This document shows, piece by piece, positions 1 to 56,856 of a DNA stretch of 56,856 bases. The position numbers were made by a program, and so were the translations under genes. Every line of letters begins with the position of its first letter. The first letter of the stretch is position 1. Under the pieces are notes generated by a model. That model had not been told where the DNA came from. It saw only the letters and a program-made list of their open reading frames with translations, and ran no database searches. The DNA lies in NCBI GenBank assembly GCA_036383935.1, contig DASVNI010000338.1, forward strand, positions 1-56,856. The letters run 5' to 3'. Origin of the DNA: Gemmatimonadaceae bacterium. Its GTDB lineage: Bacteria; Gemmatimonadota; Gemmatimonadetes; Gemmatimonadales; Gemmatimonadaceae.

Positions 1-83
1 GGCCGGTCGCAGCGCCCGGAGCCGCCCCGGAGCCGACCCCCGCCGCCGGCGACTGACCTCGATACACACCGACGACTCGTACA

Positions 84-118
84 CGCGCGCGGAATCTGCT
101 TGACGGATTCCGCGCGCG
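84..118 (+). terminator. GC-rich hairpin, possible terminator of the gene upstream of the window
   Basis: Perfect 13-bp inverted repeat cgcgcgcggaatc (84-96) / gattccgcgcgcg (106-118) with a 9-nt loop. It follows an open frame that stops at TGA 54-56. No U-tract. Confidence 0.4.
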
Positions 119-305
119 GCCTTACAAGGGTGCATGTACGCGAAGTCGTCTGCGCGACACCGGAGGGTGGCGCGCTGGATGCCGGCGACGATCCGACGCA
201 GGGCATACGTTCTGCAGCGCGCCGCCGCGCGGGTCGCACGTCCTGCACGACCCACTGCCGGGACGATTCGCTGGTCCGACTTTCCTATCTCTACAGGAGG
301 CGGTG

Positions 306-647
306 ATGCCGCGCGGTGACGATTTGAACGACGAGTTGAGATTCTCCGATCGCGACGACGACGTCGACGATCTTGGCTAGGGTGGGGGCGGCGCGTCGTC
401 GTACGATGACGACGATGAGGAGGACGGCGGCTGGACGACCCACAAGGACGACAGCGACGACCTCTGGGACAGCACCGACGATTCGGACGACGATGAGGAA
501 GAGGGGCTTGGCACCCCGGTCGTCGAGGACGAGGAGGAGGAGGAAAGCCCGCTCGTCGTAGCGCGGGCCCCTCGCTCGGCCGGACGGCCAGCCGGCGGCG
601 GTGGGGCGGGCGGCGGCGCGGGTGCCGCGGCGGGATCGAGCACTCCG
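306..647 (+). other. Acidic in-frame region upstream of the H1-like CDS, interrupted by TAG 378-380
   Basis: ATG 306 is preceded by AGGAGG (295-300, 5-nt spacer). There are 24 D/E-rich codons, then TAG at 378-380. The same frame then stays open for 89 more D/E-rich codons (381-647) and runs into the Lys/Ala-rich CDS. The ORF track places the first possible start after the TAG at GTG 648. Confidence 0.5.
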
Positions 648-1028
648 GTGACCGCCTCCAAGCACCCGGCCATCAAGGAGCCGGAGCGTGGCGCAACCTT
701 CCGTGGCTCGGCGTTCCAGGGGACGGGCGCAAAGAAGGCCGCAAAGTCGGGTGGCGCCGCCAAGAAGGCCGCGAAGGCGCCGGCCAAGAAGGCTGCCGGC
801 AAGGGCGCGGCGAAGAAGGCGGCACCGAAGAAGGCCGTGAAGAAGGCGGCGCCGAAGAAGGCGGCTGCCAAGAAGGGCGCGGCCAAGAAGGGCGCGGCCA
901 AGAAGGGTGCTGCGAAGAAAGGCGTCGCCAAGAAGGGCGCCGCCAAGAAGAGCAGCGCCAAGAAGAGCAGCGCCAAGAAGAGCTCGGCGAAGAAGGGTGG
1001 AGCGAGGAAGGGCGCGCGTCGGCGCTGA
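648..1028 (+). CDS. Lys/Ala-rich histone H1-like (AlgP/Hc1-like) DNA-binding protein
   Basis: 126-aa ORF dominated by AKKAA/AKKGA/AKKSS pentapeptides. The GTG start has no convincing SD; see the 306..647 extension. A hairpin follows the stop. Confidence 0.65.
   Translation: MTASKHPAIKEPERGATFRGSAFQGTGAKKAAKSGGAAKKAAKAPAKKAAGKGAAKKAAPKKAVKKAAPKKAAAKKGAAKKGAAKKGAAKKGVAKKGAAKKSSAKKSSAKKSSAKKGGARKGARRR
867..1001 (+). repeat. Nine tandem 15-nt coding repeats (gccaagaagggcgcg and variants)
   Basis: Counted directly. Units start at 867, 882, 897, 912, 927, 942, 957, 972 and 987. They encode AKKGA x5 then AKKSS x3 then AKKGG. Confidence 0.9.
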
Positions 1029-1058
1029 CCTCCGCGGACCCACTCGTGCAGAGAAACG

Positions 1059-1088
1059 AAGGGGCGTGGCCGGTTGGCCGCGCCCCTT
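1059..1088 (+). terminator. Hairpin terminator after the H1-like gene
   Basis: aaggggcgtggcc (1059-1071) / ggccgcgcccctt (1076-1088), 13 bp with one G-U pair and a GGTT loop. Followed by cgcgtttgctt. Confidence 0.55.
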
Positions 1089-1132
1089 CGCGTTTGCTTC
1101 CGTCCTTCGCCGAACGCCCGTAATATCCCGTC

Positions 1133-2620
1133 ATGCCGCCACTCGAGCGTCAGGTGCTCGATGCCCTGCCATTCACCGTCTACACGGTGGATCTCGACGG
1201 GCGCATCACGTACATGAACCACTCCACGGCGCGCGCCGCACAGTCGAACGGCGCGCCGCCGCTCGGCGACGAGGAGGCCGTGATCGGCGTTCCGGTGTGG
1301 AACGCGATCGCCGGCGACGCGACGCGCGAGCAGATCGAGCAGGCGATGGCAACGGTGCGCGAAGGACGTGCGCCCTCCGTGGCTTGGGAGTTCCCGCGTG
1401 GTGCACCGGCGGAGGAGCGCATGTTCCTCATGCAGGTGAGCGCGATCGGCGAGGGACGCGCCGTGACGGGATTCACCGTCTCCACGGTGGACATCACGCC
1501 GAGCCACCGCTGGCGCGAGGCGCTCATCGATACGGGGATGGCTCTCGCGCACACAATGAGTGCCGACCGTGTGTTCCACGAGGTCGCGCAGCAGCTGCGT
1601 CGCGCGCTGGCCTGCGATGCCGTCGCCATCGCGCTCTCCGACGGCGAGCCGGATGTCTTGCGGGTCGTGCACCAATCCGGCTTTGCGATTGCGCCCGACC
1701 AGATCGCCGCGCACTTCGCCCCAGCCTGGGATGAGGCGCTTCGAGGTCGCCGCGTCGTCACGCGTGCGTCGGAAGAGGGAACTGAGCTCACCGCGCCGAT
1801 GATGAGCGGCGAAGGGGTGTTCGGCGCCATCACGCTGACCTCGTCGCCCATTCCCGCGCACCGCCTCGAGGAATCGCGTCGCGTGCTCGAGACGATCGCC
1901 GCCGAGACGGCGGCGACCGTGGAACGCGTCCGGACCGTGCAGCGTCTCGGGGATCGGCGTCGGCTCGAAGCGATCGGCGAGGTGACGACTGGCGTCGCAC
2001 ACGAGCTGCGCAACCCGCTCTTCGGCATCTCGTCCGCCGCGCAGCTCCTCCGGTTCCGTGTCCGAGAGGATCCGGTCGTCGAGAAGAATGTCGGCCGCAT
2101 CCTGCGCGAGGTCGAGCGGCTCAACAGCATGGTGACCTCGTTGCTCGAGTACGGACGCCCCGGTCCCATCACCCTCGCGCCGGGCGACCCCGATGCCGTG
2201 TGGGACGAGGTGCTCGAGAATCAGCGAGGACTCCTCGAGAGCCGGGCCGTGCTCCTCGAGCGGTCGCGCGCCCCGTCGGCGCGCTGCTCGATCGATTCCC
2301 AGCAGCTCGCCCACGTGTTTGCCAACCTGCTCGTCAACGCGACCGACGCCGCACCGGAAGGGAGCGATCTCACGCTCACCTCGAGCGTCCTCGCGAATGG
2401 CCAGTGGCGATGCCGCCTGCACAATGGCGGACCGCCCATCCCGCCCGACGCCCTGCCGCGTGTGTTCGAGATCTTCTTCTCCACCAAGCCGGGTGGCTCC
2501 GGCATCGGGCTCGCGCTCTGCAAGCGCATCGTGGAGGAGCACGGAGGTTCCGTGTCGCTCGAGAGCACGCCGGAGAATGGGACGTCGGCCACTGTGCTCC
2601 TCCCCCTCGCCACGGCGTGA
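1133..2620 (+). CDS. Sensor histidine kinase (PAS/GAF-type sensory region, HisKA, HATPase_c)
   Basis: H-box VAHELRNPLFGISSAAQLL, N-box NLLVNATDA, G-box FFSTKPGGSGIGLALC. 495 aa with no TM segment, so probably cytoplasmic. Confidence 0.9.
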   Translation: MPPLERQVLDALPFTVYTVDLDGRITYMNHSTARAAQSNGAPPLGDEEAVIGVPVWNAIAGDATREQIEQAMATVREGRAPSVAWEFPRGAPAEERMFLMQVSAIGEGRAVTGFTVSTVDITPSHRWREALIDTGMALAHTMSADRVFHEVAQQLRRALACDAVAIALSDGEPDVLRVVHQSGFAIAPDQIAAHFAPAWDEALRGRRVVTRASEEGTELTAPMMSGEGVFGAITLTSSPIPAHRLEESRRVLETIAAETAATVERVRTVQRLGDRRRLEAIGEVTTGVAHELRNPLFGISSAAQLLRFRVREDPVVEKNVGRILREVERLNSMVTSLLEYGRPGPITLAPGDPDAVWDEVLENQRGLLESRAVLLERSRAPSARCSIDSQQLAHVFANLLVNATDAAPEGSDLTLTSSVLANGQWRCRLHNGGPPIPPDALPRVFEIFFSTKPGGSGIGLALCKRIVEEHGGSVSLESTPENGTSATVLLPLATA

Positions 2621-2751
2621 GCTCTGGCGCGCAGCGCCCGCAGCGCTCCGTAGACACCTTCTGCTCGCTGAATCGTATCGGTTAGTGTGCGCCACACGTC
2701 GTGGACGTGGGCGCGATCGGCGAACGGTGACGGAGCAGCGAGGCGACAGCG

Positions 2752-3657
2752 ATGCAATGGCACGAGGCAGCAGCACTCGGCGGTGAGCCGGTTGAGTTCC
2801 TCTGGCGCGGCCACCGGGTCGCCTTGACGCGGCACGGCCACGGTTCGCCGGTCCTGCTCGTCCATGGTTTGTACGCGGGAGCGTCGTCATTCGAGTGGCG
2901 CCACACCATTCGCGCGATGGCGGAGCGCCACACGGTGTTCGCCCTCGACCTCCTGGGGTTCGGTCGATCCGATCGTCCGGCGGCACGCTACTCCCCGGTC
3001 CTGTACCAGGCGCTATTGGCCGACGTCGTCGCCCGGGTCGTCCAGGACCCCTGTACGGTCGTCGCGAGCGGTCTGTCCGCCGCGCAGCTCATCGCGCTCG
3101 CCGCGCGCGACCCGGGTCGTATCGCCTCCGTGGCCCTCGTCGCTCCCACTGGCGTGGCGCACCTCCGGGTGCCCGAACCGACGGGCAGCAGCACCACGCG
3201 GATCCTCCTCGGCGCGCCGCTCGTCGGTAACGCGGTCTACAACCGCCTCACCTCACCGGCGCGGATGCGCGAGCAGCTCCGGGCGCGGTACTTCGACGAT
3301 CACCTCGTCACGCCGGAGCTCGTGGAGAGCTATGTGGGCTCCGCGAGGCAGTCAGGGGGCAAGCACGCCGTCGCCGCGCTTCTCAGTGGACGGCTCAACG
3401 TCGATGTGCGTGCCGCCGTGCGACGGCTTCGCCTCCCCACCCTGCTGCTGTGGGGCGAGGTCGCGCGCCAGAATCCGGTGGCCCACGCACACGCCTTCCG
3501 TGTGCTGAAACACGACCTGGAGTGGACGTTGGTCCACGAGGCAGGCGACCTGCCGCATGACGAGCGTTCGGATGAGGTCAACGCCACCCTCCGCTCCTTC
3601 CTCGAGCGGACTCGACGCTGGACGGGCTCGCCCAGCCAGCGCCTGGCAATGGCCTGA
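2752..3657 (+). CDS. Alpha/beta-fold hydrolase
   Basis: HGSPVLLVHGLYAGASSFEW N-terminal oxyanion region. A VASGLSAAQ nucleophile-elbow-like segment is present. The C-terminal HDE...H region has typical fold spacing. Confidence 0.75.
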   Translation: MQWHEAAALGGEPVEFLWRGHRVALTRHGHGSPVLLVHGLYAGASSFEWRHTIRAMAERHTVFALDLLGFGRSDRPAARYSPVLYQALLADVVARVVQDPCTVVASGLSAAQLIALAARDPGRIASVALVAPTGVAHLRVPEPTGSSTTRILLGAPLVGNAVYNRLTSPARMREQLRARYFDDHLVTPELVESYVGSARQSGGKHAVAALLSGRLNVDVRAAVRRLRLPTLLLWGEVARQNPVAHAHAFRVLKHDLEWTLVHEAGDLPHDERSDEVNATLRSFLERTRRWTGSPSQRLAMA

Positions 3658-3724
3658 CGCTTCTACGACCCGATCGCGACACCGATTCACATCGGTCGGC
3701 GGCGTTCGTTATCTTCCGCCCCCT

Positions 3725-4282
3725 ATGCCGGATTCGTCGATGACACCCGTCGCGTTGCTGCGCGCTCACTCGCGGCACGCACCCTGGAACGCGCGCGGCC
3801 TCGCCGCCCACGTCACCGCGCTCGTGGACGCGGCGGGGATCCGTCCTACCAACGCGTCGGCGCGCGTCGCGCCCAGCGCGCGCTCCGTGCGCTTCTATGT
3901 CGCGAGTGGGCTGCTCGACCGGCCCGAGGGCGCCGGAACCGCGGCGACCTACAACTACCGGCACCTCCTGCAGCTGCTCTCCATCAAGATCCGCCAGCGT
4001 GAGGGTGCCACCCTCGAGGGGATCAAGAAGGAGATGAAGGAGGTCACCGGCGACGCCCTCGAGCGCCGCGTGGCCGCCTCCCTCGCCCCTGCTCTCGGCG
4101 CCGGCGCCGATCACACCGTGCGCGACAGCGATGAGGAGCGCTCGGCCAGCTGGCGCCGCGTTCCCGTCGCCGATGGGATCGAGATCCACGTGCGCGATGA
4201 CGCCCCTGCCGCCCGCGACGAAGCCCTCGTCGCGATGCGCGAAGCCGTACGCGCCGCGCTCGGGAGAGCGGATATCCGGTAA
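3725..4282 (+). CDS. MerR-superfamily-like HTH protein (hypothetical)
   Basis: Internal ATG (aa 57 of ORF 3557..4282) chosen so that it no longer overlaps the previous gene. The segment SVRFYVASGLLDRP...YNYRHLLQLLSIKIRQREGATLEGIKKEM resembles a MerR-type HTH plus coiled coil. Confidence 0.55.
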   Translation: MPDSSMTPVALLRAHSRHAPWNARGLAAHVTALVDAAGIRPTNASARVAPSARSVRFYVASGLLDRPEGAGTAATYNYRHLLQLLSIKIRQREGATLEGIKKEMKEVTGDALERRVAASLAPALGAGADHTVRDSDEERSASWRRVPVADGIEIHVRDDAPAARDEALVAMREAVRAALGRADIR

Positions 4283-4310
4283 CCGTTGTCGGTGATCAGT
4301 TCTCAGTAAT

Positions 4311-4350
4311 CAGCCGGCCTCGGGACACTCCTGCGTCCCGAGGCCGGCTG
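4311..4350. terminator. Bidirectional hairpin between convergent genes
   Basis: Perfect 16-bp stem cagccggcctcgggac / gtcccgaggccggctg with an 8-nt loop. It lies between the stops at 4282 (+) and 4398 (-). Confidence 0.7.
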
Positions 4351-4397
4351 ACAACTGTAAACCGTTAACCGTTAACGGCTCGCTGTGCGCGCCCGTC

Positions 4398-5735
4398 CTA
4401 CAGCAGTCTCGAAAACACCGCCGCGCCCCACTCGATGAACCGGTCGTACCACGGCCGGCGCTGGAACGCCGCGAGCGTGATCTCCTTGGAGCGCGTCAGG
4501 TCGTCCAGGAACACCGAGTCCATCTGTGCGCCGAGCGGCTGGTCGAGGAACACGAAGTTCGACTCGTTGTTGAACGCGAGTGATCGGTTGTCGAAGTTCA
4601 TCGAGCCGATGGACCCCCACATGCCGTCGATGATGAACGTCTTCGCGTGCATCATGGTGGGCTGATACTCGTAGATCTTGATGCCCGCGCGTAGCAGCTC
4701 CTCGTAGCGCGAGCGACCGGCCCACCACGTCGTCTTGACGTCGGTGTTCTTGCTCACCGTCAGGATGCGCACGTCCACGCCGCGTGCCCGTGCCTTCTTG
4801 AGCAGACGCCGGAAGTCGTCGTCAGGGACGAAATACGAGTTCGAGACGTAGAGCGTCTTGCGCGCACTGGCGATCGACAGCGCGATGAACCGTTCCGCTG
4901 GCGTGCTTCCCGTGGTGGGTGAGGAGAAGAAGACTCCGGCCTCCACACCCCCGTCGACCTGCGTGAATGCGTTCTTGGGGAAGAAGATGTCACCCGCGAT
5001 CAGCTCTCCCGTGCATTCCGCCCACGCCGCCGCGAATGCCGCCTGCAGCCCCATCACCGACGGCCCTTCGAACCGGACGCTCGTCTCGCGCCACTGGTCC
5101 TTCTGGCGTCCGTCGCCCAGCCAGTAATCGGCCAGGCCGAATCCGCCCGTATACCCGATCTCGCCGTCCACCACCACGACGCGCACGTGCGAGCGGTCGC
5201 TCGCGTTGTGCAGCGAGTACCAGTGCAGCTGGCGGAGCAGCGCGAGCTCGACGTGCGCCGCGCGCAGGCTGTCCGCCCATTCCTTCTTCAGGTTCTGCGA
5301 GCCGAAGGCATCGAGCACCAGCAGCACTCGCACGCCGGCCCGCGCACGCTCCTGGAGGATGGCCGCGAGCGTGTCGGCCACCGCGCCCGGCCGCGAGTAG
5401 TACATCTGCACCGTGATCGTGCGCTTCGCCGCGCGCAGGTCGCGCCACATCTGCGGATACAAACCATCGCCGTTCAGAGCCAGCTGCGCCGCATTGCCGC
5501 TCGTGAGATGGAGTCCCGTGTACAGCTCGATCGATTCCGTGAAGAGGGAATCGCCGACGGCCGGTGGACCTCCATGATCACCGATCGCCACGACGGCCCT
5601 CACCGGCGTGCCACGCGTGATGGAGAGGATTCCGATCAGGGAGAGCACGACGACGAGCAGGACACCAAGCACCACGCCGACGCGCTTGACTCGCAGCATT
5701 TTTCGCATTTGCCCGCTCCTCTCCACATACTTCAT
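4398..5735 (-). CDS. cls: Cardiolipin synthase / phospholipase D family
   Basis: Two HKD motifs (HVRVVVVDGEIGYTGGFG and MMHAKTFIIDGMWGSIGSMNFDNRS) and an N-terminal TM helix. 445 aa. Confidence 0.88.
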   Translation of the reverse strand: MKYVERSGQMRKMLRVKRVGVVLGVLLVVVLSLIGILSITRGTPVRAVVAIGDHGGPPAVGDSLFTESIELYTGLHLTSGNAAQLALNGDGLYPQMWRDLRAAKRTITVQMYYSRPGAVADTLAAILQERARAGVRVLLVLDAFGSQNLKKEWADSLRAAHVELALLRQLHWYSLHNASDRSHVRVVVVDGEIGYTGGFGLADYWLGDGRQKDQWRETSVRFEGPSVMGLQAAFAAAWAECTGELIAGDIFFPKNAFTQVDGGVEAGVFFSSPTTGSTPAERFIALSIASARKTLYVSNSYFVPDDDFRRLLKKARARGVDVRILTVSKNTDVKTTWWAGRSRYEELLRAGIKIYEYQPTMMHAKTFIIDGMWGSIGSMNFDNRSLAFNNESNFVFLDQPLGAQMDSVFLDDLTRSKEITLAAFQRRPWYDRFIEWGAAVFSRLL

Positions 5736-5806
5736 GCCAAGATGCCGAGGCCGGTAGTGCGCAGGTCGAAACGCGCGGGCTCGGCACGAGACCGACGGAG
5801 GTTCGC

Positions 5807-6517
5807 ATGGAATTCTCTGGTCGCAGCGTGGTGCTCACCGGCGTCGGACGCGAAGGTCAGGTCGGTGAGGCCGTCGCGCGGGCGTTCGCCGAACGCGGCG
5901 CGCGCGTGTTCCTCGTCGATCGCCAGGAGAGTGAGGCGCACGCGCGCAGCGACGCGCTCGTCGCCGCTGGGCTACGCTCCGCCGCGCTCGGTGCCGATCT
6001 GACTGACGCGGCGGCGGTGGAAGCGCTCGCCGCGCGCGTGCGCGATGCCACCGGCGGCCGCGTCCATGCGCTCGTTCATCTCGCGGGAGGATTCGCCGCG
6101 AGCGGCCCCGTGGCCGACAGCGACCAGGCGGCGTGGGAGCGCCAGTTCACGATCAACGTCACCACCGCCCACCTCACGGCACGCGCCTTCATCCCGCTGC
6201 TGCGCAGCACGAAGGGCGCGATCGTCTTCTTCGGCTCGGAGGCGGCGCTGCCTGGCGCGCGCGTCGCCGGCATTTCCGCGTACGCGGCGGCAAAGACGGC
6301 CGTCCTCACGCTCGCGCAGGCGATTGCGCAGGAAGAGCGCGACAATGGCGTGCGCGCCAACGCGCTCGCGCCAACGTCGATCCGCACGGCAGCGAACCTC
6401 GCCGAGATGGGCCCGGATGCCGCATACGTCACGCGCGAAGCGGTCGCCGACGTGGTGCTCTGGCTCTGCTCGGACGCGGCGCGCTCGGTCACGGGCCAGA
6501 TCATCCGAGTGCGGTGA
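5807..6517 (+). CDS. Short-chain dehydrogenase/reductase (SDR)
   Basis: N-terminal dinucleotide-binding turn LTGVGREGQVGEAVARAF. YAAAK catalytic Tyr-x3-Lys. 236 aa. Confidence 0.88.
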   Translation: MEFSGRSVVLTGVGREGQVGEAVARAFAERGARVFLVDRQESEAHARSDALVAAGLRSAALGADLTDAAAVEALAARVRDATGGRVHALVHLAGGFAASGPVADSDQAAWERQFTINVTTAHLTARAFIPLLRSTKGAIVFFGSEAALPGARVAGISAYAAAKTAVLTLAQAIAQEERDNGVRANALAPTSIRTAANLAEMGPDAAYVTREAVADVVLWLCSDAARSVTGQIIRVR

Positions 6518-6569
6518 CCAGTCCCCGGGTCGTCTTGCCCCGTGCGACCCGGCGCTCCAGCTTGCCCGC

Positions 6570-7418
6570 ATGACAGTCGTGACGCGCCGCCGGGCAGTAT
6601 CCCGGGCAGTTCGGCTCGACCGGTCGCTCGAGGCGCTCCCGCTCTTCCGCCTCAGTGACTCTGCCGACGACGGCGTGATCACCTACGCAGACGCCGCCGG
6701 CGGCCGCTGGCGTGTCATCCCGAGCCCGGGCGACCGGCTCCCCGGCACCTTCGACCAGGACGTGTACGTCGAGCTGCTGCGCCGCTTCCAGGAGGCGGGC
6801 GAACCGACGGACGGCGTGATCACCTTCACCCTCCACGCCTTCCTGCGCGCCATGGGACGACGCGTCGACGGGCGAACGTACGAGCAGCTGCGCGGCGCGC
6901 TCGGACGGCTCGAGCGAACGACGCTCGAATCGATCGGCATCTACGAGCTGGCGAGCGGCATGCGTGCGGATCTGCGGTTCACTCTGCTCACCTCGGTTGC
7001 GGTCGAGCGGCGACGGACGCTGGATCGCGAGCAGCTTCAGCTCTTCAACAGCATCACCACCGGCGAGCCGGGCGTTGCGCGCGTCGTCCTCGCCGCCGTC
7101 GTCCGCGACAACCTCGCCGCGAACCACGCCATCAGCATTTCGGCCCCCTGCTACTGGGCGCTGGGTTCGCCAGTGGCGCGCCGCCTGTACCGCCTGCTCG
7201 AGGTCGCTCGCGCCGACGGTCGCCTTACCTGGCGCGTCGGTCTGGATCAGCTCGCTCAGCAGCTCCCCCTCGCCCAGCGGTACCCTTCACACCTCCAGCG
7301 CGTGCTCCAGCCGGCCCATGAGATGCTCGTGGCGCAGGGTGTGCTTCGAAACGCCGCCGTCCGGCAACATCAGCGAGACTGGTTCGTCGATTACGTGCTG
7401 GGTTCGAGGCCAGCCTGA
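6570..7418 (+). CDS. Replication initiator protein A (RepA/RPA-family)-like protein
   Basis: I use the ATG at 6570 (aa 176 of ORF 6045..7418), because the upstream 175 codons overlap the SDR gene in another frame. The product shows LPLFRLSD..., DQDVYVELLRRF, TFTLHAFLRAMG and YEQLRGALGRLERTTL. From memory these match the plasmid replication-initiator-A family. Confidence 0.6.
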   Translation: MTVVTRRRAVSRAVRLDRSLEALPLFRLSDSADDGVITYADAAGGRWRVIPSPGDRLPGTFDQDVYVELLRRFQEAGEPTDGVITFTLHAFLRAMGRRVDGRTYEQLRGALGRLERTTLESIGIYELASGMRADLRFTLLTSVAVERRRTLDREQLQLFNSITTGEPGVARVVLAAVVRDNLAANHAISISAPCYWALGSPVARRLYRLLEVARADGRLTWRVGLDQLAQQLPLAQRYPSHLQRVLQPAHEMLVAQGVLRNAAVRQHQRDWFVDYVLGSRPA

Positions 7419-7520
7419 AGCTGGGCCGCCGCCTGGAGATCACTCCGCGCTGACACGGGAACACTTCCGTTCGGCGGGGCGTATCTACTGAAAAGACTTC
7501 CTCTTCACGCAGAGTCGTTC

Positions 7521-9113
7521 ATGCTTCGTCGCCGCTTCGCTCTACTAGCTGCTGCCATGCTGCCGGTCGTTGCCGGGGGCTTCCTGTATCAGAACCGCGC
7601 GACGACCGACGGCGCGCGTGTTCTCGATCAGGTGCTCCAGCTCGTGTCCACGCGATTCGTCGACACGGTCAGCCAGGGTGCGCTCTACGAGAAGGCCGCG
7701 CGCGGCCTCGTGAAAGAGCTCAACGATCCCTACAGCGAGCTGTTCACTCCGAAGGAGCTCGCGAGCTTCTCGCAGCAGACCAACGGCAAGTACGCCGGCA
7801 TTGGCATGCAGATCGAGGAGCAGCAGGGCGCGATCGCGATCAGCCGCGTTTTCCCGCACACACCAGCGGAAGCCGCCGGCGTGCGCGAGGGCGATCGAAT
7901 CGCCTTCGTCGACACGCTCTCGACGCGGGGTTGGAAGACCCAGCAGGTCTCCGACTATCTGATCGGCGTGCCCGGCACCAAGGTCACGGTGAAGTTCCAG
8001 CGCCCGGGTGTCCCCGAGCTCATCACGAGCACGTTCACACGGCAGGTGATCCACATCCCCGCCGTTCCGTACGCGATGGTGCTCGACAACAAGATCGGCT
8101 ACCTCCCCGTGCAGCGCTTCAACGAGACGGCCACGGAGGAAGTGCAGGATGCCGTCGCTCGGCTCACCCGTGAGGGCGTGAAGGGCGTCATCCTCGACAT
8201 GCGCGGCAACCCTGGCGGCATCCTCGACCAGAGCACGGCGATGTCGAACCTGTTCCTCAAGTCGGGTCAGGAGATCGTCAGCGTCCGGTCGCGCACGAGC
8301 GACACGCAGCGCTTCACGACCTCTGGCGATGCCGTGTTCCCGAACGTGCCGCTCACTGTCCTCACCGACGAGGGAACGGCATCGGCGAGCGAGATCGTCG
8401 CCGGCGCGCTGCAGGATCACGATCGCGCACTCGTCGTCGGCAGCACGAGCTTCGGTAAGGGACTCGTCCAGACCCTCTTCCCGCTCGACGGCGGCTACGC
8501 GCTCAAGATCACGACGGCGAAGTGGTACACGCCGAGCGGGCGCAGCATCCAGCGCGAGCGCAAGTTCGTGAACGGCAAGTTCGTCGAGACGACGCCCGAC
8601 TCGCTCGAGACGGAAGCGAAGAAGAAGGCACGTCCTGCTTTCCGCTCGGACGCAGGCCGCGTCGTGTACGGCGGCGGCGGTATCACGCCGGACATCCTCG
8701 TGCGCGACGACACGCTCACGACCGCCGAGCAGACACTGCTCAAGGCCATCGCGGTCAAGCAGCAGGACGTCTACGTGACCCTCGCCGACTACGCGCTCGA
8801 GCTGTCGCGCGGCGCGAAGAAGGACTTCAAGGTGCAGCCGCAGTGGCGCGACGAGCTCTATCGTCGACTCGTGACCAAGGGCGTGACGCTCGATCGCGCG
8901 CAGTATGCGGCCGGAGGCCGGTATATCGATCGTGCACTCGAGCAGCGCATCGCGCGCCTGGTCGCCGGCGACTCGACGGCCAAGCGTCGCGATCTCCCCT
9001 ACGACGCACCGCTGCGCAAGGCAGTCGAGGTGATGGAGAAGGGCCAGTCGCAGCGCGATCTCTTCACCATCGCCGCCGCGACCCGGTTGTCGGACAAGAC
9101 CACCGCGCCCTGA
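7521..9113 (+). CDS. S41 family C-terminal processing peptidase with PDZ domain
   Basis: PDZ segment GIGMQIEE...VFPHTPAEAAGVREGDRI. ILDMRGNPGG. Catalytic TASASEIVAGALQD ... SFGKG. N-terminal signal/anchor. Confidence 0.9.
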   Translation: MLRRRFALLAAAMLPVVAGGFLYQNRATTDGARVLDQVLQLVSTRFVDTVSQGALYEKAARGLVKELNDPYSELFTPKELASFSQQTNGKYAGIGMQIEEQQGAIAISRVFPHTPAEAAGVREGDRIAFVDTLSTRGWKTQQVSDYLIGVPGTKVTVKFQRPGVPELITSTFTRQVIHIPAVPYAMVLDNKIGYLPVQRFNETATEEVQDAVARLTREGVKGVILDMRGNPGGILDQSTAMSNLFLKSGQEIVSVRSRTSDTQRFTTSGDAVFPNVPLTVLTDEGTASASEIVAGALQDHDRALVVGSTSFGKGLVQTLFPLDGGYALKITTAKWYTPSGRSIQRERKFVNGKFVETTPDSLETEAKKKARPAFRSDAGRVVYGGGGITPDILVRDDTLTTAEQTLLKAIAVKQQDVYVTLADYALELSRGAKKDFKVQPQWRDELYRRLVTKGVTLDRAQYAAGGRYIDRALEQRIARLVAGDSTAKRRDLPYDAPLRKAVEVMEKGQSQRDLFTIAAATRLSDKTTAP

Positions 9114-9136
9114 CGGCACAGTTCACAACGATCGAG

Positions 9137-9164
9137 AACGGGCGCCCCAACGGGCGCCCGTTTT
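9137..9164 (+). terminator. Rho-independent terminator
   Basis: aacgggcgcc (9137-9146) / ggcgcccgtt (9153-9162), 6-nt loop. The stem runs into TTTT. Confidence 0.75.
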
Positions 9165-9167
9165 ACA

Positions 9168-10229
9168 TTGTCGGACATGCAAACGTCATTGCGCCACCTC
9201 ACGCTCCTGTTCTTCGGTGCGCTCGCCTGCGCCAGACCGGCGCCACCCGCGCCGCTCGCGTCCATCCCCGCCGAGCAGGGCGAGCGACACCTCCGCAACA
9301 TCCGCCAGCTCACCGCGGGAGGTGAGAACGCCGAAGCGTACTTCAGCGCGGATGGGCGACGGCTCGTGTTTCAGAGCACGCGTGACGGGCGCGCTTGCGA
9401 TCAGGAGTTCGTGATGAACGTCGACGGCTCGGGACTGCACCGCGTCTCGACCGGCACGGGGAAGACGACCTGCGGCTTCTTCTACGCGAACGACCAGCGC
9501 GTTCTCTTCGGCTCGTCGCACGCCCTCGAGCAGGCCTGCCCGGCCAAGCCCGACCCGTCCAAGGGCTACGTGTGGGGACTCGACCCCTTCGACATCTACA
9601 CGGCGAAGCCGGACGGCAGCGATCTGCGCCGACTCACCAACTACGGCGTCTACACGGCGGAGGCCGTGGTCTCGCCTGACGGCCGCCGCATCGTGTTCAC
9701 GTCGCTCAAGGACGGGGATCTCGACATCTACACGATGAACGTCGACGGCACGGACGTGCGTCGGCTCACGACGACTCCCGGCTACGACGGTGGTCCGTGG
9801 TGGTCTCCCGATGGCACCCAGATCGCCTATCGCGCGTGGCATCCCACGGACAGCGCGCTCACCACGTATCAGGATCTTCTGCGCCAGCGACTCGTCCGCC
9901 CCAATCGCATGGAGCTGTGGGTCATGAACGCCGACGGCAGCAACCAGCGGCAGATCACGCACCTCGGCGGCGCCAACTTCGGTCCGTCGTGGACGCACGA
10001 CGGCAAGCATCTGATCTTTTCGTCCAACTACAGGCAGCCGCGCAGCGGAAACTTCGACCTCTACCTGATTGGCCTCGATGGCACGGGCCTCGAACAGGTG
10101 ACGACGCACGACGCGTTCGACGGCTTTCCGATGTTCAGTCCCGACGGGCGGAGTGTCGTGTGGGCCTCGAACCGCCACGGCACGACTCCGACCGAGACGA
10201 ATCTCTTCATCGCGGACTGGGCGCCGTAG
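9168..10229 (+). CDS. TolB-like beta-propeller (PD40 repeat) protein
   Basis: Repeated S(P/A)DG(R/T)xxxF/Y motifs (DGRRLVFQSTRDG, PDGRRIVFTSLKDG, SPDGTQIAYRA, HDGKHLIFSS, SPDGRSVVWAS). N-terminal signal peptide. Confidence 0.85.
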   Translation: MSDMQTSLRHLTLLFFGALACARPAPPAPLASIPAEQGERHLRNIRQLTAGGENAEAYFSADGRRLVFQSTRDGRACDQEFVMNVDGSGLHRVSTGTGKTTCGFFYANDQRVLFGSSHALEQACPAKPDPSKGYVWGLDPFDIYTAKPDGSDLRRLTNYGVYTAEAVVSPDGRRIVFTSLKDGDLDIYTMNVDGTDVRRLTTTPGYDGGPWWSPDGTQIAYRAWHPTDSALTTYQDLLRQRLVRPNRMELWVMNADGSNQRQITHLGGANFGPSWTHDGKHLIFSSNYRQPRSGNFDLYLIGLDGTGLEQVTTHDAFDGFPMFSPDGRSVVWASNRHGTTPTETNLFIADWAP

Positions 10230-10232
10230 CGC

Positions 10233-11411
10233 TCACCGCGCGTGCGCGGCGGACGCGGCGTTCGTCGCGGGGAGCATCTGCCGTAGGCGCGCCACGCGCT
10301 CGGCCACCGCGCCACTCTCCGCCATGTCCTCCCGGGCGCGCGCGAGCGCCGAGAGCACCGTCGATGAGTCGCGGTCGCCGAACGCCGCGCCGATCTCTCT
10401 GAGCGAGAGATCGAGCAGCTCGTGACAGAGCAGCATCCCGATGCGTCGCGGCTCCACCACGCGGCGCGAGCGTCCTGCGCCCACCAGCTCGTCCGGTGAG
10501 ACACCCCATTCCGCGGCCACGGCGTCCTGCACCGCCTGCGCTGCTCGCAATGGATGCGCCGCGCCGTCGCCGCGCTCCGCGCGCATCGCGACGGCGCGGC
10601 GTGCGAGCACGAGGCTGAGCGCCGATCGTTCGAGTGCGGCGATGGCGAGCAGACGGGTGAGACTTCCTTCCAGCTCGCGCACGCTCCCGTCGCACTGCGA
10701 CGCGAGGTGGTGCGCCACGCTCGGGGGCAGCTCTATGCCCAGCATCGCAGCCTTCGCGTGCAGGATCGCGACGCGGTGCGCCCAGTCGGGAATGCCGAGC
10801 GTCGCGCTGTGGCCCGTCCGGAAGCGGCGCACGATTCGCTGTGCGAGCGCGCTCGCCCCCGCCGCGTCGTCGCTCGTCAGCATGAGCTGGCGCCCCGCGC
10901 TCACAGCGCGCGCCGCGAGCGACAGGAGCGCCTCCTGCGCCGTTGCGTGCCGGTCGAGCACGTGCACGTCGTCGACGACGATCAACGCCGCGCGTGCGAG
11001 CTCGTGCAGCATCAGCTCTGGCGTGCCTCGCCCCAGTGCCGTCGAGAGACGATGGAGAAAATCGTCGGCCGTGAGCAGCTCGGCGACACGCAATGGATCG
11101 CGCAGCGCCGCTTCTGCCGTCACCGCGTGCGCCAGATGGGTCTTTCCCAGCCCCGTGCCGCCGACGAGCAGAATCGGATTGTAGAGCGTACCTGGTGCCA
11201 CGGCCGCAGCCGAGGCGGCAGCATATGCCTCCTCGTTGCTGCGGCCGACGACGAACTGCGGAAAGGTGTACCGGGGGTTGAGGGTCGCGGCCACGTCCCA
11301 CGTTGGAGCAAAAGCCGTGACGTCGAAAGCAAGCTCGGCGGCGAGCACAGCGTCGGGGTGCGCGATGGTGCGTCCTGTGCGGAGAGCCCCCGCATCCCCG
11401 TCTTCTCGCAC
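10233..11411 (-). CDS. dnaA: DnaA-like AAA+ replication initiator lacking domains I/II
   Basis: [13 protein letters not shown], Walker [11 protein letters not shown], Walker [24 protein letters not shown]. The C-terminal DNA-binding domain has [34 protein letters not shown] 11411 is chosen as start (GGGGA 4 nt upstream). The 102 upstream ORF codons are antisense to the neighbouring gene and look non-coding. Confidence 0.75.
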
Positions 11412-11424
11412 CGCATCCCCGCAA

Positions 11425-12870
11425 ATGTCCGACGCAATCGCCTCGCCCGCCGTTCGCGCGCCCGACTTTCCCGACACGCTCGACTGGGTGCACACCGCCG
11501 GCCGTCGGCTTACCCTTGGCGACTTCCGCGGCAAGCTCCTGCTGCTCGATTTCTGGACGTACGGCTGAATCAACTGCATCCATGTGCTTCCGCAGTTGCG
11601 GGAGCTCGAGCAGCGGTTCGGCGACGCGATCGCGGTGGTCGGCGTGCACAGCGGGAAGTACACGGCCGAGCGGATCACCGATCGCATCCGTGACGCGTCC
11701 ATCAGGCTCGACGCCATCCATCCGACTCTGAACGATCGGCAGTTCCGCGTCTGGCGCGCCTACGCCGTGCGCGCGTGGCCGACACTCGTCGCCATCGATC
11801 CGCGTGGCACGGTCGTGGGGATGAGCGCGGGCGAGTTCACCGCCGACGGCGTGACGCCATTCGTCGAGCGTGTGCTCGCCGAGGCGCGTGCCTCAGGCGC
11901 GCTGCGTGAGGAGCCGATGCACCTCGCCCCCGATCCGCCCACGGTCCCCCCGGACCGCCTGGCGTTTCCTGGCAAGGTGGCTGTCCGTGATGATCGCATC
12001 GCCATCGCGGACTCCGGCCACCATCGGCTGCTCGTCGGACGCCTCGAGGAGGACGGGAGTCGGATGCGCGTCGAGCGCGTCATCGGTACCGGTCTACCGG
12101 GCTTCGCCGACGGCGACACACCCGCCTTCCGGTACCCCCAGGGTCTCGCGTTCGGCGGTGACACACTCTACGTCGCCGACACCGGCAACCACGCCATCCG
12201 TGCGGTATCGCTCGCAACCGGCCCCGTACGCACGCTCGCCGGCACCGGCGCGCAGTTGCGCACCGCCCGCGACCGCGCGACCGGCGCAATGAGCTCGCCC
12301 TGGGACATCGCGCTCCACGGCGACATGCTCCACATCGCCATGGCCGGAATCCACCAGCTCTGGACGCTCGATCTGCGCAGCGAGCTCGCCACGCCATTCG
12401 CCGGAACCGGCGCCGAGGAGTTGCACGACGGGTCGCACGACGAGGCGGCGCTCGCCCAACCGATGGGACTGGCCCTCGCCCAGGACGCGCTGCTCGTCGC
12501 AGACGCCGAATCGAGTGCGGTGCGCGAAGTCGATCTGACCACACCTGGCGGGGTGCGCACGATCGTCGGCACTGGCCTGTTCGACTTCGGGCTCGTGGAC
12601 GGCGTTGGCGAGCAGGTGCGGCTTCAGCATCCGCAGGGATTGGCGGTTGCAGAAGACGGTCGCGTGCTCATCTCCGATTCATACAACGACGCCCTCCGCT
12701 GGCTCGACCGCGCGGAGCGTGGAGTCTCGACCTGGGTGCGCGGACTGCACGAGCCCGGGGGAATCGCGATCGGAGCGCGGAGCGTCTACGTCGCCGATAC
12801 GAATGCGCACCGCATCGCGGTGATCGATTTCGACTCGACGGAAGTCCGGCCACTGCGCTTCACCGAGTAG
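11425..12870 (+). CDS. Thioredoxin-fold (redoxin) + NHL-repeat protein with in-frame TGA (candidate selenocysteine) at 11566-11568
   Basis: ORFs 11236..11568 and 11584..12870 are in the same frame. Read-through gives APDFP...[12 protein letters not shown]-[TGA][31 protein letters not shown], with the TGA at the first position of a xINC (CxxC-type) motif. The C-terminal half has repeated NHL-like blades ([47 protein letters not shown]). Confidence 0.7.
11571..11616 (+). other. Candidate SECIS-like hairpins downstream of the TGA
   Basis: A 7-bp stem caactgc (11571-77) / gcagttg (11592-98). Alternatively, an interrupted helix ccgc...ttgc[gggagctcga]gcagcgg spans 11590-11616 and has a G-starting apical loop. 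Neither has been checked against a SECIS model. Confidence 0.3.
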
Positions 12871-12892
12871 CACCGGCGGCGCACGCGCGCGC

Positions 12893-14053
12893 TCAGGAGC
12901 GCCGCTGCCACGCGCCGAGGTTCTCCTCCAGGTGCGCGCCATGCCGCATGCCCGTGAGCGCGGAAGCAACGCCGGGAAGCGATGTCGCGAACCGCAGTGC
13001 GCGCTGCGCATCCGTGGCACACTCTGGAAAGAGCTCGCGCACTTCGTCCGGGAGGCCCGTGGCGAGTCGCCCTTGCATGAGTGGCGCGCTCGCGACGACG
13101 CTGATCCCCAGCGCATCCGCGGCCTCGAGTAGTGTGACCATCCGGCGGCCGAGCGGCTGCGTCGGTACACGCGCCGCCTCGGGCATCGCAAGGCTCAGCG
13201 GCAGTTGGACGACACGGAAGTGATGGCTCGTGCCCGCGATCTCCCGTGCCACCGCTACCAGCTCGGCGAGCGTGAGATGTTGACGGTGCTCTGGTCCGAC
13301 GCGGAAGCCAAGCCAGGTCGCGCAGCCATAGCTCCCGATCTCCCCACGTTCTGCTGCCTCCTCGAGGAAGGCGAACGCCGCGCGCAGCCGGTCGCGGAAC
13401 TGCGCGCGATCCACGCCGAGCAGCTGCTCCTCCGGGTTGTGGAGGTAGTACACGTCGACGGCCGGCAGCCGCAGGTTGGCTCGACTCTGCGCGAGTTGGT
13501 GCGCCAGGAACGATGGCGCGATCGAGTGGCCACCACGGACGAGCTCATCCTGCGTCACGATGCCCGTCGCGAACAACGTCGCTTCGCGCCATGCCTCGTA
13601 CGCCGCCCTCGATGGCGGCGGTGCGGCATCGAATGCGAGATAGCCGCCCTTCGTGCAGACGATCAGCTCGTCGCGATGCGCCTCGCCCGATCCGAAGAGC
13701 TCATCCAGCGTCCGTCCGACGATGCGCTCGGAGCGCTGGCACCGGTAGTTGCTTGCGGTATCGACGAGATTGATGCCCAGTGCGATCGCCGCGCGAAGCG
13801 TGCGCCCGTACGCCTCGTCCTCGTCGTCCGTGCAGTCGCCCAGATACGTGCCCGCACCGAGCGCGCTGACCGTCAGCCGCCGCGGGAAGGGGCGGCGGAA
13901 GTCTTCGCGCGTCGCCGGATCACGCTCGAGCACTCGCCGAGTTCCGACCGTCGTCGCACGCGTTGGCGCGCGCGTAGAGCCACCGACGAGCCGCGCCGGC
14001 TGTAGATCGGCACCGCCCTGGCGGGGATGGAGGTCCGTCGTACGATCGTGCAT
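12893..14053 (-). CDS. Aldo/keto reductase
   Basis: GINLVDTASNYRCQRSERIVG, VCTKGG and YYLHNPE are typical AKR motifs. The exact start is uncertain because the N-terminal ~60 aa are low complexity. Confidence 0.85.
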   Translation of the reverse strand: MHDRTTDLHPRQGGADLQPARLVGGSTRAPTRATTVGTRRVLERDPATREDFRRPFPRRLTVSALGAGTYLGDCTDDEDEAYGRTLRAAIALGINLVDTASNYRCQRSERIVGRTLDELFGSGEAHRDELIVCTKGGYLAFDAAPPPSRAAYEAWREATLFATGIVTQDELVRGGHSIAPSFLAHQLAQSRANLRLPAVDVYYLHNPEEQLLGVDRAQFRDRLRAAFAFLEEAAERGEIGSYGCATWLGFRVGPEHRQHLTLAELVAVAREIAGTSHHFRVVQLPLSLAMPEAARVPTQPLGRRMVTLLEAADALGISVVASAPLMQGRLATGLPDEVRELFPECATDAQRALRFATSLPGVASALTGMRHGAHLEENLGAWQRRS

Positions 14054-14221
14054 GTCAGAGTGACGCTAGAGTCCCAGGAAGCATTGGGCAAGGGCGCACA
14101 TCCGTGTGCGGCATTTGCGTTGCGGGGGACCGCGAGCGGTATTGGCGCCGAGGGGGACGCTCCGTGCCACGTGTCCTCTCAGCGCGATGCCCTGCCGCCC
14201 TACCCGAACCCGCTCCTTCTC

Positions 14222-16285
14222 GTGAAGCGCCTCGAACTGCTCGTATTCCTGGTCGCCGCCGGCTGCGCGGTTCAGCATCCCCCTGTGCTGACCCCCGTAC
14301 GCATCGATACCACGCGCACCGCCGCGGTCACCGGAGCGCCTCCCCCTGCGGCACCAGCCAGGCCCGGAGCGGGCGTACGCACCTTCGAGACGGATCCGTT
14401 GAGCCGCGTGGATCGAATGGAATGGCCGGGCCCGAACATCTTTCGCTCCGGCTCGGGAGCCCCCGGTCCAGAATACTGGCAACAGCGCGCCGACTACACG
14501 ATCGCGGCGACGCTGGACACGGCGCAGCAGCGAGTCAGTGGCGCCGTCACGATCCGATATACCAACAACTCGCCCGACAGCATGCGATTCGTCTGGCTGC
14601 AACTCGATCAGAACCTGTATCGACCCGGCAGCAAGGGCTCCATGCTCTTCCCCGCCGATTCGCGCTGGGGCGTGCGCGGCTTCCGCGGCGGCTACGAGAT
14701 CGATGGGCTGCAGGCCAACGGCCGCGCCGCCGCCCTGCATGTCGACGACACCATGGGGCGAATCGATCTCGATCAACCCGTCGCGCCGCGAGGCGGTCGG
14801 CTCACCATCACGATGAACTTCGCCTTCCGCGTGCCCGAGCACGGATCGGACCGGATGGGGCGCGATGGAACGCTGTACGAGATCGCACAGTGGTATCCCC
14901 GCATGGCGGTCTTCGACGACATCCGCGGGTGGAACACCGATCCGTACCTCGGGCAAGGTGAGTTCTACCTCGAATACGGCGACTTCGATTTCGCCGTCAC
15001 CGCGCCCGCCGGCTACACGATCGCTGCCAGCGGCGTGCTGCAGAATCCGGCCGAAGTGCTCACGGCCACACAACGCGAGCGACTCGCGCGCGCTGCGCGC
15101 TCGGACAGCGTCGTCGCGATCATTACCGACGCCGAAGCGCGCGCCACCCCCGTCTCCGGCACGAAGACCTGGCGCTTCCGTGCGCAGAACGTGCGCGACG
15201 TCGCGTGGGCAGGCGCCCCCGATTTCCGCTGGGATGCCACGAGCGCGAATGCCGTGCTCGCACAGGCCTACTACCAGATCGCGAAAGCCGGCAAAGCCTG
15301 GGAGCAGGGAGCGGAACAAACTGCGTGGACGATCAGGAACTACTCGGATCTGTTCTTCAAGTATCCGTATCCGCAGGCCACGTCCGTCGCGGGCCCCGTC
15401 GGCGGCATGGAGTACCCGATGTTCGTGATGGTCCACTACGGCAACCCGCTCGATGACCCGAAGTCCATCTTCGGCACGATCAATCACGAGCACGGCCACG
15501 AGTGGTTCCCCATGGTCGTCGGGTCGAACGAACGCCGGTACGCCTGGCAGGACGAAGGCTTCAACACTTACATCAACACCTTCGCGCTCGAGCGTCGCAA
15601 TCCCGGCACGACCCCCTTTCCAGGGTACGTCACCAACTGGCGCCAGACGGTCGACAACCACATCGACGCGCCGTTGATGACACCTCCCGACCAGATCAAT
15701 GCGCGTGCGCTCGGTGCGCTCGGCTACCGGAAGCCGGGGGCCGTCCTGCTCGCGTTGCGCGACAACGTGGTCGGACGCACCACCTTCGACCGCGCCTTCC
15801 GGGAGTACGTGCAGCGATGGGCGTTCAAGCATCCCTCCCCCGCCGACTTCTTTCGCACGATCGAGAACGTCTCCGGGATGGATCTCGGCTGGTACTGGCG
15901 CGCCTTCTGGTATTCCACCGACGTCCTCGACATCGGCATCGACAACGTCAGCATGCGTCAGCAGGAAGGGCAGAACTACGCGATGATCGCGCTGCGACGC
16001 TACACATCGGTGCCGTTCCCCGTTCGACTCCGCCTGCTGTTCAAGGACAACACGACGCGGGACGTCACCCTGCCGGTTGAGATCTGGTCGGGCGGCGACC
16101 GGTACGAGGCGGTGCTCGAGGTGAAAGGACCGGTCATCGGCGCCCGCCTCTGGCCGGACGGCAACGTTCCCGACTGGAATTCGACGAACGACGGGTGGGG
16201 CGCACCCGTTCCCGGCGTGCCGGTCTCGCCCCCGGCGACGACGGGTGGATTGAGTGGGGAGATCGGCGGCCGCGCGGCACCCTGA
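14222..16285 (+). CDS. M1 family zinc metallopeptidase (aminopeptidase N-like), probable lipoprotein
   Basis: GGMEYP (GAMEN-like) plus HEHGHEW-x18-E zinc site. GTG 14222 gives VKRLELLVFLVAAGC with a lipobox. The earlier ORF start at 14027 overlaps the AKR gene. Confidence 0.88.
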   Translation: MKRLELLVFLVAAGCAVQHPPVLTPVRIDTTRTAAVTGAPPPAAPARPGAGVRTFETDPLSRVDRMEWPGPNIFRSGSGAPGPEYWQQRADYTIAATLDTAQQRVSGAVTIRYTNNSPDSMRFVWLQLDQNLYRPGSKGSMLFPADSRWGVRGFRGGYEIDGLQANGRAAALHVDDTMGRIDLDQPVAPRGGRLTITMNFAFRVPEHGSDRMGRDGTLYEIAQWYPRMAVFDDIRGWNTDPYLGQGEFYLEYGDFDFAVTAPAGYTIAASGVLQNPAEVLTATQRERLARAARSDSVVAIITDAEARATPVSGTKTWRFRAQNVRDVAWAGAPDFRWDATSANAVLAQAYYQIAKAGKAWEQGAEQTAWTIRNYSDLFFKYPYPQATSVAGPVGGMEYPMFVMVHYGNPLDDPKSIFGTINHEHGHEWFPMVVGSNERRYAWQDEGFNTYINTFALERRNPGTTPFPGYVTNWRQTVDNHIDAPLMTPPDQINARALGALGYRKPGAVLLALRDNVVGRTTFDRAFREYVQRWAFKHPSPADFFRTIENVSGMDLGWYWRAFWYSTDVLDIGIDNVSMRQQEGQNYAMIALRRYTSVPFPVRLRLLFKDNTTRDVTLPVEIWSGGDRYEAVLEVKGPVIGARLWPDGNVPDWNSTNDGWGAPVPGVPVSPPATTGGLSGEIGGRAAP

Positions 16286-16509
16286 CTTCTCGCGCCACTG
16301 CATCCTCTAGCGAGCGCGACCGCACGGACTTACAAGAAGGGGTCGGGAGTTGCCCGATGGCTCTCCGGTTCGTCGAGCGTTAGATTTCGGGCTTGCTTTT
16401 CAGTGGCTGGTGCTGGCTCCGGATGTCCGACCGAGACGTCCGGAGCCATTTGTCCCCGTTCAGGCACTCGTCGTCGCCTGGAGTTGTTTCTACACAAGTG
16501 GAGTTTGAC

Positions 16510-17310
16510 ATGCCTGAGTTTGGCGCATGGGCAAGCCGGTGGTGGATCCCGGTGTTGTTCGTCGTGATCGCGGGACACCTCACGAACGTGTGCGTGACCC
16601 TCTTCCTCCATCGCGCCCAGACGCATCGCGGCGTGCGGCTCCACGGCATCGCCTCTGTGCCGATGCGCATCTGGCTCTGGCTCACGACGGCGATCGTCAC
16701 GAAGGAGTGGGTTGCCTGCCATCGCAAGCATCACGCATTCGCTGATCGCGAGGGCGATCCGCATTCGCCGCTCGTCGAGGGCCTGCGTGAGATCCTGCTC
16801 AAGGGTGCCTTCTACTACCGCAAGGCAGTCCGTCAGCCCGGCATGCTCGAGAAGTACGGCAAGGGCACGCCGAACGACTGGATCGAGCGCCATCTGCTCA
16901 CGCCCCTGAACTGGACCGGCATCCTCGTGATGCTCGCCATCGACATCTACCTGTTCGGTTTCTTCGTCGGCCCGGCCGTCTGGGGCATCCAGATGATCTG
17001 GATCCCGCTCTGGGCCGCTGGCGTCATCAATGGCATCGGCCACGCCCTCGGCTATCGCAACTTCGAGGTCAAGGACGAGAGCCGGAACATCTCGCCCATC
17101 GCGATCTGGCTCGGCGGCGAGGAGCTCCACAACAACCACCACGCCGATCCCAAGAGCGCGAAGTTCAAGGCGAAGTGGTTCGAGTTCGACATCGGCTGGA
17201 TCTACATCCGCACGCTCCAGCTCTTCGGTCTGGCCAAGGTGGAGTACGCGCGGAACTATGGATCCGCCGCACTGCGCCACGACGAGCACGCGGTGGACGC
17301 CGCCGCCTGA
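16510..17310 (+). CDS. Acyl-CoA/acyl-lipid (delta-9 type) fatty acid desaturase
   Basis: Three His boxes: HRAQTH, HRKHH and HNNHH. TM segments present. GGAG lies 7 nt upstream of ATG 16510. Confidence 0.88.
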   Translation: MPEFGAWASRWWIPVLFVVIAGHLTNVCVTLFLHRAQTHRGVRLHGIASVPMRIWLWLTTAIVTKEWVACHRKHHAFADREGDPHSPLVEGLREILLKGAFYYRKAVRQPGMLEKYGKGTPNDWIERHLLTPLNWTGILVMLAIDIYLFGFFVGPAVWGIQMIWIPLWAAGVINGIGHALGYRNFEVKDESRNISPIAIWLGGEELHNNHHADPKSAKFKAKWFEFDIGWIYIRTLQLFGLAKVEYARNYGSAALRHDEHAVDAAA

Positions 17311-17357
17311 TCGCCGCGACGCCGCCTACGGCGGCGATGAACGGTTATCACTGACGA

Positions 17358-17400
17358 AGGGGCATGCCGGCTTGGGCCGGTATGCCCCTCTTCTTTGTTT
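17358..17400 (+). terminator. Rho-independent terminator
   Basis: aggggcatgccggc / gccggtatgcccct (14 bp with one G-U pair, TTGG loop). Followed by cttctttgttt. Confidence 0.75.
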
Positions 17401-17508
17401 GCACTTATCGACCGGCGTTTCCCGCTGGACGTCGCTTGCTCCCAACCGTGAACCGCCGACCGCATTCGAGGTATAGATTTGGCATCCCCCCACGATCCGT
17501 GAGGTCTC

Positions 17509-17790
17509 ATGCCTAGCACCGTCACCTGCGTGCGTTGTGGTCAGACACGCGCCGGTTTTGAACGTCCGCCCTTTCCGGGTCCGATCGGAGCCCGCATCGT
17601 CGAGAGCCTCTGCCAGGAGTGCTGGGGACTCTGGTTGAAACAGCAGACCATGCTGATCAATCACTACGGACTCAACGTCATGGATCCGCAGGCGCGGAGC
17701 TTTCTGACGAAGAACATGGAAGCGTTCCTCTTCAAGAGCGGCGGCGAGGAGGATGTGGATACGTCCAAGAAGGGCACCATCGCATGGTAG
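17509..17790 (+). CDS. yggX: Fe(II)-trafficking / oxidative damage protection protein YggX
   Basis: The 93-aa product contains KQQTMLINHYGLNVMDPQARSFLTKNMEAFLF. This aligns by eye with E. coli YggX (...[32 protein letters not shown]). Confidence 0.85.
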   Translation: MPSTVTCVRCGQTRAGFERPPFPGPIGARIVESLCQECWGLWLKQQTMLINHYGLNVMDPQARSFLTKNMEAFLFKSGGEEDVDTSKKGTIAW

Positions 17791-19697
17791 CGCGCGTCGC
17801 TCGGCTGCTGATCGGGCTTGGCGCCGTCTCGGCGCTCGGTGGCTGCGCCACGTCGGGGGGTGGCACGAAGGTCGGTGCGGCGGCTCCGACTGAAGCTCGA
17901 CCGGCGGCAGTATGGGCCGACTCGGTGCTCGCCACCCTCTCACTCCGCGACAAGGCCGCTCAGATGGTCTGGCCGTGGGTGCTGGGCGACTACACCGCGA
18001 CCGACGACCCGACGTATCAGCGCGTGGTTGGGCTGGTACGCGACCAGCACGTCGGAGGGATCATCATCTCGGTCGGCTCGCCGACGGAGATCGCCAGCAA
18101 GTTGAACGCGCTGCAGCGGATCAGCGCCCTTCCGCTGCTCGTCGGCGCCGACCTGGAGACGGGCGCGGCGTTCCGGGCTCGCGGCGGTTACTTCCTCCCG
18201 AATGCGATCGACCTCGGGGGAGCGACGTGGTTCCCCTATCAGATGGGAATCGGGGCCACACGCGATACGACGTTCGCGTACGAGATGGGTCGCGTCACCG
18301 CGCGAGAGGCCAGAGCGCTTGGCATTCACGTCGCCTTCGCCCCGGTGCTCGACGTCAACAACAATCCGAAGAACCCGGTCATCAGCCTCCGGTCGTTCGG
18401 TGAGAACCCGCAGCTCGTCGCCCAGCTCGGCACGGCGTTCGTGCACGGCATTCAGGACAACGGGATGCTCGCCACCGGTAAGCACTTCCCGGGACATGGC
18501 GACACGGAGCAGAACTCGCATCTCGAGCTCGCGCGCGTCAACGCGTCGGCGGCGCGCCTCGACAGCGTGGAGCTCGTCCCGTTCCGCGCTGCCGTGCGCG
18601 CGGGTGTGCGGGGGATGATGACCTTCCATGGGTCATTGCCCGGCCTGGACACGTCCTCGCTTCCCGCCACGCTCAATCCGCGCATCATGACCGACCTGCT
18701 GCGCGGGAAGCTCGGCTTCCGGGGACTTCTCTTCACCGACGCGCTGGACATGAACGGCGTCCTCGGCAAGATGACCATGGCGGAGGTGACGCAGCTCGCC
18801 GTCCTCGCGGGAAACGATGTGCTCCTCATGCCGACGGACATTCCCGGCGCCATCGACGCGGTGGTCGACGGCGTGCACCGCGGTCGCTTCCCGGAGTCAC
18901 GGATCAACGAGTCGGTCCGCAAACTTTTGGTTGCCAAGCAGGAGATGGGACTCGCGCGCCAGCGGTTCACCGATCTCCAGGCCTTGCGATCGGTCGTCGC
19001 GGACAGCGCCAACCTTGCGGTCGCCCGCCTGGCGGCGGAGCGCGCGATCACGCTCGTGAAGGACTCGCTCGGCTTCGTGCCTTTCGGCCGCATGCCGCGT
19101 GGGTCGCGCATCGTCAGCGTGACGATCGCGCCGCGCACCGACCTGGGCGCAGGTGTCGCCTTCAACGCCGAGCTCACGCGGATTTTTCCGTCGCTGCGCT
19201 CGCTCTCCCTCACGACGGATCAGGTCTTCGACGCGACCGCCGCGGTGGCCGCGCCCGGGCGGAACGCAGCGTACCTCGCGAGTCCCCAGCCGCGGCTCGT
19301 GCCCGCGCTGGTCGAGAATGCGCTGCGTGGCGCGCAGGGCGCGGATCTCGTGATCGTCTCGTCGTATTTCGGGGCGAGCTCCTCGACCTCGCGACTCTCC
19401 GCGCCGGAAGGAATGTCGGATCTGCTCAATGGGCTCCAGAAGGCCGGCACGCGAGTCGTGCTCGCGTCGTTCAGCAATCCGTATCTCGCGCAGGATTTCC
19501 CGTCGATTCCCGCGTACCTCGTCGCGTGGGGGAGCTCGCCCATCGTGCAGCGCGCCGCCGCTCGCGCCTTGCTCGGGCTGGCGCCGGTCGGCGGTCAGCT
19601 TCCGATCACCATCCCATCAGTCGCGCCGTACGGCGCTGGTTTGCGACGCGACGCGTCGCCACCGACCGCTCTACCCGCCGGCTCCGCCACTCCGTAG
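17784..19697 (+). CDS. Glycoside hydrolase family 3 (beta-N-acetylhexosaminidase-like) lipoprotein
   Basis: KHFPGHGDTEQNSH and GFRGLLFTDALDM motifs. Start ATG 17784 overlaps the yggX stop (ATGGTAG). The signal peptide ends in LGGC. Confidence 0.85.
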   Translation: MVARVARLLIGLGAVSALGGCATSGGGTKVGAAAPTEARPAAVWADSVLATLSLRDKAAQMVWPWVLGDYTATDDPTYQRVVGLVRDQHVGGIIISVGSPTEIASKLNALQRISALPLLVGADLETGAAFRARGGYFLPNAIDLGGATWFPYQMGIGATRDTTFAYEMGRVTAREARALGIHVAFAPVLDVNNNPKNPVISLRSFGENPQLVAQLGTAFVHGIQDNGMLATGKHFPGHGDTEQNSHLELARVNASAARLDSVELVPFRAAVRAGVRGMMTFHGSLPGLDTSSLPATLNPRIMTDLLRGKLGFRGLLFTDALDMNGVLGKMTMAEVTQLAVLAGNDVLLMPTDIPGAIDAVVDGVHRGRFPESRINESVRKLLVAKQEMGLARQRFTDLQALRSVVADSANLAVARLAAERAITLVKDSLGFVPFGRMPRGSRIVSVTIAPRTDLGAGVAFNAELTRIFPSLRSLSLTTDQVFDATAAVAAPGRNAAYLASPQPRLVPALVENALRGAQGADLVIVSSYFGASSSTSRLSAPEGMSDLLNGLQKAGTRVVLASFSNPYLAQDFPSIPAYLVAWGSSPIVQRAAARALLGLAPVGGQLPITIPSVAPYGAGLRRDASPPTALPAGSATP

Positions 19698-19759
19698 CGC
19701 ATGATCGCGCGCGCGATCGACACGAGTGGTCACGCTCGCCAGCCCGGTTCTTGCGCGAA

Positions 19760-19794
19760 ACACATGCGTGCGCGTCCGTCACGCACGCATGTGT
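19760..19794 (+). terminator. Hairpin downstream of the GH3 gene
   Basis: Perfect 13-bp stem acacatgcgtgcg / cgcacgcatgtgt with a 9-nt loop. No U-tract. Confidence 0.45.
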
Positions 19795-19913
19795 CAGACC
19801 GGTCACACCGTCCGTTGACGGCGTCACACGTCCACGGTATATCAGCCACACGCGCCGGCGATGAATTCTGGACGAGTTGCTACCAATTCCGATCGGCTGG
19901 CGAGAGCGCGCTA

Positions 19914-19942
19914 TTGACATTAGTGACAATTTGTTACTAATT
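19914..19942 (+). promoter_or_regulatory. Promoter-like TTGACA overlapping a 23-nt near-perfect palindrome (candidate operator)
   Basis: TTGACA at 19914-19919. Palindrome attagtgacaa-t-ttgttactaat (19919-19941) has 10/11 arm positions complementary. ACTAAT lies 16 nt after the -35. The ATG of the next gene is at 19951, so the mRNA would be near-leaderless. Confidence 0.5.
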
Positions 19943-19950
19943 CGCGGCTT

Positions 19951-20649
19951 ATGCGCGAGCGCCTTCCACCCCTGGTAAAGCCGGCGACCCGAAAGATCAC
20001 GCTGGCAATCGACGTGGTGGTACTCTCGCCGCGCGCCGAGACCCTCGCCGTGTTGCTCGCGCGCAGCGCGCCCGGTTCACGGGAGCGGTGGTCCCTGCCG
20101 TGGGATGCGCCACTGCCGGGCGAGGCATTCGAGGATGCGGCGTCCCGGATCACCGAAGCGGCGCTCGGATCCGCCCCCGCGTTGCTCGAGCAGGTGGGCG
20201 CGTTTGCCGATGCGCGACGGCACCCCGGTGACGCCGACGTCTCGGTAGGCGTCGTAGCCCTGACCCCCCCGGCCGAGTTGTCCCCGCTCGCGAGTGCGGA
20301 ATGGTTCTCACTGTCGGCGCTCCCACCTCTGGCACCACGACATCGCGCGATCGTCGATCGCGCCACGACCGTCGTGCGCCAGCGGGTGGATCAGTCGCCG
20401 CTCGCCTTCCGACTGCTGCCCCCGACGTTCACGCTGAGCGATCTGCAGGGGATCTACGAGCTCCTGCTCGGTCGTCGTCTTCACAAGGCGAGCTTCCGTC
20501 GCGCGCTGCAATCCAGTTATCTGGTCGAGCCCACCGACGAGTGGCGGAGCGAGGGCCGTGGGCGCCCCGCGCAGCTTTTCCGCTACGCCCCGCGCAAGCG
20601 GCGGGGTGCCCGGCGCGGGGTTCGGTTCGACCTGTTTACCGAGGGCTGA
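19951..20649 (+). CDS. Nudix-related transcriptional regulator (NrtR-like): degenerate Nudix domain + C-terminal winged helix
   Basis: The Nudix-box remnant GEAFEDAASRITEAALG has RExxEE reduced to RITEAA. The C-terminal FTLSDLQGIYELLLGRRLHKASFRRAL...GRGRPAQLFRY matches my recollection of the NrtR wHTH. Confidence 0.65.
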   Translation: MRERLPPLVKPATRKITLAIDVVVLSPRAETLAVLLARSAPGSRERWSLPWDAPLPGEAFEDAASRITEAALGSAPALLEQVGAFADARRHPGDADVSVGVVALTPPAELSPLASAEWFSLSALPPLAPRHRAIVDRATTVVRQRVDQSPLAFRLLPPTFTLSDLQGIYELLLGRRLHKASFRRALQSSYLVEPTDEWRSEGRGRPAQLFRYAPRKRRGARRGVRFDLFTEG

Positions 20650-20704
20650 CGGGCGAGCGATACCGTCGCGTTACCAGAGCTGGCGGCGCGCCGGGCTTGC
20701 TTCC

Positions 20705-20733
20705 TGGCACATTAGTCGCAATATGTTATTTAG
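20705..20733 (+). promoter_or_regulatory. Second copy of the AT-rich motif, overlapping a sigma-54-like GG-N10-GC element
   Basis: attagtcgcaatatgttatttag (20711-20733) matches the 19919-19941 motif at 17/23 positions. TGGCAC-N5-TCGCA (20705-20720) resembles TGGCAC-N5-TTGCW. Confidence 0.35.
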
Positions 20734-20751
20734 GTCAAATGTGGAGCACCG

Positions 20752-21063
20752 ATGCTCGACTATCTCGATAGCCTGTGCGCCGCGCTGCTGGCCCGGAACG
20801 GCACCGAGATCCGACGTCTCCTACGGCATCCTCTCGCCCGCGCGTTACCGCGGCGCGTGCGAGAGGAAGGCTATGCCATTGCGCGCGCAGGGCCGGAGAG
20901 CCTCCGCGCGCCCGTGCAGACGCTCCATTTCTACCATCAGACGCTGCATCTCCTCGGCGCGCGGCCGGCCAATCGGAGTGAGGCCGGACTGACGGGCGCT
21001 GAGCGCACCAGCGACGAGCGCCAGATCGAGATGCCGCTCCCCCTTCGCGCCGTCAGCGGCTGA
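20752..21063 (+). CDS. Hypothetical protein (103 aa)
   Basis: ATG preceded by GGAG (20743-46, 5-nt spacer). GC3-rich. No motif recognised. Confidence 0.5.
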   Translation: MLDYLDSLCAALLARNGTEIRRLLRHPLARALPRRVREEGYAIARAGPESLRAPVQTLHFYHQTLHLLGARPANRSEAGLTGAERTSDERQIEMPLPLRAVSG

Positions 21064-21070
21064 TCCGCCC

Positions 21071-21418
21071 TCAGTCGGCGCGAGGTCGCGTCGCCTGGAG
21101 CCGGAGAAGGCTCCGCGCCAACGCGGCATTGTCCTGCGCCAGTCGGAACAGCTCCGACATCAGCTCGTCCCGGTCGTCGCCCGCGAGCTCCGCGATCACC
21201 GGAGCGCGATGCCCATATCGCCGTCCCGGATCCACCCGCCGCTCCATCACGACCCGGCCCCGGTGCGGTCGCTTGCCTGGCTCGTCGTCGGCCGATGCGC
21301 GCACCGCGTCCAGCTCGACTTCGACGTAACCGCCGCCTGGCATGGGGCGCCGGTACAGCGAGTTGCCCGACTGACCCTCATGCGTGCCGTGCGCGGCGTC
21401 TTGATGCTGGTCCAGCAT
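21071..21418 (-). CDS. Hypothetical protein (115 aa) downstream of the LigD polymerase gene
   Basis: Internal ATG (aa 43 of ORF 21071..21544), on the same strand as and just after the polymerase gene. No motif recognised, and the start is uncertain. Confidence 0.4.
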   Translation of the reverse strand: MLDQHQDAAHGTHEGQSGNSLYRRPMPGGGYVEVELDAVRASADDEPGKRPHRGRVVMERRVDPGRRYGHRAPVIAELAGDDRDELMSELFRLAQDNAALARSLLRLQATRPRAD

Positions 21419-22466
21419 GTGCTCCTCCAACTCGACTGCGTCTCGTACGTTCGCGTCGCGGCGAGGGCGCCGCGGACACGTCCTGCAACGTCGCCAACGC
21501 GCGTGCGAGCACTCGTGCGCTCGGTCGCGTGGCGATCGCATCACCCCACAGATCTCCGGTGCGCGCCAGGCGCGCCGGCATGCTCTTCACCGTGAACGTC
21601 TCGATCCGCAGTCGACTGGTCAGCTCGCGCTCACGCAGCGGCGCCGACACCGTCGCGGCAGGCTTCGCCCGCACGCTGTACGGAGCCGCCATGCTCTTTC
21701 CGCGCGCATTCTGCAGCGCGTCGACGTAGATGCTCCCCTTCGGGCGCGCCTTGATCCCGCGCTCCAGCGTCGCACGTTCGGGAGCGGCCGCCACGACCGC
21801 TTCGGCGAGTCGAAGCGCCAGAGCGGCAGAGGTCTCGTAGCTCGTCCGAGGTGGAAGCGGGAGCACGATGTGAATTCCACTCGCCCCCGACGTCTTGAGC
21901 GCGACAGTGAGCCCGCATCCCTCCGCGATGCGCGTCACCTCGCGCGCCAGCGCGGCGACGTGCGAGAAGGGCACGTCGTCCCCTGGATCGAGATCGATCA
22001 GGCACCGGTCTGGAGCCTCGACATCAGTCACGCGCGAGAGCCAGGGATGCACCTCGATCGCGCCGAGCTGCACGGTGTAGAGCAGCGTCGGAAGGTCGCC
22101 GCCGATGATGCGCGGCTTCTCGCCGAGATCGGCGGTGTCCAACGCCTCGACGCGCACGACATCCGGCACGTGCTCCCCAGCGCTCTGCTGGAAGAACATC
22201 GGCCCCTCCACGCCGTCCGGATGCCGTTGCAGCACGAGCGCGCGCCCCTCGATCTCCGGCAGCAGCATCGGGGCGACCCGCGTGTAGTAGCGCATCAGGC
22301 CGCCCTTCGTGACGCCCACCTTCGGGAAGAACATCTTCCCCAGGCTCGTCACGCGAAGCGTCTCGCCGCGACTGAACGACAGCTCGCCTTCGCCCCCCTC
22401 ACGCTCGATCGCGCGCAGTTGCGCCTCGACGTCCGCAAAGTCGACGGAGCGACTACGCGGCGTCAT
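21378..22466 (-). CDS. ligD: LigD-type primase-polymerase (NHEJ polymerase domain protein)
   Basis: FPKVGVTKGGLMRYY, LVLQRHPDG, HPWLSRV, DLDPGDDVPF and KTSGASGIHIVLPL. These are the AEP primase-polymerase motifs of LigD-Pol. The start overlaps the ligase stop. Confidence 0.85.
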   Translation of the reverse strand: MTPRSRSVDFADVEAQLRAIEREGGEGELSFSRGETLRVTSLGKMFFPKVGVTKGGLMRYYTRVAPMLLPEIEGRALVLQRHPDGVEGPMFFQQSAGEHVPDVVRVEALDTADLGEKPRIIGGDLPTLLYTVQLGAIEVHPWLSRVTDVEAPDRCLIDLDPGDDVPFSHVAALAREVTRIAEGCGLTVALKTSGASGIHIVLPLPPRTSYETSAALALRLAEAVVAAAPERATLERGIKARPKGSIYVDALQNARGKSMAAPYSVRAKPAATVSAPLRERELTSRLRIETFTVKSMPARLARTGDLWGDAIATRPSARVLARALATLQDVSAAPSPRRERTRRSRVGGAHAGPASRRRARHA

Positions 22467-23508
22467 TCGCGATCTCGCCGGTGCCCCAGCGCTGCATGCT
22501 GACACTCTCGATCGTCACGTCGCGCGCCGACTTGTCATCACGCACGCCGAGGAAGATCGGCTGGCGCAGCCGGCCGTCGGCCGTCCACTCGGCGAACTTC
22601 ACCTCGACGACGACCCGCGGCGCGACCCAGTGCGCAGGCTCGTTGGTTCGCGGCGTCTCCGAGAACGGCGAGGTGCGCCGTTCGATCTTCTCGAGGCGTG
22701 CGCGCATCGCGCGTAATCCCTCGCGATCGAATCCCCCGCCCATGTGCCCCACGTACCGGAGTCGATCCGCCGCGTCGTATGCTCCCAGCAGCAGCGCGCC
22801 GAGAAAGGGCCGCGTCTTCCGCGGCTCGGTGAATCCCCCCACCACGAACTCGGCCCGGAACTGCAGCTTCAATTTCAACCAAGCATCGGAGCGCGCACCG
22901 ACCTGGTAACGTGCGTCCGAGCGCTTGGCGATGATCCCTTCCCATCCAGCGCGCCGCGCCCGGGCCAGCATCGTGGCGCCGCGCACACTCGTCTCGCCGA
23001 GGATGAGGGCCGTATCGCCATCGCTCGCAGCGGCAAAGAGCGCCTCGAGGCGCTCGCGCCGCTCGTGCCACGGCCGATTCATCAGCGAGGCGCGTCCCTC
23101 GCGCAGGAGATCGAACGCCACCAGCGTGGCCGGCGCCTCGACGGCCAGTCGCGTGATCTCTTCGGCGTTCTTCAGATGCATGCGAGCCTGCAACGGCTGA
23201 AATCCGGTCGTCGTCACCGCGTTACTCGTTGCTCTGCGCCGGCGTCGGCGCGCAACGACCTCTCCGTCCAGAACGACTGACGATCCTGCCCGCGAGGCGA
23301 GGGAACGCAGAGCGCCCACCACCTCCGGAAATTGCGCGTGCTTGTCCTTGCCATTCCGGGTCATCAGTCGCACCTGGCGCGACGATGCCTCTGCGATGAC
23401 GCGCATGCCGTCGTACTTGGGCTCGTACGTCCACCCCGCTCCTCTGGGCAGAGCATGACCCAGCGTGGCGTACATCGGCTCGGTGAGCGCCGCGCGCATC
23501 TTCGACAC
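22453..23508 (-). CDS. ligD: ATP-dependent DNA ligase (LigD ligase domain type)
   Basis: Motif I EPKYDGMR, motif III LDGEVV, FDLL, motif V EGIIAKR, then WLKLK. 351 aa. Confidence 0.88.
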   Translation of the reverse strand: MSKMRAALTEPMYATLGHALPRGAGWTYEPKYDGMRVIAEASSRQVRLMTRNGKDKHAQFPEVVGALRSLASRAGSSVVLDGEVVARRRRRRATSNAVTTTGFQPLQARMHLKNAEEITRLAVEAPATLVAFDLLREGRASLMNRPWHERRERLEALFAAASDGDTALILGETSVRGATMLARARRAGWEGIIAKRSDARYQVGARSDAWLKLKLQFRAEFVVGGFTEPRKTRPFLGALLLGAYDAADRLRYVGHMGGGFDREGLRAMRARLEKIERRTSPFSETPRTNEPAHWVAPRVVVEVKFAEWTADGRLRQPIFLGVRDDKSARDVTIESVSMQRWGTGEIANDAA

Positions 23509-23665
23509 GAGGCCATGAGCGGCAAGAGAAGTGCCCGGTCCCGGCCCGGTCGGGCGCCTTGCGCAGCCCTCTGCTCAGCTCGGCGCTCACGCACGAACGC
23601 CCGGGACATTGTCCCGGGCGTCGGCGGAGTTCGAGACGATTCAAGCCCGTCGAGCGGGCATCGAA

Positions 23666-23875
23666 TCAGCCTGTCTTGGTCACATCGGCCGCTTGCGGCC
23701 CCTTCTGACCCTGGACGATCTCGAACTCGACTTTGTCCCCTTCCGCCAGCGACTTGAACCCATTCCCCTGAATGGCGCTGAAGTGCACGAAAACGTCAGG
23801 ACCTCCTTCACGCGAGATGAAACCGAAACCCTTCGCGTCATTGAACCACTTCACCGTGCCGTTGATGCGAGCCAT
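23666..23875 (-). CDS. Cold-shock protein (CSD)
   Basis: [36 protein letters not shown]... with RNP1/RNP2 motifs. Internal ATG of ORF 23666..24061. Confidence 0.93.
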
Positions 23876-24082
23876 GTACCGTACCTCGTACCGAGCTATG
23901 GAGCCTGATCGCGCGCGCGAGGGGATGGGCCGGTCGCCGGCCGCCGCTCGTCCCACGTGATCCCTGTGATGCCCCGTCGCGCCAATGGTCGGCTCTCGGG
24001 GCGGGACGTTATCCGAGTAAGCGGGCAAGTTTTGTGCACACGTGGACTTGCCGCCGCGCACGACAGGTGTCAGAACGCGAAA

Positions 24083-24104
24083 ACGGGGCCGAAGTCGGCC
24101 CCGT
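24083..24104 (-). terminator. Rho-independent terminator of the zinc-ribbon gene
   Basis: acggggccg / cggccccgt stem with a 4-nt loop. On the minus strand it is followed by TTTCGC. Confidence 0.6.
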
Positions 24105-24153
24105 CTCGCGGTTAGACACTACTGTGATGACCTGCCTCGAAGGTTCTGTCCGT

Positions 24154-24363
24154 TTAGGCGGCGCCTGCGATGTAGCGTGCCACACGGCCGCATTCGCGAC
24201 ACTGCAGGGTGACCTGCGATCGCGGCGGAGGCGGAAAATCGTCAGGAGTTCGTTCGATTTGCCCAGAGCAGCTCGGACAGCTCAGGGGAGAGCCGTTCCG
24301 ATCGTTGGCGATCAGGTGGAGCGCTTGCACTGGGTTATACGTAGCCGGGCGCGGCTTGCGCAT
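24154..24363 (-). CDS. Small zinc-ribbon protein (69 aa)
   Basis: CPSC ... CRECG, two CxxC pairs about 25 aa apart. A terminator lies downstream. Confidence 0.5.
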   Translation of the reverse strand: MRKPRPATYNPVQALHLIANDRNGSPLSCPSCSGQIERTPDDFPPPPRSQVTLQCRECGRVARYIAGAA

Positions 24364-24437
24364 TGGCCCTCCAGAATGTTGTCGAACTACCCGGAGATCG
24401 AGGCGCCGGGCCGCCCTGACTAATAGTAACCCTCTAA

Positions 24438-25178
24438 GTGCCTAAAGCACAGTGGGGCATCGTCTTGCGAACTGGATTGCGCGCTGTCCTCTCTGTCGGG
24501 CTCGGCATGCTGTGCGCCTGTGGACCGCGAGCACACGTTCCACCACGACCAGTGGTCGTGGTTGGTGCGCTTCCCGATTCGGACAGCCTTACCAGACTCG
24601 CGCATAGACTCGCGCCCCTTCTCTACCTCCAGCGCGACGAATGGTTCCCGCTCGACCGCGCCGTCGCGGTCGTCCACCCGACTCGGCCGATCATCGCCTA
24701 CCACCTGCTCTGGCACGACGACGTGCACGGCTCGTGGATCCCTCACACTGTTCCGACCGATGAGGAGATCGTCTGGGTGGGTTACGACCCGAGTGGTGCA
24801 CCGACCGACATCTGGACCTACTGGCACGGCAAGGTGCTGCACGCCGACTGGCGCGATCGGGGAACGCCGGCGATCGACGTGCAGTGGGGCAAACACGGTT
24901 CCCTGCCACGCGGCGTCATCGAGAGCGACCTCCCCCGCTTCCGGACGCTCAACGCTTTCTACGCCTTCCATCAGGTGGCTGTTGTGGACATCCTCCTCGG
25001 ACGCCTCACCCGTCCCGGGCCGTCGGGATTCTTCCACTCCTACGGGCGGTACCGGGACTTCTCTCGTATCCTGCGCCTCACCGACTCGCTCGACGTCGTC
25101 GTCCGAAGCGCCGCGCCGAACGAGGCCCTGGCCGCGGTGTTCGGCAAACCGTACTCCAACAAGGTCCCCTGGCCCTGA
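24438..25178 (+). CDS. Hypothetical lipoprotein
   Basis: The signal peptide ends in LCACG (lipobox). The product is Trp/His-rich and looks globular. There is a weak resemblance to Vps62/DUF946-type proteins (LLYLQRDEWFP). The start codon is uncertain. Confidence 0.6.
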   Translation: MPKAQWGIVLRTGLRAVLSVGLGMLCACGPRAHVPPRPVVVVGALPDSDSLTRLAHRLAPLLYLQRDEWFPLDRAVAVVHPTRPIIAYHLLWHDDVHGSWIPHTVPTDEEIVWVGYDPSGAPTDIWTYWHGKVLHADWRDRGTPAIDVQWGKHGSLPRGVIESDLPRFRTLNAFYAFHQVAVVDILLGRLTRPGPSGFFHSYGRYRDFSRILRLTDSLDVVVRSAAPNEALAAVFGKPYSNKVPWP

Positions 25179-25574
25179 GGGCGCCTGCCATTCAGCGGTT
25201 GCATGTCGTGATGGCGCGCGGCCGCTTCGTGGCTTTCGACGCCTTCGCCGCGAGCGACATCGATTTTGCCGCTGGCCGGTTGCCTCGCGATGCCCCATGT
25301 TGATGTTCGTCGGACACTGGACGAACAGCGCAGCAGCGCCAAACACGACGCTCGACTTTCGAGCGTGAATGCATTCGACGCATCGATTCGATCGCGTCAC
25401 GTGCTCGCGACAACGCGACACGAGTGCATCGACGGACCTGTCTTGACCGCAGCATTGCAGGAGCAGCACTTGTGCAGCGAGATCGCCGGACACGACAGCG
25501 TGCCCGAATCTTGCGCAGAAGTTCACGACTCGCGTAGCACCGAGAGCCAACCAACCGGCAGAGGAGACGCAGCG

Positions 25575-25976
25575 ATGGCAGCGAAGAAGAGAGGCGGCAG
25601 CAAGCGAAGCGCTGGCAAGAGTTCGGCGCGCCGCGGTGGCGCCAAGCGTGGCGCCAAGCGCGCGTCGGCGAAGAAGGGCGGCGCGAAGAAGGCCGCGAAG
25701 AAGGCCGCACGCGCTGCCGGCTTGCGCAGGGTAGCCAAGAAGCGCACGGTGAAAAAGGCCGCCGTCAAGAAGGCCGCGAGAAAGGCGGTGGTGAGAAAGG
25801 CCGTGGTGAAAAAGGCCGTGGCCAAGCGCAAGACCGCAAAGCGCAAATCATCGCCGCTGGCTCGGGTGAAGCGCGTCGCGACGGGCGTCGTCGAACAGGC
25901 GCAATCGGCGGTGACGCACGGCGTCGAAGTGGTGAAAGAGGCCGCCGAGAACATCGTGGAGCGCGTCTCGGGCTGA
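25575..25976 (+). CDS. Lys/Ala-rich histone H1-like protein, second copy
   Basis: MAAKKRGGSKRSAGKSSARRGGAKRGAKRASAKKGGAKKAAKKAA.... GAGGAG lies 8 nt upstream. 133 aa. The C-terminal ~40 aa are non-repetitive. Confidence 0.75.
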   Translation: MAAKKRGGSKRSAGKSSARRGGAKRGAKRASAKKGGAKKAAKKAARAAGLRRVAKKRTVKKAAVKKAARKAVVRKAVVKKAVAKRKTAKRKSSPLARVKRVATGVVEQAQSAVTHGVEVVKEAAENIVERVSG

Positions 25977-26007
25977 CCCTCCCCCTCGCGCGCCACGTCG
26001 ATCGGCG

Positions 26008-26880
26008 TCAGTCGATGTGGCGCGCGAGGAAGTCGGACACCAGCGACGCCACCGCGTCGCGGCAATAGTCCACCGTGATCACATGTCCGCACCCGGCGAC
26101 CCATTGTCGCTCGGTGGGGCCACGGAGCGTCGCCGTCGCCTTCTCCGCGCGCGCGGCGGGGATCCGATTGTCTTCGCGAGAGTTCACGACCAGCGTCGGG
26201 ACGGTGATCGACGACAGGGCTCGGCGCCCCGCTGCCGCCGTCGCACAGAGTGCGCGCAGCGCGGCCGGCGGGAATATGCCGTACGCGTAGCTGCCCTCGC
26301 GAGCGACCGGGTCGTGCACCGATTCGTCCCCTCCGCGCCCCGAGAGATATGGCACGGCGAGCGACCACGCCGGTGCCAGCCGCCCCACCAGCGTGACGGA
26401 GGGCGGCGGCGTGAGATACGGCGCAAGGAGAACGAGCACGCGCACCTCGGGACGTTCCGCCGTGAGCCGCGCGCCGAGCGCGCCGCCCATGGACAGTCCG
26501 ACGATGCCGACCCACGAGTATTGCGCCAGGAGCGCATCGAGCTCCGCGCGGGCGGCACGCGCATAGTCGTCTGCCGTTGCAGCGGCAAAATCACGAAGAC
26601 CGCGTCCGTGGCCGGGGAGAAGGGGCGCGCGTACGGTGAAGCCCTCGCTGTGCAGGCGGCCGCCGAGGTACCGCAGGGTCTGCGGCGTGTCGCCGCTACC
26701 ATGCAGAAGGAGTAGCGCCCGCTCCCCTGGAGCCGAAAGCGTGAATCCCTCGGCCCCGGAAACGACGCCGTCGGAGGCCGGCGGTCGTAGCGCGGTATAC
26801 GCACGCTCCGCGCGTCGTCCCGCGGCAAGTCGCGCCGCCCCGGCGACCGCCGCGGCCAGAATAATCAGAGACCAGATCAT
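26008..26880 (-). CDS. Alpha/beta hydrolase (esterase/lipase type)
   Basis: LLLHGSGDTPQ, nucleophile elbow GLSMGG, C-terminal GCGHVIT. N-terminal TM/signal. Confidence 0.82.
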   Translation of the reverse strand: MIWSLIILAAAVAGAARLAAGRRAERAYTALRPPASDGVVSGAEGFTLSAPGERALLLLHGSGDTPQTLRYLGGRLHSEGFTVRAPLLPGHGRGLRDFAAATADDYARAARAELDALLAQYSWVGIVGLSMGGALGARLTAERPEVRVLVLLAPYLTPPPSVTLVGRLAPAWSLAVPYLSGRGGDESVHDPVAREGSYAYGIFPPAALRALCATAAAGRRALSSITVPTLVVNSREDNRIPAARAEKATATLRGPTERQWVAGCGHVITVDYCRDAVASLVSDFLARHID

Positions 26881-26900
26881 CGAGTGAGCGCCCTGTACAC

Positions 26901-28070
26901 TCAGTAGCGTCGCATCGAAGGATCGACGTCGAGTGTCCAGCGATCGATGCCACCGACAAGGTTACACGCGCGATCGAACCCCTGCTCACGGAGCCACTCG
27001 ACCGCTGCGGCACTGCGCAGTCCATGGTGGCAGTAGACCACGATCTCCTCTGAACGATCCAGGGTGTCGAGCACGTCGGGCAGGTTGTTCAATGGCACCA
27101 GCCGTGCCTCGGGCAATCGGGCAATTGCCCATTCGTGTGGCTCGCGCACATCCAGCAGCAGCGGTGCGTCGCCGCGCTCGAGGCGAGCCGCCAGCGCGGC
27201 CGGCGTGATCTCGTCGTCGGTGCCGCGCGCTGAAGATTCAGTGTCGAGCTGGCCCACGCCACAGAACGCCTCGTAGTCGATGAGCGCTGTGATCTCGCGT
27301 CGGCCGCAAGCGACGCAATCGGCATCCTTCTCCAGGCCGATGGTGCGGAACCGCATGCGAAGTACATCGACGAGCAGCAACTGTCCGGCGAGCGTCTCCC
27401 CGATGCCTGTGATCAGTTTGATCGTCTCCGCGGCCTGGATGACGCCGATCAGGCCGGGTACCACCCCCAGCACTCCGCTATCGGCGCAGTTCTGCACCAG
27501 CGCAGGTGGCGGCGGCTCGCGGAACAGACAGCGGTAGCAGGGGCCGTCGCCTGAGGAGAAGACTGACGCCTGCCCTTCGAATCTGAGCACGCTTCCGTAG
27601 ACGTTCGGCTTCCCGAGCAGCACGCAGGCGTCGTTGACGAGGTAGCGCGTCGCGAAGTTGTCGCTTCCATCGACGATCACATCGTAGCCGGCGAGGAGCT
27701 CCATGGCGTTGCTGCTCGTGAGTCGCGTGTGATACGTCGCGACGTCGACGTGCGGATTGAGGGCGCGAACGCGCTCCTCGGCCGACGCGACCTTGGCTCG
27801 GGCGACGTCGCGGGTGGTGTGGATTATCTGCCGCTGCAGGTTGCTCAATTCCACCGAGTCGGCGTCGACGATGCCAAGATGCCCGATGCCCGCCGCGGCC
27901 AGATAGAGCGCGGCGGGCGCGCCAAGGCCACCCGCACCGACGAGCAGTACGCGAGCAGTCTTGAGACGTCGCTGCCCCGCTTCCCCCACTTCGGGGAGAA
28001 TCAGATGGCGGTGATAGCGATGCCACTCGTCGGATGTGAGCGGCGGGGCGAGGGGGCTGGAAATTGGCAT
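26901..28070 (-). CDS. MoeB/ThiF-type adenylyltransferase fused to a rhodanese domain (MoeZ-like sulfurtransferase)
   Basis: LLVGAGGLGAPAALYLAAAGIGHLGIVDAD..SNLQRQ. Zn-type CYRC/CVAC pairs. C-terminal rhodanese with VVYCHHGLRS. Confidence 0.9.
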   Translation of the reverse strand: MPISSPLAPPLTSDEWHRYHRHLILPEVGEAGQRRLKTARVLLVGAGGLGAPAALYLAAAGIGHLGIVDADSVELSNLQRQIIHTTRDVARAKVASAEERVRALNPHVDVATYHTRLTSSNAMELLAGYDVIVDGSDNFATRYLVNDACVLLGKPNVYGSVLRFEGQASVFSSGDGPCYRCLFREPPPPALVQNCADSGVLGVVPGLIGVIQAAETIKLITGIGETLAGQLLLVDVLRMRFRTIGLEKDADCVACGRREITALIDYEAFCGVGQLDTESSARGTDDEITPAALAARLERGDAPLLLDVREPHEWAIARLPEARLVPLNNLPDVLDTLDRSEEIVVYCHHGLRSAAAVEWLREQGFDRACNLVGGIDRWTLDVDPSMRRY

Positions 28071-28139
28071 TCGGTCTCGCGGGCGTCGGCGAGAGTATAA
28101 GCCCGCGAGTCGGCGCTCGGTTCGATCGGCGAACCGGTC

Positions 28140-28856
28140 CTATTGCAGCGGCGCGGTCTGCGAAACCTCGCCCAACGACGGGACGAGGAGGAGATCGTCG
28201 CCGGTTCGGTCCAGCCTGTCGAAGAGACGCTGGGACGGCGTCACGAACAGCGTGCTCCCCGACCGCTCGACGAGTCCCTCACCGGTCAGTCGACCAAGGA
28301 CGAGCGAGACGGACTCGCGTGTTGCGCCCACGAGCTCGCAGAGGAGGCGATAGCGCGAGCTGCACAACTCGATGCGACCGTCCTCGGTGAGGAAGCTCTC
28401 GTGCGTGGCCAACCGGCGGAGTGCCGCAACCAGCCGTTGCTCGACCGAGAGCGTCGTGAGCTCGCGCAACTTCTCCAGGAGCGCAGTACGCTCCGCCATG
28501 ATCTGACCGATGACCGTGAGTGCGCGGTTTGGCTGTTCGCGGACGAAGGCGCGCAGATTGGCGGAGCTGAGAAAGAGCGTTTCCGTCTCCTCGTCGGCCC
28601 GCGCGTCGGTTGCGTATTGCCCGTGCTGCGAGAGGCCCTCGGCACCGAACGTCTCACCCGGGGTGGCCACCCACGGGACGAAGCCGCGGCCGGCGCGGAC
28701 CCGGCTGCGGAGGACGACACGCCCGCGCGTGACGATGAACACCCCGTCCGCGCTCGTGCCTCGCTCATAGATCTGAAAGCCTGCGGGCCACGACGCACGT
28801 GCGGCGTAGCCCTGCAGTGCGATGCGCTCGCTTTCGGACAGGCGCGCGATAGCCAT
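28140..28856 (-). CDS. Crp/Fnr family transcriptional regulator
   Basis: cNMP-binding beta-roll (GVFIVTRGRVVLRS...GETFGAEGL) plus C-terminal HTH (ELVGATRESVSLVLGRL). ATG 28856 is preferred over TTG 28883, which overlaps the upstream gene. Confidence 0.85.
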   Translation of the reverse strand: MAIARLSESERIALQGYAARASWPAGFQIYERGTSADGVFIVTRGRVVLRSRVRAGRGFVPWVATPGETFGAEGLSQHGQYATDARADEETETLFLSSANLRAFVREQPNRALTVIGQIMAERTALLEKLRELTTLSVEQRLVAALRRLATHESFLTEDGRIELCSSRYRLLCELVGATRESVSLVLGRLTGEGLVERSGSTLFVTPSQRLFDRLDRTGDDLLLVPSLGEVSQTAPLQ

Positions 28857-28876
28857 GCCTGTGCCTTCGTCTCGGG

Positions 28877-31126
28877 TCACCAACTTAGCCTCCCCTCACG
28901 TTCTGGCTTTCGCGGCGACGCAATTGGCAGGCCGGAGGGCTGGCGCGAGCTCAACCGCAACCGCTTTGTAGCAGAAACATCTGACGAAATGGAAGACGTT
29001 CGGCGCGAGCGTGCGAGGGCACGGTGGGCCCGCGTCAACGCGCGCGTGGCGTCATCGAACCGGCGTGCGAGATCCGACAGCTCTTCTGCCACGAGACGCT
29101 CGTCCCCAGCGCGGATCGCCTCGTTGACCGATGGGAACGTCATGTTCGCGTATCCGTTGTTCTCGTCAGCGACGTAGATAAGGTTGCGATACCATGGCCG
29201 ACTGCGCAAACCAGCCGGCCGCGTCAGTGCGCGCTCCACGTCGCGCAGGGCGGCGTTCGTCTCGTCGAAGCGCGCGCCCGGAAGGCTGGTCGCGAGCGTC
29301 GAGTCGCGGGTCGCGGCGAAGCTCGTTGCCTCCCGTTCCATGCGTCCGATGGCACTGCGCAGCTCGAGCGTCGGCCCACCCCACCCTTTCAGCGACAGAG
29401 TCCGTTCGATCGGCGTGATGTAACGCTGCATCGTGCGCGCGAACTCCACGTAGTCGTACGGCAGCACGTCGGCGTTCGCGAGGCGTAACACCATGGCGGC
29501 GGCGATTCGAGCCGCTGTCGCATGATACGCGAAGTCGGGATCCCCGAATCGCGCCATCCACGCGAAGTCGTCGTACTGCGAGTGGTAGCTGCCGGACTCG
29601 CCGCCGAAGCCCCAATCCGCGATCGGGATGCCCAGGTGATTGTAGAAGCCGGCGAAGTCGGAGCCCCCGCCCGGGTCCGTCATTGGGGGTGAGGTGGTGT
29701 CAACGACACCGACGGCGCGCTGCCACTCCGCGAACACGCTCCCTCTGCCATTCGGATCGGGGACCAGGCGCGCGACATCGCGAACGACCGCGCGCAACGA
29801 CGGCGATCCTCCAGCGCCGAATCGCGCGCCCTCCACCGCCACGTCCTGGTTCAGATACGCAACCGCGCCGCGCGCGAGTCGCAGCGAATCATCCTCGACG
29901 TACTCCGTGGATCCAATGAGTCCCCACTCCTCGGCGTCCCATGTCGCGAAGACGATGGTCCGCTTTGGCCGATGACCGGCACGCACGGCCTCCATGACGG
30001 CGCGCGCCGCCTCGAGCACGCTCACGGTACCGCTCACGTTGTCGGCGGCGCCCGGCCCCCACGCGTCACGGTGACCGCCGATGATCACAAGCTCGTCCGG
30101 CCGCTCGCTGCCACGAATCACGCCGAAGGTGTCGTAGATCGGCTTCGTTCCATTGCTCGCACGATCATCCGTGACCTGGATCCGTGCACGGACCGGCCCG
30201 GGCCCGAGGTGGTAGCGAAACGGCAGCCCTCCCTGCCACGCGCTCGGGATCTCGCGCCCCCGCAAGCCGGCGAGCAGCTCGCCTGCATTCGCATAGGAGA
30301 TCGGCACGACGGGGATGTGGGGAATGTCCATCTGAGCGGGCTCGAGACGCCGCGAGGAGCGCGTACTCGGGTAGCCGGGCGTCGCCGGATCGCCGGCGCC
30401 GTTCATCACGCTCCCGCGTTGGACGCCGTTCCAGTTCCGCATCGGGCCTTCGGGGTAGATGTCCCCTCGCACGAAGCCGTCACTCTGTGGATCGCTGTAG
30501 ATCAGCAGCCCTATCGCGCCGTTCCGTTCCGCCTCACGGGCCTTGATGCCGCGAAACGAGCGGCCGTACCGCGCCACGGCGATGCGTCCGCGAACCGAGA
30601 CGCCGAGCGAATCGAGGCGAGCGTAGTCCTCGATCAATCCGTAGTTCACGAACACGACGTCGCCCGTCACGTCGCCGGTACCGCTGTACCCGTTCACCGT
30701 GAGGAATTGGCGCGCGGCGGAGGTCGAGTCCCCCGCCACGGGCGGCTCCTCGAGCGACAGCTCCTTCTCCGTCGGTGCCGTCCGCCACACACGAACGCTC
30801 GTCGGATACGGCATGAAGGCGTCGTACGTGCGCACTTCCGTCTCGAGCCCGATCGCGCGCATCTGCGCGATCACGTAGTCGCGCGTGCGTTCCTGCGCGG
30901 GTGAGCCCGCAACGTGCGTCTCTTTCGAGAGCTCCCGTGAGTGGGTACGGGCGGTGCTCGGGTTGGGCCTTGCGATGGCGTCGGCTTCCAGCGCTCGCTG
31001 CCGCGCGGCGCCGGCGACGGTGAAGCCCGGCATCGGCGGTGGCGTGCGCTCCTGAGCGCGCACGGGGCCGGCAAACGCCAACGCGAGGAGGAAAATCTGA
31101 GTGAGACGGCTGGAGAGAGATCGCAT
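28877..31126 (-). CDS. M28 family peptidase, glutamate carboxypeptidase II / transferrin-receptor-like (PA + M28 + dimerisation domains)
   Basis: Signal peptide present. GGHRDAWGPGAADNVSG, WDAEEWGLIGSTEYVE, HSQYDDF. Confidence 0.88.
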   Translation of the reverse strand: MRSLSSRLTQIFLLALAFAGPVRAQERTPPPMPGFTVAGAARQRALEADAIARPNPSTARTHSRELSKETHVAGSPAQERTRDYVIAQMRAIGLETEVRTYDAFMPYPTSVRVWRTAPTEKELSLEEPPVAGDSTSAARQFLTVNGYSGTGDVTGDVVFVNYGLIEDYARLDSLGVSVRGRIAVARYGRSFRGIKAREAERNGAIGLLIYSDPQSDGFVRGDIYPEGPMRNWNGVQRGSVMNGAGDPATPGYPSTRSSRRLEPAQMDIPHIPVVPISYANAGELLAGLRGREIPSAWQGGLPFRYHLGPGPVRARIQVTDDRASNGTKPIYDTFGVIRGSERPDELVIIGGHRDAWGPGAADNVSGTVSVLEAARAVMEAVRAGHRPKRTIVFATWDAEEWGLIGSTEYVEDDSLRLARGAVAYLNQDVAVEGARFGAGGSPSLRAVVRDVARLVPDPNGRGSVFAEWQRAVGVVDTTSPPMTDPGGGSDFAGFYNHLGIPIADWGFGGESGSYHSQYDDFAWMARFGDPDFAYHATAARIAAAMVLRLANADVLPYDYVEFARTMQRYITPIERTLSLKGWGGPTLELRSAIGRMEREATSFAATRDSTLATSLPGARFDETNAALRDVERALTRPAGLRSRPWYRNLIYVADENNGYANMTFPSVNEAIRAGDERLVAEELSDLARRFDDATRALTRAHRALARSRRTSSISSDVSATKRLRLSSRQPSGLPIASPRKPEREGRLSW

Positions 31127-31143
31127 GCGTGCCGTGAAGATGG

Positions 31144-31758
31144 TCAGTCGAGCTCCGACATGGCTCGTCGGATCGCTATACGCAGCTGCGACTCGCGCTC
31201 CGACGCACTGCCGACACTCGGAGTGAGGGCGCCGAACAGACGCAGCATCTCGCCCTCCACGAACGGTCCCCGGTCGCGAACCCCGAGTGCGTCGAGCGAG
31301 CGCTCCGCGAGGACGCGCAGCTCGTCACGTGTCTTGGGGTCGAGCGCGGCCAGCGTCGGCGCCGCCGCGGGGGCAGGCGCCGCCTCCCGTTCGGGTCGGC
31401 TCTTCGCAGCATCGACCATGGCGCTGATCGGCGCGACCGTGACGACGAACGAACCTGGCGTGTGCTCGGCAAATGCTTCGACCACGCCTTTCCGCCGAAG
31501 CTCGTGGAAGACGCGGATCGCCGCTTCCCGGACCACTGCGACGCCGGTCTCACTGTTGTTCCCGCGGCCCGTGATGATCAGGAGCTCTTCCGATTTCTGA
31601 ACCTGATGCTGGCGGAGCCACGCCTCCAGGCGCCGAGCGGCTTCGGCGCCCGTCGGAAGCGACTCCCGCAGATTCAGCGTGCGGGCCGCGCCGAATCGAA
31701 CTTCATCGAACGCGCGCTGGAGCCCGGCCAGCCCGTGAATCCGGCGCGACTCCGCCAT
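31144..31758 (-). CDS. Smr domain protein
   Basis: LNLRESLPTGAEAARRLEAWL....LLIITGRGNNSETGVAVVREAA matches the Smr (LDLHG...ITGkGxhS) pattern, but with the His replaced by Arg. ATG 31758 avoids overlap with the upstream gene. Confidence 0.6.
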   Translation of the reverse strand: MAESRRIHGLAGLQRAFDEVRFGAARTLNLRESLPTGAEAARRLEAWLRQHQVQKSEELLIITGRGNNSETGVAVVREAAIRVFHELRRKGVVEAFAEHTPGSFVVTVAPISAMVDAAKSRPEREAAPAPAAAPTLAALDPKTRDELRVLAERSLDALGVRDRGPFVEGEMLRLFGALTPSVGSASERESQLRIAIRRAMSELD

Positions 31759-31765
31759 CGCGACG

Positions 31766-33388
31766 TCAGTGGTTCGTTCTGCCGACGAGCGCCCGCTCGA
31801 GCACGCGTCCATCCAGTCGCTCGATCGGCGTCACGCCGAGGATCCGCGCGAGCGTCGGCGCGGCATCGGCGACGAGCGCCCGCTCGGCATAGCGCCCCGG
31901 GCGAATGCCCGGTCCGTAGAAGATCACCGGGACATGCGCGTCGTCGTCGTAGGGCGTTCCGTGCTCGGCGATCGATGCGCCTGCCGGGTAGGCGCCCTGC
32001 ACCGGCGTCACGACCAGCTCGATCGGTAGATCTGGCGGGAGCATGTGCAGCCAGCGCCGGCTCACAGCGTCGTTCACCGTATCACGTCGTGCGAGATCGC
32101 GGACGCGGTCCACGCGCGCGATACCGGGCTGACGGCGAAGCGCGTCGGCAAACCGCGCGAGCACCGGATCGGGATCGACATGAGCGAGCGCGAACGCCTC
32201 GCGGTCGACGAGCACGAGCGCCCCGTCGAACTCGACCGCCGACGTGTCGACGCCCGAGCGTGCGAGCGTCGCCTGGAGCTCGGCGAATGGCTTCGCGACG
32301 TCGTAGCGCGGCGGCGGCGCCCGATGCGCGCGCTGCGCAACCAGCTCGGGGAACGACGTCACACCATGGTCCGCGGTGAGGGCGAAGACGATCGTCGACG
32401 AATCGCGCAGCTTGTACAGCGAATCGATGAACGCCCCGAGCGCGCGGTCCAGCCGGAGGATGTTGTCGTGCTGCTCGCGCGAATCGGGACCGAAGCGATG
32501 GCCGACGTAGTCCGTCGCCGACAGCGAGATGGCGAGGATGTCCGGCTGTGGGCCACGCCCGAGGTCGAGCGCCTGGAGTCCTTCGAGCGCCGCGTCGAGT
32601 GTGAGCTGGTCCATCATCGGCGTTCCCGGGAACGCACCCGCCACGCGCGCCGTGTCACTTGGCATCACATGCGGGAAGGTGAAGTCGCGGCCGGCCGACT
32701 CCTGCGGCACGCTGTCCGGCTCCGCGTACTCACGTGCGGGGAGCAGGAGTGTCCACGCTTCTCCTGCGAACCGCTGTGGCACTCTCCGAGCGTTCACGCG
32801 GCGGATCCAATCGGGGAGCGTATCCCCGTAGTAGCGACTGGTGGTGAACTGTCCGCTCGACGTCGCATACCAGAACACGTTCTGCTTCGCGCGCCCGAGC
32901 GGAAGGATCGCTCCCCGGTCCTTGCGCGAGATGGACAGCGCGCGCGAACGCGGATCCTTGACGCGAAGCCAGTCGAACAGGACGGAGCCGCGAAATCGGA
33001 ATGGCGAGGCGCCCGGATCGCGCGACGTGAGTAGTGGCGCCTGCGGATCTTCCACCCCGGCGGCGTTCCGCACGATTCCCGTCGATCTCGGAAAACGCCC
33101 GGACATCGTCACCGAATGTCCCGGCGCGGTCTCCGTGATGGCGTGATCCTGGAAGGCGTTCGTGAAGAAGGCACCCTGGCGCGACAGCCGAGCGAGTCCT
33201 CCCGTGAGTTGTCGCGCCCAACGATCGAAGTAGTCGGGGCGCATCTGATCGACCGTGATGAAGACTACGAGCTGTGGTCGAGCAGCAGCGCGTGGAGGCA
33301 CCGGCGCTGCCGCCGCATCACGAAAGAGCGCACCGGCGATCACGCAGGCGAGAACGGGAGCGACTCGCAGGAGCCGGCGCTGAGGCAT
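31766..33388 (-). CDS. Alkaline phosphatase superfamily protein (nucleotide pyrophosphatase/phosphodiesterase type)
   Basis: VVFITVDQMRPDYF, TAPGHSVTMSG, TDYVGHRFGP, LTADHG. Signal peptide present. Confidence 0.85.
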   Translation of the reverse strand: MPQRRLLRVAPVLACVIAGALFRDAAAAPVPPRAAARPQLVVFITVDQMRPDYFDRWARQLTGGLARLSRQGAFFTNAFQDHAITETAPGHSVTMSGRFPRSTGIVRNAAGVEDPQAPLLTSRDPGASPFRFRGSVLFDWLRVKDPRSRALSISRKDRGAILPLGRAKQNVFWYATSSGQFTTSRYYGDTLPDWIRRVNARRVPQRFAGEAWTLLLPAREYAEPDSVPQESAGRDFTFPHVMPSDTARVAGAFPGTPMMDQLTLDAALEGLQALDLGRGPQPDILAISLSATDYVGHRFGPDSREQHDNILRLDRALGAFIDSLYKLRDSSTIVFALTADHGVTSFPELVAQRAHRAPPPRYDVAKPFAELQATLARSGVDTSAVEFDGALVLVDREAFALAHVDPDPVLARFADALRRQPGIARVDRVRDLARRDTVNDAVSRRWLHMLPPDLPIELVVTPVQGAYPAGASIAEHGTPYDDDAHVPVIFYGPGIRPGRYAERALVADAAPTLARILGVTPIERLDGRVLERALVGRTNH

Positions 33389-33457
33389 CGATTGTTTCCT
33401 GTCGGTAGTGCGCGAGGCAGAGAACCCTTCCCTGCTCCGGCAGCGGTGGTGCGAAAT

Positions 33458-34018
33458 CTAAGCGGCGTGCGCGGGCCTGATCGACCCGACGACCACGCCC
33501 CCGGCGCGATCGATCTGCTCGACGGGCGGGGCCGGAGCCTCGTCCTCGATCAGCAGGTTGCGCGCAAAACAGATCTCGTTGCAGGCGAAGCGGCGCGTGC
33601 ACGCGAGACAATCGCGGCGGATCTTCTCCGGATACCGCGCGCGGTCGACGCGCTCGTAGCCGATGGCGGAGAAGAAGTCAGGCTGCAGCGTGAGCGCGAA
33701 TACGTCGTAGATGCCGCGCATGCGCGCGAGGTCCTCGACGCGCCGCACGATCGCGCGTCCGAGTCCCTGTCCATGCGCTTCGCGGGAGACCGCAATCGCG
33801 GCGATCTCGGCCACACTCGGCGAATACTCCTTGAGCGCGCCGCAGGCGAGGATCTCGCCGGCCGGCCCCTGCGCGACGATGTAATCGTCGATGGCCAGCG
33901 AGATCATCTCCGGCGTGCGCAGCAGCATCTGCCCTTCTGCGGCGAACGTGTTGTTCAGCCGCGAGATCGCCACCGCGTCCTGCGGACGTGCCCGACGCAC
34001 GAACACGTCAGGGGCCAT
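33458..34018 (-). CDS. GNAT N-acetyltransferase, probable short-form N-acetylglutamate synthase
   Basis: Acetyl-CoA site AVSREAHGQGLGRAIV. It is the last gene of the argC-B-D string, with a TGATG junction to argD. Cys-rich tail DCLACTRRFACNEIC. Confidence 0.7.
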   Translation of the reverse strand: MAPDVFVRRARPQDAVAISRLNNTFAAEGQMLLRTPEMISLAIDDYIVAQGPAGEILACGALKEYSPSVAEIAAIAVSREAHGQGLGRAIVRRVEDLARMRGIYDVFALTLQPDFFSAIGYERVDRARYPEKIRRDCLACTRRFACNEICFARNLLIEDEAPAPPVEQIDRAGGVVVGSIRPAHAA

Positions 34019-35247
34019 CAAAGAACCTCTTCGAGGATCTGCAGCCCGCGGGCGAGCTCCTCCTTGGTGGCGACGAGCGGCGGCAGCAACCGCACGGTGT
34101 ATTCGCCGGCCGTGAGGACCAGCAGGCCGTTCGCCTGCGCTTCGCTCACGACGTGCGACGCGGTCCCCATGACGTCGAGCCCCCAGATGAAGCCCGCGCC
34201 ACGCACCTGCCGGATGCGGCTCGTGCGATGTGCGATCTCGCCGAGCTCGTGTCCGAACCAGGCCCCGGTCTCGCGCACGTGCGCGAGCAGCGCTGGATCC
34301 GACAGGCGGTCGAGCACGTGCAGCGCGACGGACGCCACGAAGGGGCCGCCACCGAACGTGGTCCCGTGGTCACCGTACTGCATGGCGCTCGCGATCGATT
34401 CCGTCATCAGCACGGCGCCCATCGGCAGCCCGCCGGCCAGCGGTTTGGCGAGCGTGACCATGTCCGGCACGACACCGATCTGTTCGTAGGCGAACAGCGA
34501 TCCGGTGCGACCGAGCCCGCACTGAATCTCGTCGAAGATGAGGGCGATGTTGCGCGACGCCGTGACGGCGCGCAGCTCGCGCAGGAAACCGTGGTCGAGG
34601 ACTCGGACACCGCCCTCACCCTGAATCGGCTCGACGATCACGGCCGCGACCGTATCCGCGTTGAGCGCCGCATCCAGCTCCTTCAGGTCGCGCTCGAAGA
34701 TCGAGATGCCTGGCGCGAGAGGACGGAACGGCAGTCGGTAGTTGGGACGGTCGGTGGCCGCCAGCGTCCCGAACAGTCGGCCGTGAAAGGCGCCGCGCAG
34801 CGCGACGATCTCGTGCTTCGCCTCGCCCTGCGTGCGCGCCCAGCGACGCGCAATCTTGAAGGCGCCTTCGTTGGCCTCTGCGCCGGAGTTGCAGAAGAAC
34901 ACCTTGTCCGCGAACGAGCGCGCGACGAGTGCCGCGGCAAGGCGCTCGCCGGGCGCGGTGTGGTAGAGATTGGACGTGTGGATCAATCCCTCGGCGGCGG
35001 CGTGCAGCGCCCCCTTGAGCCCCGCGTCGTCGTAGCCGAGCGAGTTCACGGCGATGCCGCTGCCGAAATCCAGGTACGCCTTTCCTTCCGCATCGTAGAG
35101 GTACACGCCGCTGCCACGCACGAGCTCCACCGGCGCGCGCTTGTACGTCCCGAGGATCGCGCTTTCCAGCGGTGCCGGAGTCTGAGCCGCGGACACGGTG
35201 CCCTGCGCGGAACTCTCGGTCGTCGGCTTCATGGTCGATGCGGTCAT
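34018..35247 (-). CDS. argD: Acetylornithine aminotransferase
   Basis: Class-III aminotransferase motifs (GSGIAVNSLGY, DEIQCGLGRTG, TLAKPLAGG). ATGA overlap with the argB stop. Confidence 0.9.
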   Translation of the reverse strand: MTASTMKPTTESSAQGTVSAAQTPAPLESAILGTYKRAPVELVRGSGVYLYDAEGKAYLDFGSGIAVNSLGYDDAGLKGALHAAAEGLIHTSNLYHTAPGERLAAALVARSFADKVFFCNSGAEANEGAFKIARRWARTQGEAKHEIVALRGAFHGRLFGTLAATDRPNYRLPFRPLAPGISIFERDLKELDAALNADTVAAVIVEPIQGEGGVRVLDHGFLRELRAVTASRNIALIFDEIQCGLGRTGSLFAYEQIGVVPDMVTLAKPLAGGLPMGAVLMTESIASAMQYGDHGTTFGGGPFVASVALHVLDRLSDPALLAHVRETGAWFGHELGEIAHRTSRIRQVRGAGFIWGLDVMGTASHVVSEAQANGLLVLTAGEYTVRLLPPLVATKEELARGLQILEEVL

Positions 35248-36011
35248 GCGCACATGCTCCCCTCTCGGGTCAGTACCGTGCCGCGCGTCGCATCAGCGAT
35301 CGCGGCGATGTCAGAGATGCGAACGCGTTGCACCCCGCCGTCCAGCGCGGACAGCGCGGCTTGAAGCTTGGCAGCCATTCCTCCCCGGGCGGTCCCGTCT
35401 TCGATCAGTCGCTGGGCATCCTCGGGGCCGAGGGACACGACCGGCTGCTCCTCGAGGAGGACGCCAGCGACGTCGGACACAAGCAACAGCTCCTCCGCCT
35501 CGAGCGCCGCGGCGATCGCCGCCGCCGCGTCGTCGCCGTTGACGTTCAGCGTAGCACCGAACGCGCGATCGGTCGAGCGACTCACCGGCGAGATGACTGG
35601 CAGCAATCCCGCGATCAGGAGCTGACGCAACAGCTCGGCGTTGACTCCCGAGGGCGTGCCGACGTGGCCGTAGCGCTCCGGATCGAGCGGATCCGCCGTG
35701 AGCAGACTGCCATCCTCTCCGGACAGGCCGATCGCCGCGATGCCGGCGTCGGTGAGCGACGAGACGAGCCGCTTGTTCGCCGAGCCGGAGAGCGCCATCC
35801 GGATGATCTCGAGATCCAATGCGCTCGTGACGCGACGCCCGCCCGCGAAGCGCGCTTCCACTCCGTAGAGACGCTGCAGTGTGCTGACTTCATCGCCGCC
35901 GCCATGCACCACGACGAGCGACCCGGGGGCCGCACGATGGGCGGCCGCGAGCGCCGTCGGCAGCGCAGCGTCGAGCTGGGGACGCCCGCCGATCTTGATC
36001 ACGCGCGTCAT
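35244..36011 (-). CDS. argB: Acetylglutamate kinase
   Basis: VIKIGG..., VVHGGG, NVNGDDAAAAIA. ATGA overlap with the argC stop. Confidence 0.9.
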   Translation of the reverse strand: MTRVIKIGGRPQLDAALPTALAAAHRAAPGSLVVVHGGGDEVSTLQRLYGVEARFAGGRRVTSALDLEIIRMALSGSANKRLVSSLTDAGIAAIGLSGEDGSLLTADPLDPERYGHVGTPSGVNAELLRQLLIAGLLPVISPVSRSTDRAFGATLNVNGDDAAAAIAAALEAEELLLVSDVAGVLLEEQPVVSLGPEDAQRLIEDGTARGGMAAKLQAALSALDGGVQRVRISDIAAIADATRGTVLTREGSMCA

Positions 36012-37009
36012 GCGGGCAATCCGAGCGTCTCGTCCAGCCCGAGCATCAGGTTGGCGTTCTGCAGTGCCTGCCCGGCGGCGCCTTTGACGAGGTTATCGAT
36101 GGCGGAGGTGACGAGCAGCGTGGGTGTGCGCGTCCCGGCGATCATCGTGGCGGTCAGCCGCACGACGTTGCGCCGCACCACCTCGTGCAGCGTCGGTTGC
36201 TGGTCAGCTACTTCGATGAACGGCTCGTCGGCGTAGGTCTCGCGGTAGATCGCGAGCGGATCGTCGAGGGAAGCCGTGAGCGGGATCGTGATCGTCGAGA
36301 GAATGCCGCGCGCGACAGGCAGGAGGTGCGGCGTGAACACCAGATCTGCGTTCGCGCCGATGGTGCCGAGCGTCGCCGTCATCTCCTTGAGATGCCGGTG
36401 CGTGTTGCCGACGCCATACGCGCGGTAGTCGCCCGAGATCTCGGCGAACAGATACTCGCGCTTCGGCGTGTTGCCCGCCCCGCTCACCCCGCTGGCCGAG
36501 TTCGCGATCACCGTGGCGCCTGGCGCGACGACTCCGGCGCGGACGAGTGGCGCGAGGGCCAGCAGGATCGACGTGGGATAACACCCAGGGTTGGCCACGA
36601 CGTCCGCGGTGCGGATCTGCTCGCGCAGTAATGCACCGTCCTGACCGGCGCGGAGCTCCGGCATTCCGTAGACGGCGTCGCCACCGCCATGCCCTGGCCG
36701 GAGATCGCTGGAAAGATCTACGACGCGCGCGCCGGCATCGCGGGCGCGCGTGACCCACGGCAGCGAGGCGCCATGCGGCAGCGCGCAGAACACGACCGCG
36801 GCGCCGTCGAGGGCGACGTCGTCCGGTCCCTGAAAGGTGACCGTGCCTCCACCGACACGGATGGTCTTCCCGCGCTGTTCGTTCGCCGTCGCGAAGGCGA
36901 GCGAGAGCCGAGGATGCGATGCGACGAGAGCGCAAAGCTCGCGGCCGGCGTATCCGCTGGCCCCGAGGACGCCCACCGGGATCTTATTCACGTTATAATG
37001 CATAATCAT
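36008..37009 (-). CDS. argC: N-acetyl-gamma-glutamyl-phosphate reductase
   Basis: VGVLGASGYAGRELCALV and ANPGCYPT (catalytic Cys). The start is ambiguous: TTG 37027, ATG 37009/37003 or GTG 36991. All of these sit in or next to the ARG-box palindrome. Confidence 0.85.
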   Translation of the reverse strand: MIMHYNVNKIPVGVLGASGYAGRELCALVASHPRLSLAFATANEQRGKTIRVGGGTVTFQGPDDVALDGAAVVFCALPHGASLPWVTRARDAGARVVDLSSDLRPGHGGGDAVYGMPELRAGQDGALLREQIRTADVVANPGCYPTSILLALAPLVRAGVVAPGATVIANSASGVSGAGNTPKREYLFAEISGDYRAYGVGNTHRHLKEMTATLGTIGANADLVFTPHLLPVARGILSTITIPLTASLDDPLAIYRETYADEPFIEVADQQPTLHEVVRRNVVRLTATMIAGTRTPTLLVTSAIDNLVKGAAGQALQNANLMLGLDETLGLPA

Positions 37010-37013
37010 GCAT
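36998..37013. promoter_or_regulatory. ARG-box-like palindrome in the argC/argR divergent region
   Basis: ATGCATAATCATGCAT, i.e. TGCAT-N4-ATGCA. This is the same architecture as the TGAAT-N4-ATTCA core of ArgR/AhrC boxes. It lies in an AT-rich patch (ttataatgcataatcatgcatgatt). Confidence 0.6.
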
Positions 37014-37083
37014 GATTCTGCGGTCAATGGTCTTTCCAGACGCTACTGTGAATGATAGACTGCGCGAGCCTCAAGGAGGAGCG

Positions 37084-37545
37084 ATGACCAGAAAGCACGA
37101 GCGGCAGGCCGCGATCCTCGAGCTCGTGGTGAGTCACGTCGTGGGCAGCCAGGAGGAGCTGCGTCAGCTGCTCCTAGCGCGGGGAATGGATGTCACCCAA
37201 GCGACACTGTCGCGCGACTTGCGCGACCTCCACCTCGCTCGGGTGTCCGAGGCGGGCGGAGCGCGGTACGTGCTGCCGGAGTCGCTCGCGACGGATGATG
37301 GCAAGCCATTGCTCGCCAACCTCTTGCCCCAGCTCTTCGCGCGCGTGGACGGCGTCGGAGAGCTCATCGTCCTTCATACGGTAGCGAGCGGCGCCCAGCC
37401 CATCGCCGAGGCGATTGACCAGGAAGAGTTCGCCGAGGTCCTCGGCACCATTGCCGGCGACGACACCATCCTGATCGTGACCCGCTCCGTCGCGGCCCGC
37501 CTCGCCCTGACCGAGCACCTCCGCACGCTCGCCGGCGACCGCTGA
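37084..37545 (+). CDS. argR: Arginine repressor
   Basis: RQAAILELV....SQEELRQLLLARGMDVTQATLSRDLRDL winged helix. C-terminal GTIAGDDTILIV oligomerisation/arginine-binding motif. AAGGAGGA upstream. Confidence 0.9.
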   Translation: MTRKHERQAAILELVVSHVVGSQEELRQLLLARGMDVTQATLSRDLRDLHLARVSEAGGARYVLPESLATDDGKPLLANLLPQLFARVDGVGELIVLHTVASGAQPIAEAIDQEEFAEVLGTIAGDDTILIVTRSVAARLALTEHLRTLAGDR

Positions 37546-37590
37546 GATCTGGGCCCAATCAGCCCCGTCGCGCCGAGGGAACTCTCTGTC

Positions 37591-37640
37591 TTGACGGGGG
37601 TTCTCTCGCTGTGTAAATATGCATGAAGTCTGCATAATTT
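37591..37640 (+). promoter_or_regulatory. argG promoter with overlapping ATGCAT/TGCATA ARG-box half-sites
   Basis: TTGACG (37591-96), 17 nt, then TAAATA. ATGCAT is at 37619-24 and TGCATAA at 37631-37. Confidence 0.5.
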
Positions 37641-37657
37641 CTTACTCAGGAGCTGCC

Positions 37658-38941
37658 ATGCCGCGCACCATCGTCCTTGCGTATTCCGGGGGGCTCGACA
37701 CCTCGATCATCGTTCCCTGGCTTCGCGAGAACTACGACGCACGCGTGATCTGCGTCGCCGCCGACATCGGTCAGGGGGCCGGCGAGCTGCGTGGCGTGCG
37801 GGAGAAGGCGCTCGCCTCCGGCGCTGAGGAATGCTACATCGAGGATCTGCGCGAGGAGTTCGTCCGCGACTTCATCTTCCCGACGCTCCGCGCAGGGGCC
37901 GTCTACAACCGCAAGTATCTCCTCGGCACGGCCATGGCGCGCCCGCTGATCGCCAAGCGTCAGGTCGAGGTCGCGCGCCGTGTCAACGCGGATGCGCTCG
38001 CGCACGGCTGCACCGGAAAGGGGAACGATCAGGTGCGCTTCGAGATGACCTTCGCCACCCTCGCCCCGGATCTCCCGGTCATCGCGCCCTGGCGCGAGTG
38101 GACGATCCGCAGCCGCGAGGACGCGATCGACTACGCCAACTCGCGTGGCATTCCGATCGCCGCGACCAAGGAGAAGATCTATTCGCGCGATGCCAACCTG
38201 TGGCACCTCTCGCACGAGGGCGGCAACCTCGAGGATCCGAACTCGGCGCCCAAGCCGGACATGTTCATGCTCACGAGCGAGCCGTCGGATGCCCCCGATC
38301 AGCCCGAGGACGTCGTCATCGGCTTCGAGCGTGGCACGCCGGTGAACGTCAACGGCAGGACGCTCGGTCCCGTCGAGATCGTCGCGGCGCTCAATGCGAT
38401 CGGTGGCCGGCACGGCGTCGGACGAATCGATCTCGTCGAGGATCGCATGGTCGGCATGAAGTCGCGCGGCGTCTACGAGACCCCGGGCGGCACGCTGCTC
38501 TACACGGCACACTCGGAGCTCGAGCAGCTCGTGCTCGACCGTCGCACGCTGTCGGCGAAGGATCTCATCGCGCCGCGCTACGCCGATCTCGTCTACGAGG
38601 GCCGGTGGTGGACCACCGAGCGTGAGGCGTACGACGCGTTCGTGAACGCCACCCAGGAGCGCCTGACGGGGACCGTCACGCTGCGGCTCTACAAGGGCTC
38701 GGTGAGCGTGGTCGGACGGCAGAGCGAGCAGGCACTGTACGACGAGCGCTTCGTCACCTTCGGCGAGGACGACGTCTACCAGCAGAGCGACGCGGCGGGC
38801 TTCATTCGCCTGTTCGCGCTGCCGGCACGAGTGCGTGCCATCAAGGATCAGGAGCTCGCGGCAGCGCACTCGGTCGGCAGCGACGAGCCGTCGCTTCCCA
38901 GTGCGCCGTCCGTTCCGTCCCCCGTGCTCGCCGGCGTCTGA
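37658..38941 (+). CDS. argG: Argininosuccinate synthase
   Basis: [38 protein letters not shown] lies 5 nt upstream. Confidence 0.93.
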
Positions 38942-38967
38942 GCCGCGACGCGGAGACGGAGCGCAGC

Positions 38968-40419
38968 ATGAATATCGACGTGGGGGCGCCGCCGGCGCCC
39001 CAGACTCAGCCCCGTACGCACAAGCTATGGGGCGGCCGGTTCGGCGCGGGCCCGACGCCGGAGTTCGACGCACTCAACAACTCCATTGGCGTCGATTTCC
39101 GCCTCTGGCCCTACGATATCCGCCTCTCCAAGGCGTGGGCCGTCGCCCTCTGGGGCGCAACCGTGCTCACGCTCGAGGAGAGCAAGGCGATCGAGAGAGG
39201 CCTCGACGCCGTAGCAGTACGACTGGAGGGTGGCGAGCAGCCGCAGCCGTCGGACGAGGACGTGCACACGTTGATCGATCGGTTGCTTCACGAGGAGATT
39301 GGTGACGTCGCCTCGAAGCTGCACACCGGCCGCAGTCGCAACGATCAGGTGTCGACGGCGGCGAGGCTGTGGACGATCGACGTGTGCCAGCATCTCGACA
39401 GCGCCCTTCGCGGGCTGCAGCGCACGATGGTGGAACAGGCTTCAAAGCTGGAGACGGCGCTCATGCCGTCGTACACCCACCTGCAGCGCGCCATTCCCGT
39501 CTCCGCGACGCACTGGCTGCTCTCGCACTTCTGGCCGCTCGAGCGCGATCGCGCGCGACTCCGCGCCGCCCATCGCTCCGCGGCGGTCCTGCCTCTGGGC
39601 TCCGGCGCGGTGGCGGGCTGCGCGTATCCGATCTCGCGCATCCTCATTCAGGGCACGCTCGGCTTCGATGCACTCTCGCCGAACTCCATCGACGCGGTGA
39701 GCGATCGCGATTTCATCGCGGAGGTCCTGTTCGCCGCGACGATGATCGGCACCCATCTGTCGCGCCTGGCCGAGGACCTCATCATCTACGGCTCCAGCGA
39801 GTTCGGCTTCGTGCAGTTCGGCGAGGGCTACACCTCGGGCTCGAGCATGATGCCTCAGAAGCGGAACCCGGACGCGTTGGAGCTGGCCCGCGGTTCGGCC
39901 GCACGCATGCTCGGCAACCTCACGACGCTGCTCGCCACCCTCAAGGGGCTGCCCTCGAGCTACAACAAGGACCTGCAGGACGACAAGCGCGTGCTCTTCG
40001 ACGCGACCGACACGCTGCTTCTCGTTCTGCCCGCGGTGTCGGGCGCGCTCGCCGAGTGCACCTTCCGCCCGGACCGCATGCGCGCGGCGCTCTCGAGCAG
40101 CATGATGGCTACCGATCTCGCCGACTATCTCGTGCGAAAGGGCGCCACCTTCCGCGAGGCGCATGGGGCAGTCGGCCGTCTGGTCCGGGAGAGTGAGTCG
40201 ACTGGGCAGGAGATGCAGGCGCTTCCGTTCTCGTCCTTCGCCGCGGCGCATCCGCATTTCTCGGAGGACGTGTACGAAGCCCTGAGCGCCGAACGGTCGG
40301 TCATCCACCGAGAGGTCGAGGGTGGTACCGGTCCTGCGGCGGTGCGTGCGCAGCTCGAGGCCGCTCAGGCGGCGCTCGCCCCGCCACCGACACCTCGGTC
40401 CACGAACACCGTCCCCTGA
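38968..40419 (+). CDS. argH: Argininosuccinate lyase
   Basis: KLWGGRF, TGRSRNDQV, GSSMMPQKRNPD signature. Confidence 0.93.
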   Translation: MNIDVGAPPAPQTQPRTHKLWGGRFGAGPTPEFDALNNSIGVDFRLWPYDIRLSKAWAVALWGATVLTLEESKAIERGLDAVAVRLEGGEQPQPSDEDVHTLIDRLLHEEIGDVASKLHTGRSRNDQVSTAARLWTIDVCQHLDSALRGLQRTMVEQASKLETALMPSYTHLQRAIPVSATHWLLSHFWPLERDRARLRAAHRSAAVLPLGSGAVAGCAYPISRILIQGTLGFDALSPNSIDAVSDRDFIAEVLFAATMIGTHLSRLAEDLIIYGSSEFGFVQFGEGYTSGSSMMPQKRNPDALELARGSAARMLGNLTTLLATLKGLPSSYNKDLQDDKRVLFDATDTLLLVLPAVSGALAECTFRPDRMRAALSSSMMATDLADYLVRKGATFREAHGAVGRLVRESESTGQEMQALPFSSFAAAHPHFSEDVYEALSAERSVIHREVEGGTGPAAVRAQLEAAQAALAPPPTPRSTNTVP

Positions 40420-40432
40420 GACTGGACGTTCC

Positions 40433-40918
40433 CTAGCGCGCCGGCCGGGGCGGCTCCGCATCGACATCGCGCGTGCGGGCCGCCTCGGCGGAGTGCGTCG
40501 GCACGTCGGGATTGTTTTCGTTCGCCGATGACGGCGCTGGTGCTGGTTTGACCGCAGGCGTGTCCTGGACGACGAACGGTCCTTCGACGGGCATCTCTGC
40601 GACCGCCGGCCCCAGCTCGCAGAACACCAGGGGCATGCGCGGATCCTGTGCGGCATAGCCAGGACGTGCACCAGCGAAGGGCGCGTCGAGCACCTGGAGC
40701 GCGCTGACCTCGTGCAGCAGATAGTTCCGCCAGCCGCCCGCAGGATCCGAGCGGCTGTAGCCCGCGCGAAGCCATCCGCTCAGCATCTCGTGACCAGCGC
40801 TGTTCACGCCGAAGCGATGTGGTTCGACGACGCGGATCAGGTCGCCGTACTCGAACATCACCAAGGATCGGCGCTGAATCGCGCCGCAGAGCTGCTCCCG
40901 TAGCTCGGCCGCCCCCAT
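40433..40918 (-). CDS. Hypothetical protein (161 aa), possibly WYL-like fold with a low-complexity tail
   Basis: Internal ATG 40918 has GAGGAG upstream. The segment VMFEYGDLIRVVEPHRFG...GWRNYLLHEVSALQVLDAPF is reminiscent of WYL-type domains. The upstream part of the 352-aa ORF overlaps the DUF411 gene. Confidence 0.5.
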   Translation of the reverse strand: MGAAELREQLCGAIQRRSLVMFEYGDLIRVVEPHRFGVNSAGHEMLSGWLRAGYSRSDPAGGWRNYLLHEVSALQVLDAPFAGARPGYAAQDPRMPLVFCELGPAVAEMPVEGPFVVQDTPAVKPAPAPSSANENNPDVPTHSAEAARTRDVDAEPPRPAR

Positions 40919-41031
40919 CGGTGCTCCTCGAAGGTCTCTCGGAGGATTCGGAGCGAGAAACGGACCGTCCCGCGCCTCCCGGATGATCTGGACGGTCGAT
41001 CGCGCGGGCGTGTGGTTCGCTTCGGACCTGT

Positions 41032-41544
41032 TCAGTGCTGCGCGAAGACGCGGGTCGAGTTCCCGGTGCCGAATGCGACGACGTCGTATCGATCGCGACG
41101 ATTGCCCATCTCCATGCCGGGCGACCCCGTCGGCATACCGGGCACGGCGAGTCCCAGCGTTCCGGCAGGTCGCGCGGCCAGCAGCTTCTTCACGTCGGCG
41201 GCGGGCACGTGACCTTCGATTAGGTACTTGCCCGCGACGGCGGTATGACACGAGCGCAGCGCAGTCGGTACGCCGAGTCCGTCCTTCAGCGCGTCCATGT
41301 CGGAGCGATCGTGTACTTCGGGCGCGAATCCGTTGGCCTGCAGATGCGCCACCCACTTGGTGCAGCAGCCGCAGGAGGGATCCTTGTACACCGTGATGGC
41401 GAGCGGTTTCGGCTCGGCGGCGCTCACAGTGGGACGTAGCGCCAGCAGCACTGCCCCGCCCAACGTGGTCGTCGCGGCGCGCGCGATCCACGCGCGCCGC
41501 GTCATCTGCGTGTCGTCCATGGTCGAGCGTCCTGTGTGCGACAT
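41032..41544 (-). CDS. DUF411-type periplasmic metal-binding protein (CopG-like)
   Basis: Tat-like signal (TRRAWIARAA). SCGCC and MPxGSPGME motifs. Confidence 0.75.
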   Translation of the reverse strand: MSHTGRSTMDDTQMTRRAWIARAATTTLGGAVLLALRPTVSAAEPKPLAITVYKDPSCGCCTKWVAHLQANGFAPEVHDRSDMDALKDGLGVPTALRSCHTAVAGKYLIEGHVPAADVKKLLAARPAGTLGLAVPGMPTGSPGMEMGNRRDRYDVVAFGTGNSTRVFAQH

Positions 41545-41581
41545 GAAAATGGTGAAGCGGTGCGACTCGTACCCCCGGAAG

Positions 41582-43276
41582 TTAGTCCGGTTCGCTGACG
41601 GCGTCGATTCTCATGACCGGCGTGGGACGGCCGCGGCGCCCGTTCTTCTTACGGGAGTACAGCTCGGCGTCCGCGCGCTCCAGCGCATCGCGCAACGCCA
41701 GCATCGGATCGAGCGTGCTGGTACCAACGGTCGCGCTGACGCTGTACGGCAGGTCGGGTTGTGCCTGAACTGCGATCGCGCCGGCGAGTCGGGCGTCGAT
41801 CTGTCGCGCGGCGGCGTGATCTCCATCGGTCAGCAGCGCCACGAACTCGTCGCCACTCCAGCGCGCGACGATGTCGGCCTCACGCAGGATGCTCTTGAAT
41901 GCCGAGGCCACGAGCTTGAGCGCAGCGTCGCCCGAAGCATGACCGTGCAGGTCGTTGATTTCCTTGAGATCGTCGAGATCCGCGAACACGAGCACGGGGA
42001 CACGTCCATGGCGGCGCGCGCGCGCGAGCTCCTGTTCGGCGAAGAGCGTGAATCCACGCCGATTGTGCAGACCGGTCAGCTCGTCGATCAGCGCGAGCGC
42101 GTGCAGGTCGCGCTCGTAGCGAAGCTGCGCGCTGATGTCACGTGCGAGCACGACGACCGCGGGTCGATCGTGATAGACGCACGGACTCGAGACGATCTCG
42201 ACGTCCAGCGTCCCTCCGCCCGCAGTCTGCAAGCGGCCGCGGACACGGGGCGCGCGTCCGCCCGCGTCGTCGGTTGCCTGTCCTGCCAGTGCGACGCGCG
42301 TATCCTCGTCCGCGAAGTCGTCGATGGGTCGGCCTACGAGGTCTTCCTCGCTCGCGAGACCCAGCATCTCCGCCGCCGCGGGATTGGTGAAGAGGATCTT
42401 GCCATTGGCGTGAACCAGGACGGCCTCCGGCGACAGCGCCAGCAACTGCCGATAACGCGCATCGGTCTCGCGCAGTGTGCGGAGATGTCGACGTGAGTTG
42501 AGGCGGACGAGTACGAGGACGGCGAGTGCAGCAGCGCCGCCGCCAATGAGCGACCAGAGCAACCAGGCGGGCCACTCCGGCTCCGACGACATGATGACGA
42601 CGTCGTCCATCGTGCGCGGCACGAGCTGCCATACGACAGGCTCGTCGGCATTGTCCCGATACGATGTGACGATGCCGGCGATCGTGAGGCTGTCGTGCGC
42701 CTGGATCGATGTGAGATCGACTTGCGCACCATGGTTTGCTGGCACCCACACCGTCACTGTGCCCGCGGCAGCATTCTGCCGGTCGGCCAGGCGAATCCAG
42801 CGTCCGCCCTCGCTGTGCCCCGATGCGGTGACTCGCCCGCTCACGCGTACGAGCTCTCCGGGATGCTGCGCCATCGTCCTGGCGTCGATTGCCAGATCGC
42901 GTGGAGCCGTCGGCCGCCGCGGACCTGGAATGATGCTCAGGCGCGTCGCCAGTAGCTCGCGATCCCCGCGATATCGCCTGATCATGCCGGTGGCCATCAC
43001 GCTGTCGCCCTCCCGCACGGGCAGCTTCAGCGTGCGCGAGAAGATTCGGATTCCACCGCTGGCGTCCTGCAGCGCGATCTCGAACCCCTTCGATTGCAAC
43101 TGCCCCGCTCCGACTGTGGCGCGTCCGGCGACTGTCACCAGCGTGTTCGTTCCTTCGGTCGCGAGCGCTGCAGCGATTGGACGAATCGGCGCGCGCGCTT
43201 CCTGCGCGCCACACAGGGTCGTCGCGCCGAGCGTCGCGGACACCAGCACACCAATGTGAACGGACCGACGGATCAT
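41582..43276 (-). CDS. Diguanylate cyclase: periplasmic N-terminal domain, TM, PAS, GGDEF (SGDEF variant)
   Basis: PAS (YRQLLALSPEAVLVHANGKILFTNPAAAEMLG). GGDEF domain with LTGLHNRRGF, DLDDLKEINDLHGHASGD, RWSGDEFV. READ lies 5 residues before SGDEF, at the I-site position. Confidence 0.85.
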   Translation of the reverse strand: MIRRSVHIGVLVSATLGATTLCGAQEARAPIRPIAAALATEGTNTLVTVAGRATVGAGQLQSKGFEIALQDASGGIRIFSRTLKLPVREGDSVMATGMIRRYRGDRELLATRLSIIPGPRRPTAPRDLAIDARTMAQHPGELVRVSGRVTASGHSEGGRWIRLADRQNAAAGTVTVWVPANHGAQVDLTSIQAHDSLTIAGIVTSYRDNADEPVVWQLVPRTMDDVVIMSSEPEWPAWLLWSLIGGGAAALAVLVLVRLNSRRHLRTLRETDARYRQLLALSPEAVLVHANGKILFTNPAAAEMLGLASEEDLVGRPIDDFADEDTRVALAGQATDDAGGRAPRVRGRLQTAGGGTLDVEIVSSPCVYHDRPAVVVLARDISAQLRYERDLHALALIDELTGLHNRRGFTLFAEQELARARRHGRVPVLVFADLDDLKEINDLHGHASGDAALKLVASAFKSILREADIVARWSGDEFVALLTDGDHAAARQIDARLAGAIAVQAQPDLPYSVSATVGTSTLDPMLALRDALERADAELYSRKKNGRRGRPTPVMRIDAVSEPD

Positions 43277-43365
43277 GCCGGTGACCAGCGAGGAAGGACC
43301 GACGGGACGACGGATGCTACGGTGGGGGGGTGCGATAAGATAGCAGTTCCCCCGTCGTGCGTCGA

Positions 43366-43596
43366 TCAGGAGTCGTCCGATGACTTGTGTGCTCCACGGG
43401 TACGGCATCGGACGCAAAGCGTCTCGGCGCCGAGGTCAGTCGCCAATCGGCGAACGAACGAGCCGTGCAGGTGCGTGAAGCAGAGGATCCGGCGGCAGCG
43501 CACGCAGGCGCCGCCTTTCAGGATGTCGACGCGGCCGCCGCACTCGTCACAGTCTGTCGCGATCTCGGTGTCGCGGAAGATGCCGAATTTGGCCAT
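43366..43596 (-). CDS. Small Cys-rich zinc-finger protein (76 aa)
   Basis: CDEC...CVRC...C..H...CVRC pattern from internal ATG 43596. Divergent from hrpB. Confidence 0.45.
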   Translation of the reverse strand: MAKFGIFRDTEIATDCDECGGRVDILKGGACVRCRRILCFTHLHGSFVRRLATDLGAETLCVRCRTRGAHKSSDDS

Positions 43597-43681
43597 GGTC
43601 GTTGGGGCGTCCGCTGGGCGTGAGTCGAGTCGAAGCTGACGACACATTATACCCGCTCGGGCGTGGACGTTCATCGCCACG

Positions 43682-46213
43682 ATGTCTCGTGCGGCTAGAT
43701 TGCTCGCAATGAGTCGCGCCGTCCCGTCTCAGTTCGCTTTGCCGATCGACGAGGTGCTGGCGCCGTTGCGCGCAGCACTCACCGTGCAGCCGAATGTGGT
43801 CCTTCAAGCTCCCCCGGGAGCTGGCAAGACCACACGAGTGCCGTTGGCGCTTCGTGATGCTGCGTGGCTGGAGGGGCGGCGTATCGTGATGCTGGAGCCG
43901 AGACGCCTCGCGGCACGCGCTGCTGCGCGATACATGGCAGCGTCGCTCGGCGAATCGGTTGGCGAGACCGTCGGCTTCCGAACGCGCGGCGAGACGCGTG
44001 TCGGACCGCGCACGACGATCGAGGTCGTCACGGAGGGCGTGCTCACACGAATGTTGCATCGCGATCCCGCGCTCGAGCACGTGGGCATCATTTTGTTCGA
44101 TGAGTTTCACGAGCGCAGCCTGCAGGCTGACGTCGGTCTCGCTCTGACGCTCGAGTCGCAGTCGTTGATTCGCCCGGATCTTCGACTGCTCGTCATGTCG
44201 GCCACGCTCGACGGTTCGGCGGTCGCCACCATGTTGGGTGATGCGCCTGTCCTGGTGAGCGAAGGTCGCGCCTTCCCCGTCGTGACCCATTATCGCGCGC
44301 GTCGCGCCGACCAGTCACTGGAGGGCGCAGTCGCATCGGCCGTGCTGTACGCCCTCGAGCGGCACGAGGGGAGTGTGCTCGTGTTTCTGCCGGGCGTCGG
44401 CGAGATTCGACGCGCCAGCGCATCGCTCGCTCGGCTGGCGATGCCGCGCGATGTTCGCGTGATGCCCCTCTTCGGTGCGATGACGGCTGCCGCGCAGGAC
44501 GAAGCCATTGCCGTGCCGATCGCAGGGTCACGCAAGGTGGTGCTCGCGACATCGATCGCGGAGACTAGCCTGACGATCGAAGGTATCCGGGTCGTGATCG
44601 ACGCCGGGTTGTCACGCATTCCGTCCTTCTCGGCGCGCACCGGGATGTCACGGCTCCGCACGGTGCGGGTTTCGCGCGCGGCGGCGGAGCAGCGACGCGG
44701 ACGAGCGGGGCGCACGGCGCCCGGCATCTGCTATCGGTTGTGGGCGGCCGAGGAGGACTTCGGTCTGCTGGAGCGAGATCGCCCTGAGATCCTCGATGCC
44801 GATCTGACGCCACTCGCGTTGGATCTCGCGCTCGCTGGCATCGTCGACGCGGGCACGTTGCGCTGGCTCGACTCGCCCCCTGCTCCTGCGTTGGCTCACG
44901 CGCGCGAACTGCTCCAGCAACTCGGCGGCGTGTCCGCCGACTGTCGTGTCACGGAGCACGGTCGGGCCATGGCGCGACTCGGGACCCACCCGCGGCTGGC
45001 GCACATGCTGCTGCGTGGTCGTGAGCTCGGCTCGGGCGCCACCGCGGGCGCGGTTGCCGCTCTGCTCGACGAACGCGACGCTGGTCGCGATGCGAGCATG
45101 CACGATGTGGATGTGCGCGCACGTGTGTCGCGCATCGCGTCGCGCGACTCACGATCGGATGACGACTTCGACGGTCTCCGCCGCATACGCGCGCAGGCAC
45201 AGCGCTGGCGGCGCGCGCTCGGTGTGGATGACCAACGCTCTCGCGACGACGACTGCGGGTCGCTGATCGCGCTCGCCTTTCCGGACCGAATCGCTCAGCG
45301 GCGTCCGGGTTCTCGCGAACGCTTTCTGCTGCGCAACGGGCTGGGCGTCGAGCTTCCCGACGGCTCGTCGCTGTCGGGCAGCGAATATCTGGCGGTCGCT
45401 GAGGTGGATGGACGACGCCCGCATGCCGGTATTCTGCTCGCGGCGCCGCTTTCGATCGCCGAAGTCGAGGAATTGTTCTCCGAGCAGATCGTGCGGGAGA
45501 GCGTCGTCGAATGGAGTGACGCCGAGGGAGTCGTCACGGCGGCACACCGGGAGCGACTGGACGCGCTCGTGCTCCGTGAGTCCGTCCGCGGCGTGGTCGA
45601 TGAAGCCATCGTCGCCGAAGCTTTGCTGCGCGGTCTGACGTCGAACCAGCGACTCGATATTCGGTGGTCGGAACAAGCGCAGCGGACGCGCGCGCGTCTC
45701 GCGTTCCTTCATGCGCACGTCGCCGGCTGGCCCGATGTGGGCGACGCGGCCCTCGCGGCGTCGGCGCGCGACTGGCTCCTCCCGCACCTCGTTGGACTAC
45801 GCCGGCGAGGCCAGGTAGAAGCGCTCGATCTGTCAGAGCTCCTGCTGGCGCGATTGAGCTGGCAGCAGCGGGCGCAGTTTGATGCACTCGCCCCTGCGAC
45901 GCTCGAGGTCCCCAGTGGCTCCAGCATTCGCCTGGACTATTCGGATCCTCAGGCTCCAGTGCTAGCCGTGCGGCTACAGGAGCTATTCGGTCTTACGGTC
46001 ACTCCCGCCATCGCGGCCGGTGCGGTGCCGCTCACGCTGCACCTGCTGTCGCCGGCAAACCGCCCCGTTCAGGTCACGCGCGATCTTGCGGGCTTCTGGC
46101 GGAATTCCTACTTCGAGGTTCGCCGGGAGCTCCGGGGTCGCTACCCCAAGCACGAGTGGCCGGAGGATCCTCTCCGAGCGCCACCGACGCGGCGCGCCAA
46201 GCGACGCGGCTGA
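43682..46213 (+). CDS. hrpB: ATP-dependent RNA helicase HrpB (DEAH-box)
   Basis: APPGAGKTT, FDEFHERS, SATL, TSIAETSLTI, QRRGRAGR. C-terminal HrpB-specific domain. 843 aa. Confidence 0.92.
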   Translation: MSRAARLLAMSRAVPSQFALPIDEVLAPLRAALTVQPNVVLQAPPGAGKTTRVPLALRDAAWLEGRRIVMLEPRRLAARAAARYMAASLGESVGETVGFRTRGETRVGPRTTIEVVTEGVLTRMLHRDPALEHVGIILFDEFHERSLQADVGLALTLESQSLIRPDLRLLVMSATLDGSAVATMLGDAPVLVSEGRAFPVVTHYRARRADQSLEGAVASAVLYALERHEGSVLVFLPGVGEIRRASASLARLAMPRDVRVMPLFGAMTAAAQDEAIAVPIAGSRKVVLATSIAETSLTIEGIRVVIDAGLSRIPSFSARTGMSRLRTVRVSRAAAEQRRGRAGRTAPGICYRLWAAEEDFGLLERDRPEILDADLTPLALDLALAGIVDAGTLRWLDSPPAPALAHARELLQQLGGVSADCRVTEHGRAMARLGTHPRLAHMLLRGRELGSGATAGAVAALLDERDAGRDASMHDVDVRARVSRIASRDSRSDDDFDGLRRIRAQAQRWRRALGVDDQRSRDDDCGSLIALAFPDRIAQRRPGSRERFLLRNGLGVELPDGSSLSGSEYLAVAEVDGRRPHAGILLAAPLSIAEVEELFSEQIVRESVVEWSDAEGVVTAAHRERLDALVLRESVRGVVDEAIVAEALLRGLTSNQRLDIRWSEQAQRTRARLAFLHAHVAGWPDVGDAALAASARDWLLPHLVGLRRRGQVEALDLSELLLARLSWQQRAQFDALAPATLEVPSGSSIRLDYSDPQAPVLAVRLQELFGLTVTPAIAAGAVPLTLHLLSPANRPVQVTRDLAGFWRNSYFEVRRELRGRYPKHEWPEDPLRAPPTRRAKRRG

Positions 46214-46303
46214 GGCTCGGCCCGATCGCTGGCTTCGAGGGTCGAGGTCGGTTTGTTCGACTCGTGCGTTGGCGCGAGAGGCACGACACTGGCAGCCGAT
46301 TCT

Positions 46304-46378
46304 CTAAATTCCTATTTTCGAAGGGCAATTAAAAATTCATTCGCTTCTCTTATAATTCCTCAGTAAATAGGAATTTAG
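46304..46378. repeat. Perfect 14-bp inverted repeat bracketing a promoter-like element inside an AT-rich island
   Basis: ctaaattcctattt (46304-17) and aaataggaatttag (46365-78). TTAAAA-16nt-TATAAT (46329-34 / 46351-56) lies between the arms. 46301-46380 has 25 G+C of 80 nt by direct count. Confidence 0.85.
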
Positions 46379-46379
46379 C

Positions 46380-46769
46380 GTGCGCCTATATAGCGTTGCG
46401 GTGGCTTCTGTTGCGATTGATGCGCCGGAGAAGTGGACCGACAATCTCATTGCGCACCACGAGCTGGAGGGGATTCAGTCCAGGGCCCGCGGAGTCGCCC
46501 GAGGTATCTCGTGGCCAGCCCTGGTTCATATCGCGCTGGCGCGAGAGCTTCACGTCGGAATCGGCTGCTCGGTACGGGATGCCGTCTCGTTCGCCGCCGT
46601 AATTCTGGCCGCCCCCGAGAGCCTGATCGCAACCGGCCCGCATCTCACCCTCACCTTCGCCCGGGAACGTTTCGAGCACGACCTTCACCGGCGCCTCGTG
46701 GACGCTCTCGAAAGCGCCCCGCGCCCGCGCCGAGGACGGCCGCGCCAACGAGGGCTGGCCCGAAACTGA
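46380..46769 (+). CDS. Hypothetical protein (129 aa)
   Basis: GTG start with AGGA 7 nt upstream. The first ~15 codons use A/T-ending codons atypical for this window. The C-terminus is Arg-rich. No motif recognised. Confidence 0.5.
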   Translation: MRLYSVAVASVAIDAPEKWTDNLIAHHELEGIQSRARGVARGISWPALVHIALARELHVGIGCSVRDAVSFAAVILAAPESLIATGPHLTLTFARERFEHDLHRRLVDALESAPRPRRGRPRQRGLARN

Positions 46770-46782
46770 AGGGAAAAGAGAA

Positions 46783-46810
46783 AGCGGGGCGACCCAGAGG
46801 GTCGCCCCGC
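46783..46810 (-). terminator. Rho-independent terminator of the second csp gene
   Basis: agcggggcgacc / ggtcgccccgct (12 bp, 4-nt loop). On the minus strand it is followed by TTCTCTTTTCCC. Confidence 0.75.
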
Positions 46811-46836
46811 TCTCATGCACTTCGAGCTCGATCAGC

Positions 46837-47043
46837 TCAGGTCTTCGACACGTTCTCGGCCGCGGGGCCCTTGGCGCCCTGGACGATGTCGAATTCCACC
46901 GAGTCGCCCTCGGCGAGGGACTTGAAGCCGTTGCCCTGGATCGCGCTGTAGTGCACGAAGCAGTCTTTCTCGCCGCTGTCGGGGGTAATGAAGCCGAAAC
47001 CCTTCGCGTCGTTGAACCACTTCACCTTGCCGGTCGTACGCAT
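46837..47043 (-). CDS. Cold-shock protein (CSD), second copy
   Basis: [65 protein letters not shown]. Confidence 0.93.
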
Positions 47044-47283
47044 ATCCCAACTCCTGAGAAAACTGATTGTCTAGGGAGCGGAACGCGCCGTACCCCGACA
47101 ATAGCCAGTGCGGCGGGCGCACCGGTGTCCCGTCGCGATGAACGACAAACGCCGAGCCCGATGCTGCTGGCTCGGCGAGCGCAAACGTAGCAAGCCCAAA
47201 AAGAACGGTCAATAGTCGGGCAGGGGCCCATCCGCCCCGAGCGGATGGATTGGGTGCGATGTGTCGGGCGGTCAGCGATGCTG

Positions 47284-47709
47284 CTAGGACGACGCCTTCT
47301 CGACCCCGACCACGAAGTATTCCGTCTCTCCGAAGCAGGAGGTTGGGATCCCCTTGTGCTGCTCGTACGTGATCGAGACACGGGAGCCCATCATCTTGCT
47401 CAGGACCGCCGCGAGACTGTCGGATCGCACGGTGAAGGGAAACCGTTCCTGGGCTGCGCCCGGAACGTTCACCATCGCCAGCTCACCTTCCCACGTTTTA
47501 CAGATCCATCCCTTGTGGGAGAGCTTCTGGATGTAGCCGGCCCGATGTCCTGCTTCGGAGTACGAGTAGGACAGCGCGATTGCCGTCCATGCACCCAGCA
47601 GGAGGACGGGTGTGAGCAACCCGGCGAGGAGAATCCACGGCCAGCGGCGCCAACGCCGGCGGCTCGAGGAGGATGCACCGGATGCGTCCTGTTGCCCTTG
47701 GTCGCTCAT
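47284..47709 (-). CDS. Hypothetical membrane-anchored protein
   Basis: ATG 47709 (aa 24 of the ORF). A single TM helix (WPWILLAGLLTPVLLLGAWTAIAL) is followed by a ~90-aa domain. Confidence 0.55.
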   Translation of the reverse strand: MSDQGQQDASGASSSSRRRWRRWPWILLAGLLTPVLLLGAWTAIALSYSYSEAGHRAGYIQKLSHKGWICKTWEGELAMVNVPGAAQERFPFTVRSDSLAAVLSKMMGSRVSITYEQHKGIPTSCFGETEYFVVGVEKASS

Positions 47710-47831
47710 GAGACTCCTTCCTGTGCACGCGTGGGATCGGTGAGGCCGGCCAGTGCAGAAACTACGTCCTGCGTGCACGCTACACAGGGGGTTTCCTCTT
47801 AGATTTCAATGTCGCCTTCACCCGGTAGCTC

Positions 47832-49088
47832 GTGACCTTCGCCCCACGCAGACCAACCGTTACCGCCTTCGTCGGCTCCGTGCCGGTCGGCTCGAATCAT
47901 CCGATCGTCGTGCAGTCGATGACGAACACGGATACCGCCGACGCGATCAGTACTGCCGCACAGATCGAGAGTCTTGCGCGGGCAGGCTCGCAGCTGGTGC
48001 GCGTCACCGTGAACAACGAGGCCGCGGCGGCGGCTGTTCCGGAGATCGTGGCACGTATCAACGACGCCGGTGTCAGCGTGCCGATCGTCGGGGACTTTCA
48101 CTACAACGGCCACCTGCTGCTCGCGCGCTATCCCGCTTGCGCGCGTGCGCTCGACAAGTATCGCATCAATCCGGGAAACGTCGGCGGAAAGCGGCGAGAC
48201 GAGAACTTCCGGACGATCGTGCAGATCGCCGTCGAGCACGGGAAGCCGGTACGCATCGGCGTGAACTGGGGCTCGCTCGATCAGGATCTGCTGACGGAGA
48301 TGATGGACGAGAACGCGCGCGCCGCCGCACCGCGCACAGCGAAGGACGTCTACATCGAAGCGATGCTCGCGTCGGCGCTGCGCTCGGCGGAACTGGCGGA
48401 AGAGGTGGGGTTGGGACACGACCGAATTCTCATCTCGGCCAAGGTGTCACAGGTCCCCGATCTGGTCGACGTCTACGAGCGCCTCGCGTCGCGATGCGAC
48501 TATCCCTTGCATCTCGGATTGACCGAAGCCGGGATGGGGATGAAAGGGCAGGTGGCCAGCGCAGCCGCGCTCTCCATTCTCCTTTCGAAGGGAATCGGCG
48601 ACACGATTCGCGTATCCCTCACGCCGAAGCCGAATGGCGACCGGAGCGAAGAGGTTCTCGTCGCGCAGCAGATCCTGCAGTCGCTCGGCCTGCGAAGCTT
48701 CGCGCCGCAGGTGACGGCATGTCCAGGATGCGGACGCACGACGTCGACCTTCTTCCAGCACATGGCGGAAGACATCCAGACCTACATTCGCGAACAGATG
48801 CCGGTCTGGCGCCAGTCGCACCCTGGCGTGGAGACCATGCATGTTGCCGTGATGGGGTGTGTCGTGAATGGGCCCGGCGAATCGAAGCACGCGAATCTCG
48901 GCATCTCACTGCCAGGCACCTTCGAAGAACCCAAGGCGCCCGTCTACGTGGACGGTCGCTTGTTCACCACGCTCAAGGGCGAGCACATCGTGCAGGAGTT
49001 CCTCGGCATTCTCGAGGAATACGTCGCGCGCAATTATCCCGCGACTCCGTTGGCTGGTGCGCTCGACGCCGCCGGCGTCATGCCCTGA
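47832..49088 (+). CDS. ispG: 4-hydroxy-3-methylbut-2-enyl diphosphate synthase
   Basis: [28 protein letters not shown] and GCVVNGPGE (4Fe-4S ligands). Confidence 0.93.
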
Positions 49089-49100
49089 GCGACGCTCGGC

Positions 49101-49727
49101 TCAGCGCGACGAGAGACTTCCCGCCACAGCGCGTTCCAGCTCCTCGGCCACGAACTGGAGCTCCTCCATGATGGGCGCGTCGAAGCCCACCTCCTGGAGT
49201 CGTTCGTAGACACGACGGTACCAACGTGCCGTCCCCGAACGTCCCGCATTGAAGCGCGACCAGACGGTATCGGGATCGAGCGTGCGTTTCAGGTCGGCGA
49301 GTATCGTACTGCCGTTGTGAATCTTGTCCGCGGCGCAGACCCAACGCGCGCGCTCGGGCGCGGCAGCAAGCCTGGCGAGATAGTCATCGCGCCGCTCCTC
49401 GCTCGAGAGCTCGATGCCCTCCTCGTCGACCTGGCGCTGGGTGACTGCAAGCACGGTATCCAGCACCTCCGGCCCGAACTTGTCCCCAATACGTTGTTCG
49501 AGTGTGTTGCGCGTGTAGCCGTCGCGCACGCAGTCCTCGATCACGTCGTGCAGGATACCGCTCACGACAGTCATCTCGTCCTGCCCGTATCGGGTCAGGA
49601 TGACGGCGACGTTTGCCGGATGCGTCAGGTAGGGCAGGCGCGTACCCTTCCGAACCTGTCGATCATGATGCTTCGCCGCGAAGGCGAGCGCGTGATTGAT
49701 TCGGTCGGAGTAGCCGCGGATCGACAT
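49101..49727 (-). CDS. HD-domain protein, RelA/SpoT-type (p)ppGpp hydrolase-like
   Basis: AFAAKHHDRQVRKGTRLPYLTHP ... ILHDVIED. Confidence 0.8.
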   Translation of the reverse strand: MSIRGYSDRINHALAFAAKHHDRQVRKGTRLPYLTHPANVAVILTRYGQDEMTVVSGILHDVIEDCVRDGYTRNTLEQRIGDKFGPEVLDTVLAVTQRQVDEEGIELSSEERRDDYLARLAAAPERARWVCAADKIHNGSTILADLKRTLDPDTVWSRFNAGRSGTARWYRRVYERLQEVGFDAPIMEELQFVAEELERAVAGSLSSR

Positions 49728-49820
49728 CGGGTCGCGGGAAGGCAGGCTGTCGGCGAACTATGCTCTAACATACCGAGGTGGCGATGCTCCGCACAGCGCG
49801 CGGGCATCGCCGGTACCGCC

Positions 49821-50249
49821 TCATCGCGAGATCTGCCCCGCAAGCACGAGATCGATGATCGCCAGCGCAGTGCCTTGCAGGGTGACCGCGATACCGGCCC
49901 CAACCAGGCCGAAGCGACGCACCGCCCGCCAGCCGATGACTGCGAGCGTGATTCCCACGAGGACGTAGCCCACATCGAGGCCGATGTTCAGCCACAGAAT
50001 CCGATCGAGTCGCGTCGCGCCCGCGAGATCCCGAACGGCAAGCGAGCGCAGCAGGATCAGGGCGATGCCCAACTCGACGGCGCCCCATAGGGCGTTCTGG
50101 ATGCCGAAATGCTTGACCAGTGACGATCGGGGGCGACCTAGGCGAAGCATCGCCACCAGTGCTGTCCCGATGAGCAGACTGGCAGCGCCCCACAAGGCGA
50201 GTCTGAGGAGATGAGCTCGTTCTGCGGCGAGTAGAGTATCTGCCCACAT
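49821..50249 (-). CDS. Hypothetical integral membrane protein (4 predicted TM helices)
   Basis: Four hydrophobic stretches of about 20 aa. GC3-rich. Confidence 0.6.
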   Translation of the reverse strand: MWADTLLAAERAHLLRLALWGAASLLIGTALVAMLRLGRPRSSLVKHFGIQNALWGAVELGIALILLRSLAVRDLAGATRLDRILWLNIGLDVGYVLVGITLAVIGWRAVRRFGLVGAGIAVTLQGTALAIIDLVLAGQISR

Positions 50250-50412
50250 GAGCGGCGTAATGGAAGCGTAGTGGATGGAGCGGTGTCGGGCACTACGGAT
50301 GCTATAGTGCCTCGATAATGCTGTCTTGATGTCCCGGAAGTGCGCAGAATGGGCGATCAGTCTCGTTCACGAGAACCACGCCGTGCGCGCAACTTCGACG
50401 TCTGAAGTTAGT

Positions 50413-52167
50413 TCAGACGGTGGCTGGGACTTCTGCTGCCGGACGCGCCTCGACAGGAGGCTGCTCGGAGAGGACGGGATCCGGCGCGTTCCAGAGCACG
50501 ATACCACGAATACGCCCGCCTGTCCTCTCGATGTCCTCGAGGGCACGCTTCAGGTGCGCCACTGGGGTCTGTCCCGCTCGCACGCAGTAGACCACGTCCG
50601 GGATGGGGAGGACACTGGGAAGGCCGCTCAGGACCTGCTCCGCGGAGCTGACGAGCACGATGGTGTCGTAGCGCCGAGCCAGCCGGCTCGCGTCGCTCTG
50701 CAGCAGCGCACTGACCGCCTGGAAGGGCGGGGCGTCCGGCCCACTTGGCACGACATCGATGGCGCTGTCGCGACCGATCCGAGCGGAGCGGACGGCCTCG
50801 GGCCAACTCAGCTTCTGCGTCACGAGCCCGCTCAAGCCGTGGCTGGTGCGGAAGCGAAGGACGGCGGCGACGGTCGAAGCGCCGGCATCGGTATCGATCA
50901 GCAGGGTGCTACGCGCCTCGTCAGCCGCTATCGCGGCAAAGTTGATCGCCACGATCGCCGAAACCGTCGGGTTGTCTCCCGTGATCGTGAGCATCAGCAC
51001 GTTCGACCCAGCCGTCGCAACGTGGAGATAGATGAGTTGGTGGCCGTCCGCCCCGGGATCGATGTATGGAGGGGCGTTGCGGTCGGACGAACGTCGGCCG
51101 CGCTCAGGCGACTGAGGCCGAGGGCTGATGACGCCAAGGACTCGCACCCCGGTCGCGCGCTCTGCCTCGTACGCGTCCGCGATGCGCGGATGCCGAACTT
51201 CATCGACAAGGGCGAACCCGAATCCGATGACGGCGCCGAAGATCAGGGCTGCGGCAAGCATCGCCGGAGGTGACGCGCCCAGGTTGGCGAGCTCCCGCGC
51301 GCGCTCCTCGCGAGCGTCCAGTCTGGCGAGCTCCGCTCGCTCGCGCGCGAGCCGCTCTGCCACTCCAGCGGCTGCGGCACGCGTGGACGAGGCCCGAGCA
51401 ATCTGCTCCAGCGTGTCTGGAATTCCCCGCGACGCCATCACGTCGGCAATCGTAGGTGCGGCTGGCGAGAGCGCGGCAATCTCCTGGCGCAGAGCTGTGC
51501 GTCGAGCGTTGGCCATCCCTTCGATCGCTCGTCCCAGTTCGTTCGCGCGCGCGGTCAACGCGACGAAGACCGGGTCGACGCCACCGACTGCGTTGTAGCT
51601 ATCGCGCTCACGCTCGATCTCGACGAGTGAGTCGAGAAGTTGCCGGACCCTCGCATCCCCTCGCATCGCGGGAGCCTCCGCGAGCGCCCGGTACGACCCG
51701 AGTAGGGGCGCATTGTCGGCGCGCGTCAACAGTTGGCCGAGCTGTGCGACCTGCGCCGCGAGCGAGTCCCGGTGAGTGCGCACCGAGTCAGTGAGGACGC
51801 CCCCTCCGGCGAGTGAGTCGGGGGCGCCCGCTGCGGTTGCCGCAACCAGTTGCGAGATCTGGGTTCGTGCGGCGAGCAGTGTCGAGTCGGCGGCACGTAC
51901 CTGGCGCTCCGCCTCAGCGAGGGCCGCGGCTGTGGGCTCGGTATCGGGACGTTGTGCGGCAACTGGGCGAAGTTGCGCCGCTGCGCGCCGCGCCTGCTGC
52001 GGAACGACGACCAGCGCGACGAGCGAAGCGATGAACGTCATGATGCTCACGACGCCGATGAACACGGGGCGCCTGAGTGCATTGCGCGCACGCGCAGCCA
52101 TCCACGTCGCGCGACTGGGACTGGGTGGCTTGGCTCGTTCTCGCGTCGGACGGCGGCGCGGACTCAT
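50413..52167 (-). CDS. Polysaccharide co-polymerase (Wzz/GumC-like) fused to a degenerate BY-kinase-like domain
   Basis: N-terminal TM, long coiled-coil periplasmic region, second TM. The C-terminal P-loop-NTPase-like domain keeps LLIDTDAG (Walker A') but has ITGDNPTVS where GxxGxGK[ST] is expected. There is no C-terminal Tyr cluster. Confidence 0.7.
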   Translation of the reverse strand: MSPRRRPTRERAKPPSPSRATWMAARARNALRRPVFIGVVSIMTFIASLVALVVVPQQARRAAAQLRPVAAQRPDTEPTAAALAEAERQVRAADSTLLAARTQISQLVAATAAGAPDSLAGGGVLTDSVRTHRDSLAAQVAQLGQLLTRADNAPLLGSYRALAEAPAMRGDARVRQLLDSLVEIERERDSYNAVGGVDPVFVALTARANELGRAIEGMANARRTALRQEIAALSPAAPTIADVMASRGIPDTLEQIARASSTRAAAAGVAERLARERAELARLDAREERARELANLGASPPAMLAAALIFGAVIGFGFALVDEVRHPRIADAYEAERATGVRVLGVISPRPQSPERGRRSSDRNAPPYIDPGADGHQLIYLHVATAGSNVLMLTITGDNPTVSAIVAINFAAIAADEARSTLLIDTDAGASTVAAVLRFRTSHGLSGLVTQKLSWPEAVRSARIGRDSAIDVVPSGPDAPPFQAVSALLQSDASRLARRYDTIVLVSSAEQVLSGLPSVLPIPDVVYCVRAGQTPVAHLKRALEDIERTGGRIRGIVLWNAPDPVLSEQPPVEARPAAEVPATV

Positions 52168-52276
52168 GTGCGGATGATCGCCTCGCTTCGCTCGGCACGC
52201 AACGCGTGACCGCGTCGCAGGACGCAAACCACTCTTGCACGACGTGCACCAACGCTCAGCTGTCGCCAACGACGAG

Positions 52277-52306
52277 CGGGGCAGGTGCGCATGCGCACCT
52301 GCCCCG
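52277..52306 (-). terminator. Perfect 30-nt palindrome downstream of the cupredoxin gene
   Basis: cggggcaggtgcgc|atgc... the 28-nt core (52278-52305, inside the 30-nt palindrome) is exactly self-complementary (ggggcaggtgcgca / tgcgcacctgcccc). No U-tract. Confidence 0.5.
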
Positions 52307-52350
52307 TCACACGTCGTAGATCGTCCAGCCTACAGCGTCGGTGAATCGGA

Positions 52351-52890
52351 CTACTGGACCGTGATCGTGCCCTTCATGTTCATCGCCGCGTGCGGCGTGC
52401 AGATATAGTCGTACTTGCCAGCCGGGACCTTGGCGAAGGAGACGACGTAGGCCTCGTTCGGCTGCATGATCATCGGGCCGGCGAGCTCGCCCATCTTCTG
52501 GCCGGGCATGTTGGCATCGAGCTGCGCCTTGGCCGCGGCGTCGGTCACGTTCTGGAAGGTGACGTTGTGTGGGCCGCCGGAGACCATGACGAACTTCACC
52601 GCGTCGCCCTGCTTCACGGTGAGGTTCGCGGGCTCGAACTTATAACCCGTGGCGTCACCGATCATCTTGACCTCGTGCGTCTGACCGGTGGCCGGCGCAG
52701 CGGCAGCCGCACCAGCAGCCGGGGCCGCGGCGGGCGCAGCGGCAGCCGCCGCCCCCGTATCAGCCGGGGTCGTCGTTGCAGCGGGCGCCGGCGTAGCCGT
52801 CGCGGTGGTGTCGGCGGCGGGCGTCTTCTCGCCGCCACAGGCGCCGAGGATGGTCGCGCTCGCGAGGAGGGCAATACCGTGGAACCGCAT
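52351..52890 (-). CDS. Type-1 blue copper protein (plastocyanin/pseudoazurin-like) lipoprotein
   Basis: Lipobox LGAC, Ala/Pro/Thr linker. Cupredoxin ligands GPHNV ... YICTPHAAMNM (His, Cys-x2-His-x4-Met). GGAGG lies 9 nt upstream. Confidence 0.88.
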   Translation of the reverse strand: MRFHGIALLASATILGACGGEKTPAADTTATATPAPAATTTPADTGAAAAAAPAAAPAAGAAAAAPATGQTHEVKMIGDATGYKFEPANLTVKQGDAVKFVMVSGGPHNVTFQNVTDAAAKAQLDANMPGQKMGELAGPMIMQPNEAYVVSFAKVPAGKYDYICTPHAAMNMKGTITVQ

Positions 52891-52953
52891 TTCTGAAGGC
52901 CTCCAGTAGGACCTGATCGTGGTGTAAGGCGACGCGGGGGCCCCCGCGTCGTT

Positions 52954-52971
52954 TTGTGAATTTATTCACAA
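52954..52971. promoter_or_regulatory. CRP/FNR-class operator candidate
   Basis: ttgtgaatttattcacaa is a perfect 18-nt palindrome containing TGTGA-N6-TCACA. Its centre is ~72 nt upstream of the cupredoxin ATG. Confidence 0.55.
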
Positions 52972-53084
52972 GTTCCGTAAGCGCAATTCGGCCGATCATT
53001 GCCGTGCGTCGGGAGTGTGCAGGCGGCGTGCATACCCCGCGCCGTCACGTTGACCCGTCCGCGAGTCGCTGTTAGGTTGCCCGC

Positions 53085-53165
53085 ATGTCGATAATTGGCG
53101 TCCACCATCATGCGCATCCTCACCACGGTCAGACGGGCCGGGGCGAGACGCGCATGCGCGGGTAG
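53085..53165 (+). CDS. Histidine operon leader peptide (26 aa)
   Basis: Translated by hand: MSIIGVHHHAHPHHGQTGRGETRMRG*. Six His fall in codons 7-14. An intrinsic terminator lies downstream, ahead of hisG. Confidence 0.8.
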   Translation: MSIIGVHHHAHPHHGQTGRGETRMRG

Positions 53166-53201
53166 GCGAAAGCTCACCCCAACAGCGCCGATCGGCTCGC
53201 G

Positions 53202-53229
53202 GCCCGTCCTGATGGACGGGCTTTTTTTT
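53202..53229 (+). terminator. his attenuator terminator
   Basis: gcccgtcc (53202-09) / ggacgggc (53214-21), TGAT loop, then eight T (53222-29). The 5' arm ggcccgtc can alternatively pair with gacgggcc (53132-39) inside the leader ORF. Confidence 0.85.
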
Positions 53230-53274
53230 CGCCGTACACCAGCCTCCTCTCCCTTCTCGGCCGCCTGGCCACCC

Positions 53275-54138
53275 ATGCTCCGAATCGCACTCCCCAACAA
53301 AGGACGTCTCGCGGACGAAGCTCGCGAACTGTTCACCGACGCCGGTCTCGAGATCCGCGCCGCGGGCCCGCGCGCCCTCACCGCCTCTCTGGGCGGTGAG
53401 TTCCAGGCGCTGTTCGTCCGGGCGCAGGACATCCCCGAATTCGTGGCCGATGGCGCCGCAGACGCCGGGGTGACCGGGGCCGATCTCGTGCGTGAGTCCG
53501 GACGTGCGCTCGAGGAGCTGACGGATCTCACCTTCGGGCGCTGCCGTCTCGCCGTCGCGGCCACCGAGGAAAGCGGGCTCTCGGCGCTCGACGATCTGCG
53601 CTCGGGCACACGGGTGGCGACGGTATTCCCCCGGGTCACGGCGGAATACTTTGCGTCGGTCGGACGACAGGTGGAGATCGTTCCGGTCTCCGGTGCCGCT
53701 GAGATCGCGCCGCACATCGGAATCGCCGACGTGATCGTGGACCTCGTCTCGACCGGGTCCACGTTGCGCGTGAATGGCCTGCGAGAGATCGCGACCGTGC
53801 TGGAATCGAGTGCGCGACTCATTGCCGCGCCGGACGCGCGAGCGGACGTCGCTCGCGGACGGGCGCTGGACGAGCTGGTGGCTGCGCTTCGCAGCGTCCT
53901 CGCTGCGCGCGACAAGCGCTACGTGATGGCAAACGTGCCGCGCGACCGGCTCGACGAAGTGAAGCGCGTCATCCCGGGCCTCAACGGCCCGACGATCATT
54001 GACATCATGAACGGCGGACGATTCGTCGCCGTGCATGCCGTGGTATCTGCCGCGACGATCTATAGAACGATCGCCGACCTGAAGGCCCTCGGGGCCGAGG
54101 GCATTCTGGTCACCCGTATCGAGAGGCTCATGTCGTGA
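53275..54138 (+). CDS. hisG: ATP phosphoribosyltransferase (long form)
   Basis: MLRIALPNKGRL... DLVSTGSTL, plus the C-terminal regulatory domain. 287 aa from ATG 53275. Confidence 0.92.
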   Translation: MLRIALPNKGRLADEARELFTDAGLEIRAAGPRALTASLGGEFQALFVRAQDIPEFVADGAADAGVTGADLVRESGRALEELTDLTFGRCRLAVAATEESGLSALDDLRSGTRVATVFPRVTAEYFASVGRQVEIVPVSGAAEIAPHIGIADVIVDLVSTGSTLRVNGLREIATVLESSARLIAAPDARADVARGRALDELVAALRSVLAARDKRYVMANVPRDRLDEVKRVIPGLNGPTIIDIMNGGRFVAVHAVVSAATIYRTIADLKALGAEGILVTRIERLMS

Positions 54139-55469
54139 GCGCGCAGCGAGCAGCGAGCGGCTCAATGGTGCGGTGGACGGGACGCTGCGACACCCTGACG
54201 GGTGCGGATCGGCGTGCGCTGTTCGATCGAACCGAGGGAATCGACGCGGTGATCGGCGAACGTACGTCGAGCATCATCGCGCGCGTACGCCGCGACGGCG
54301 ACGATGCCCTTCGCGCGCTCGCCGTGGAGCTGGATGGTGTCGAGCTGGATGCGCTGGAAGTTCCGAGAGCACGATGGCGGACGGCGCTCGACAGCCTCCC
54401 CCAGCCGTTGCGACAGGCGCTCGAGCGTTCGGCCGAGAACATCGAGCGGGTCCACCGCGCCTTTCGCCCGGTTGCGCAAGAGACGGAGAGTGAGGCCGGG
54501 GTGGTCGTCGGCCGGCGGCCCGATCCGCTCGGGCGCGTCGGCGTCTACGCGCCCGGGGGACGGGCCGCGTACCCGAGCAGTGTGCTGATGGGTATCGTAC
54601 CGGCGCGCGTGGCCGGCGTTGGTGAGATCGTGCTCTGCTCGCCGCCGTCGCGCGAGACGCGCCTGCCCTCGGATGTCGTCCTCGCCGCGGCCGCTCTCGC
54701 CGGAGCCGATCGCGTCTTCGCGCTGGGCGGCGCGGGCGCGGTCGCAGCGATGGCCTACGGCACGGCCACCGTGCCCCGCGTCGATCGCATCGTGGGGCCA
54801 GGCAATGCGTACGTCGCCGCGGCCAAGCTGCAGGTTTCCAGTGCCGTGGCGATCGATTCGCCTGCCGGTCCGAGCGAGCTCCTCGTCCTGTGCGACGAGA
54901 CTGCCGACGCCGTGCTGGTCGCCCGCGAGATGCTCGCCCAGGCCGAGCATGATCCGCTCGCCGCCGTGGTCGCTGTGACGACGCGCGCGCGCGCGGTCGA
55001 CGACATCCTGTCCGCGCTCGAGACGGGCCTCGCGACGCACCCGCGCGCGGACATCTGTCGCGCAGCGCTGGCAGGGCAGGGCGCCGTCCTCTCCGCCGGC
55101 TCGCTGGCAGACGCCATCGCGTTCGCGAACGAGTACGCGGCAGAGCACCTTCTATTGATCGTCGAGCCACTGGGCGACACACTGGCCGCGCTGCGAAACG
55201 CGGGGACCGTGTTCGTTGGGTCGACAGCCTCGGTCGCATTCGGCGACTACATGACGGGAGCCAACCACGTGCTTCCCACCGGCGGCCTCGCACGCTCGTA
55301 CTCGGGACTCTCGACACTCGACTTCGTGCGCTGGACGACGTACCAGCGCGTGAGCCGGGATGCCGCGGCGCGGCTGGCGGACGATGTCGGCACCTTCGCT
55401 GACGCCGAGGGGCTGCCCGGGCACGCGTTGACGGCGCGCGCGTGGCGCGAGGGAGCGCCGGTGTCATGA
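54135..55469 (+). CDS. hisD: Histidinol dehydrogenase
   Basis: GTGA overlap with the hisG stop. AGPSE, QAEHD, GDY..G.NHVLPT motifs. Confidence 0.92.
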   Translation: MSAQRAASGSMVRWTGRCDTLTGADRRALFDRTEGIDAVIGERTSSIIARVRRDGDDALRALAVELDGVELDALEVPRARWRTALDSLPQPLRQALERSAENIERVHRAFRPVAQETESEAGVVVGRRPDPLGRVGVYAPGGRAAYPSSVLMGIVPARVAGVGEIVLCSPPSRETRLPSDVVLAAAALAGADRVFALGGAGAVAAMAYGTATVPRVDRIVGPGNAYVAAAKLQVSSAVAIDSPAGPSELLVLCDETADAVLVAREMLAQAEHDPLAAVVAVTTRARAVDDILSALETGLATHPRADICRAALAGQGAVLSAGSLADAIAFANEYAAEHLLLIVEPLGDTLAALRNAGTVFVGSTASVAFGDYMTGANHVLPTGGLARSYSGLSTLDFVRWTTYQRVSRDAAARLADDVGTFADAEGLPGHALTARAWREGAPVS

Positions 55470-56569
55470 TCTCTACCGGCGAATTCACGACGCTGGCGCG
55501 CAGCGACGTGCGGGCGCTTCCCCTGTATGCCCCGGACGTCACGGCCTGCGCTGTGGACGTGAGCGACAACGTGAACCTTTGGGGCACCCCACCGGCCGCC
55601 CTTCGCGCACTGACGACGACAGCGATATCCGCGAGCCGGTATCCGTCGGTCTATGCGACGCCGCTCCGCGATGCCGTCCTCCGCTACCTCGATCTTCCCG
55701 CCGACGGCACCATCGACGTGGTGTCGGCGTGCGGCTCGGACGACGTCCTCGACGCGACCATGCGAGCGTTTGGTGAGCCCGGGGACGAGATCGTGTTCGC
55801 GGCGCCGACCTTCGCGATGATTCCGATCTTCGCGCGGTTGAACGGCCTCGTCCCGGTCGCCGTGCCGATGACGTCGGACTACGGCGTCGATCCCCAGGAA
55901 CTGGTCGATCGCCGTGCGAAGATCACGTACCTCTGCACACCGAACAATCCGACGTCGACCGCGCTGTCGCGCGAGACGGTGGAGTACGTCGTCCACAACG
56001 CCGCCGGCCTTGTCGTGATCGATGAGGCGTACGCCGAGTTCGCGCCAGAATCTTTCGTCGGACTCGTCACGACGTCCGAGCGACTCGTCGTGATCCGGAC
56101 GTTTTCCAAGGCGTTCGGGCTCGCCGGACTTCGCGTCGGCTACGGCATCGGCAACACTGGCGTCGTCGAGCCGATCGTACGCGCTCGCGGACCGTACAAG
56201 GTGAACGCGCTCGCCGAGGCCGCCGCCGTCGCCGCACTCGCCGAGGGAGCGGATGGGATCGGGTGGGTCTCCGCGCACGCCAGCCTGGCCGTCGAGAACC
56301 GAACACGATTGGCATCCGAGCTTCGTGCGCTCGGTTTCGTTCCCGCGCCGGCGGCGGGCAACTTCCTCTTCGTGCCCGTCGCTCAAGCGCAGGCGATTGC
56401 CGAGGGAATGAGTCGCCGCGGGGTGCTCGTGCGTGCACTCTCCGATCTGCCGCAGGACATTCCTGCGCTCGCCGTGGCTGGAGGTGAGGCCTTGCGTATC
56501 GGCGTCGGTCCCTGGGACACCATGGAACGCGTGCTGGAAGCCTTCGTGGAGGCACTCGCATGCGTGTGA
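55466..56569 (+). CDS. hisC: Histidinol-phosphate aminotransferase
   Basis: ATGA overlap with the hisD stop. NPNNPT-like CTPNNPTS, DEAYAEF, TFSKAFGLAGLRVGY (PLP Lys). Confidence 0.92.
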   Translation: MISTGEFTTLARSDVRALPLYAPDVTACAVDVSDNVNLWGTPPAALRALTTTAISASRYPSVYATPLRDAVLRYLDLPADGTIDVVSACGSDDVLDATMRAFGEPGDEIVFAAPTFAMIPIFARLNGLVPVAVPMTSDYGVDPQELVDRRAKITYLCTPNNPTSTALSRETVEYVVHNAAGLVVIDEAYAEFAPESFVGLVTTSERLVVIRTFSKAFGLAGLRVGYGIGNTGVVEPIVRARGPYKVNALAEAAAVAALAEGADGIGWVSAHASLAVENRTRLASELRALGFVPAPAAGNFLFVPVAQAQAIAEGMSRRGVLVRALSDLPQDIPALAVAGGEALRIGVGPWDTMERVLEAFVEALACV

Positions 56570-56856
56570 CGATCTTCGATTATGGCGCGGGCAATCTGCA
56601 CTCGCTGGCGAAGGCCATCGAAGCAGGAGGAGTGGAAGTGCGGATCGAAGAGGACCCGACGCTCGCGACCGATGCCGACGCCCTCGTGCTGCCTGGCGTC
56701 GGCGCGTTCGGGGCGGCGGCCGGTCGGCTGGCACCAGGACGCGAGGCGATGCGCGAGGCGATTCTCGGCGGACTGCCGACACTCGGTATCTGCCTGGGGA
56801 TGCAGCTGCTCTTCGAGGGAAGCGATGAAGGGGAGGGAGCGGGACTCGGCGTGATC
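56560..56856 (+). CDS. hisH: Imidazole glycerol phosphate synthase, glutamine amidotransferase subunit (5' partial, runs off the window)
   Basis: Translated by hand from ATG 56560: MRVTIFDYGAGNLHSLAKAIE...LPGVGAFG...GICLGMQLLFE (catalytic Cys). It overlaps the hisC stop and is absent from the ORF track because no stop falls within the window. Confidence 0.88.
   Translation, partial: MRVTIFDYGAGNLHSLAKAIEAGGVEVRIEEDPTLATDADALVLPGVGAFGAAAGRLAPGREAMREAILGGLPTLGICLGMQLLFEGSDEGEGAGLGVI

Follow-up and report, generated by a model that had tools for sequence, protein, structure and literature searches.

An in-frame TGA codon in a 56.9-kb stretch of Gemmatimonadaceae DNA (56,856 nt in all, hereafter the window) is almost certainly a selenocysteine (Sec) codon, and the bacterial gene that holds it is related to human NHLRC2 and plant SOQ1. 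The gene at 11425..12870 very probably encodes a 481-aa, presumably cytoplasmic selenoprotein, in which a thioredoxin (Trx)-like domain precedes an NHL propeller and UGA 48 would be decoded as selenocysteine. An earlier note on this DNA had put the gene forward as a candidate selenoprotein, a reading that is now supported by conservation of the UGA, alternation of Sec and Cys at the same position, coding constraint on both sides of the codon, and a SECIS-type hairpin downstream of it.

The two open reading frames that cover the gene, 11236..11568 and 11584..12870, share one frame, as had been noticed earlier, and are separated only by the TGA at 11566-11568 and five sense codons (ATC AAC TGC ATC CAT). 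When translated from ATG 11425, a start that matches the full-length Cys homologue P0109, the joined product has the expected 481 aa with the TGA at codon 48, carries the active-site motif DFWTYG-U-INC-H, and ends at a TAG stop at 12868-70. By count, its sole Cys is Cys51. Coordinates of all features are collected in Table 1.

Table 1. Features of the Trx-NHL gene, in window coordinates
Feature	Position	Strand	Basis and details
Complete gene, predicted selenoprotein	11425..12870	+	481 codons plus TAG stop, from translation; sole in-frame TGA is codon 48
Upstream 47 codons, from the start of the Trx-like domain to the active-site turn	11425..11565	+	peptide kept in 24/24 genome orthologues
Thioredoxin-like (Trx8/TlpA/DipZ-type) domain, residues ~11-140	11455..11844	+	Pfam Thioredoxin_8 3.2e-11, AhpC-TSA 1e-8
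UGA, predicted Sec48, residue 1 of the U-I-N-C redox motif	11566..11568	+	conservation; alignment with SOQ1 7DJJ
Alternative helix, CAACUGC (11571-77, Asn-Cys codons) paired to GCAGUUG (11592-98)	11571..11598	+	92.6% complementary
TGC, Cys51, putative resolving Cys of UxxC	11575..11577	+	Cys count; column invariant in alignment A1
GTG, false start in gene calls, read here as gene-internal Val54	11584..11586	+	ORF list; orthologue calls begin VLPQLRELE or MLPQLRELE
SECIS-type hairpin	11586..11605	+	5' arm 11586-11593 (GCUUCCGC), loop 11594-11597 (AGUU), 3' arm 11598-11605 (GCGGGAGC)
NHL-repeat beta-propeller, residues ~179-474	11959..12846	+	Pfam NHL 1.4e-28

Conservation of the TGA codon and coding constraint

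Codon 48 is TGA in all 24 Gemmatimonadaceae-type species-representative genomes that hold the site, at amino-acid identities of 51-86%, and TGA stands at the same codon in metagenome contigs of many different samples, at least 120 in number. Among homologues of other lineages (Longimicrobiaceae, Chloroflexota, Acidobacteriota and others), the aligned codon is TGC or TGT in 55 of 55. One Cys form, P0109/L203, is 66% identical and lies inside the similarity range of the Sec forms. The earlier note had placed the TGA on the N-terminal, attacking Cys of a CxxC motif in a thioredoxin-fold/NHL protein, and had asked for homologues with Cys opposite it; the alignment agrees, both with the Cys of these 55 non-clade homologues and with the second C of CCINC in SOQ1 and NHLRC2, and the redox motif that the note had given for Cys-containing members was read in homologues as FWTYGCINCxH.

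Both sides of the codon are constrained at the protein level. Across the 38 codons 5' of the TGA, dN/dS lies between 0.05 and 0.44 (dS 0.5-2.7), and downstream between 0.14 and 0.54 (dS 0.5-2.7), so that the upstream segment is as constrained as the downstream one. Since the upstream dN/dS is well below 1, the codons 5' of the TGA are under purifying selection and hence translated. These data bear directly on the rival explanation that 11425..12870 is a pseudogene, or that a mistake in sequencing or assembly has turned TGC or TGT into TGA. A change from TGC to TGA takes a single base, and the window is represented by one assembly, but the same codon recurs in the 24 independent species-level genomes and the metagenome contigs, the orthologues show zero further frame disruptions, and dN/dS stays well below 1 on both sides. 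We regard this explanation as effectively refuted by the comparative data, with next to no probability left to it, in line with the earlier argument from intact coding sequence that the gene is not a pseudogene.

A genome-wide reassignment of TGA was ruled out, as TGA is the ordinary stop of 36 of the 48 putative window genes. None of the other coding-like in-frame TGAs in the window is accompanied by a redox motif, and two extra matches to a regular expression of the core motif were set aside as having no UGA context.

The hairpin downstream of the UGA

A hairpin at 11586-11605 begins 17 nt past the TGA, in codons for V-LPQLRE-L, and has a folding energy of -14.5 kcal/mol (z = -4.36; 0 of 200 shuffles were equally stable). 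The published bSECIS model (PMC13188914) describes a loop of 3-9 nt on a stem of 4-16 bp, 16-37 nt between UGA and loop, a G within the first two loop positions, and a minimum free energy (MFE) of at most -7.5 kcal/mol. The hairpin lies within each of these bounds: its stem is 8 bp long, its loop of 4 nt has G at position 2 followed by U, and the distance from UGA to loop is 25 nt. When the 75-nt segment is folded as a whole the result is not significant (z = -1.08), and it is the local hairpin alone that stands out.

The stem is conserved as a structure. Among 127 distinct sequences, 86.7% of stem cells are paired, compared with 37-61% in slid controls, the covariation score is 0.192 against 0.102 after shuffling (0 of 500), and 43 cells are altered on both sides of the stem. 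Compensatory variants include AUCCCGC/GCGGGAU, CUUCCGC/GCGGAAG, CUGCCG/CGGCAG and GCCUU/AAGGC; the covariation rests chiefly on four of the seven pairs, with the stem core and loop being nearly invariant. Every loop variant in the alignments read contains GU (AGUU, GGGU, GUGU, CGGU, AGGU, GUCU, UAGU, CCGU). The hairpin is specific to the Sec forms and missing from the Cys forms: the former have 6.06 of 7 positions paired and a local MFE of -12.6, whereas the latter have 2.85 of 7 and -3.7, and the loop of the in-clade Cys form reads AGCU rather than AGUU.

In searches with covariance model R1, the hairpin was the top match in the window (35.5 bits, E = 2.4e-8). The second-best window match, at 11196-11225 on the minus strand, was rejected because it lies within a DnaA-like ORF and has no TGA, as were two weak matches at other loci, which proved to be ordinary gene ends. 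Rfam returned no SECIS or tRNA-Sec family, either in a gathering search of the whole window or in a permissive search of 11400-11800, and over the same regions the hairpin had no Rfam match, the sole hit being a sub-threshold one to ALIL.

A SECIS-type hairpin 3' of the TGA had been anticipated in the earlier note, and one is present and conserved, but both stems proposed there differ from the conserved stem-loop, which they overlap. The interrupted helix at 11590-11616 was dropped as a SECIS, being 56% paired and not conserved. The 7-bp stem 11571-77/11592-98 is indeed a perfect 7-nt complement, and its formation would exclude the SECIS hairpin; it shows no covariation, no two-sided change and no excess over shuffles, and lineages with GGGU or GUGU loops do not keep it intact; we therefore dropped it as a conserved element. 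As a secondary and weaker possibility, the complementarity of 11571-77 to the SECIS loop region could give rise to a helix that masks the SelB site as long as the ribosome has not unwound it. RNAalifold, applied to a 54-nt alignment, favoured a competing CUGC/GCAG helix with an energy of only -1.6 kcal/mol and zero compensatory change.

Compared with E. coli fdhF, the arrangement is similar in that an in-frame UGA is followed, within the coding region, by a G/C-rich stem with a 4-nt loop that has G-U at positions 2-3 (GGUC in fdhF, AGUU here). It differs in that the loop occupies nt 29-32 rather than 22-25, i.e. 7 nt farther from the UGA, and in that the 8-bp stem is perfect, lacking the bulged U (U17 in fdhF). 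Judged by its sequence and predicted fold, the hairpin is a candidate SECIS that would act like that of fdhF, yet it is not the same element as the fdhF-type SECIS. At the UGA, we propose, it would recruit SelB·GTP·Sec-tRNA(Sec) to the ribosome and so outcompete RF2.

Neither selA, selB, selD nor tRNA-Sec was found in the window or in ~1.9 Mb of flanks, using ARAGORN (window and loci), Pfam (the 48 putative window genes), and tblastn of E. coli SelA, SelB and SelD against the window and 200 loci. Because such genes need not be linked to the genes they serve, we consider this result uninformative rather than negative, and we infer that the source genome encodes SelB and tRNA-Sec and inserts selenium at the UGA. 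The same search result could be taken to favour read-through of the UGA without selenium, in which the hairpin promotes near-cognate decoding (as Trp, Cys, Arg or Gly) or slows termination; a stable hairpin 3' of a stop codon is established to be generally capable of promoting read-through. We consider this very improbable. The UGA falls exactly on the catalytic CxxC Cys, for which Cys is the sole alternative residue in the 55 homologues, and a Trp, Arg or Gly residue would abolish the redox centre. Insertion of Cys would be achieved more simply by TGC, one mutation away, yet TGA persists through saturated synonymous divergence. Moreover, the G-U dinucleotide of the SECIS model is kept in all loop variants read, and its distance from the UGA falls in the range for a SECIS.

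Domain architecture, relatives and proposed chemistry

The preferred reading, with selenocysteine at position 48, places this residue in a Trx-like domain that matches the PDB structures of DipZ (2HYX, 1.4e-22), TlpA and ResA, and that has the cis-Pro motif AWPT (Pro119, 11779-81). It scores 35.6 bits against PF00578 (cut-off 26), and 24.3 bits against PF08534, below the cut-off of 26.6. Alignments to NHL-only constructs cover the propeller, over query residues 179-474 for 6G7W and 178-436 for 7DJM.

The nearest solved relatives are the lumenal region of Arabidopsis SOQ1 (7DJJ, E=1.8e-92) and human NHLRC2 (6GC1, E=1.7e-84), with which the Trx8-like and NHL core, six-bladed in the propeller of both, is collinear over query residues 8-435 (SOQ1) and 11-474 (NHLRC2), sharing the active-site context LDFWTY-x-C/U-INC-x-HVLP. 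Sec48 stands opposite the second C of CCINC in both structures, i.e. the first Cys of the redox CxxC, and U48/C51 corresponds to the SOQ1 redox pair C431-C434 (bioRxiv 10.1101/2024.11.01.621559). The family active-site motif CC(I/V)NC (Biterova et al. 2018, PMC6107167) is replaced by G-U-I-N-C here and by G-C-I-N-C in bacterial Cys homologues, with the xINC half and the redox pair retained.

The bacterial protein differs from SOQ1 and NHLRC2 in having Sec for the first Cys of CxxC, and in lacking the HAD domain, the membrane anchor, and the C-terminal beta-stranded domain (CTD) with its Cys pair; the product stops at residue 481, just past the propeller (aligned to 6GC1 residues 60-573). A disulfide relay from Trx to CTD has reportedly been proposed for SOQ1 and, given that the C-terminal Cys-pair domain is missing, cannot apply as such to the bacterial protein. 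The same domain is missing from most bacterial homologues (PMC6107167). The C-terminal domain of Mycobacterium tuberculosis DipZ (2HYX/5CYY, SCINC) belongs to the same Trx subfamily and shares the x-C-I-N-C signature, but it is periplasmic, forms part of a membrane reductant transporter, has Cys rather than Sec, and carries no propeller.

In the mechanism that we propose, the U48-I-N-C51 centre would lie where helix alpha1 of the Trx fold begins and would face the propeller, which would supply substrate binding. Nucleophilic attack would come from Sec48 and resolution from Cys51, giving a selenenylsulfide. A cytoplasmic location is predicted from a single feature, an N-terminus that is not hydrophobic. 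Oxidised Met or Cys residues of proteins may be the substrate, by analogy with SOQ1, for which a Met-sulfoxide reductase activity has reportedly been described of late.

Split annotation and meaning for the NHLRC2/SOQ1 family

Databases carry the Trx-NHL selenoprotein solely as two fragments. The gene call in the window (P0001, 424 aa) starts just past the TGA, as do ~120 C-terminal calls of orthologues (424-429 aa), while the N-terminal pieces, 56-110 aa in length, form dozens of separate entries called small 'hypothetical protein'. The downstream piece is named 'NHL repeat / YncE / alkyl hydroperoxide reductase' protein, with its active site missing. The split gene is seen throughout Gemmatimonadaceae and in no fewer than 60 metagenome contigs from soil and sediment.

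Taken at face value, these calls describe a true stop, giving a 47-aa peptide and a separate 428-aa protein from GTG 11584 or a later start. This matches the output of every gene caller, both in the C-terminal calls and in the N-terminal fragments, and GTG 11584 is usable as a start codon; still, we give it only a very slim chance. A break there would divide the Trx fold between its first strand and the CxxC helix, leaving the larger piece without one redox residue. In every case the two pieces share one frame, the TGA and the false start are separated by exactly five codons, and these (I-N-C-x-H) specify conserved active-site residues. Single-chain, full-length Cys homologues are the rule everywhere else, and the conserved hairpin is not explained by a Shine-Dalgarno-like requirement.

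With the UGA read as selenocysteine, the Trx-NHL protein is a fresh example of a well-known phenomenon. No entry for it turned up in the catalogues: neither NHL nor propeller occurs as a word in the selenoprotein review or in the BSepDB, deep-Sep, GOS and Peng et al. papers, UINC does not occur as a motif in the GOS and Peng supplements searched, and no NCBIfam model matches the protein at its cut-off. Our literature search found no paper on Sec use in Gemmatimonadetes, nor any that links Gemmatimonadetes/-ota, Gemmatimonas, NHL, NHLRC2 or SOQ1 with selenocysteine. The catalogued 'Prx-like thiol:disulfide oxidoreductase' and 'Redoxin family' selenoproteins are, by their descriptions, similar in that UxxC stands where a Trx fold of the TlpA/ResA/AhpC-TSA type has its CxxC, and in having plentiful Cys homologues. 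They differ in that they are listed by a single Trx-fold domain id, whereas a 300-residue NHL propeller is present here; this distinction is drawn from their descriptions. One rule, combining FWTYG-TGA-ATH-AAY-TGY with the hairpin, would repair all of the split annotations. The same motif was also seen in a second group, of small secreted redoxins, which this rule would likewise repair.

A position held by Sec in some proteins and by Cys in their homologues is an accepted sign of a catalytic redox cysteine, and here the sign falls on the leading Cys of xINC in the NHLRC2/SOQ1 family, a family in which mutations of NHLRC2 lead to FINCA disease. Sec placed there by natural selection throughout a bacterial family, in a protein with no further Cys and no C-terminal relay domain, would mark this Cys as a catalytic nucleophile. 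On this reading, which we hold possible rather than probable, the Trx-NHL core of the NHLRC2/SOQ1 family may be a self-contained redox enzyme, in which the first xINC Cys would attack a propeller-held substrate directly, and not a scaffold or mere relay; its activity might be, for example, that of a protein Met-sulfoxide or sulfenic-acid reductase, or of a peroxidase. Human NHLRC2 is said to show no activity in the insulin assay. If the selenocysteine reading is true, selenocysteine is used by a family of mostly aerobic soil bacteria, and their single-Cys, naturally hyper-reactive orthologue would be a convenient enzyme for substrate trapping.

Conservation of the TGA codon and of its reading frame

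The two ORFs on either side of the TGA (window G+C, 67.5%) share one frame and are separated only by this codon and five sense codons (ATC AAC TGC ATC CAT), and the joined frame has codon 48 as its sole internal stop. With the stop replaced by Cys, Pfam returned Thioredoxin_8 (3.2e-11), AhpC-TSA (1e-8) and NHL repeats (1.4e-28), and all features described in the earlier note were found at the positions given there. A search of 5.8 billion proteins yielded ~120 close relatives (72-89% identity), nearly all of 424-429 aa and with a query coverage of only 86-89%; the gene calls of these relatives are therefore all cut at one place, and the window's own gene call is truncated at the same point. 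The sole full-length match was P0109 (476 aa, 66% identity), a Cys form, i.e. with TGC or TGT at the active-site codon.

The codon was read directly in the DNA of 80 species-representative genomes, leaving out one locus (L020) whose contig ends there. TGA was present in 24 of 24 loci labeled Gemmatimonadetes, Gemmatimonadaceae or Gemmatimonas, or, in two cases, unclassified (L001-L019, L021-L025; 51-86% amino acid identity to the window protein), which excludes a sequencing error. All 55 remaining loci, from Longimicrobiaceae, Chloroflexota, Acidobacteriota/Pyrinomonadaceae, Acidimicrobiia, Gammaproteobacteria and Trueperaceae, carry TGC or TGT, and the pattern TTYTGGACNTAYGGNTGAATHAAYTG was found in at least 120 stretches of metagenome contigs. 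Over the 38 codons 5' of the TGA, dN/dS relative to the window was 0.05-0.44 at dS 0.5-2.7, a constraint equal to or greater than that on a 100-codon downstream stretch, and therefore the upstream piece is translated in this frame. Judged by these values, the TGA is kept through saturating synonymous divergence, and its conservation in all 24 loci together with the low upstream dN/dS excludes a pseudogene. A generally reassigned code is likewise excluded, since TGA terminates 36 of the 48 putative window genes. Two of the TGA-containing loci look damaged, L193:1982-2035 with a TAG 17 codons past the TGA, and L145 (around 4920-5100) with a normal N-terminus and U-INC followed by unrelated sequence; they may be pseudogenes or assembly chimeras.

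The neighboring DnaA-like gene diverges from the gene under study; its stop-to-stop frame extends to 11759, and its true start must precede the selenoprotein gene. Another gene, 4 kb away, codes for a protein with a 'Replication initiator protein A' domain, and arginine and histidine biosynthesis genes further along suggest that the window is chromosomal. The sole Rfam match at gathering score, a cspA thermoregulator (78.8 bits, threshold 78), may largely reflect coding-sequence similarity, because it lies over a cold-shock-domain gene.

Coordinates of features in the window
Feature	Position	Strand	Remarks
Replication initiator gene	6003-7415	+	
DnaA-like gene	10233-11400	-	Bac_DnaA ATPase and DnaA C-terminal HTH
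Second-best hairpin-model match	11196-11225	-	19.1 bits, E ~0.0025
Upstream ORF	11236..11568		
Gene under study	11425..12870	+	ATG 11425, TAG 12868-70; 481 codons
TGA codon	11566-68		codon 48
7-bp stem, 5' side	11571-11577		CAACTGC; Asn-Cys codons right after TGA
Downstream ORF	11584..12870		
Hairpin 5' arm	11586-11593		GCUUCCGC
Interrupted helix	11590-11616		
7-bp stem, 3' side	11592-11598		GCAGTTG; end of hairpin 5' arm, loop and first 3'-arm base
Hairpin apical loop	11594-11597		AGUU
Hairpin 3' arm	11598-11605		GCGGGAGC
LigD primase-polymerase and ATP-dependent DNA ligase genes	21381-23574	-	side by side; together a non-homologous end-joining module
Second cold-shock-domain gene	23669-24118	-	
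cspA thermoregulator match	46781-47122	-	
Cold-shock-domain gene	46840-47070	-	

A SECIS-type hairpin downstream of the TGA

The same alignment columns form a hairpin in every TGA-containing sequence, which in the window, taken in isolation, folds at -14.5 kcal/mol (z = -4.36; none of 200 shuffles equally stable). Covariation was assessed for its 7-pair core (columns 22-28 with 33-39) in an alignment of 127 distinct 54-nt sequences that begin with the TGA. Standard pairs occupied 86.7% of cells, against 37-61% when the 3' arm was slid by 1-3 columns, the covariation score was 0.192 versus 0.102 ± 0.007 after shuffling (0/500 reached the observed value), and 43 cells had both sides changed, compared with 13.5 in shuffled data. 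Stem compensations included AUCCCGC/GCGGGAU, CUUCCGC/GCGGAAG, CUGCCG/CGGCAG, UUCCCU/AGGGAA and GCCUU/AAGGC. The loop follows the consensus A/G-G-U/G-U, with an invariant last U, G at position 2 in 126 of 134 sequences, and a G-U dinucleotide in every variant loop among the alignments examined. Third positions of the codons under the hairpin (CTY CCG CAG TTG CGG GAG) are almost frozen, TTG for Leu included. Sec forms paired on average 6.06 of 7 positions (local MFE, -12.6 kcal/mol), versus 2.85 of 7 in the same columns of the 55 Cys-form genes (-3.7 kcal/mol).

The element agrees in all respects with the published bacterial SECIS model (PMC13188914, section 5): a loop of 4 nt (model, 3-9), an upper stem of 8 bp (4-16), a loop G at position 2 followed by U (required at position 1 or 2, usually followed by G/U), a UGA-to-loop spacing of 25 nt (16-37) and an MFE of -14.5 kcal/mol (at most -7.5). 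In E. coli fdhF, where the UGA is codon 140, the tetraloop is GGUC at nt 22-25, whereas the window gene has AGUU at nt 29-32. A covariance model built from only this hairpin scored 35.5 bits on the window element (E = 2.4e-8) and gave no other credible match in the window and 26 related loci; its second-best window match falls in an Ala-rich stretch of the DnaA-like ORF that has no TGA close by, and is thus a chance hairpin rather than a SECIS element.

Two other structures had been proposed in the earlier note as possible SelB-binding hairpins. The 7-bp stem is an exact complement (CAACUGC/GCAGUUG) and 92.6% of its cells pair, but no cell changed on both sides and its values equal those of shuffled data; this pairing cannot covary, because the I-N-C codons fix its 5' side. 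It and the hairpin at 11586-11605 exclude each other, and it is broken in lineages with GGGU or GUGU loops, in which the equivalent of that hairpin is retained. The complementarity may be coincidental or may represent a masking helix. The interrupted helix, 56% paired across the alignment, is not conserved.

Active site, relatives and the wider TGA family

The closest solved structures were the lumenal Trx-like/NHL region of Arabidopsis SOQ1 (7DJJ; E 1.8e-92; query residues 8-435), human NHLRC2 (6GC1; E 1.7e-84; 11-474) and the Trx domain of M. tuberculosis DipZ (2HYX; E 1.4e-22; 11-170). The query ldfwtyg[U]incihvlp aligned on SOQ1 LDFWTYCCINCMHVLP, so that within CCINC the second C is matched by Sec48 and the last by Cys51. 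The SOQ1 redox pair is C431-C434, and methionine sulfoxide reductase activity was reported for recombinant Trx-NHL-CTD (bioRxiv 10.1101/2024.11.01.621559); in NHLRC2, which showed no activity in an insulin assay, CCINC is at the N-terminal end of helix alpha1 and faces the propeller 'cup' (PMC6107167). Unlike both, the window protein has Gly before Sec, has Cys51 as its sole Cys, and lacks the C-terminal beta-stranded domain and a hydrophobic N-terminus; because of the latter, it is by inspection probably cytoplasmic. Its cis-Pro motif is AWPT (Pro119).

Among the 145 TGA-containing loci retrieved, at least 60 are of the Trx-NHL type, with INC[IML]H[VI]LPQLRELE and 403-503 codons past the TGA. 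At least ~70 encode small redoxins of ~175-190 aa with signal-peptide-like N-termini, which have FWTYG-U-INC and the same hairpin, read INC[RKQ]N[VI]IPQLRxWH or INCERTLPWVKAWH, and contribute most of the stem covariation. These genes, found in metagenome loci L083-L202 (e.g. L089:6927-6980, L091:1476-1529), are at least as common as the Trx-NHL type among the matches listed, and gene callers split them likewise. P0109 is encoded by a clade-internal Cys form (TGC; L203:1222-2652) that has kept the stem CTCCCGC/GCGGGAG, with the loop AGCU instead of AGUU, CTG replacing TTG; it has the appearance of a recent replacement of Sec by Cys in which the constraint on the loop has been relaxed. In both L203 and the window, an aldo/keto reductase gene is found downstream, on the opposite strand.

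Probable selenocysteine decoding and its implications

At the level of sequence comparison, the data show both a recoding signal and the active-site position of the codon. The earlier note's reading of the TGA as Sec is supported by the conserved codon, its alternation with Cys, the upstream coding constraint and the SECIS-type hairpin, and we consider 11425..12870 very probably a genuine selenoprotein gene. We infer the trans-acting factors, selenium incorporation and the substrate: the hairpin would be bound by SelB·GTP·Sec-tRNA(Sec), allowing UGA48 to be decoded, and in the U48-x-x-C51 center the selenolate would attack a substrate, for which the propeller would supply the site, with Cys51 resolving the intermediate to a selenenylsulfide. 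Neither the window nor 25 Gemmatimonadetes loci contained a tRNA, tblastn queries with E. coli SelA, SelB and SelD detected no homologue in the window and 200 loci (~1.9 Mb in total), and none of their Pfam domains occurred among the 48 putative window genes. These absences are uninformative, because Sec-decoding genes and selenoprotein genes are not necessarily linked.

Exchange of Sec and Cys at the first CxxC position of a Trx fold, combined with a SECIS element inside the gene, is the textbook hallmark of bacterial selenoproteins, and the Sec recoding proposed for the window gene is a known phenomenon with an ordinary mechanism. The 119 prokaryotic selenoprotein families catalogued in 2026 (PMC13188914, Table 1) include generic entries for UxxC proteins of the Trx fold (Prx-like thiol:disulfide oxidoreductase PF00578, thiol-disulfide isomerase-like cd02966, Redoxin family PF08534), and the Trx domain could already fall within one of these families, compared here by description only. 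That table holds no NHL or propeller fusion, and the words 'NHL' and 'propeller' do not occur in the review, nor 'NHL' in BSepDB, deep-Sep, the GOS paper or Peng et al.; the part of the GOS and Peng et al. supplementary material covered here does not contain the motif UINC. No NCBIfam model reached its cut-off for the window protein or the motif-sharing small redoxins, and the database matches included no full-length Sec-annotated relative, only C-terminal pieces and N-terminal fragments of 56-110 aa. Our literature search gave no paper that describes Sec use in Gemmatimonadota. The window gene exposes a clade-wide annotation error and marks Gemmatimonadaceae as a probable Sec-using lineage for which we found no earlier documentation, and the Sec position points naturally to which residue is catalytic in the NHLRC2/SOQ1 family.

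Follow-up and report, generated by a model that had tools for sequence, protein, structure and literature searches.

The structure of the enterobacterial his leader is known as an A–F series. Histidine T-box leaders occur in Firmicutes and Actinobacteria, for example at hisDCB of Corynebacterium glutamicum, an organism which also has leaderless leader peptides. The cysteine ORFs of mycobacteria are reported to do without a classical terminator switch in all cases. The logic of hisL, the enterobacterial leader, is that of a ribosome which stalls where His-tRNA is scarce (PMC9413887), and descriptions of His attenuators cover gamma-proteobacteria and three lineages of Firmicutes, the latter with separate, novel motifs (PMC9413887; PMC4833913). 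The attenuators predicted in Firmicutes belong to the Bacillus cereus group, Peptostreptococcaceae, and Erysipelotrichales and lie outside the Rfam family RF00514 (PMC9413887). Leaderless leader ORFs are documented for the polycysteine attenuators of mycobacteria (bioRxiv 10.1101/834739), and leaderless transcripts of C. glutamicum have been listed (PMC3890552).

Here, we describe a locus in front of hisG in a Gemmatimonadaceae genome, analyzed within a window of 56,856 nt (positions 1–56,856 of contig DASVNI010000338.1, assembly GCA_036383935.1; the elements of the leader and the his genes lie on the forward strand). The region very probably contains a ribosome-mediated transcription attenuator of the hisGDCH... 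operon, with a leader peptide that is probably translated from a leaderless mRNA. As in enterobacterial hisL, a short ORF containing a His-codon run directly precedes hisG, hairpins corresponding to anti-antiterminator, antiterminator, and terminator are mutually exclusive, and a ribosome stalled for want of His-tRNA is the proposed sensor. In hisL, however, seven His codons stand in a row, whereas the run is interrupted here (HHHxHxHH or HHHVHHHH); three main helices are found instead of the A–F series; no Shine-Dalgarno (SD) sequence is present and the putative promoter abuts the start codon; and the hosts are Gemmatimonadota and Myxococcota. The His leaders of Firmicutes resemble this locus in being lineage-specific, in falling outside RF00514, and in having been found by similar comparative reasoning, but they belong to other phyla, lie in low-GC sequences, and precede other genes (hisZ, transporters). 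With the leaderless leaders of Actinobacteria it shares a short ORF at the predicted 5′ end which lacks an SD and in which tandem codons would sense one amino acid, whereas the amino acid, the phyla, and the RNA all differ. His T-boxes, finally, are likewise cis-acting RNAs located 5′ of his genes whose terminator is switched by the charging of tRNA-His; they bind the tRNA directly without any translation, in contrast to the translated His-codon ORF predicted here.

The first-pass annotation of this DNA had recognized enterobacterial-style his attenuation in an apparently non-proteobacterial context. The genome is indeed that of a member of the Gemmatimonadaceae, and the logic holds, with all classical elements present and conserved; the RNA, however, is not the His_leader of Rfam. 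A cmscan of positions 52850–53400 against Rfam 15 gave no match to His_leader (RF00514) even at E ≤ 10, and a scan at gathering thresholds of the window and five related loci returned nothing at the leader, RF00514 included; the T-box model did not match in either scan. Nine permissive Rfam matches, most of them lying on the terminator or reflecting general leader shape, were rejected as chance, among them Burkholderia sRNAs, a CRISPR repeat, and Leu_leader, which scored 17.4 bits against a gathering score of 50. The literature searched, which does not include the broad 2010 attenuator survey, contained no prior description in Gemmatimonadota or Myxococcota. The element would thus work like hisL while standing outside its RNA family, and the sequence family is apparently uncatalogued.

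The leader reading frame and the hisG operon

The first regulated gene, hisG (53275–54138), encodes a long-form ATP phosphoribosyltransferase of 287 aa (TIGR00070, 2.4e-63; TIGR03455, 9.3e-28) with a C-terminal regulatory domain. It is followed by hisD (54135–55469), hisC (55442–56569), and hisH (56560 to the window end at 56856), each of which overlaps the preceding gene. Both the hisG ATG at 53275 and the gene order hisG-D-C-H, as annotated in the first pass, are borne out by the ORF list and by profile matches. A 347-aa ORF starting with TTG at 53095 is an artefact: the HisG of every relative begins with MLRIALPNKG, which corresponds to 53275, and the 60-codon N-terminal extension is spurious, as had been suspected. 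In the corrected annotation, hisG starts at 53275 and is preceded by a previously unannotated leader gene of 26 codons and a putative regulatory RNA.

This leader ORF extends from an ATG at 53085 to a TAG at 53163–53165 and encodes MSIIGVHHHAHPHHGQTGRGETRMRG without a preceding SD. Its His codons (53103–53111, 53115–53117, and 53121–53126) fill six of eight consecutive codons and make up the putative regulatory run at 53103–53126; ORF and run are present in the sequence and the ORF list exactly where they had first been reported. Such clustered codons, here six of eight and 110 nt 5′ of hisG, are among the features which define the attenuator class, and we infer that the run is where a ribosome would stall when His-tRNA is scarce. 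Spurious open frames are numerous in GC-rich genomes, and the ORF might in principle have arisen by chance beside an ordinary terminator or insulator. However, windows of eight codons with at least six His number only seven in all six frames of the 5.33-Mb assembly, and a genome-wide scan for the combined pattern (TTGACN-N16-18-TANNNT, 5–9 nt, ATG or GTG, an ORF of 8–45 codons, and a terminator within 130 nt) returned a single site, namely the leader of the window. The arrangement is furthermore conserved across two phyla with covariation, and a chance origin, refuted by these comparative data, is hardly credible.

An intact ORF occupies the same place in 91 loci of relatives, where the leaders measure 18–32 codons (median 26) and contain 4–10 His codons (median 7). 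Among these His codons, CAC (360) and CAT (275) are freely exchanged while codon positions 1 and 2 are fixed, which is the pattern of a translated codon. In all relatives, the His run abuts GGYC-N-GACGGG at a fixed position. The frame following the run is GGC-CNG-ACG-GGN in Gemmatimonadota as opposed to GGC-CCC-GAC-GGG in myxobacteria, which carry one extra base. The shift in reading frame at the conserved GACGGG between the two phyla implies that, after the His run, it is the RNA which is conserved, and not the peptide.

These observations also bear on the possibility that the product of the His-rich ORF is a small peptide with a function of its own, for instance metal binding, and that the hairpin and T-run merely end its transcript without any sensing of tRNA-His. 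The HHHxHxHH arrangement does resemble a metal-binding tag, and a C-terminal GxTGRGDARVHG looks conserved within the genus. On the other hand, the N-terminal residues vary freely, the ORF is single-copy and always lies directly 5′ of hisG, and the nucleotides after the His codons, besides being read in different frames, covary as RNA pairs. An hmmscan against Pfam, including PF08047, yielded zero families at E ≤ 10 for the peptides of the window and of a typical relative. We regard a peptide function of this kind as highly improbable.

Predicted terminator, antiterminator, and anti-antiterminator pairings

A predicted intrinsic terminator (3:4) spans 53201–53229, between the leader ORF and the first gene, as is typical of the attenuator class. 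Its arms, GGCCCGUCC (53201–53209) and GGACGGGCU (53214–53222), are located 36 nt after the leader ORF and enclose a UGAU loop; the stem consists of gcccgtcc (53202–53209) paired with ggacgggc (53214–53221) plus a G53201–U53222 pair, and the hairpin has an energy of −18.4 kcal/mol. The T8 tract occupies 53222–53229, its last T lying 46 nt before the hisG ATG, and a consensus terminator scan also called the stem with T8. The 8-bp GC stem of the first-pass annotation is present, with a length of 8–9 bp. Across 83 sequences, the terminator pairs in 99.9% of cells and its core, GCCCGTCC/GGACGGGC, hardly varies; of the nine terminator pairs, four are constant and four show two-sided changes.

Control of the operon could also be exerted chiefly in some other way, for example through Rho-dependent termination, the stability of the RNA, or hisG translation, with an intrinsic terminator that is constitutive or leaky. 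The absence of an obvious SD before hisG, a small conserved hairpin just 5′ of its ATG (53260–53271), and a T-run which is broken in a few relatives (e.g., L025) would be in line with such control. Yet a strong GC stem with T5–T9 is maintained in nearly all related loci, and an alternative pairing competes specifically for the 5′ arm of the terminator, and we consider it very unlikely that regulation is chiefly of this other kind.

The attenuator reading involves, besides terminator and antiterminator, which had both been recognized in the first pass, a hairpin of the His codons themselves, which had been missed. This hairpin 1:2 (53109–53156, −25.0 kcal/mol) is an imperfect helix of 18 pairs and represents the predicted anti-antiterminator and possibly a pause hairpin. 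Its 5′ strand (53109–53130) comprises the second half of the His run together with GGYC, its loop (53131–53135) contains the first bases of GACGGG, and its 3′ strand covers 53136–53156; an anti-antiterminator with the regulatory codons in its 5′ strand is again characteristic of the attenuator class.

Pairs were counted for three written-out structures in an alignment of 83 leaders (A1), using as controls partner strands moved by 1–3 columns and, for covariation, 500 shuffles. Hairpin 1:2 contains two helices, for which the share of paired cells is 88.6% and 87.8%, and two-sided changes occur at nine of its pairs. For hairpin 1:2 and the terminator combined, this share is 89.5% (as opposed to 23–45% in the slid controls), two-sided changes affect 13 pairs in 94 cells, a level reached by 0 of 500 shuffles, and the covariation score amounts to 0.220 compared with 0.135 after shuffling. 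Covarying columns include 42–92 (CG 43, UA 18, UG 17), 44–90 (CG 40, UG 26, UA 10), 57–78 (CG 52, GU 15, UG 10, UA 3), and 60–75 (CG 59, GC 6, UA 5). The window itself is a compensated case, with CAU-GCG-CAU/CGC-AUG-CGC where most relatives have CAC-GUG-CAU/CGC-GUG-CAC.

The predicted antiterminator pairs segment 2 (53128–53146), which holds the conserved GACGGGCC at 53132–53139, with segment 3 (53192–53213), which shares bases with the terminator's 5′ arm and loop. It had been pointed out before that gacgggcc (53132–53139), beginning 6 nt beyond the last His codon, and ggcccgtc (53201–53208) are exact reverse complements. This pairing exists, but the proposed 8 bp, with −16.2 kcal/mol, are only the core of a helix of approximately 17 bp, which takes in the terminator loop and reaches −30.4 kcal/mol. 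GACGGGYC and GGCCCGUC pair in 88.6% of cells across the 83 sequences, compared with 21–49% for the slid controls. No covariation of the antiterminator was detected in the 83-leader alignment because both strands are almost invariant, and near-invariance is to be expected where one strand has to fit two partners. The pairing excludes the terminator, which is a further property of the attenuator class, and its support is that of conservation.

Between segments 2 and 3, minimum-energy folds place a small hairpin, GGGUAGGCGAAAGCUCACCC (53160–53179), across the stop codon in a variable spacer. Relatives carry other hairpins at this place, for example CCGGCA-N4-UGCCGG in many of them. The middle hairpin was left out of the pair counts, as the MAFFT alignment is poor there and the hairpin of the window's own clade differs.

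None of 200 shuffles is as stable as the fold of 53079–53232 (z = −3.15). A comparison of terminator and antiterminator folds, which the first-pass annotation had suggested as a check, assigns the full leader without a ribosome −68.4 kcal/mol in the termination state (1:2 plus terminator) vs −59.0 kcal/mol in the antitermination state; when 53085–53130 are masked, mimicking a stalled ribosome, the values are −50.3 and −46.6 kcal/mol, respectively. In these models, termination is the default state without a ribosome. Accordingly, the unmasked minimum-energy fold contains the terminator in 82 of 83 sequences, and hairpin 1:2 is at least partly formed in 69. Under the mask and as long as the 3′ arm of the terminator has not yet been made, the antiterminator is the minimum-energy fold of the window, and it forms in 81 of the 83 sequences when masking of the His-codon strand is combined with removal of the 3′ arm. 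When the masked leader is folded at full length, the terminator remains the better structure in 66 of 83 sequences, in the window by about 4 kcal/mol. Since the terminator wins this equilibrium, antitermination has to be kinetic and co-transcriptional, which is the usual situation in attenuators. If the A site of the stalled ribosome lies on the final two or three His codons (53115–53126), the entire 5′ strand of hairpin 1:2 would be covered, while after a stall at the beginning of the His run the upper part of the hairpin could still form; the fixed position of the His run, abutting GGYC-N-GACGGG, fits a stall on the last His codons.

The promoter-like element and the start of the transcript

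A −35-like hexamer, TTGACC (53050–53055), is followed after 17 nt by a −10-like hexamer, TAGGTT (53073–53078), which ends 6 nt before the leader ATG. The spacer between TAGGTT and the ATG reads gcccgc, and a purine-rich SD is absent, as had been seen in the first pass. A strict pattern, consisting of TTGAC[CGT], 17–18 nt, TAnnnT, 5–10 nt, and an in-frame ATG, is fitted by 69 of 91 loci, where the gap between −10 and start most often measures 7 nt, followed by 6 nt; exceptions in the −35 hexamer among the pattern loci are TTGCCC in two and TTGACA in one. Myxobacterial loci show TTGACG, 16–17 nt, TACTCA or TAACCC, and 7 nt, followed by GTG or ATG. An SD-like tetramer at −16 to −4 is found in only five of the 91 loci, and the region 5′ of the −35 hexamer is not conserved among related loci. 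Genome-wide, strict promoter motifs number only 55, with a slight excess of starts 6–7 nt downstream, a figure based on few motifs. From a gap of 5–10 nt between −10 and start, transcription is expected to begin at or next to the A of the ATG. Transcription probably starts at the leader ATG (53085) or within 1–2 bases of it, and the leader peptide is probably translated from a leaderless mRNA.

The divergent intergenic region also carries a conserved TGTGA-N6-TCACA box and a hairpin. The box was considered as a part of the his promoter and set aside, the conserved divergent cupredoxin gene being its likelier target. Elsewhere in the same genome, a Thr-rich leader candidate is located approximately 75 nt after its own promoter-like motif.

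Alternatively, the same attenuator might be transcribed from an upstream promoter as part of a longer mRNA and translated independently of an SD, in which case TTGACC-17-TAGGTT would be something else. A strict sigma-70 scan of the region called no promoter, the element falling below its TATAAT criteria; the additional conserved signals of the divergent region and the distance seen at the Thr-rich candidate likewise speak for a longer mRNA. Against it stand the retention of −35 and −10 hexamers at 5–10 nt from the start in 69 of 91 loci, the same geometry in myxobacteria, the rarity of SD-like words, and the lack of conservation 5′ of −35. The putative leaderless start, first suggested in the earlier annotation, fits this arrangement, and a longer transcript appears rather unlikely.

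Distribution, proposed mechanism, and significance

As proposed in the first-pass annotation, the regions upstream of hisG were compared in related genomes, and the conserved His-run ORF, together with the GACGGG segment and the terminator, was recovered at approximately 90 loci in Gemmatimonadota and Myxococcaceae/Archangiaceae. Within the genus of the window, the ORF lies 5′ of hisG in 23 of the 23 genomes which have hisG; it is also present in two members of a second family that have the same type of hisG and, in a weaker form, in two genomes whose hisG is only 36–38% identical. Among the best 80 hisG loci from a collection of 185,579 species, the element occurs in essentially all Gemmatimonadota, in every Myxococcaceae/Archangiaceae locus, and in one 'Eisenbacteria' MAG. 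Myxobacterial carriers are Myxococcus xanthus, Corallococcus, Pyxidicoccus, and Hyalangium.

A covariance model (R1; 153 positions, 27 pairs) built from alignment A1 gave its top score, 122.6 bits, to the element of the window. It matched in 75 of 301 sampled Gemmatimonadota, at hisG, with one match per genome and two in a few; these genomes belong mostly to the window's family and to a second family of the same order, with a few from other families of the class. Matches were also obtained in 60 of 251 sampled Myxococcota, one each and at hisG, in genomes of which nearly all measure 9–13 Mb.

A maximum-likelihood tree of 86 HisG proteins unites the 17 myxobacterial sequences in a single clade (91/91), which is nested in a clade (96/85) otherwise composed of Gemmatimonadota and one 'Eisenbacteria' MAG, and other Gemmatimonadaceae HisG branch deeper than the clade holding the myxobacteria. 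This topology suggests that hisG and its leader were transferred once, as a pair, between Gemmatimonadota and myxobacteria; the branch which carries the root of the tree is longer than 8 changes per column, and the direction of the transfer is therefore unsure. On balance, we lean toward viewing the loci as one uncatalogued family of leaderless His-leader attenuators with a nearly invariant core (GACGGG ... GCCCGUCC-loop-GGACGGGC), which travels with a single long-form hisG lineage and passed, as a unit of gene plus regulator, between Gemmatimonadota and the ancestor of Myxococcaceae/Archangiaceae.

The proposed mechanism would operate as follows. When charged tRNA-His is ample, the ribosome would pass the His codons and proceed to the stop at 53163, and behind it the His-codon strand (53109–53130) would pair with 53136–53156. 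Hairpin 1:2 would thereby sequester GACGGGCC, allowing the terminator (53201–53222) with its T8 to form, and RNA polymerase would halt at T8, 46 nt before hisG. With tRNA-His in short supply, the ribosome would stall on the last His codons and cover the 5′ strand of hairpin 1:2. The free segment 53128–53146 could then pair with 53192–53213 as soon as the latter is transcribed, before the 3′ arm of the terminator exists, so that the antiterminator would block the terminator and transcription would continue into hisG.

The mechanism itself is textbook; the new parts are the sequence family, the phyla in which it occurs, and the putative leaderless start. What is gained is coverage and a good example of a leader peptide that is probably leaderless, rather than a new principle. 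The locus shows how histidine synthesis is probably regulated in Gemmatimonadota, a phylum that is widespread in soil and in which hardly any experimental genetics exists, and the same element in Myxococcus xanthus is amenable to a bench test. The covariance model R1 could seed an Rfam family and improve the annotation of several hundred genomes. If translation does begin at base +1, the first ribosome would be tied to the polymerase from the start, and these leaders would offer a clean natural system for attenuation without an SD.

A CRP/FNR-type palindrome upstream of the his leader

The region separating the His-rich leader ORF (53085–53165, plus strand) from the divergently oriented cupredoxin gene (52351–52890, minus strand) contains a perfect CRP/FNR-type palindrome, TGTGAATTTATTCACA, at positions 52955–52970, where it makes up an AT-rich island. 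Across the 91 hisG loci of relatives which carry an intact His-run leader ORF at the same place, this TGTGA box is found 88–191 nt 5′ of the leader start in 49, every one of them from Gemmatimonadota. The cupredoxin gene is conserved as the divergent neighbor in 66 loci. TGTGA-N6-TCACA sites are also more frequent in the 5.33 Mb genome assembly to which the window belongs than expected (7 observed vs. 1.2 expected), four of the seven having the extended form TTGTGA-N6-TCACAA. The palindrome probably serves as the cupredoxin operator, and it may also act at the his promoter. Adjoining the box is a GC-rich hairpin of 11–16 pairs followed by TTTTGTG (52923–52958, plus strand), which appears terminator-like in the terminator scan; no plus-strand gene is present upstream of it for termination.

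The hisG start and gene overlaps in the his operon

No Shine-Dalgarno sequence is evident before hisG. A small hairpin, GGCC-GCCU-GGCC, lies at 53260–53271, 4 nt 5′ of the hisG ATG (53275), and is kept in the closest relatives with differing loops (e.g., aGGCCgcttGGCC and aGGCCgtcaGGCC); it may have a role in hisG translation. Further downstream, hisG and hisD overlap by 4 nt (54135–54138), hisD and hisC by 28 nt (55442–55469), and hisC and hisH by 10 nt (56560–56569), which suggests translational coupling along the operon.

Other candidate regulatory leaders in the genome

Two additional leader-peptide attenuator candidates are encoded elsewhere in the same assembly, both on the minus strand. 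The first (contig C466, 2486–2572) is the ORF MISYSRYTYTRMTMTTTNPFGGGGALSV with six Thr within 10 codons, followed by a GC stem with T6 and, approximately 90 nt further, by an aspartate kinase gene (NF004938, 3.4e-98). This candidate does not look leaderless, since a promoter-like TTGACA-17-TAGTCT motif, together with a perfect hairpin, is located approximately 75 nt 5′ of the ORF. The second (contig C205, 8477–8554), MCPSISNCCCLAKRQHTDRGRDVSS, displays three consecutive Cys codons and then a terminator, and resembles the polycysteine leader ORFs of mycobacteria. The genes located 3′ of it are one of the OsmC family and cysN (TIGR02034, 3.1e-91), which encodes the large subunit of sulfate adenylyltransferase. 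Within the window, an Rfam cspA thermoregulator match (46781–47122, minus strand) scores barely above the gathering score (78.8 vs. 78 bits) and covers a gene for a 68-aa cold-shock protein (46837–47043); this match is ordinary.

His-run leaders at a divergent hisG type

Two hisG loci from genomes of the same order (L027 and L031, in G036 and G029, respectively) have a hisG with only 36–38% identity to that of the window. Both retain a promoter-abutting His-run ORF (MRSGLRHHVHHHHPLTGRG and MTRTSSHRHHHGHSVHGG), and both lack the GCCCGTCC terminator, the intrinsic terminator with a nearly invariant core between leader ORF and hisG. The leader may be older than the hisG type, or may have originated twice.
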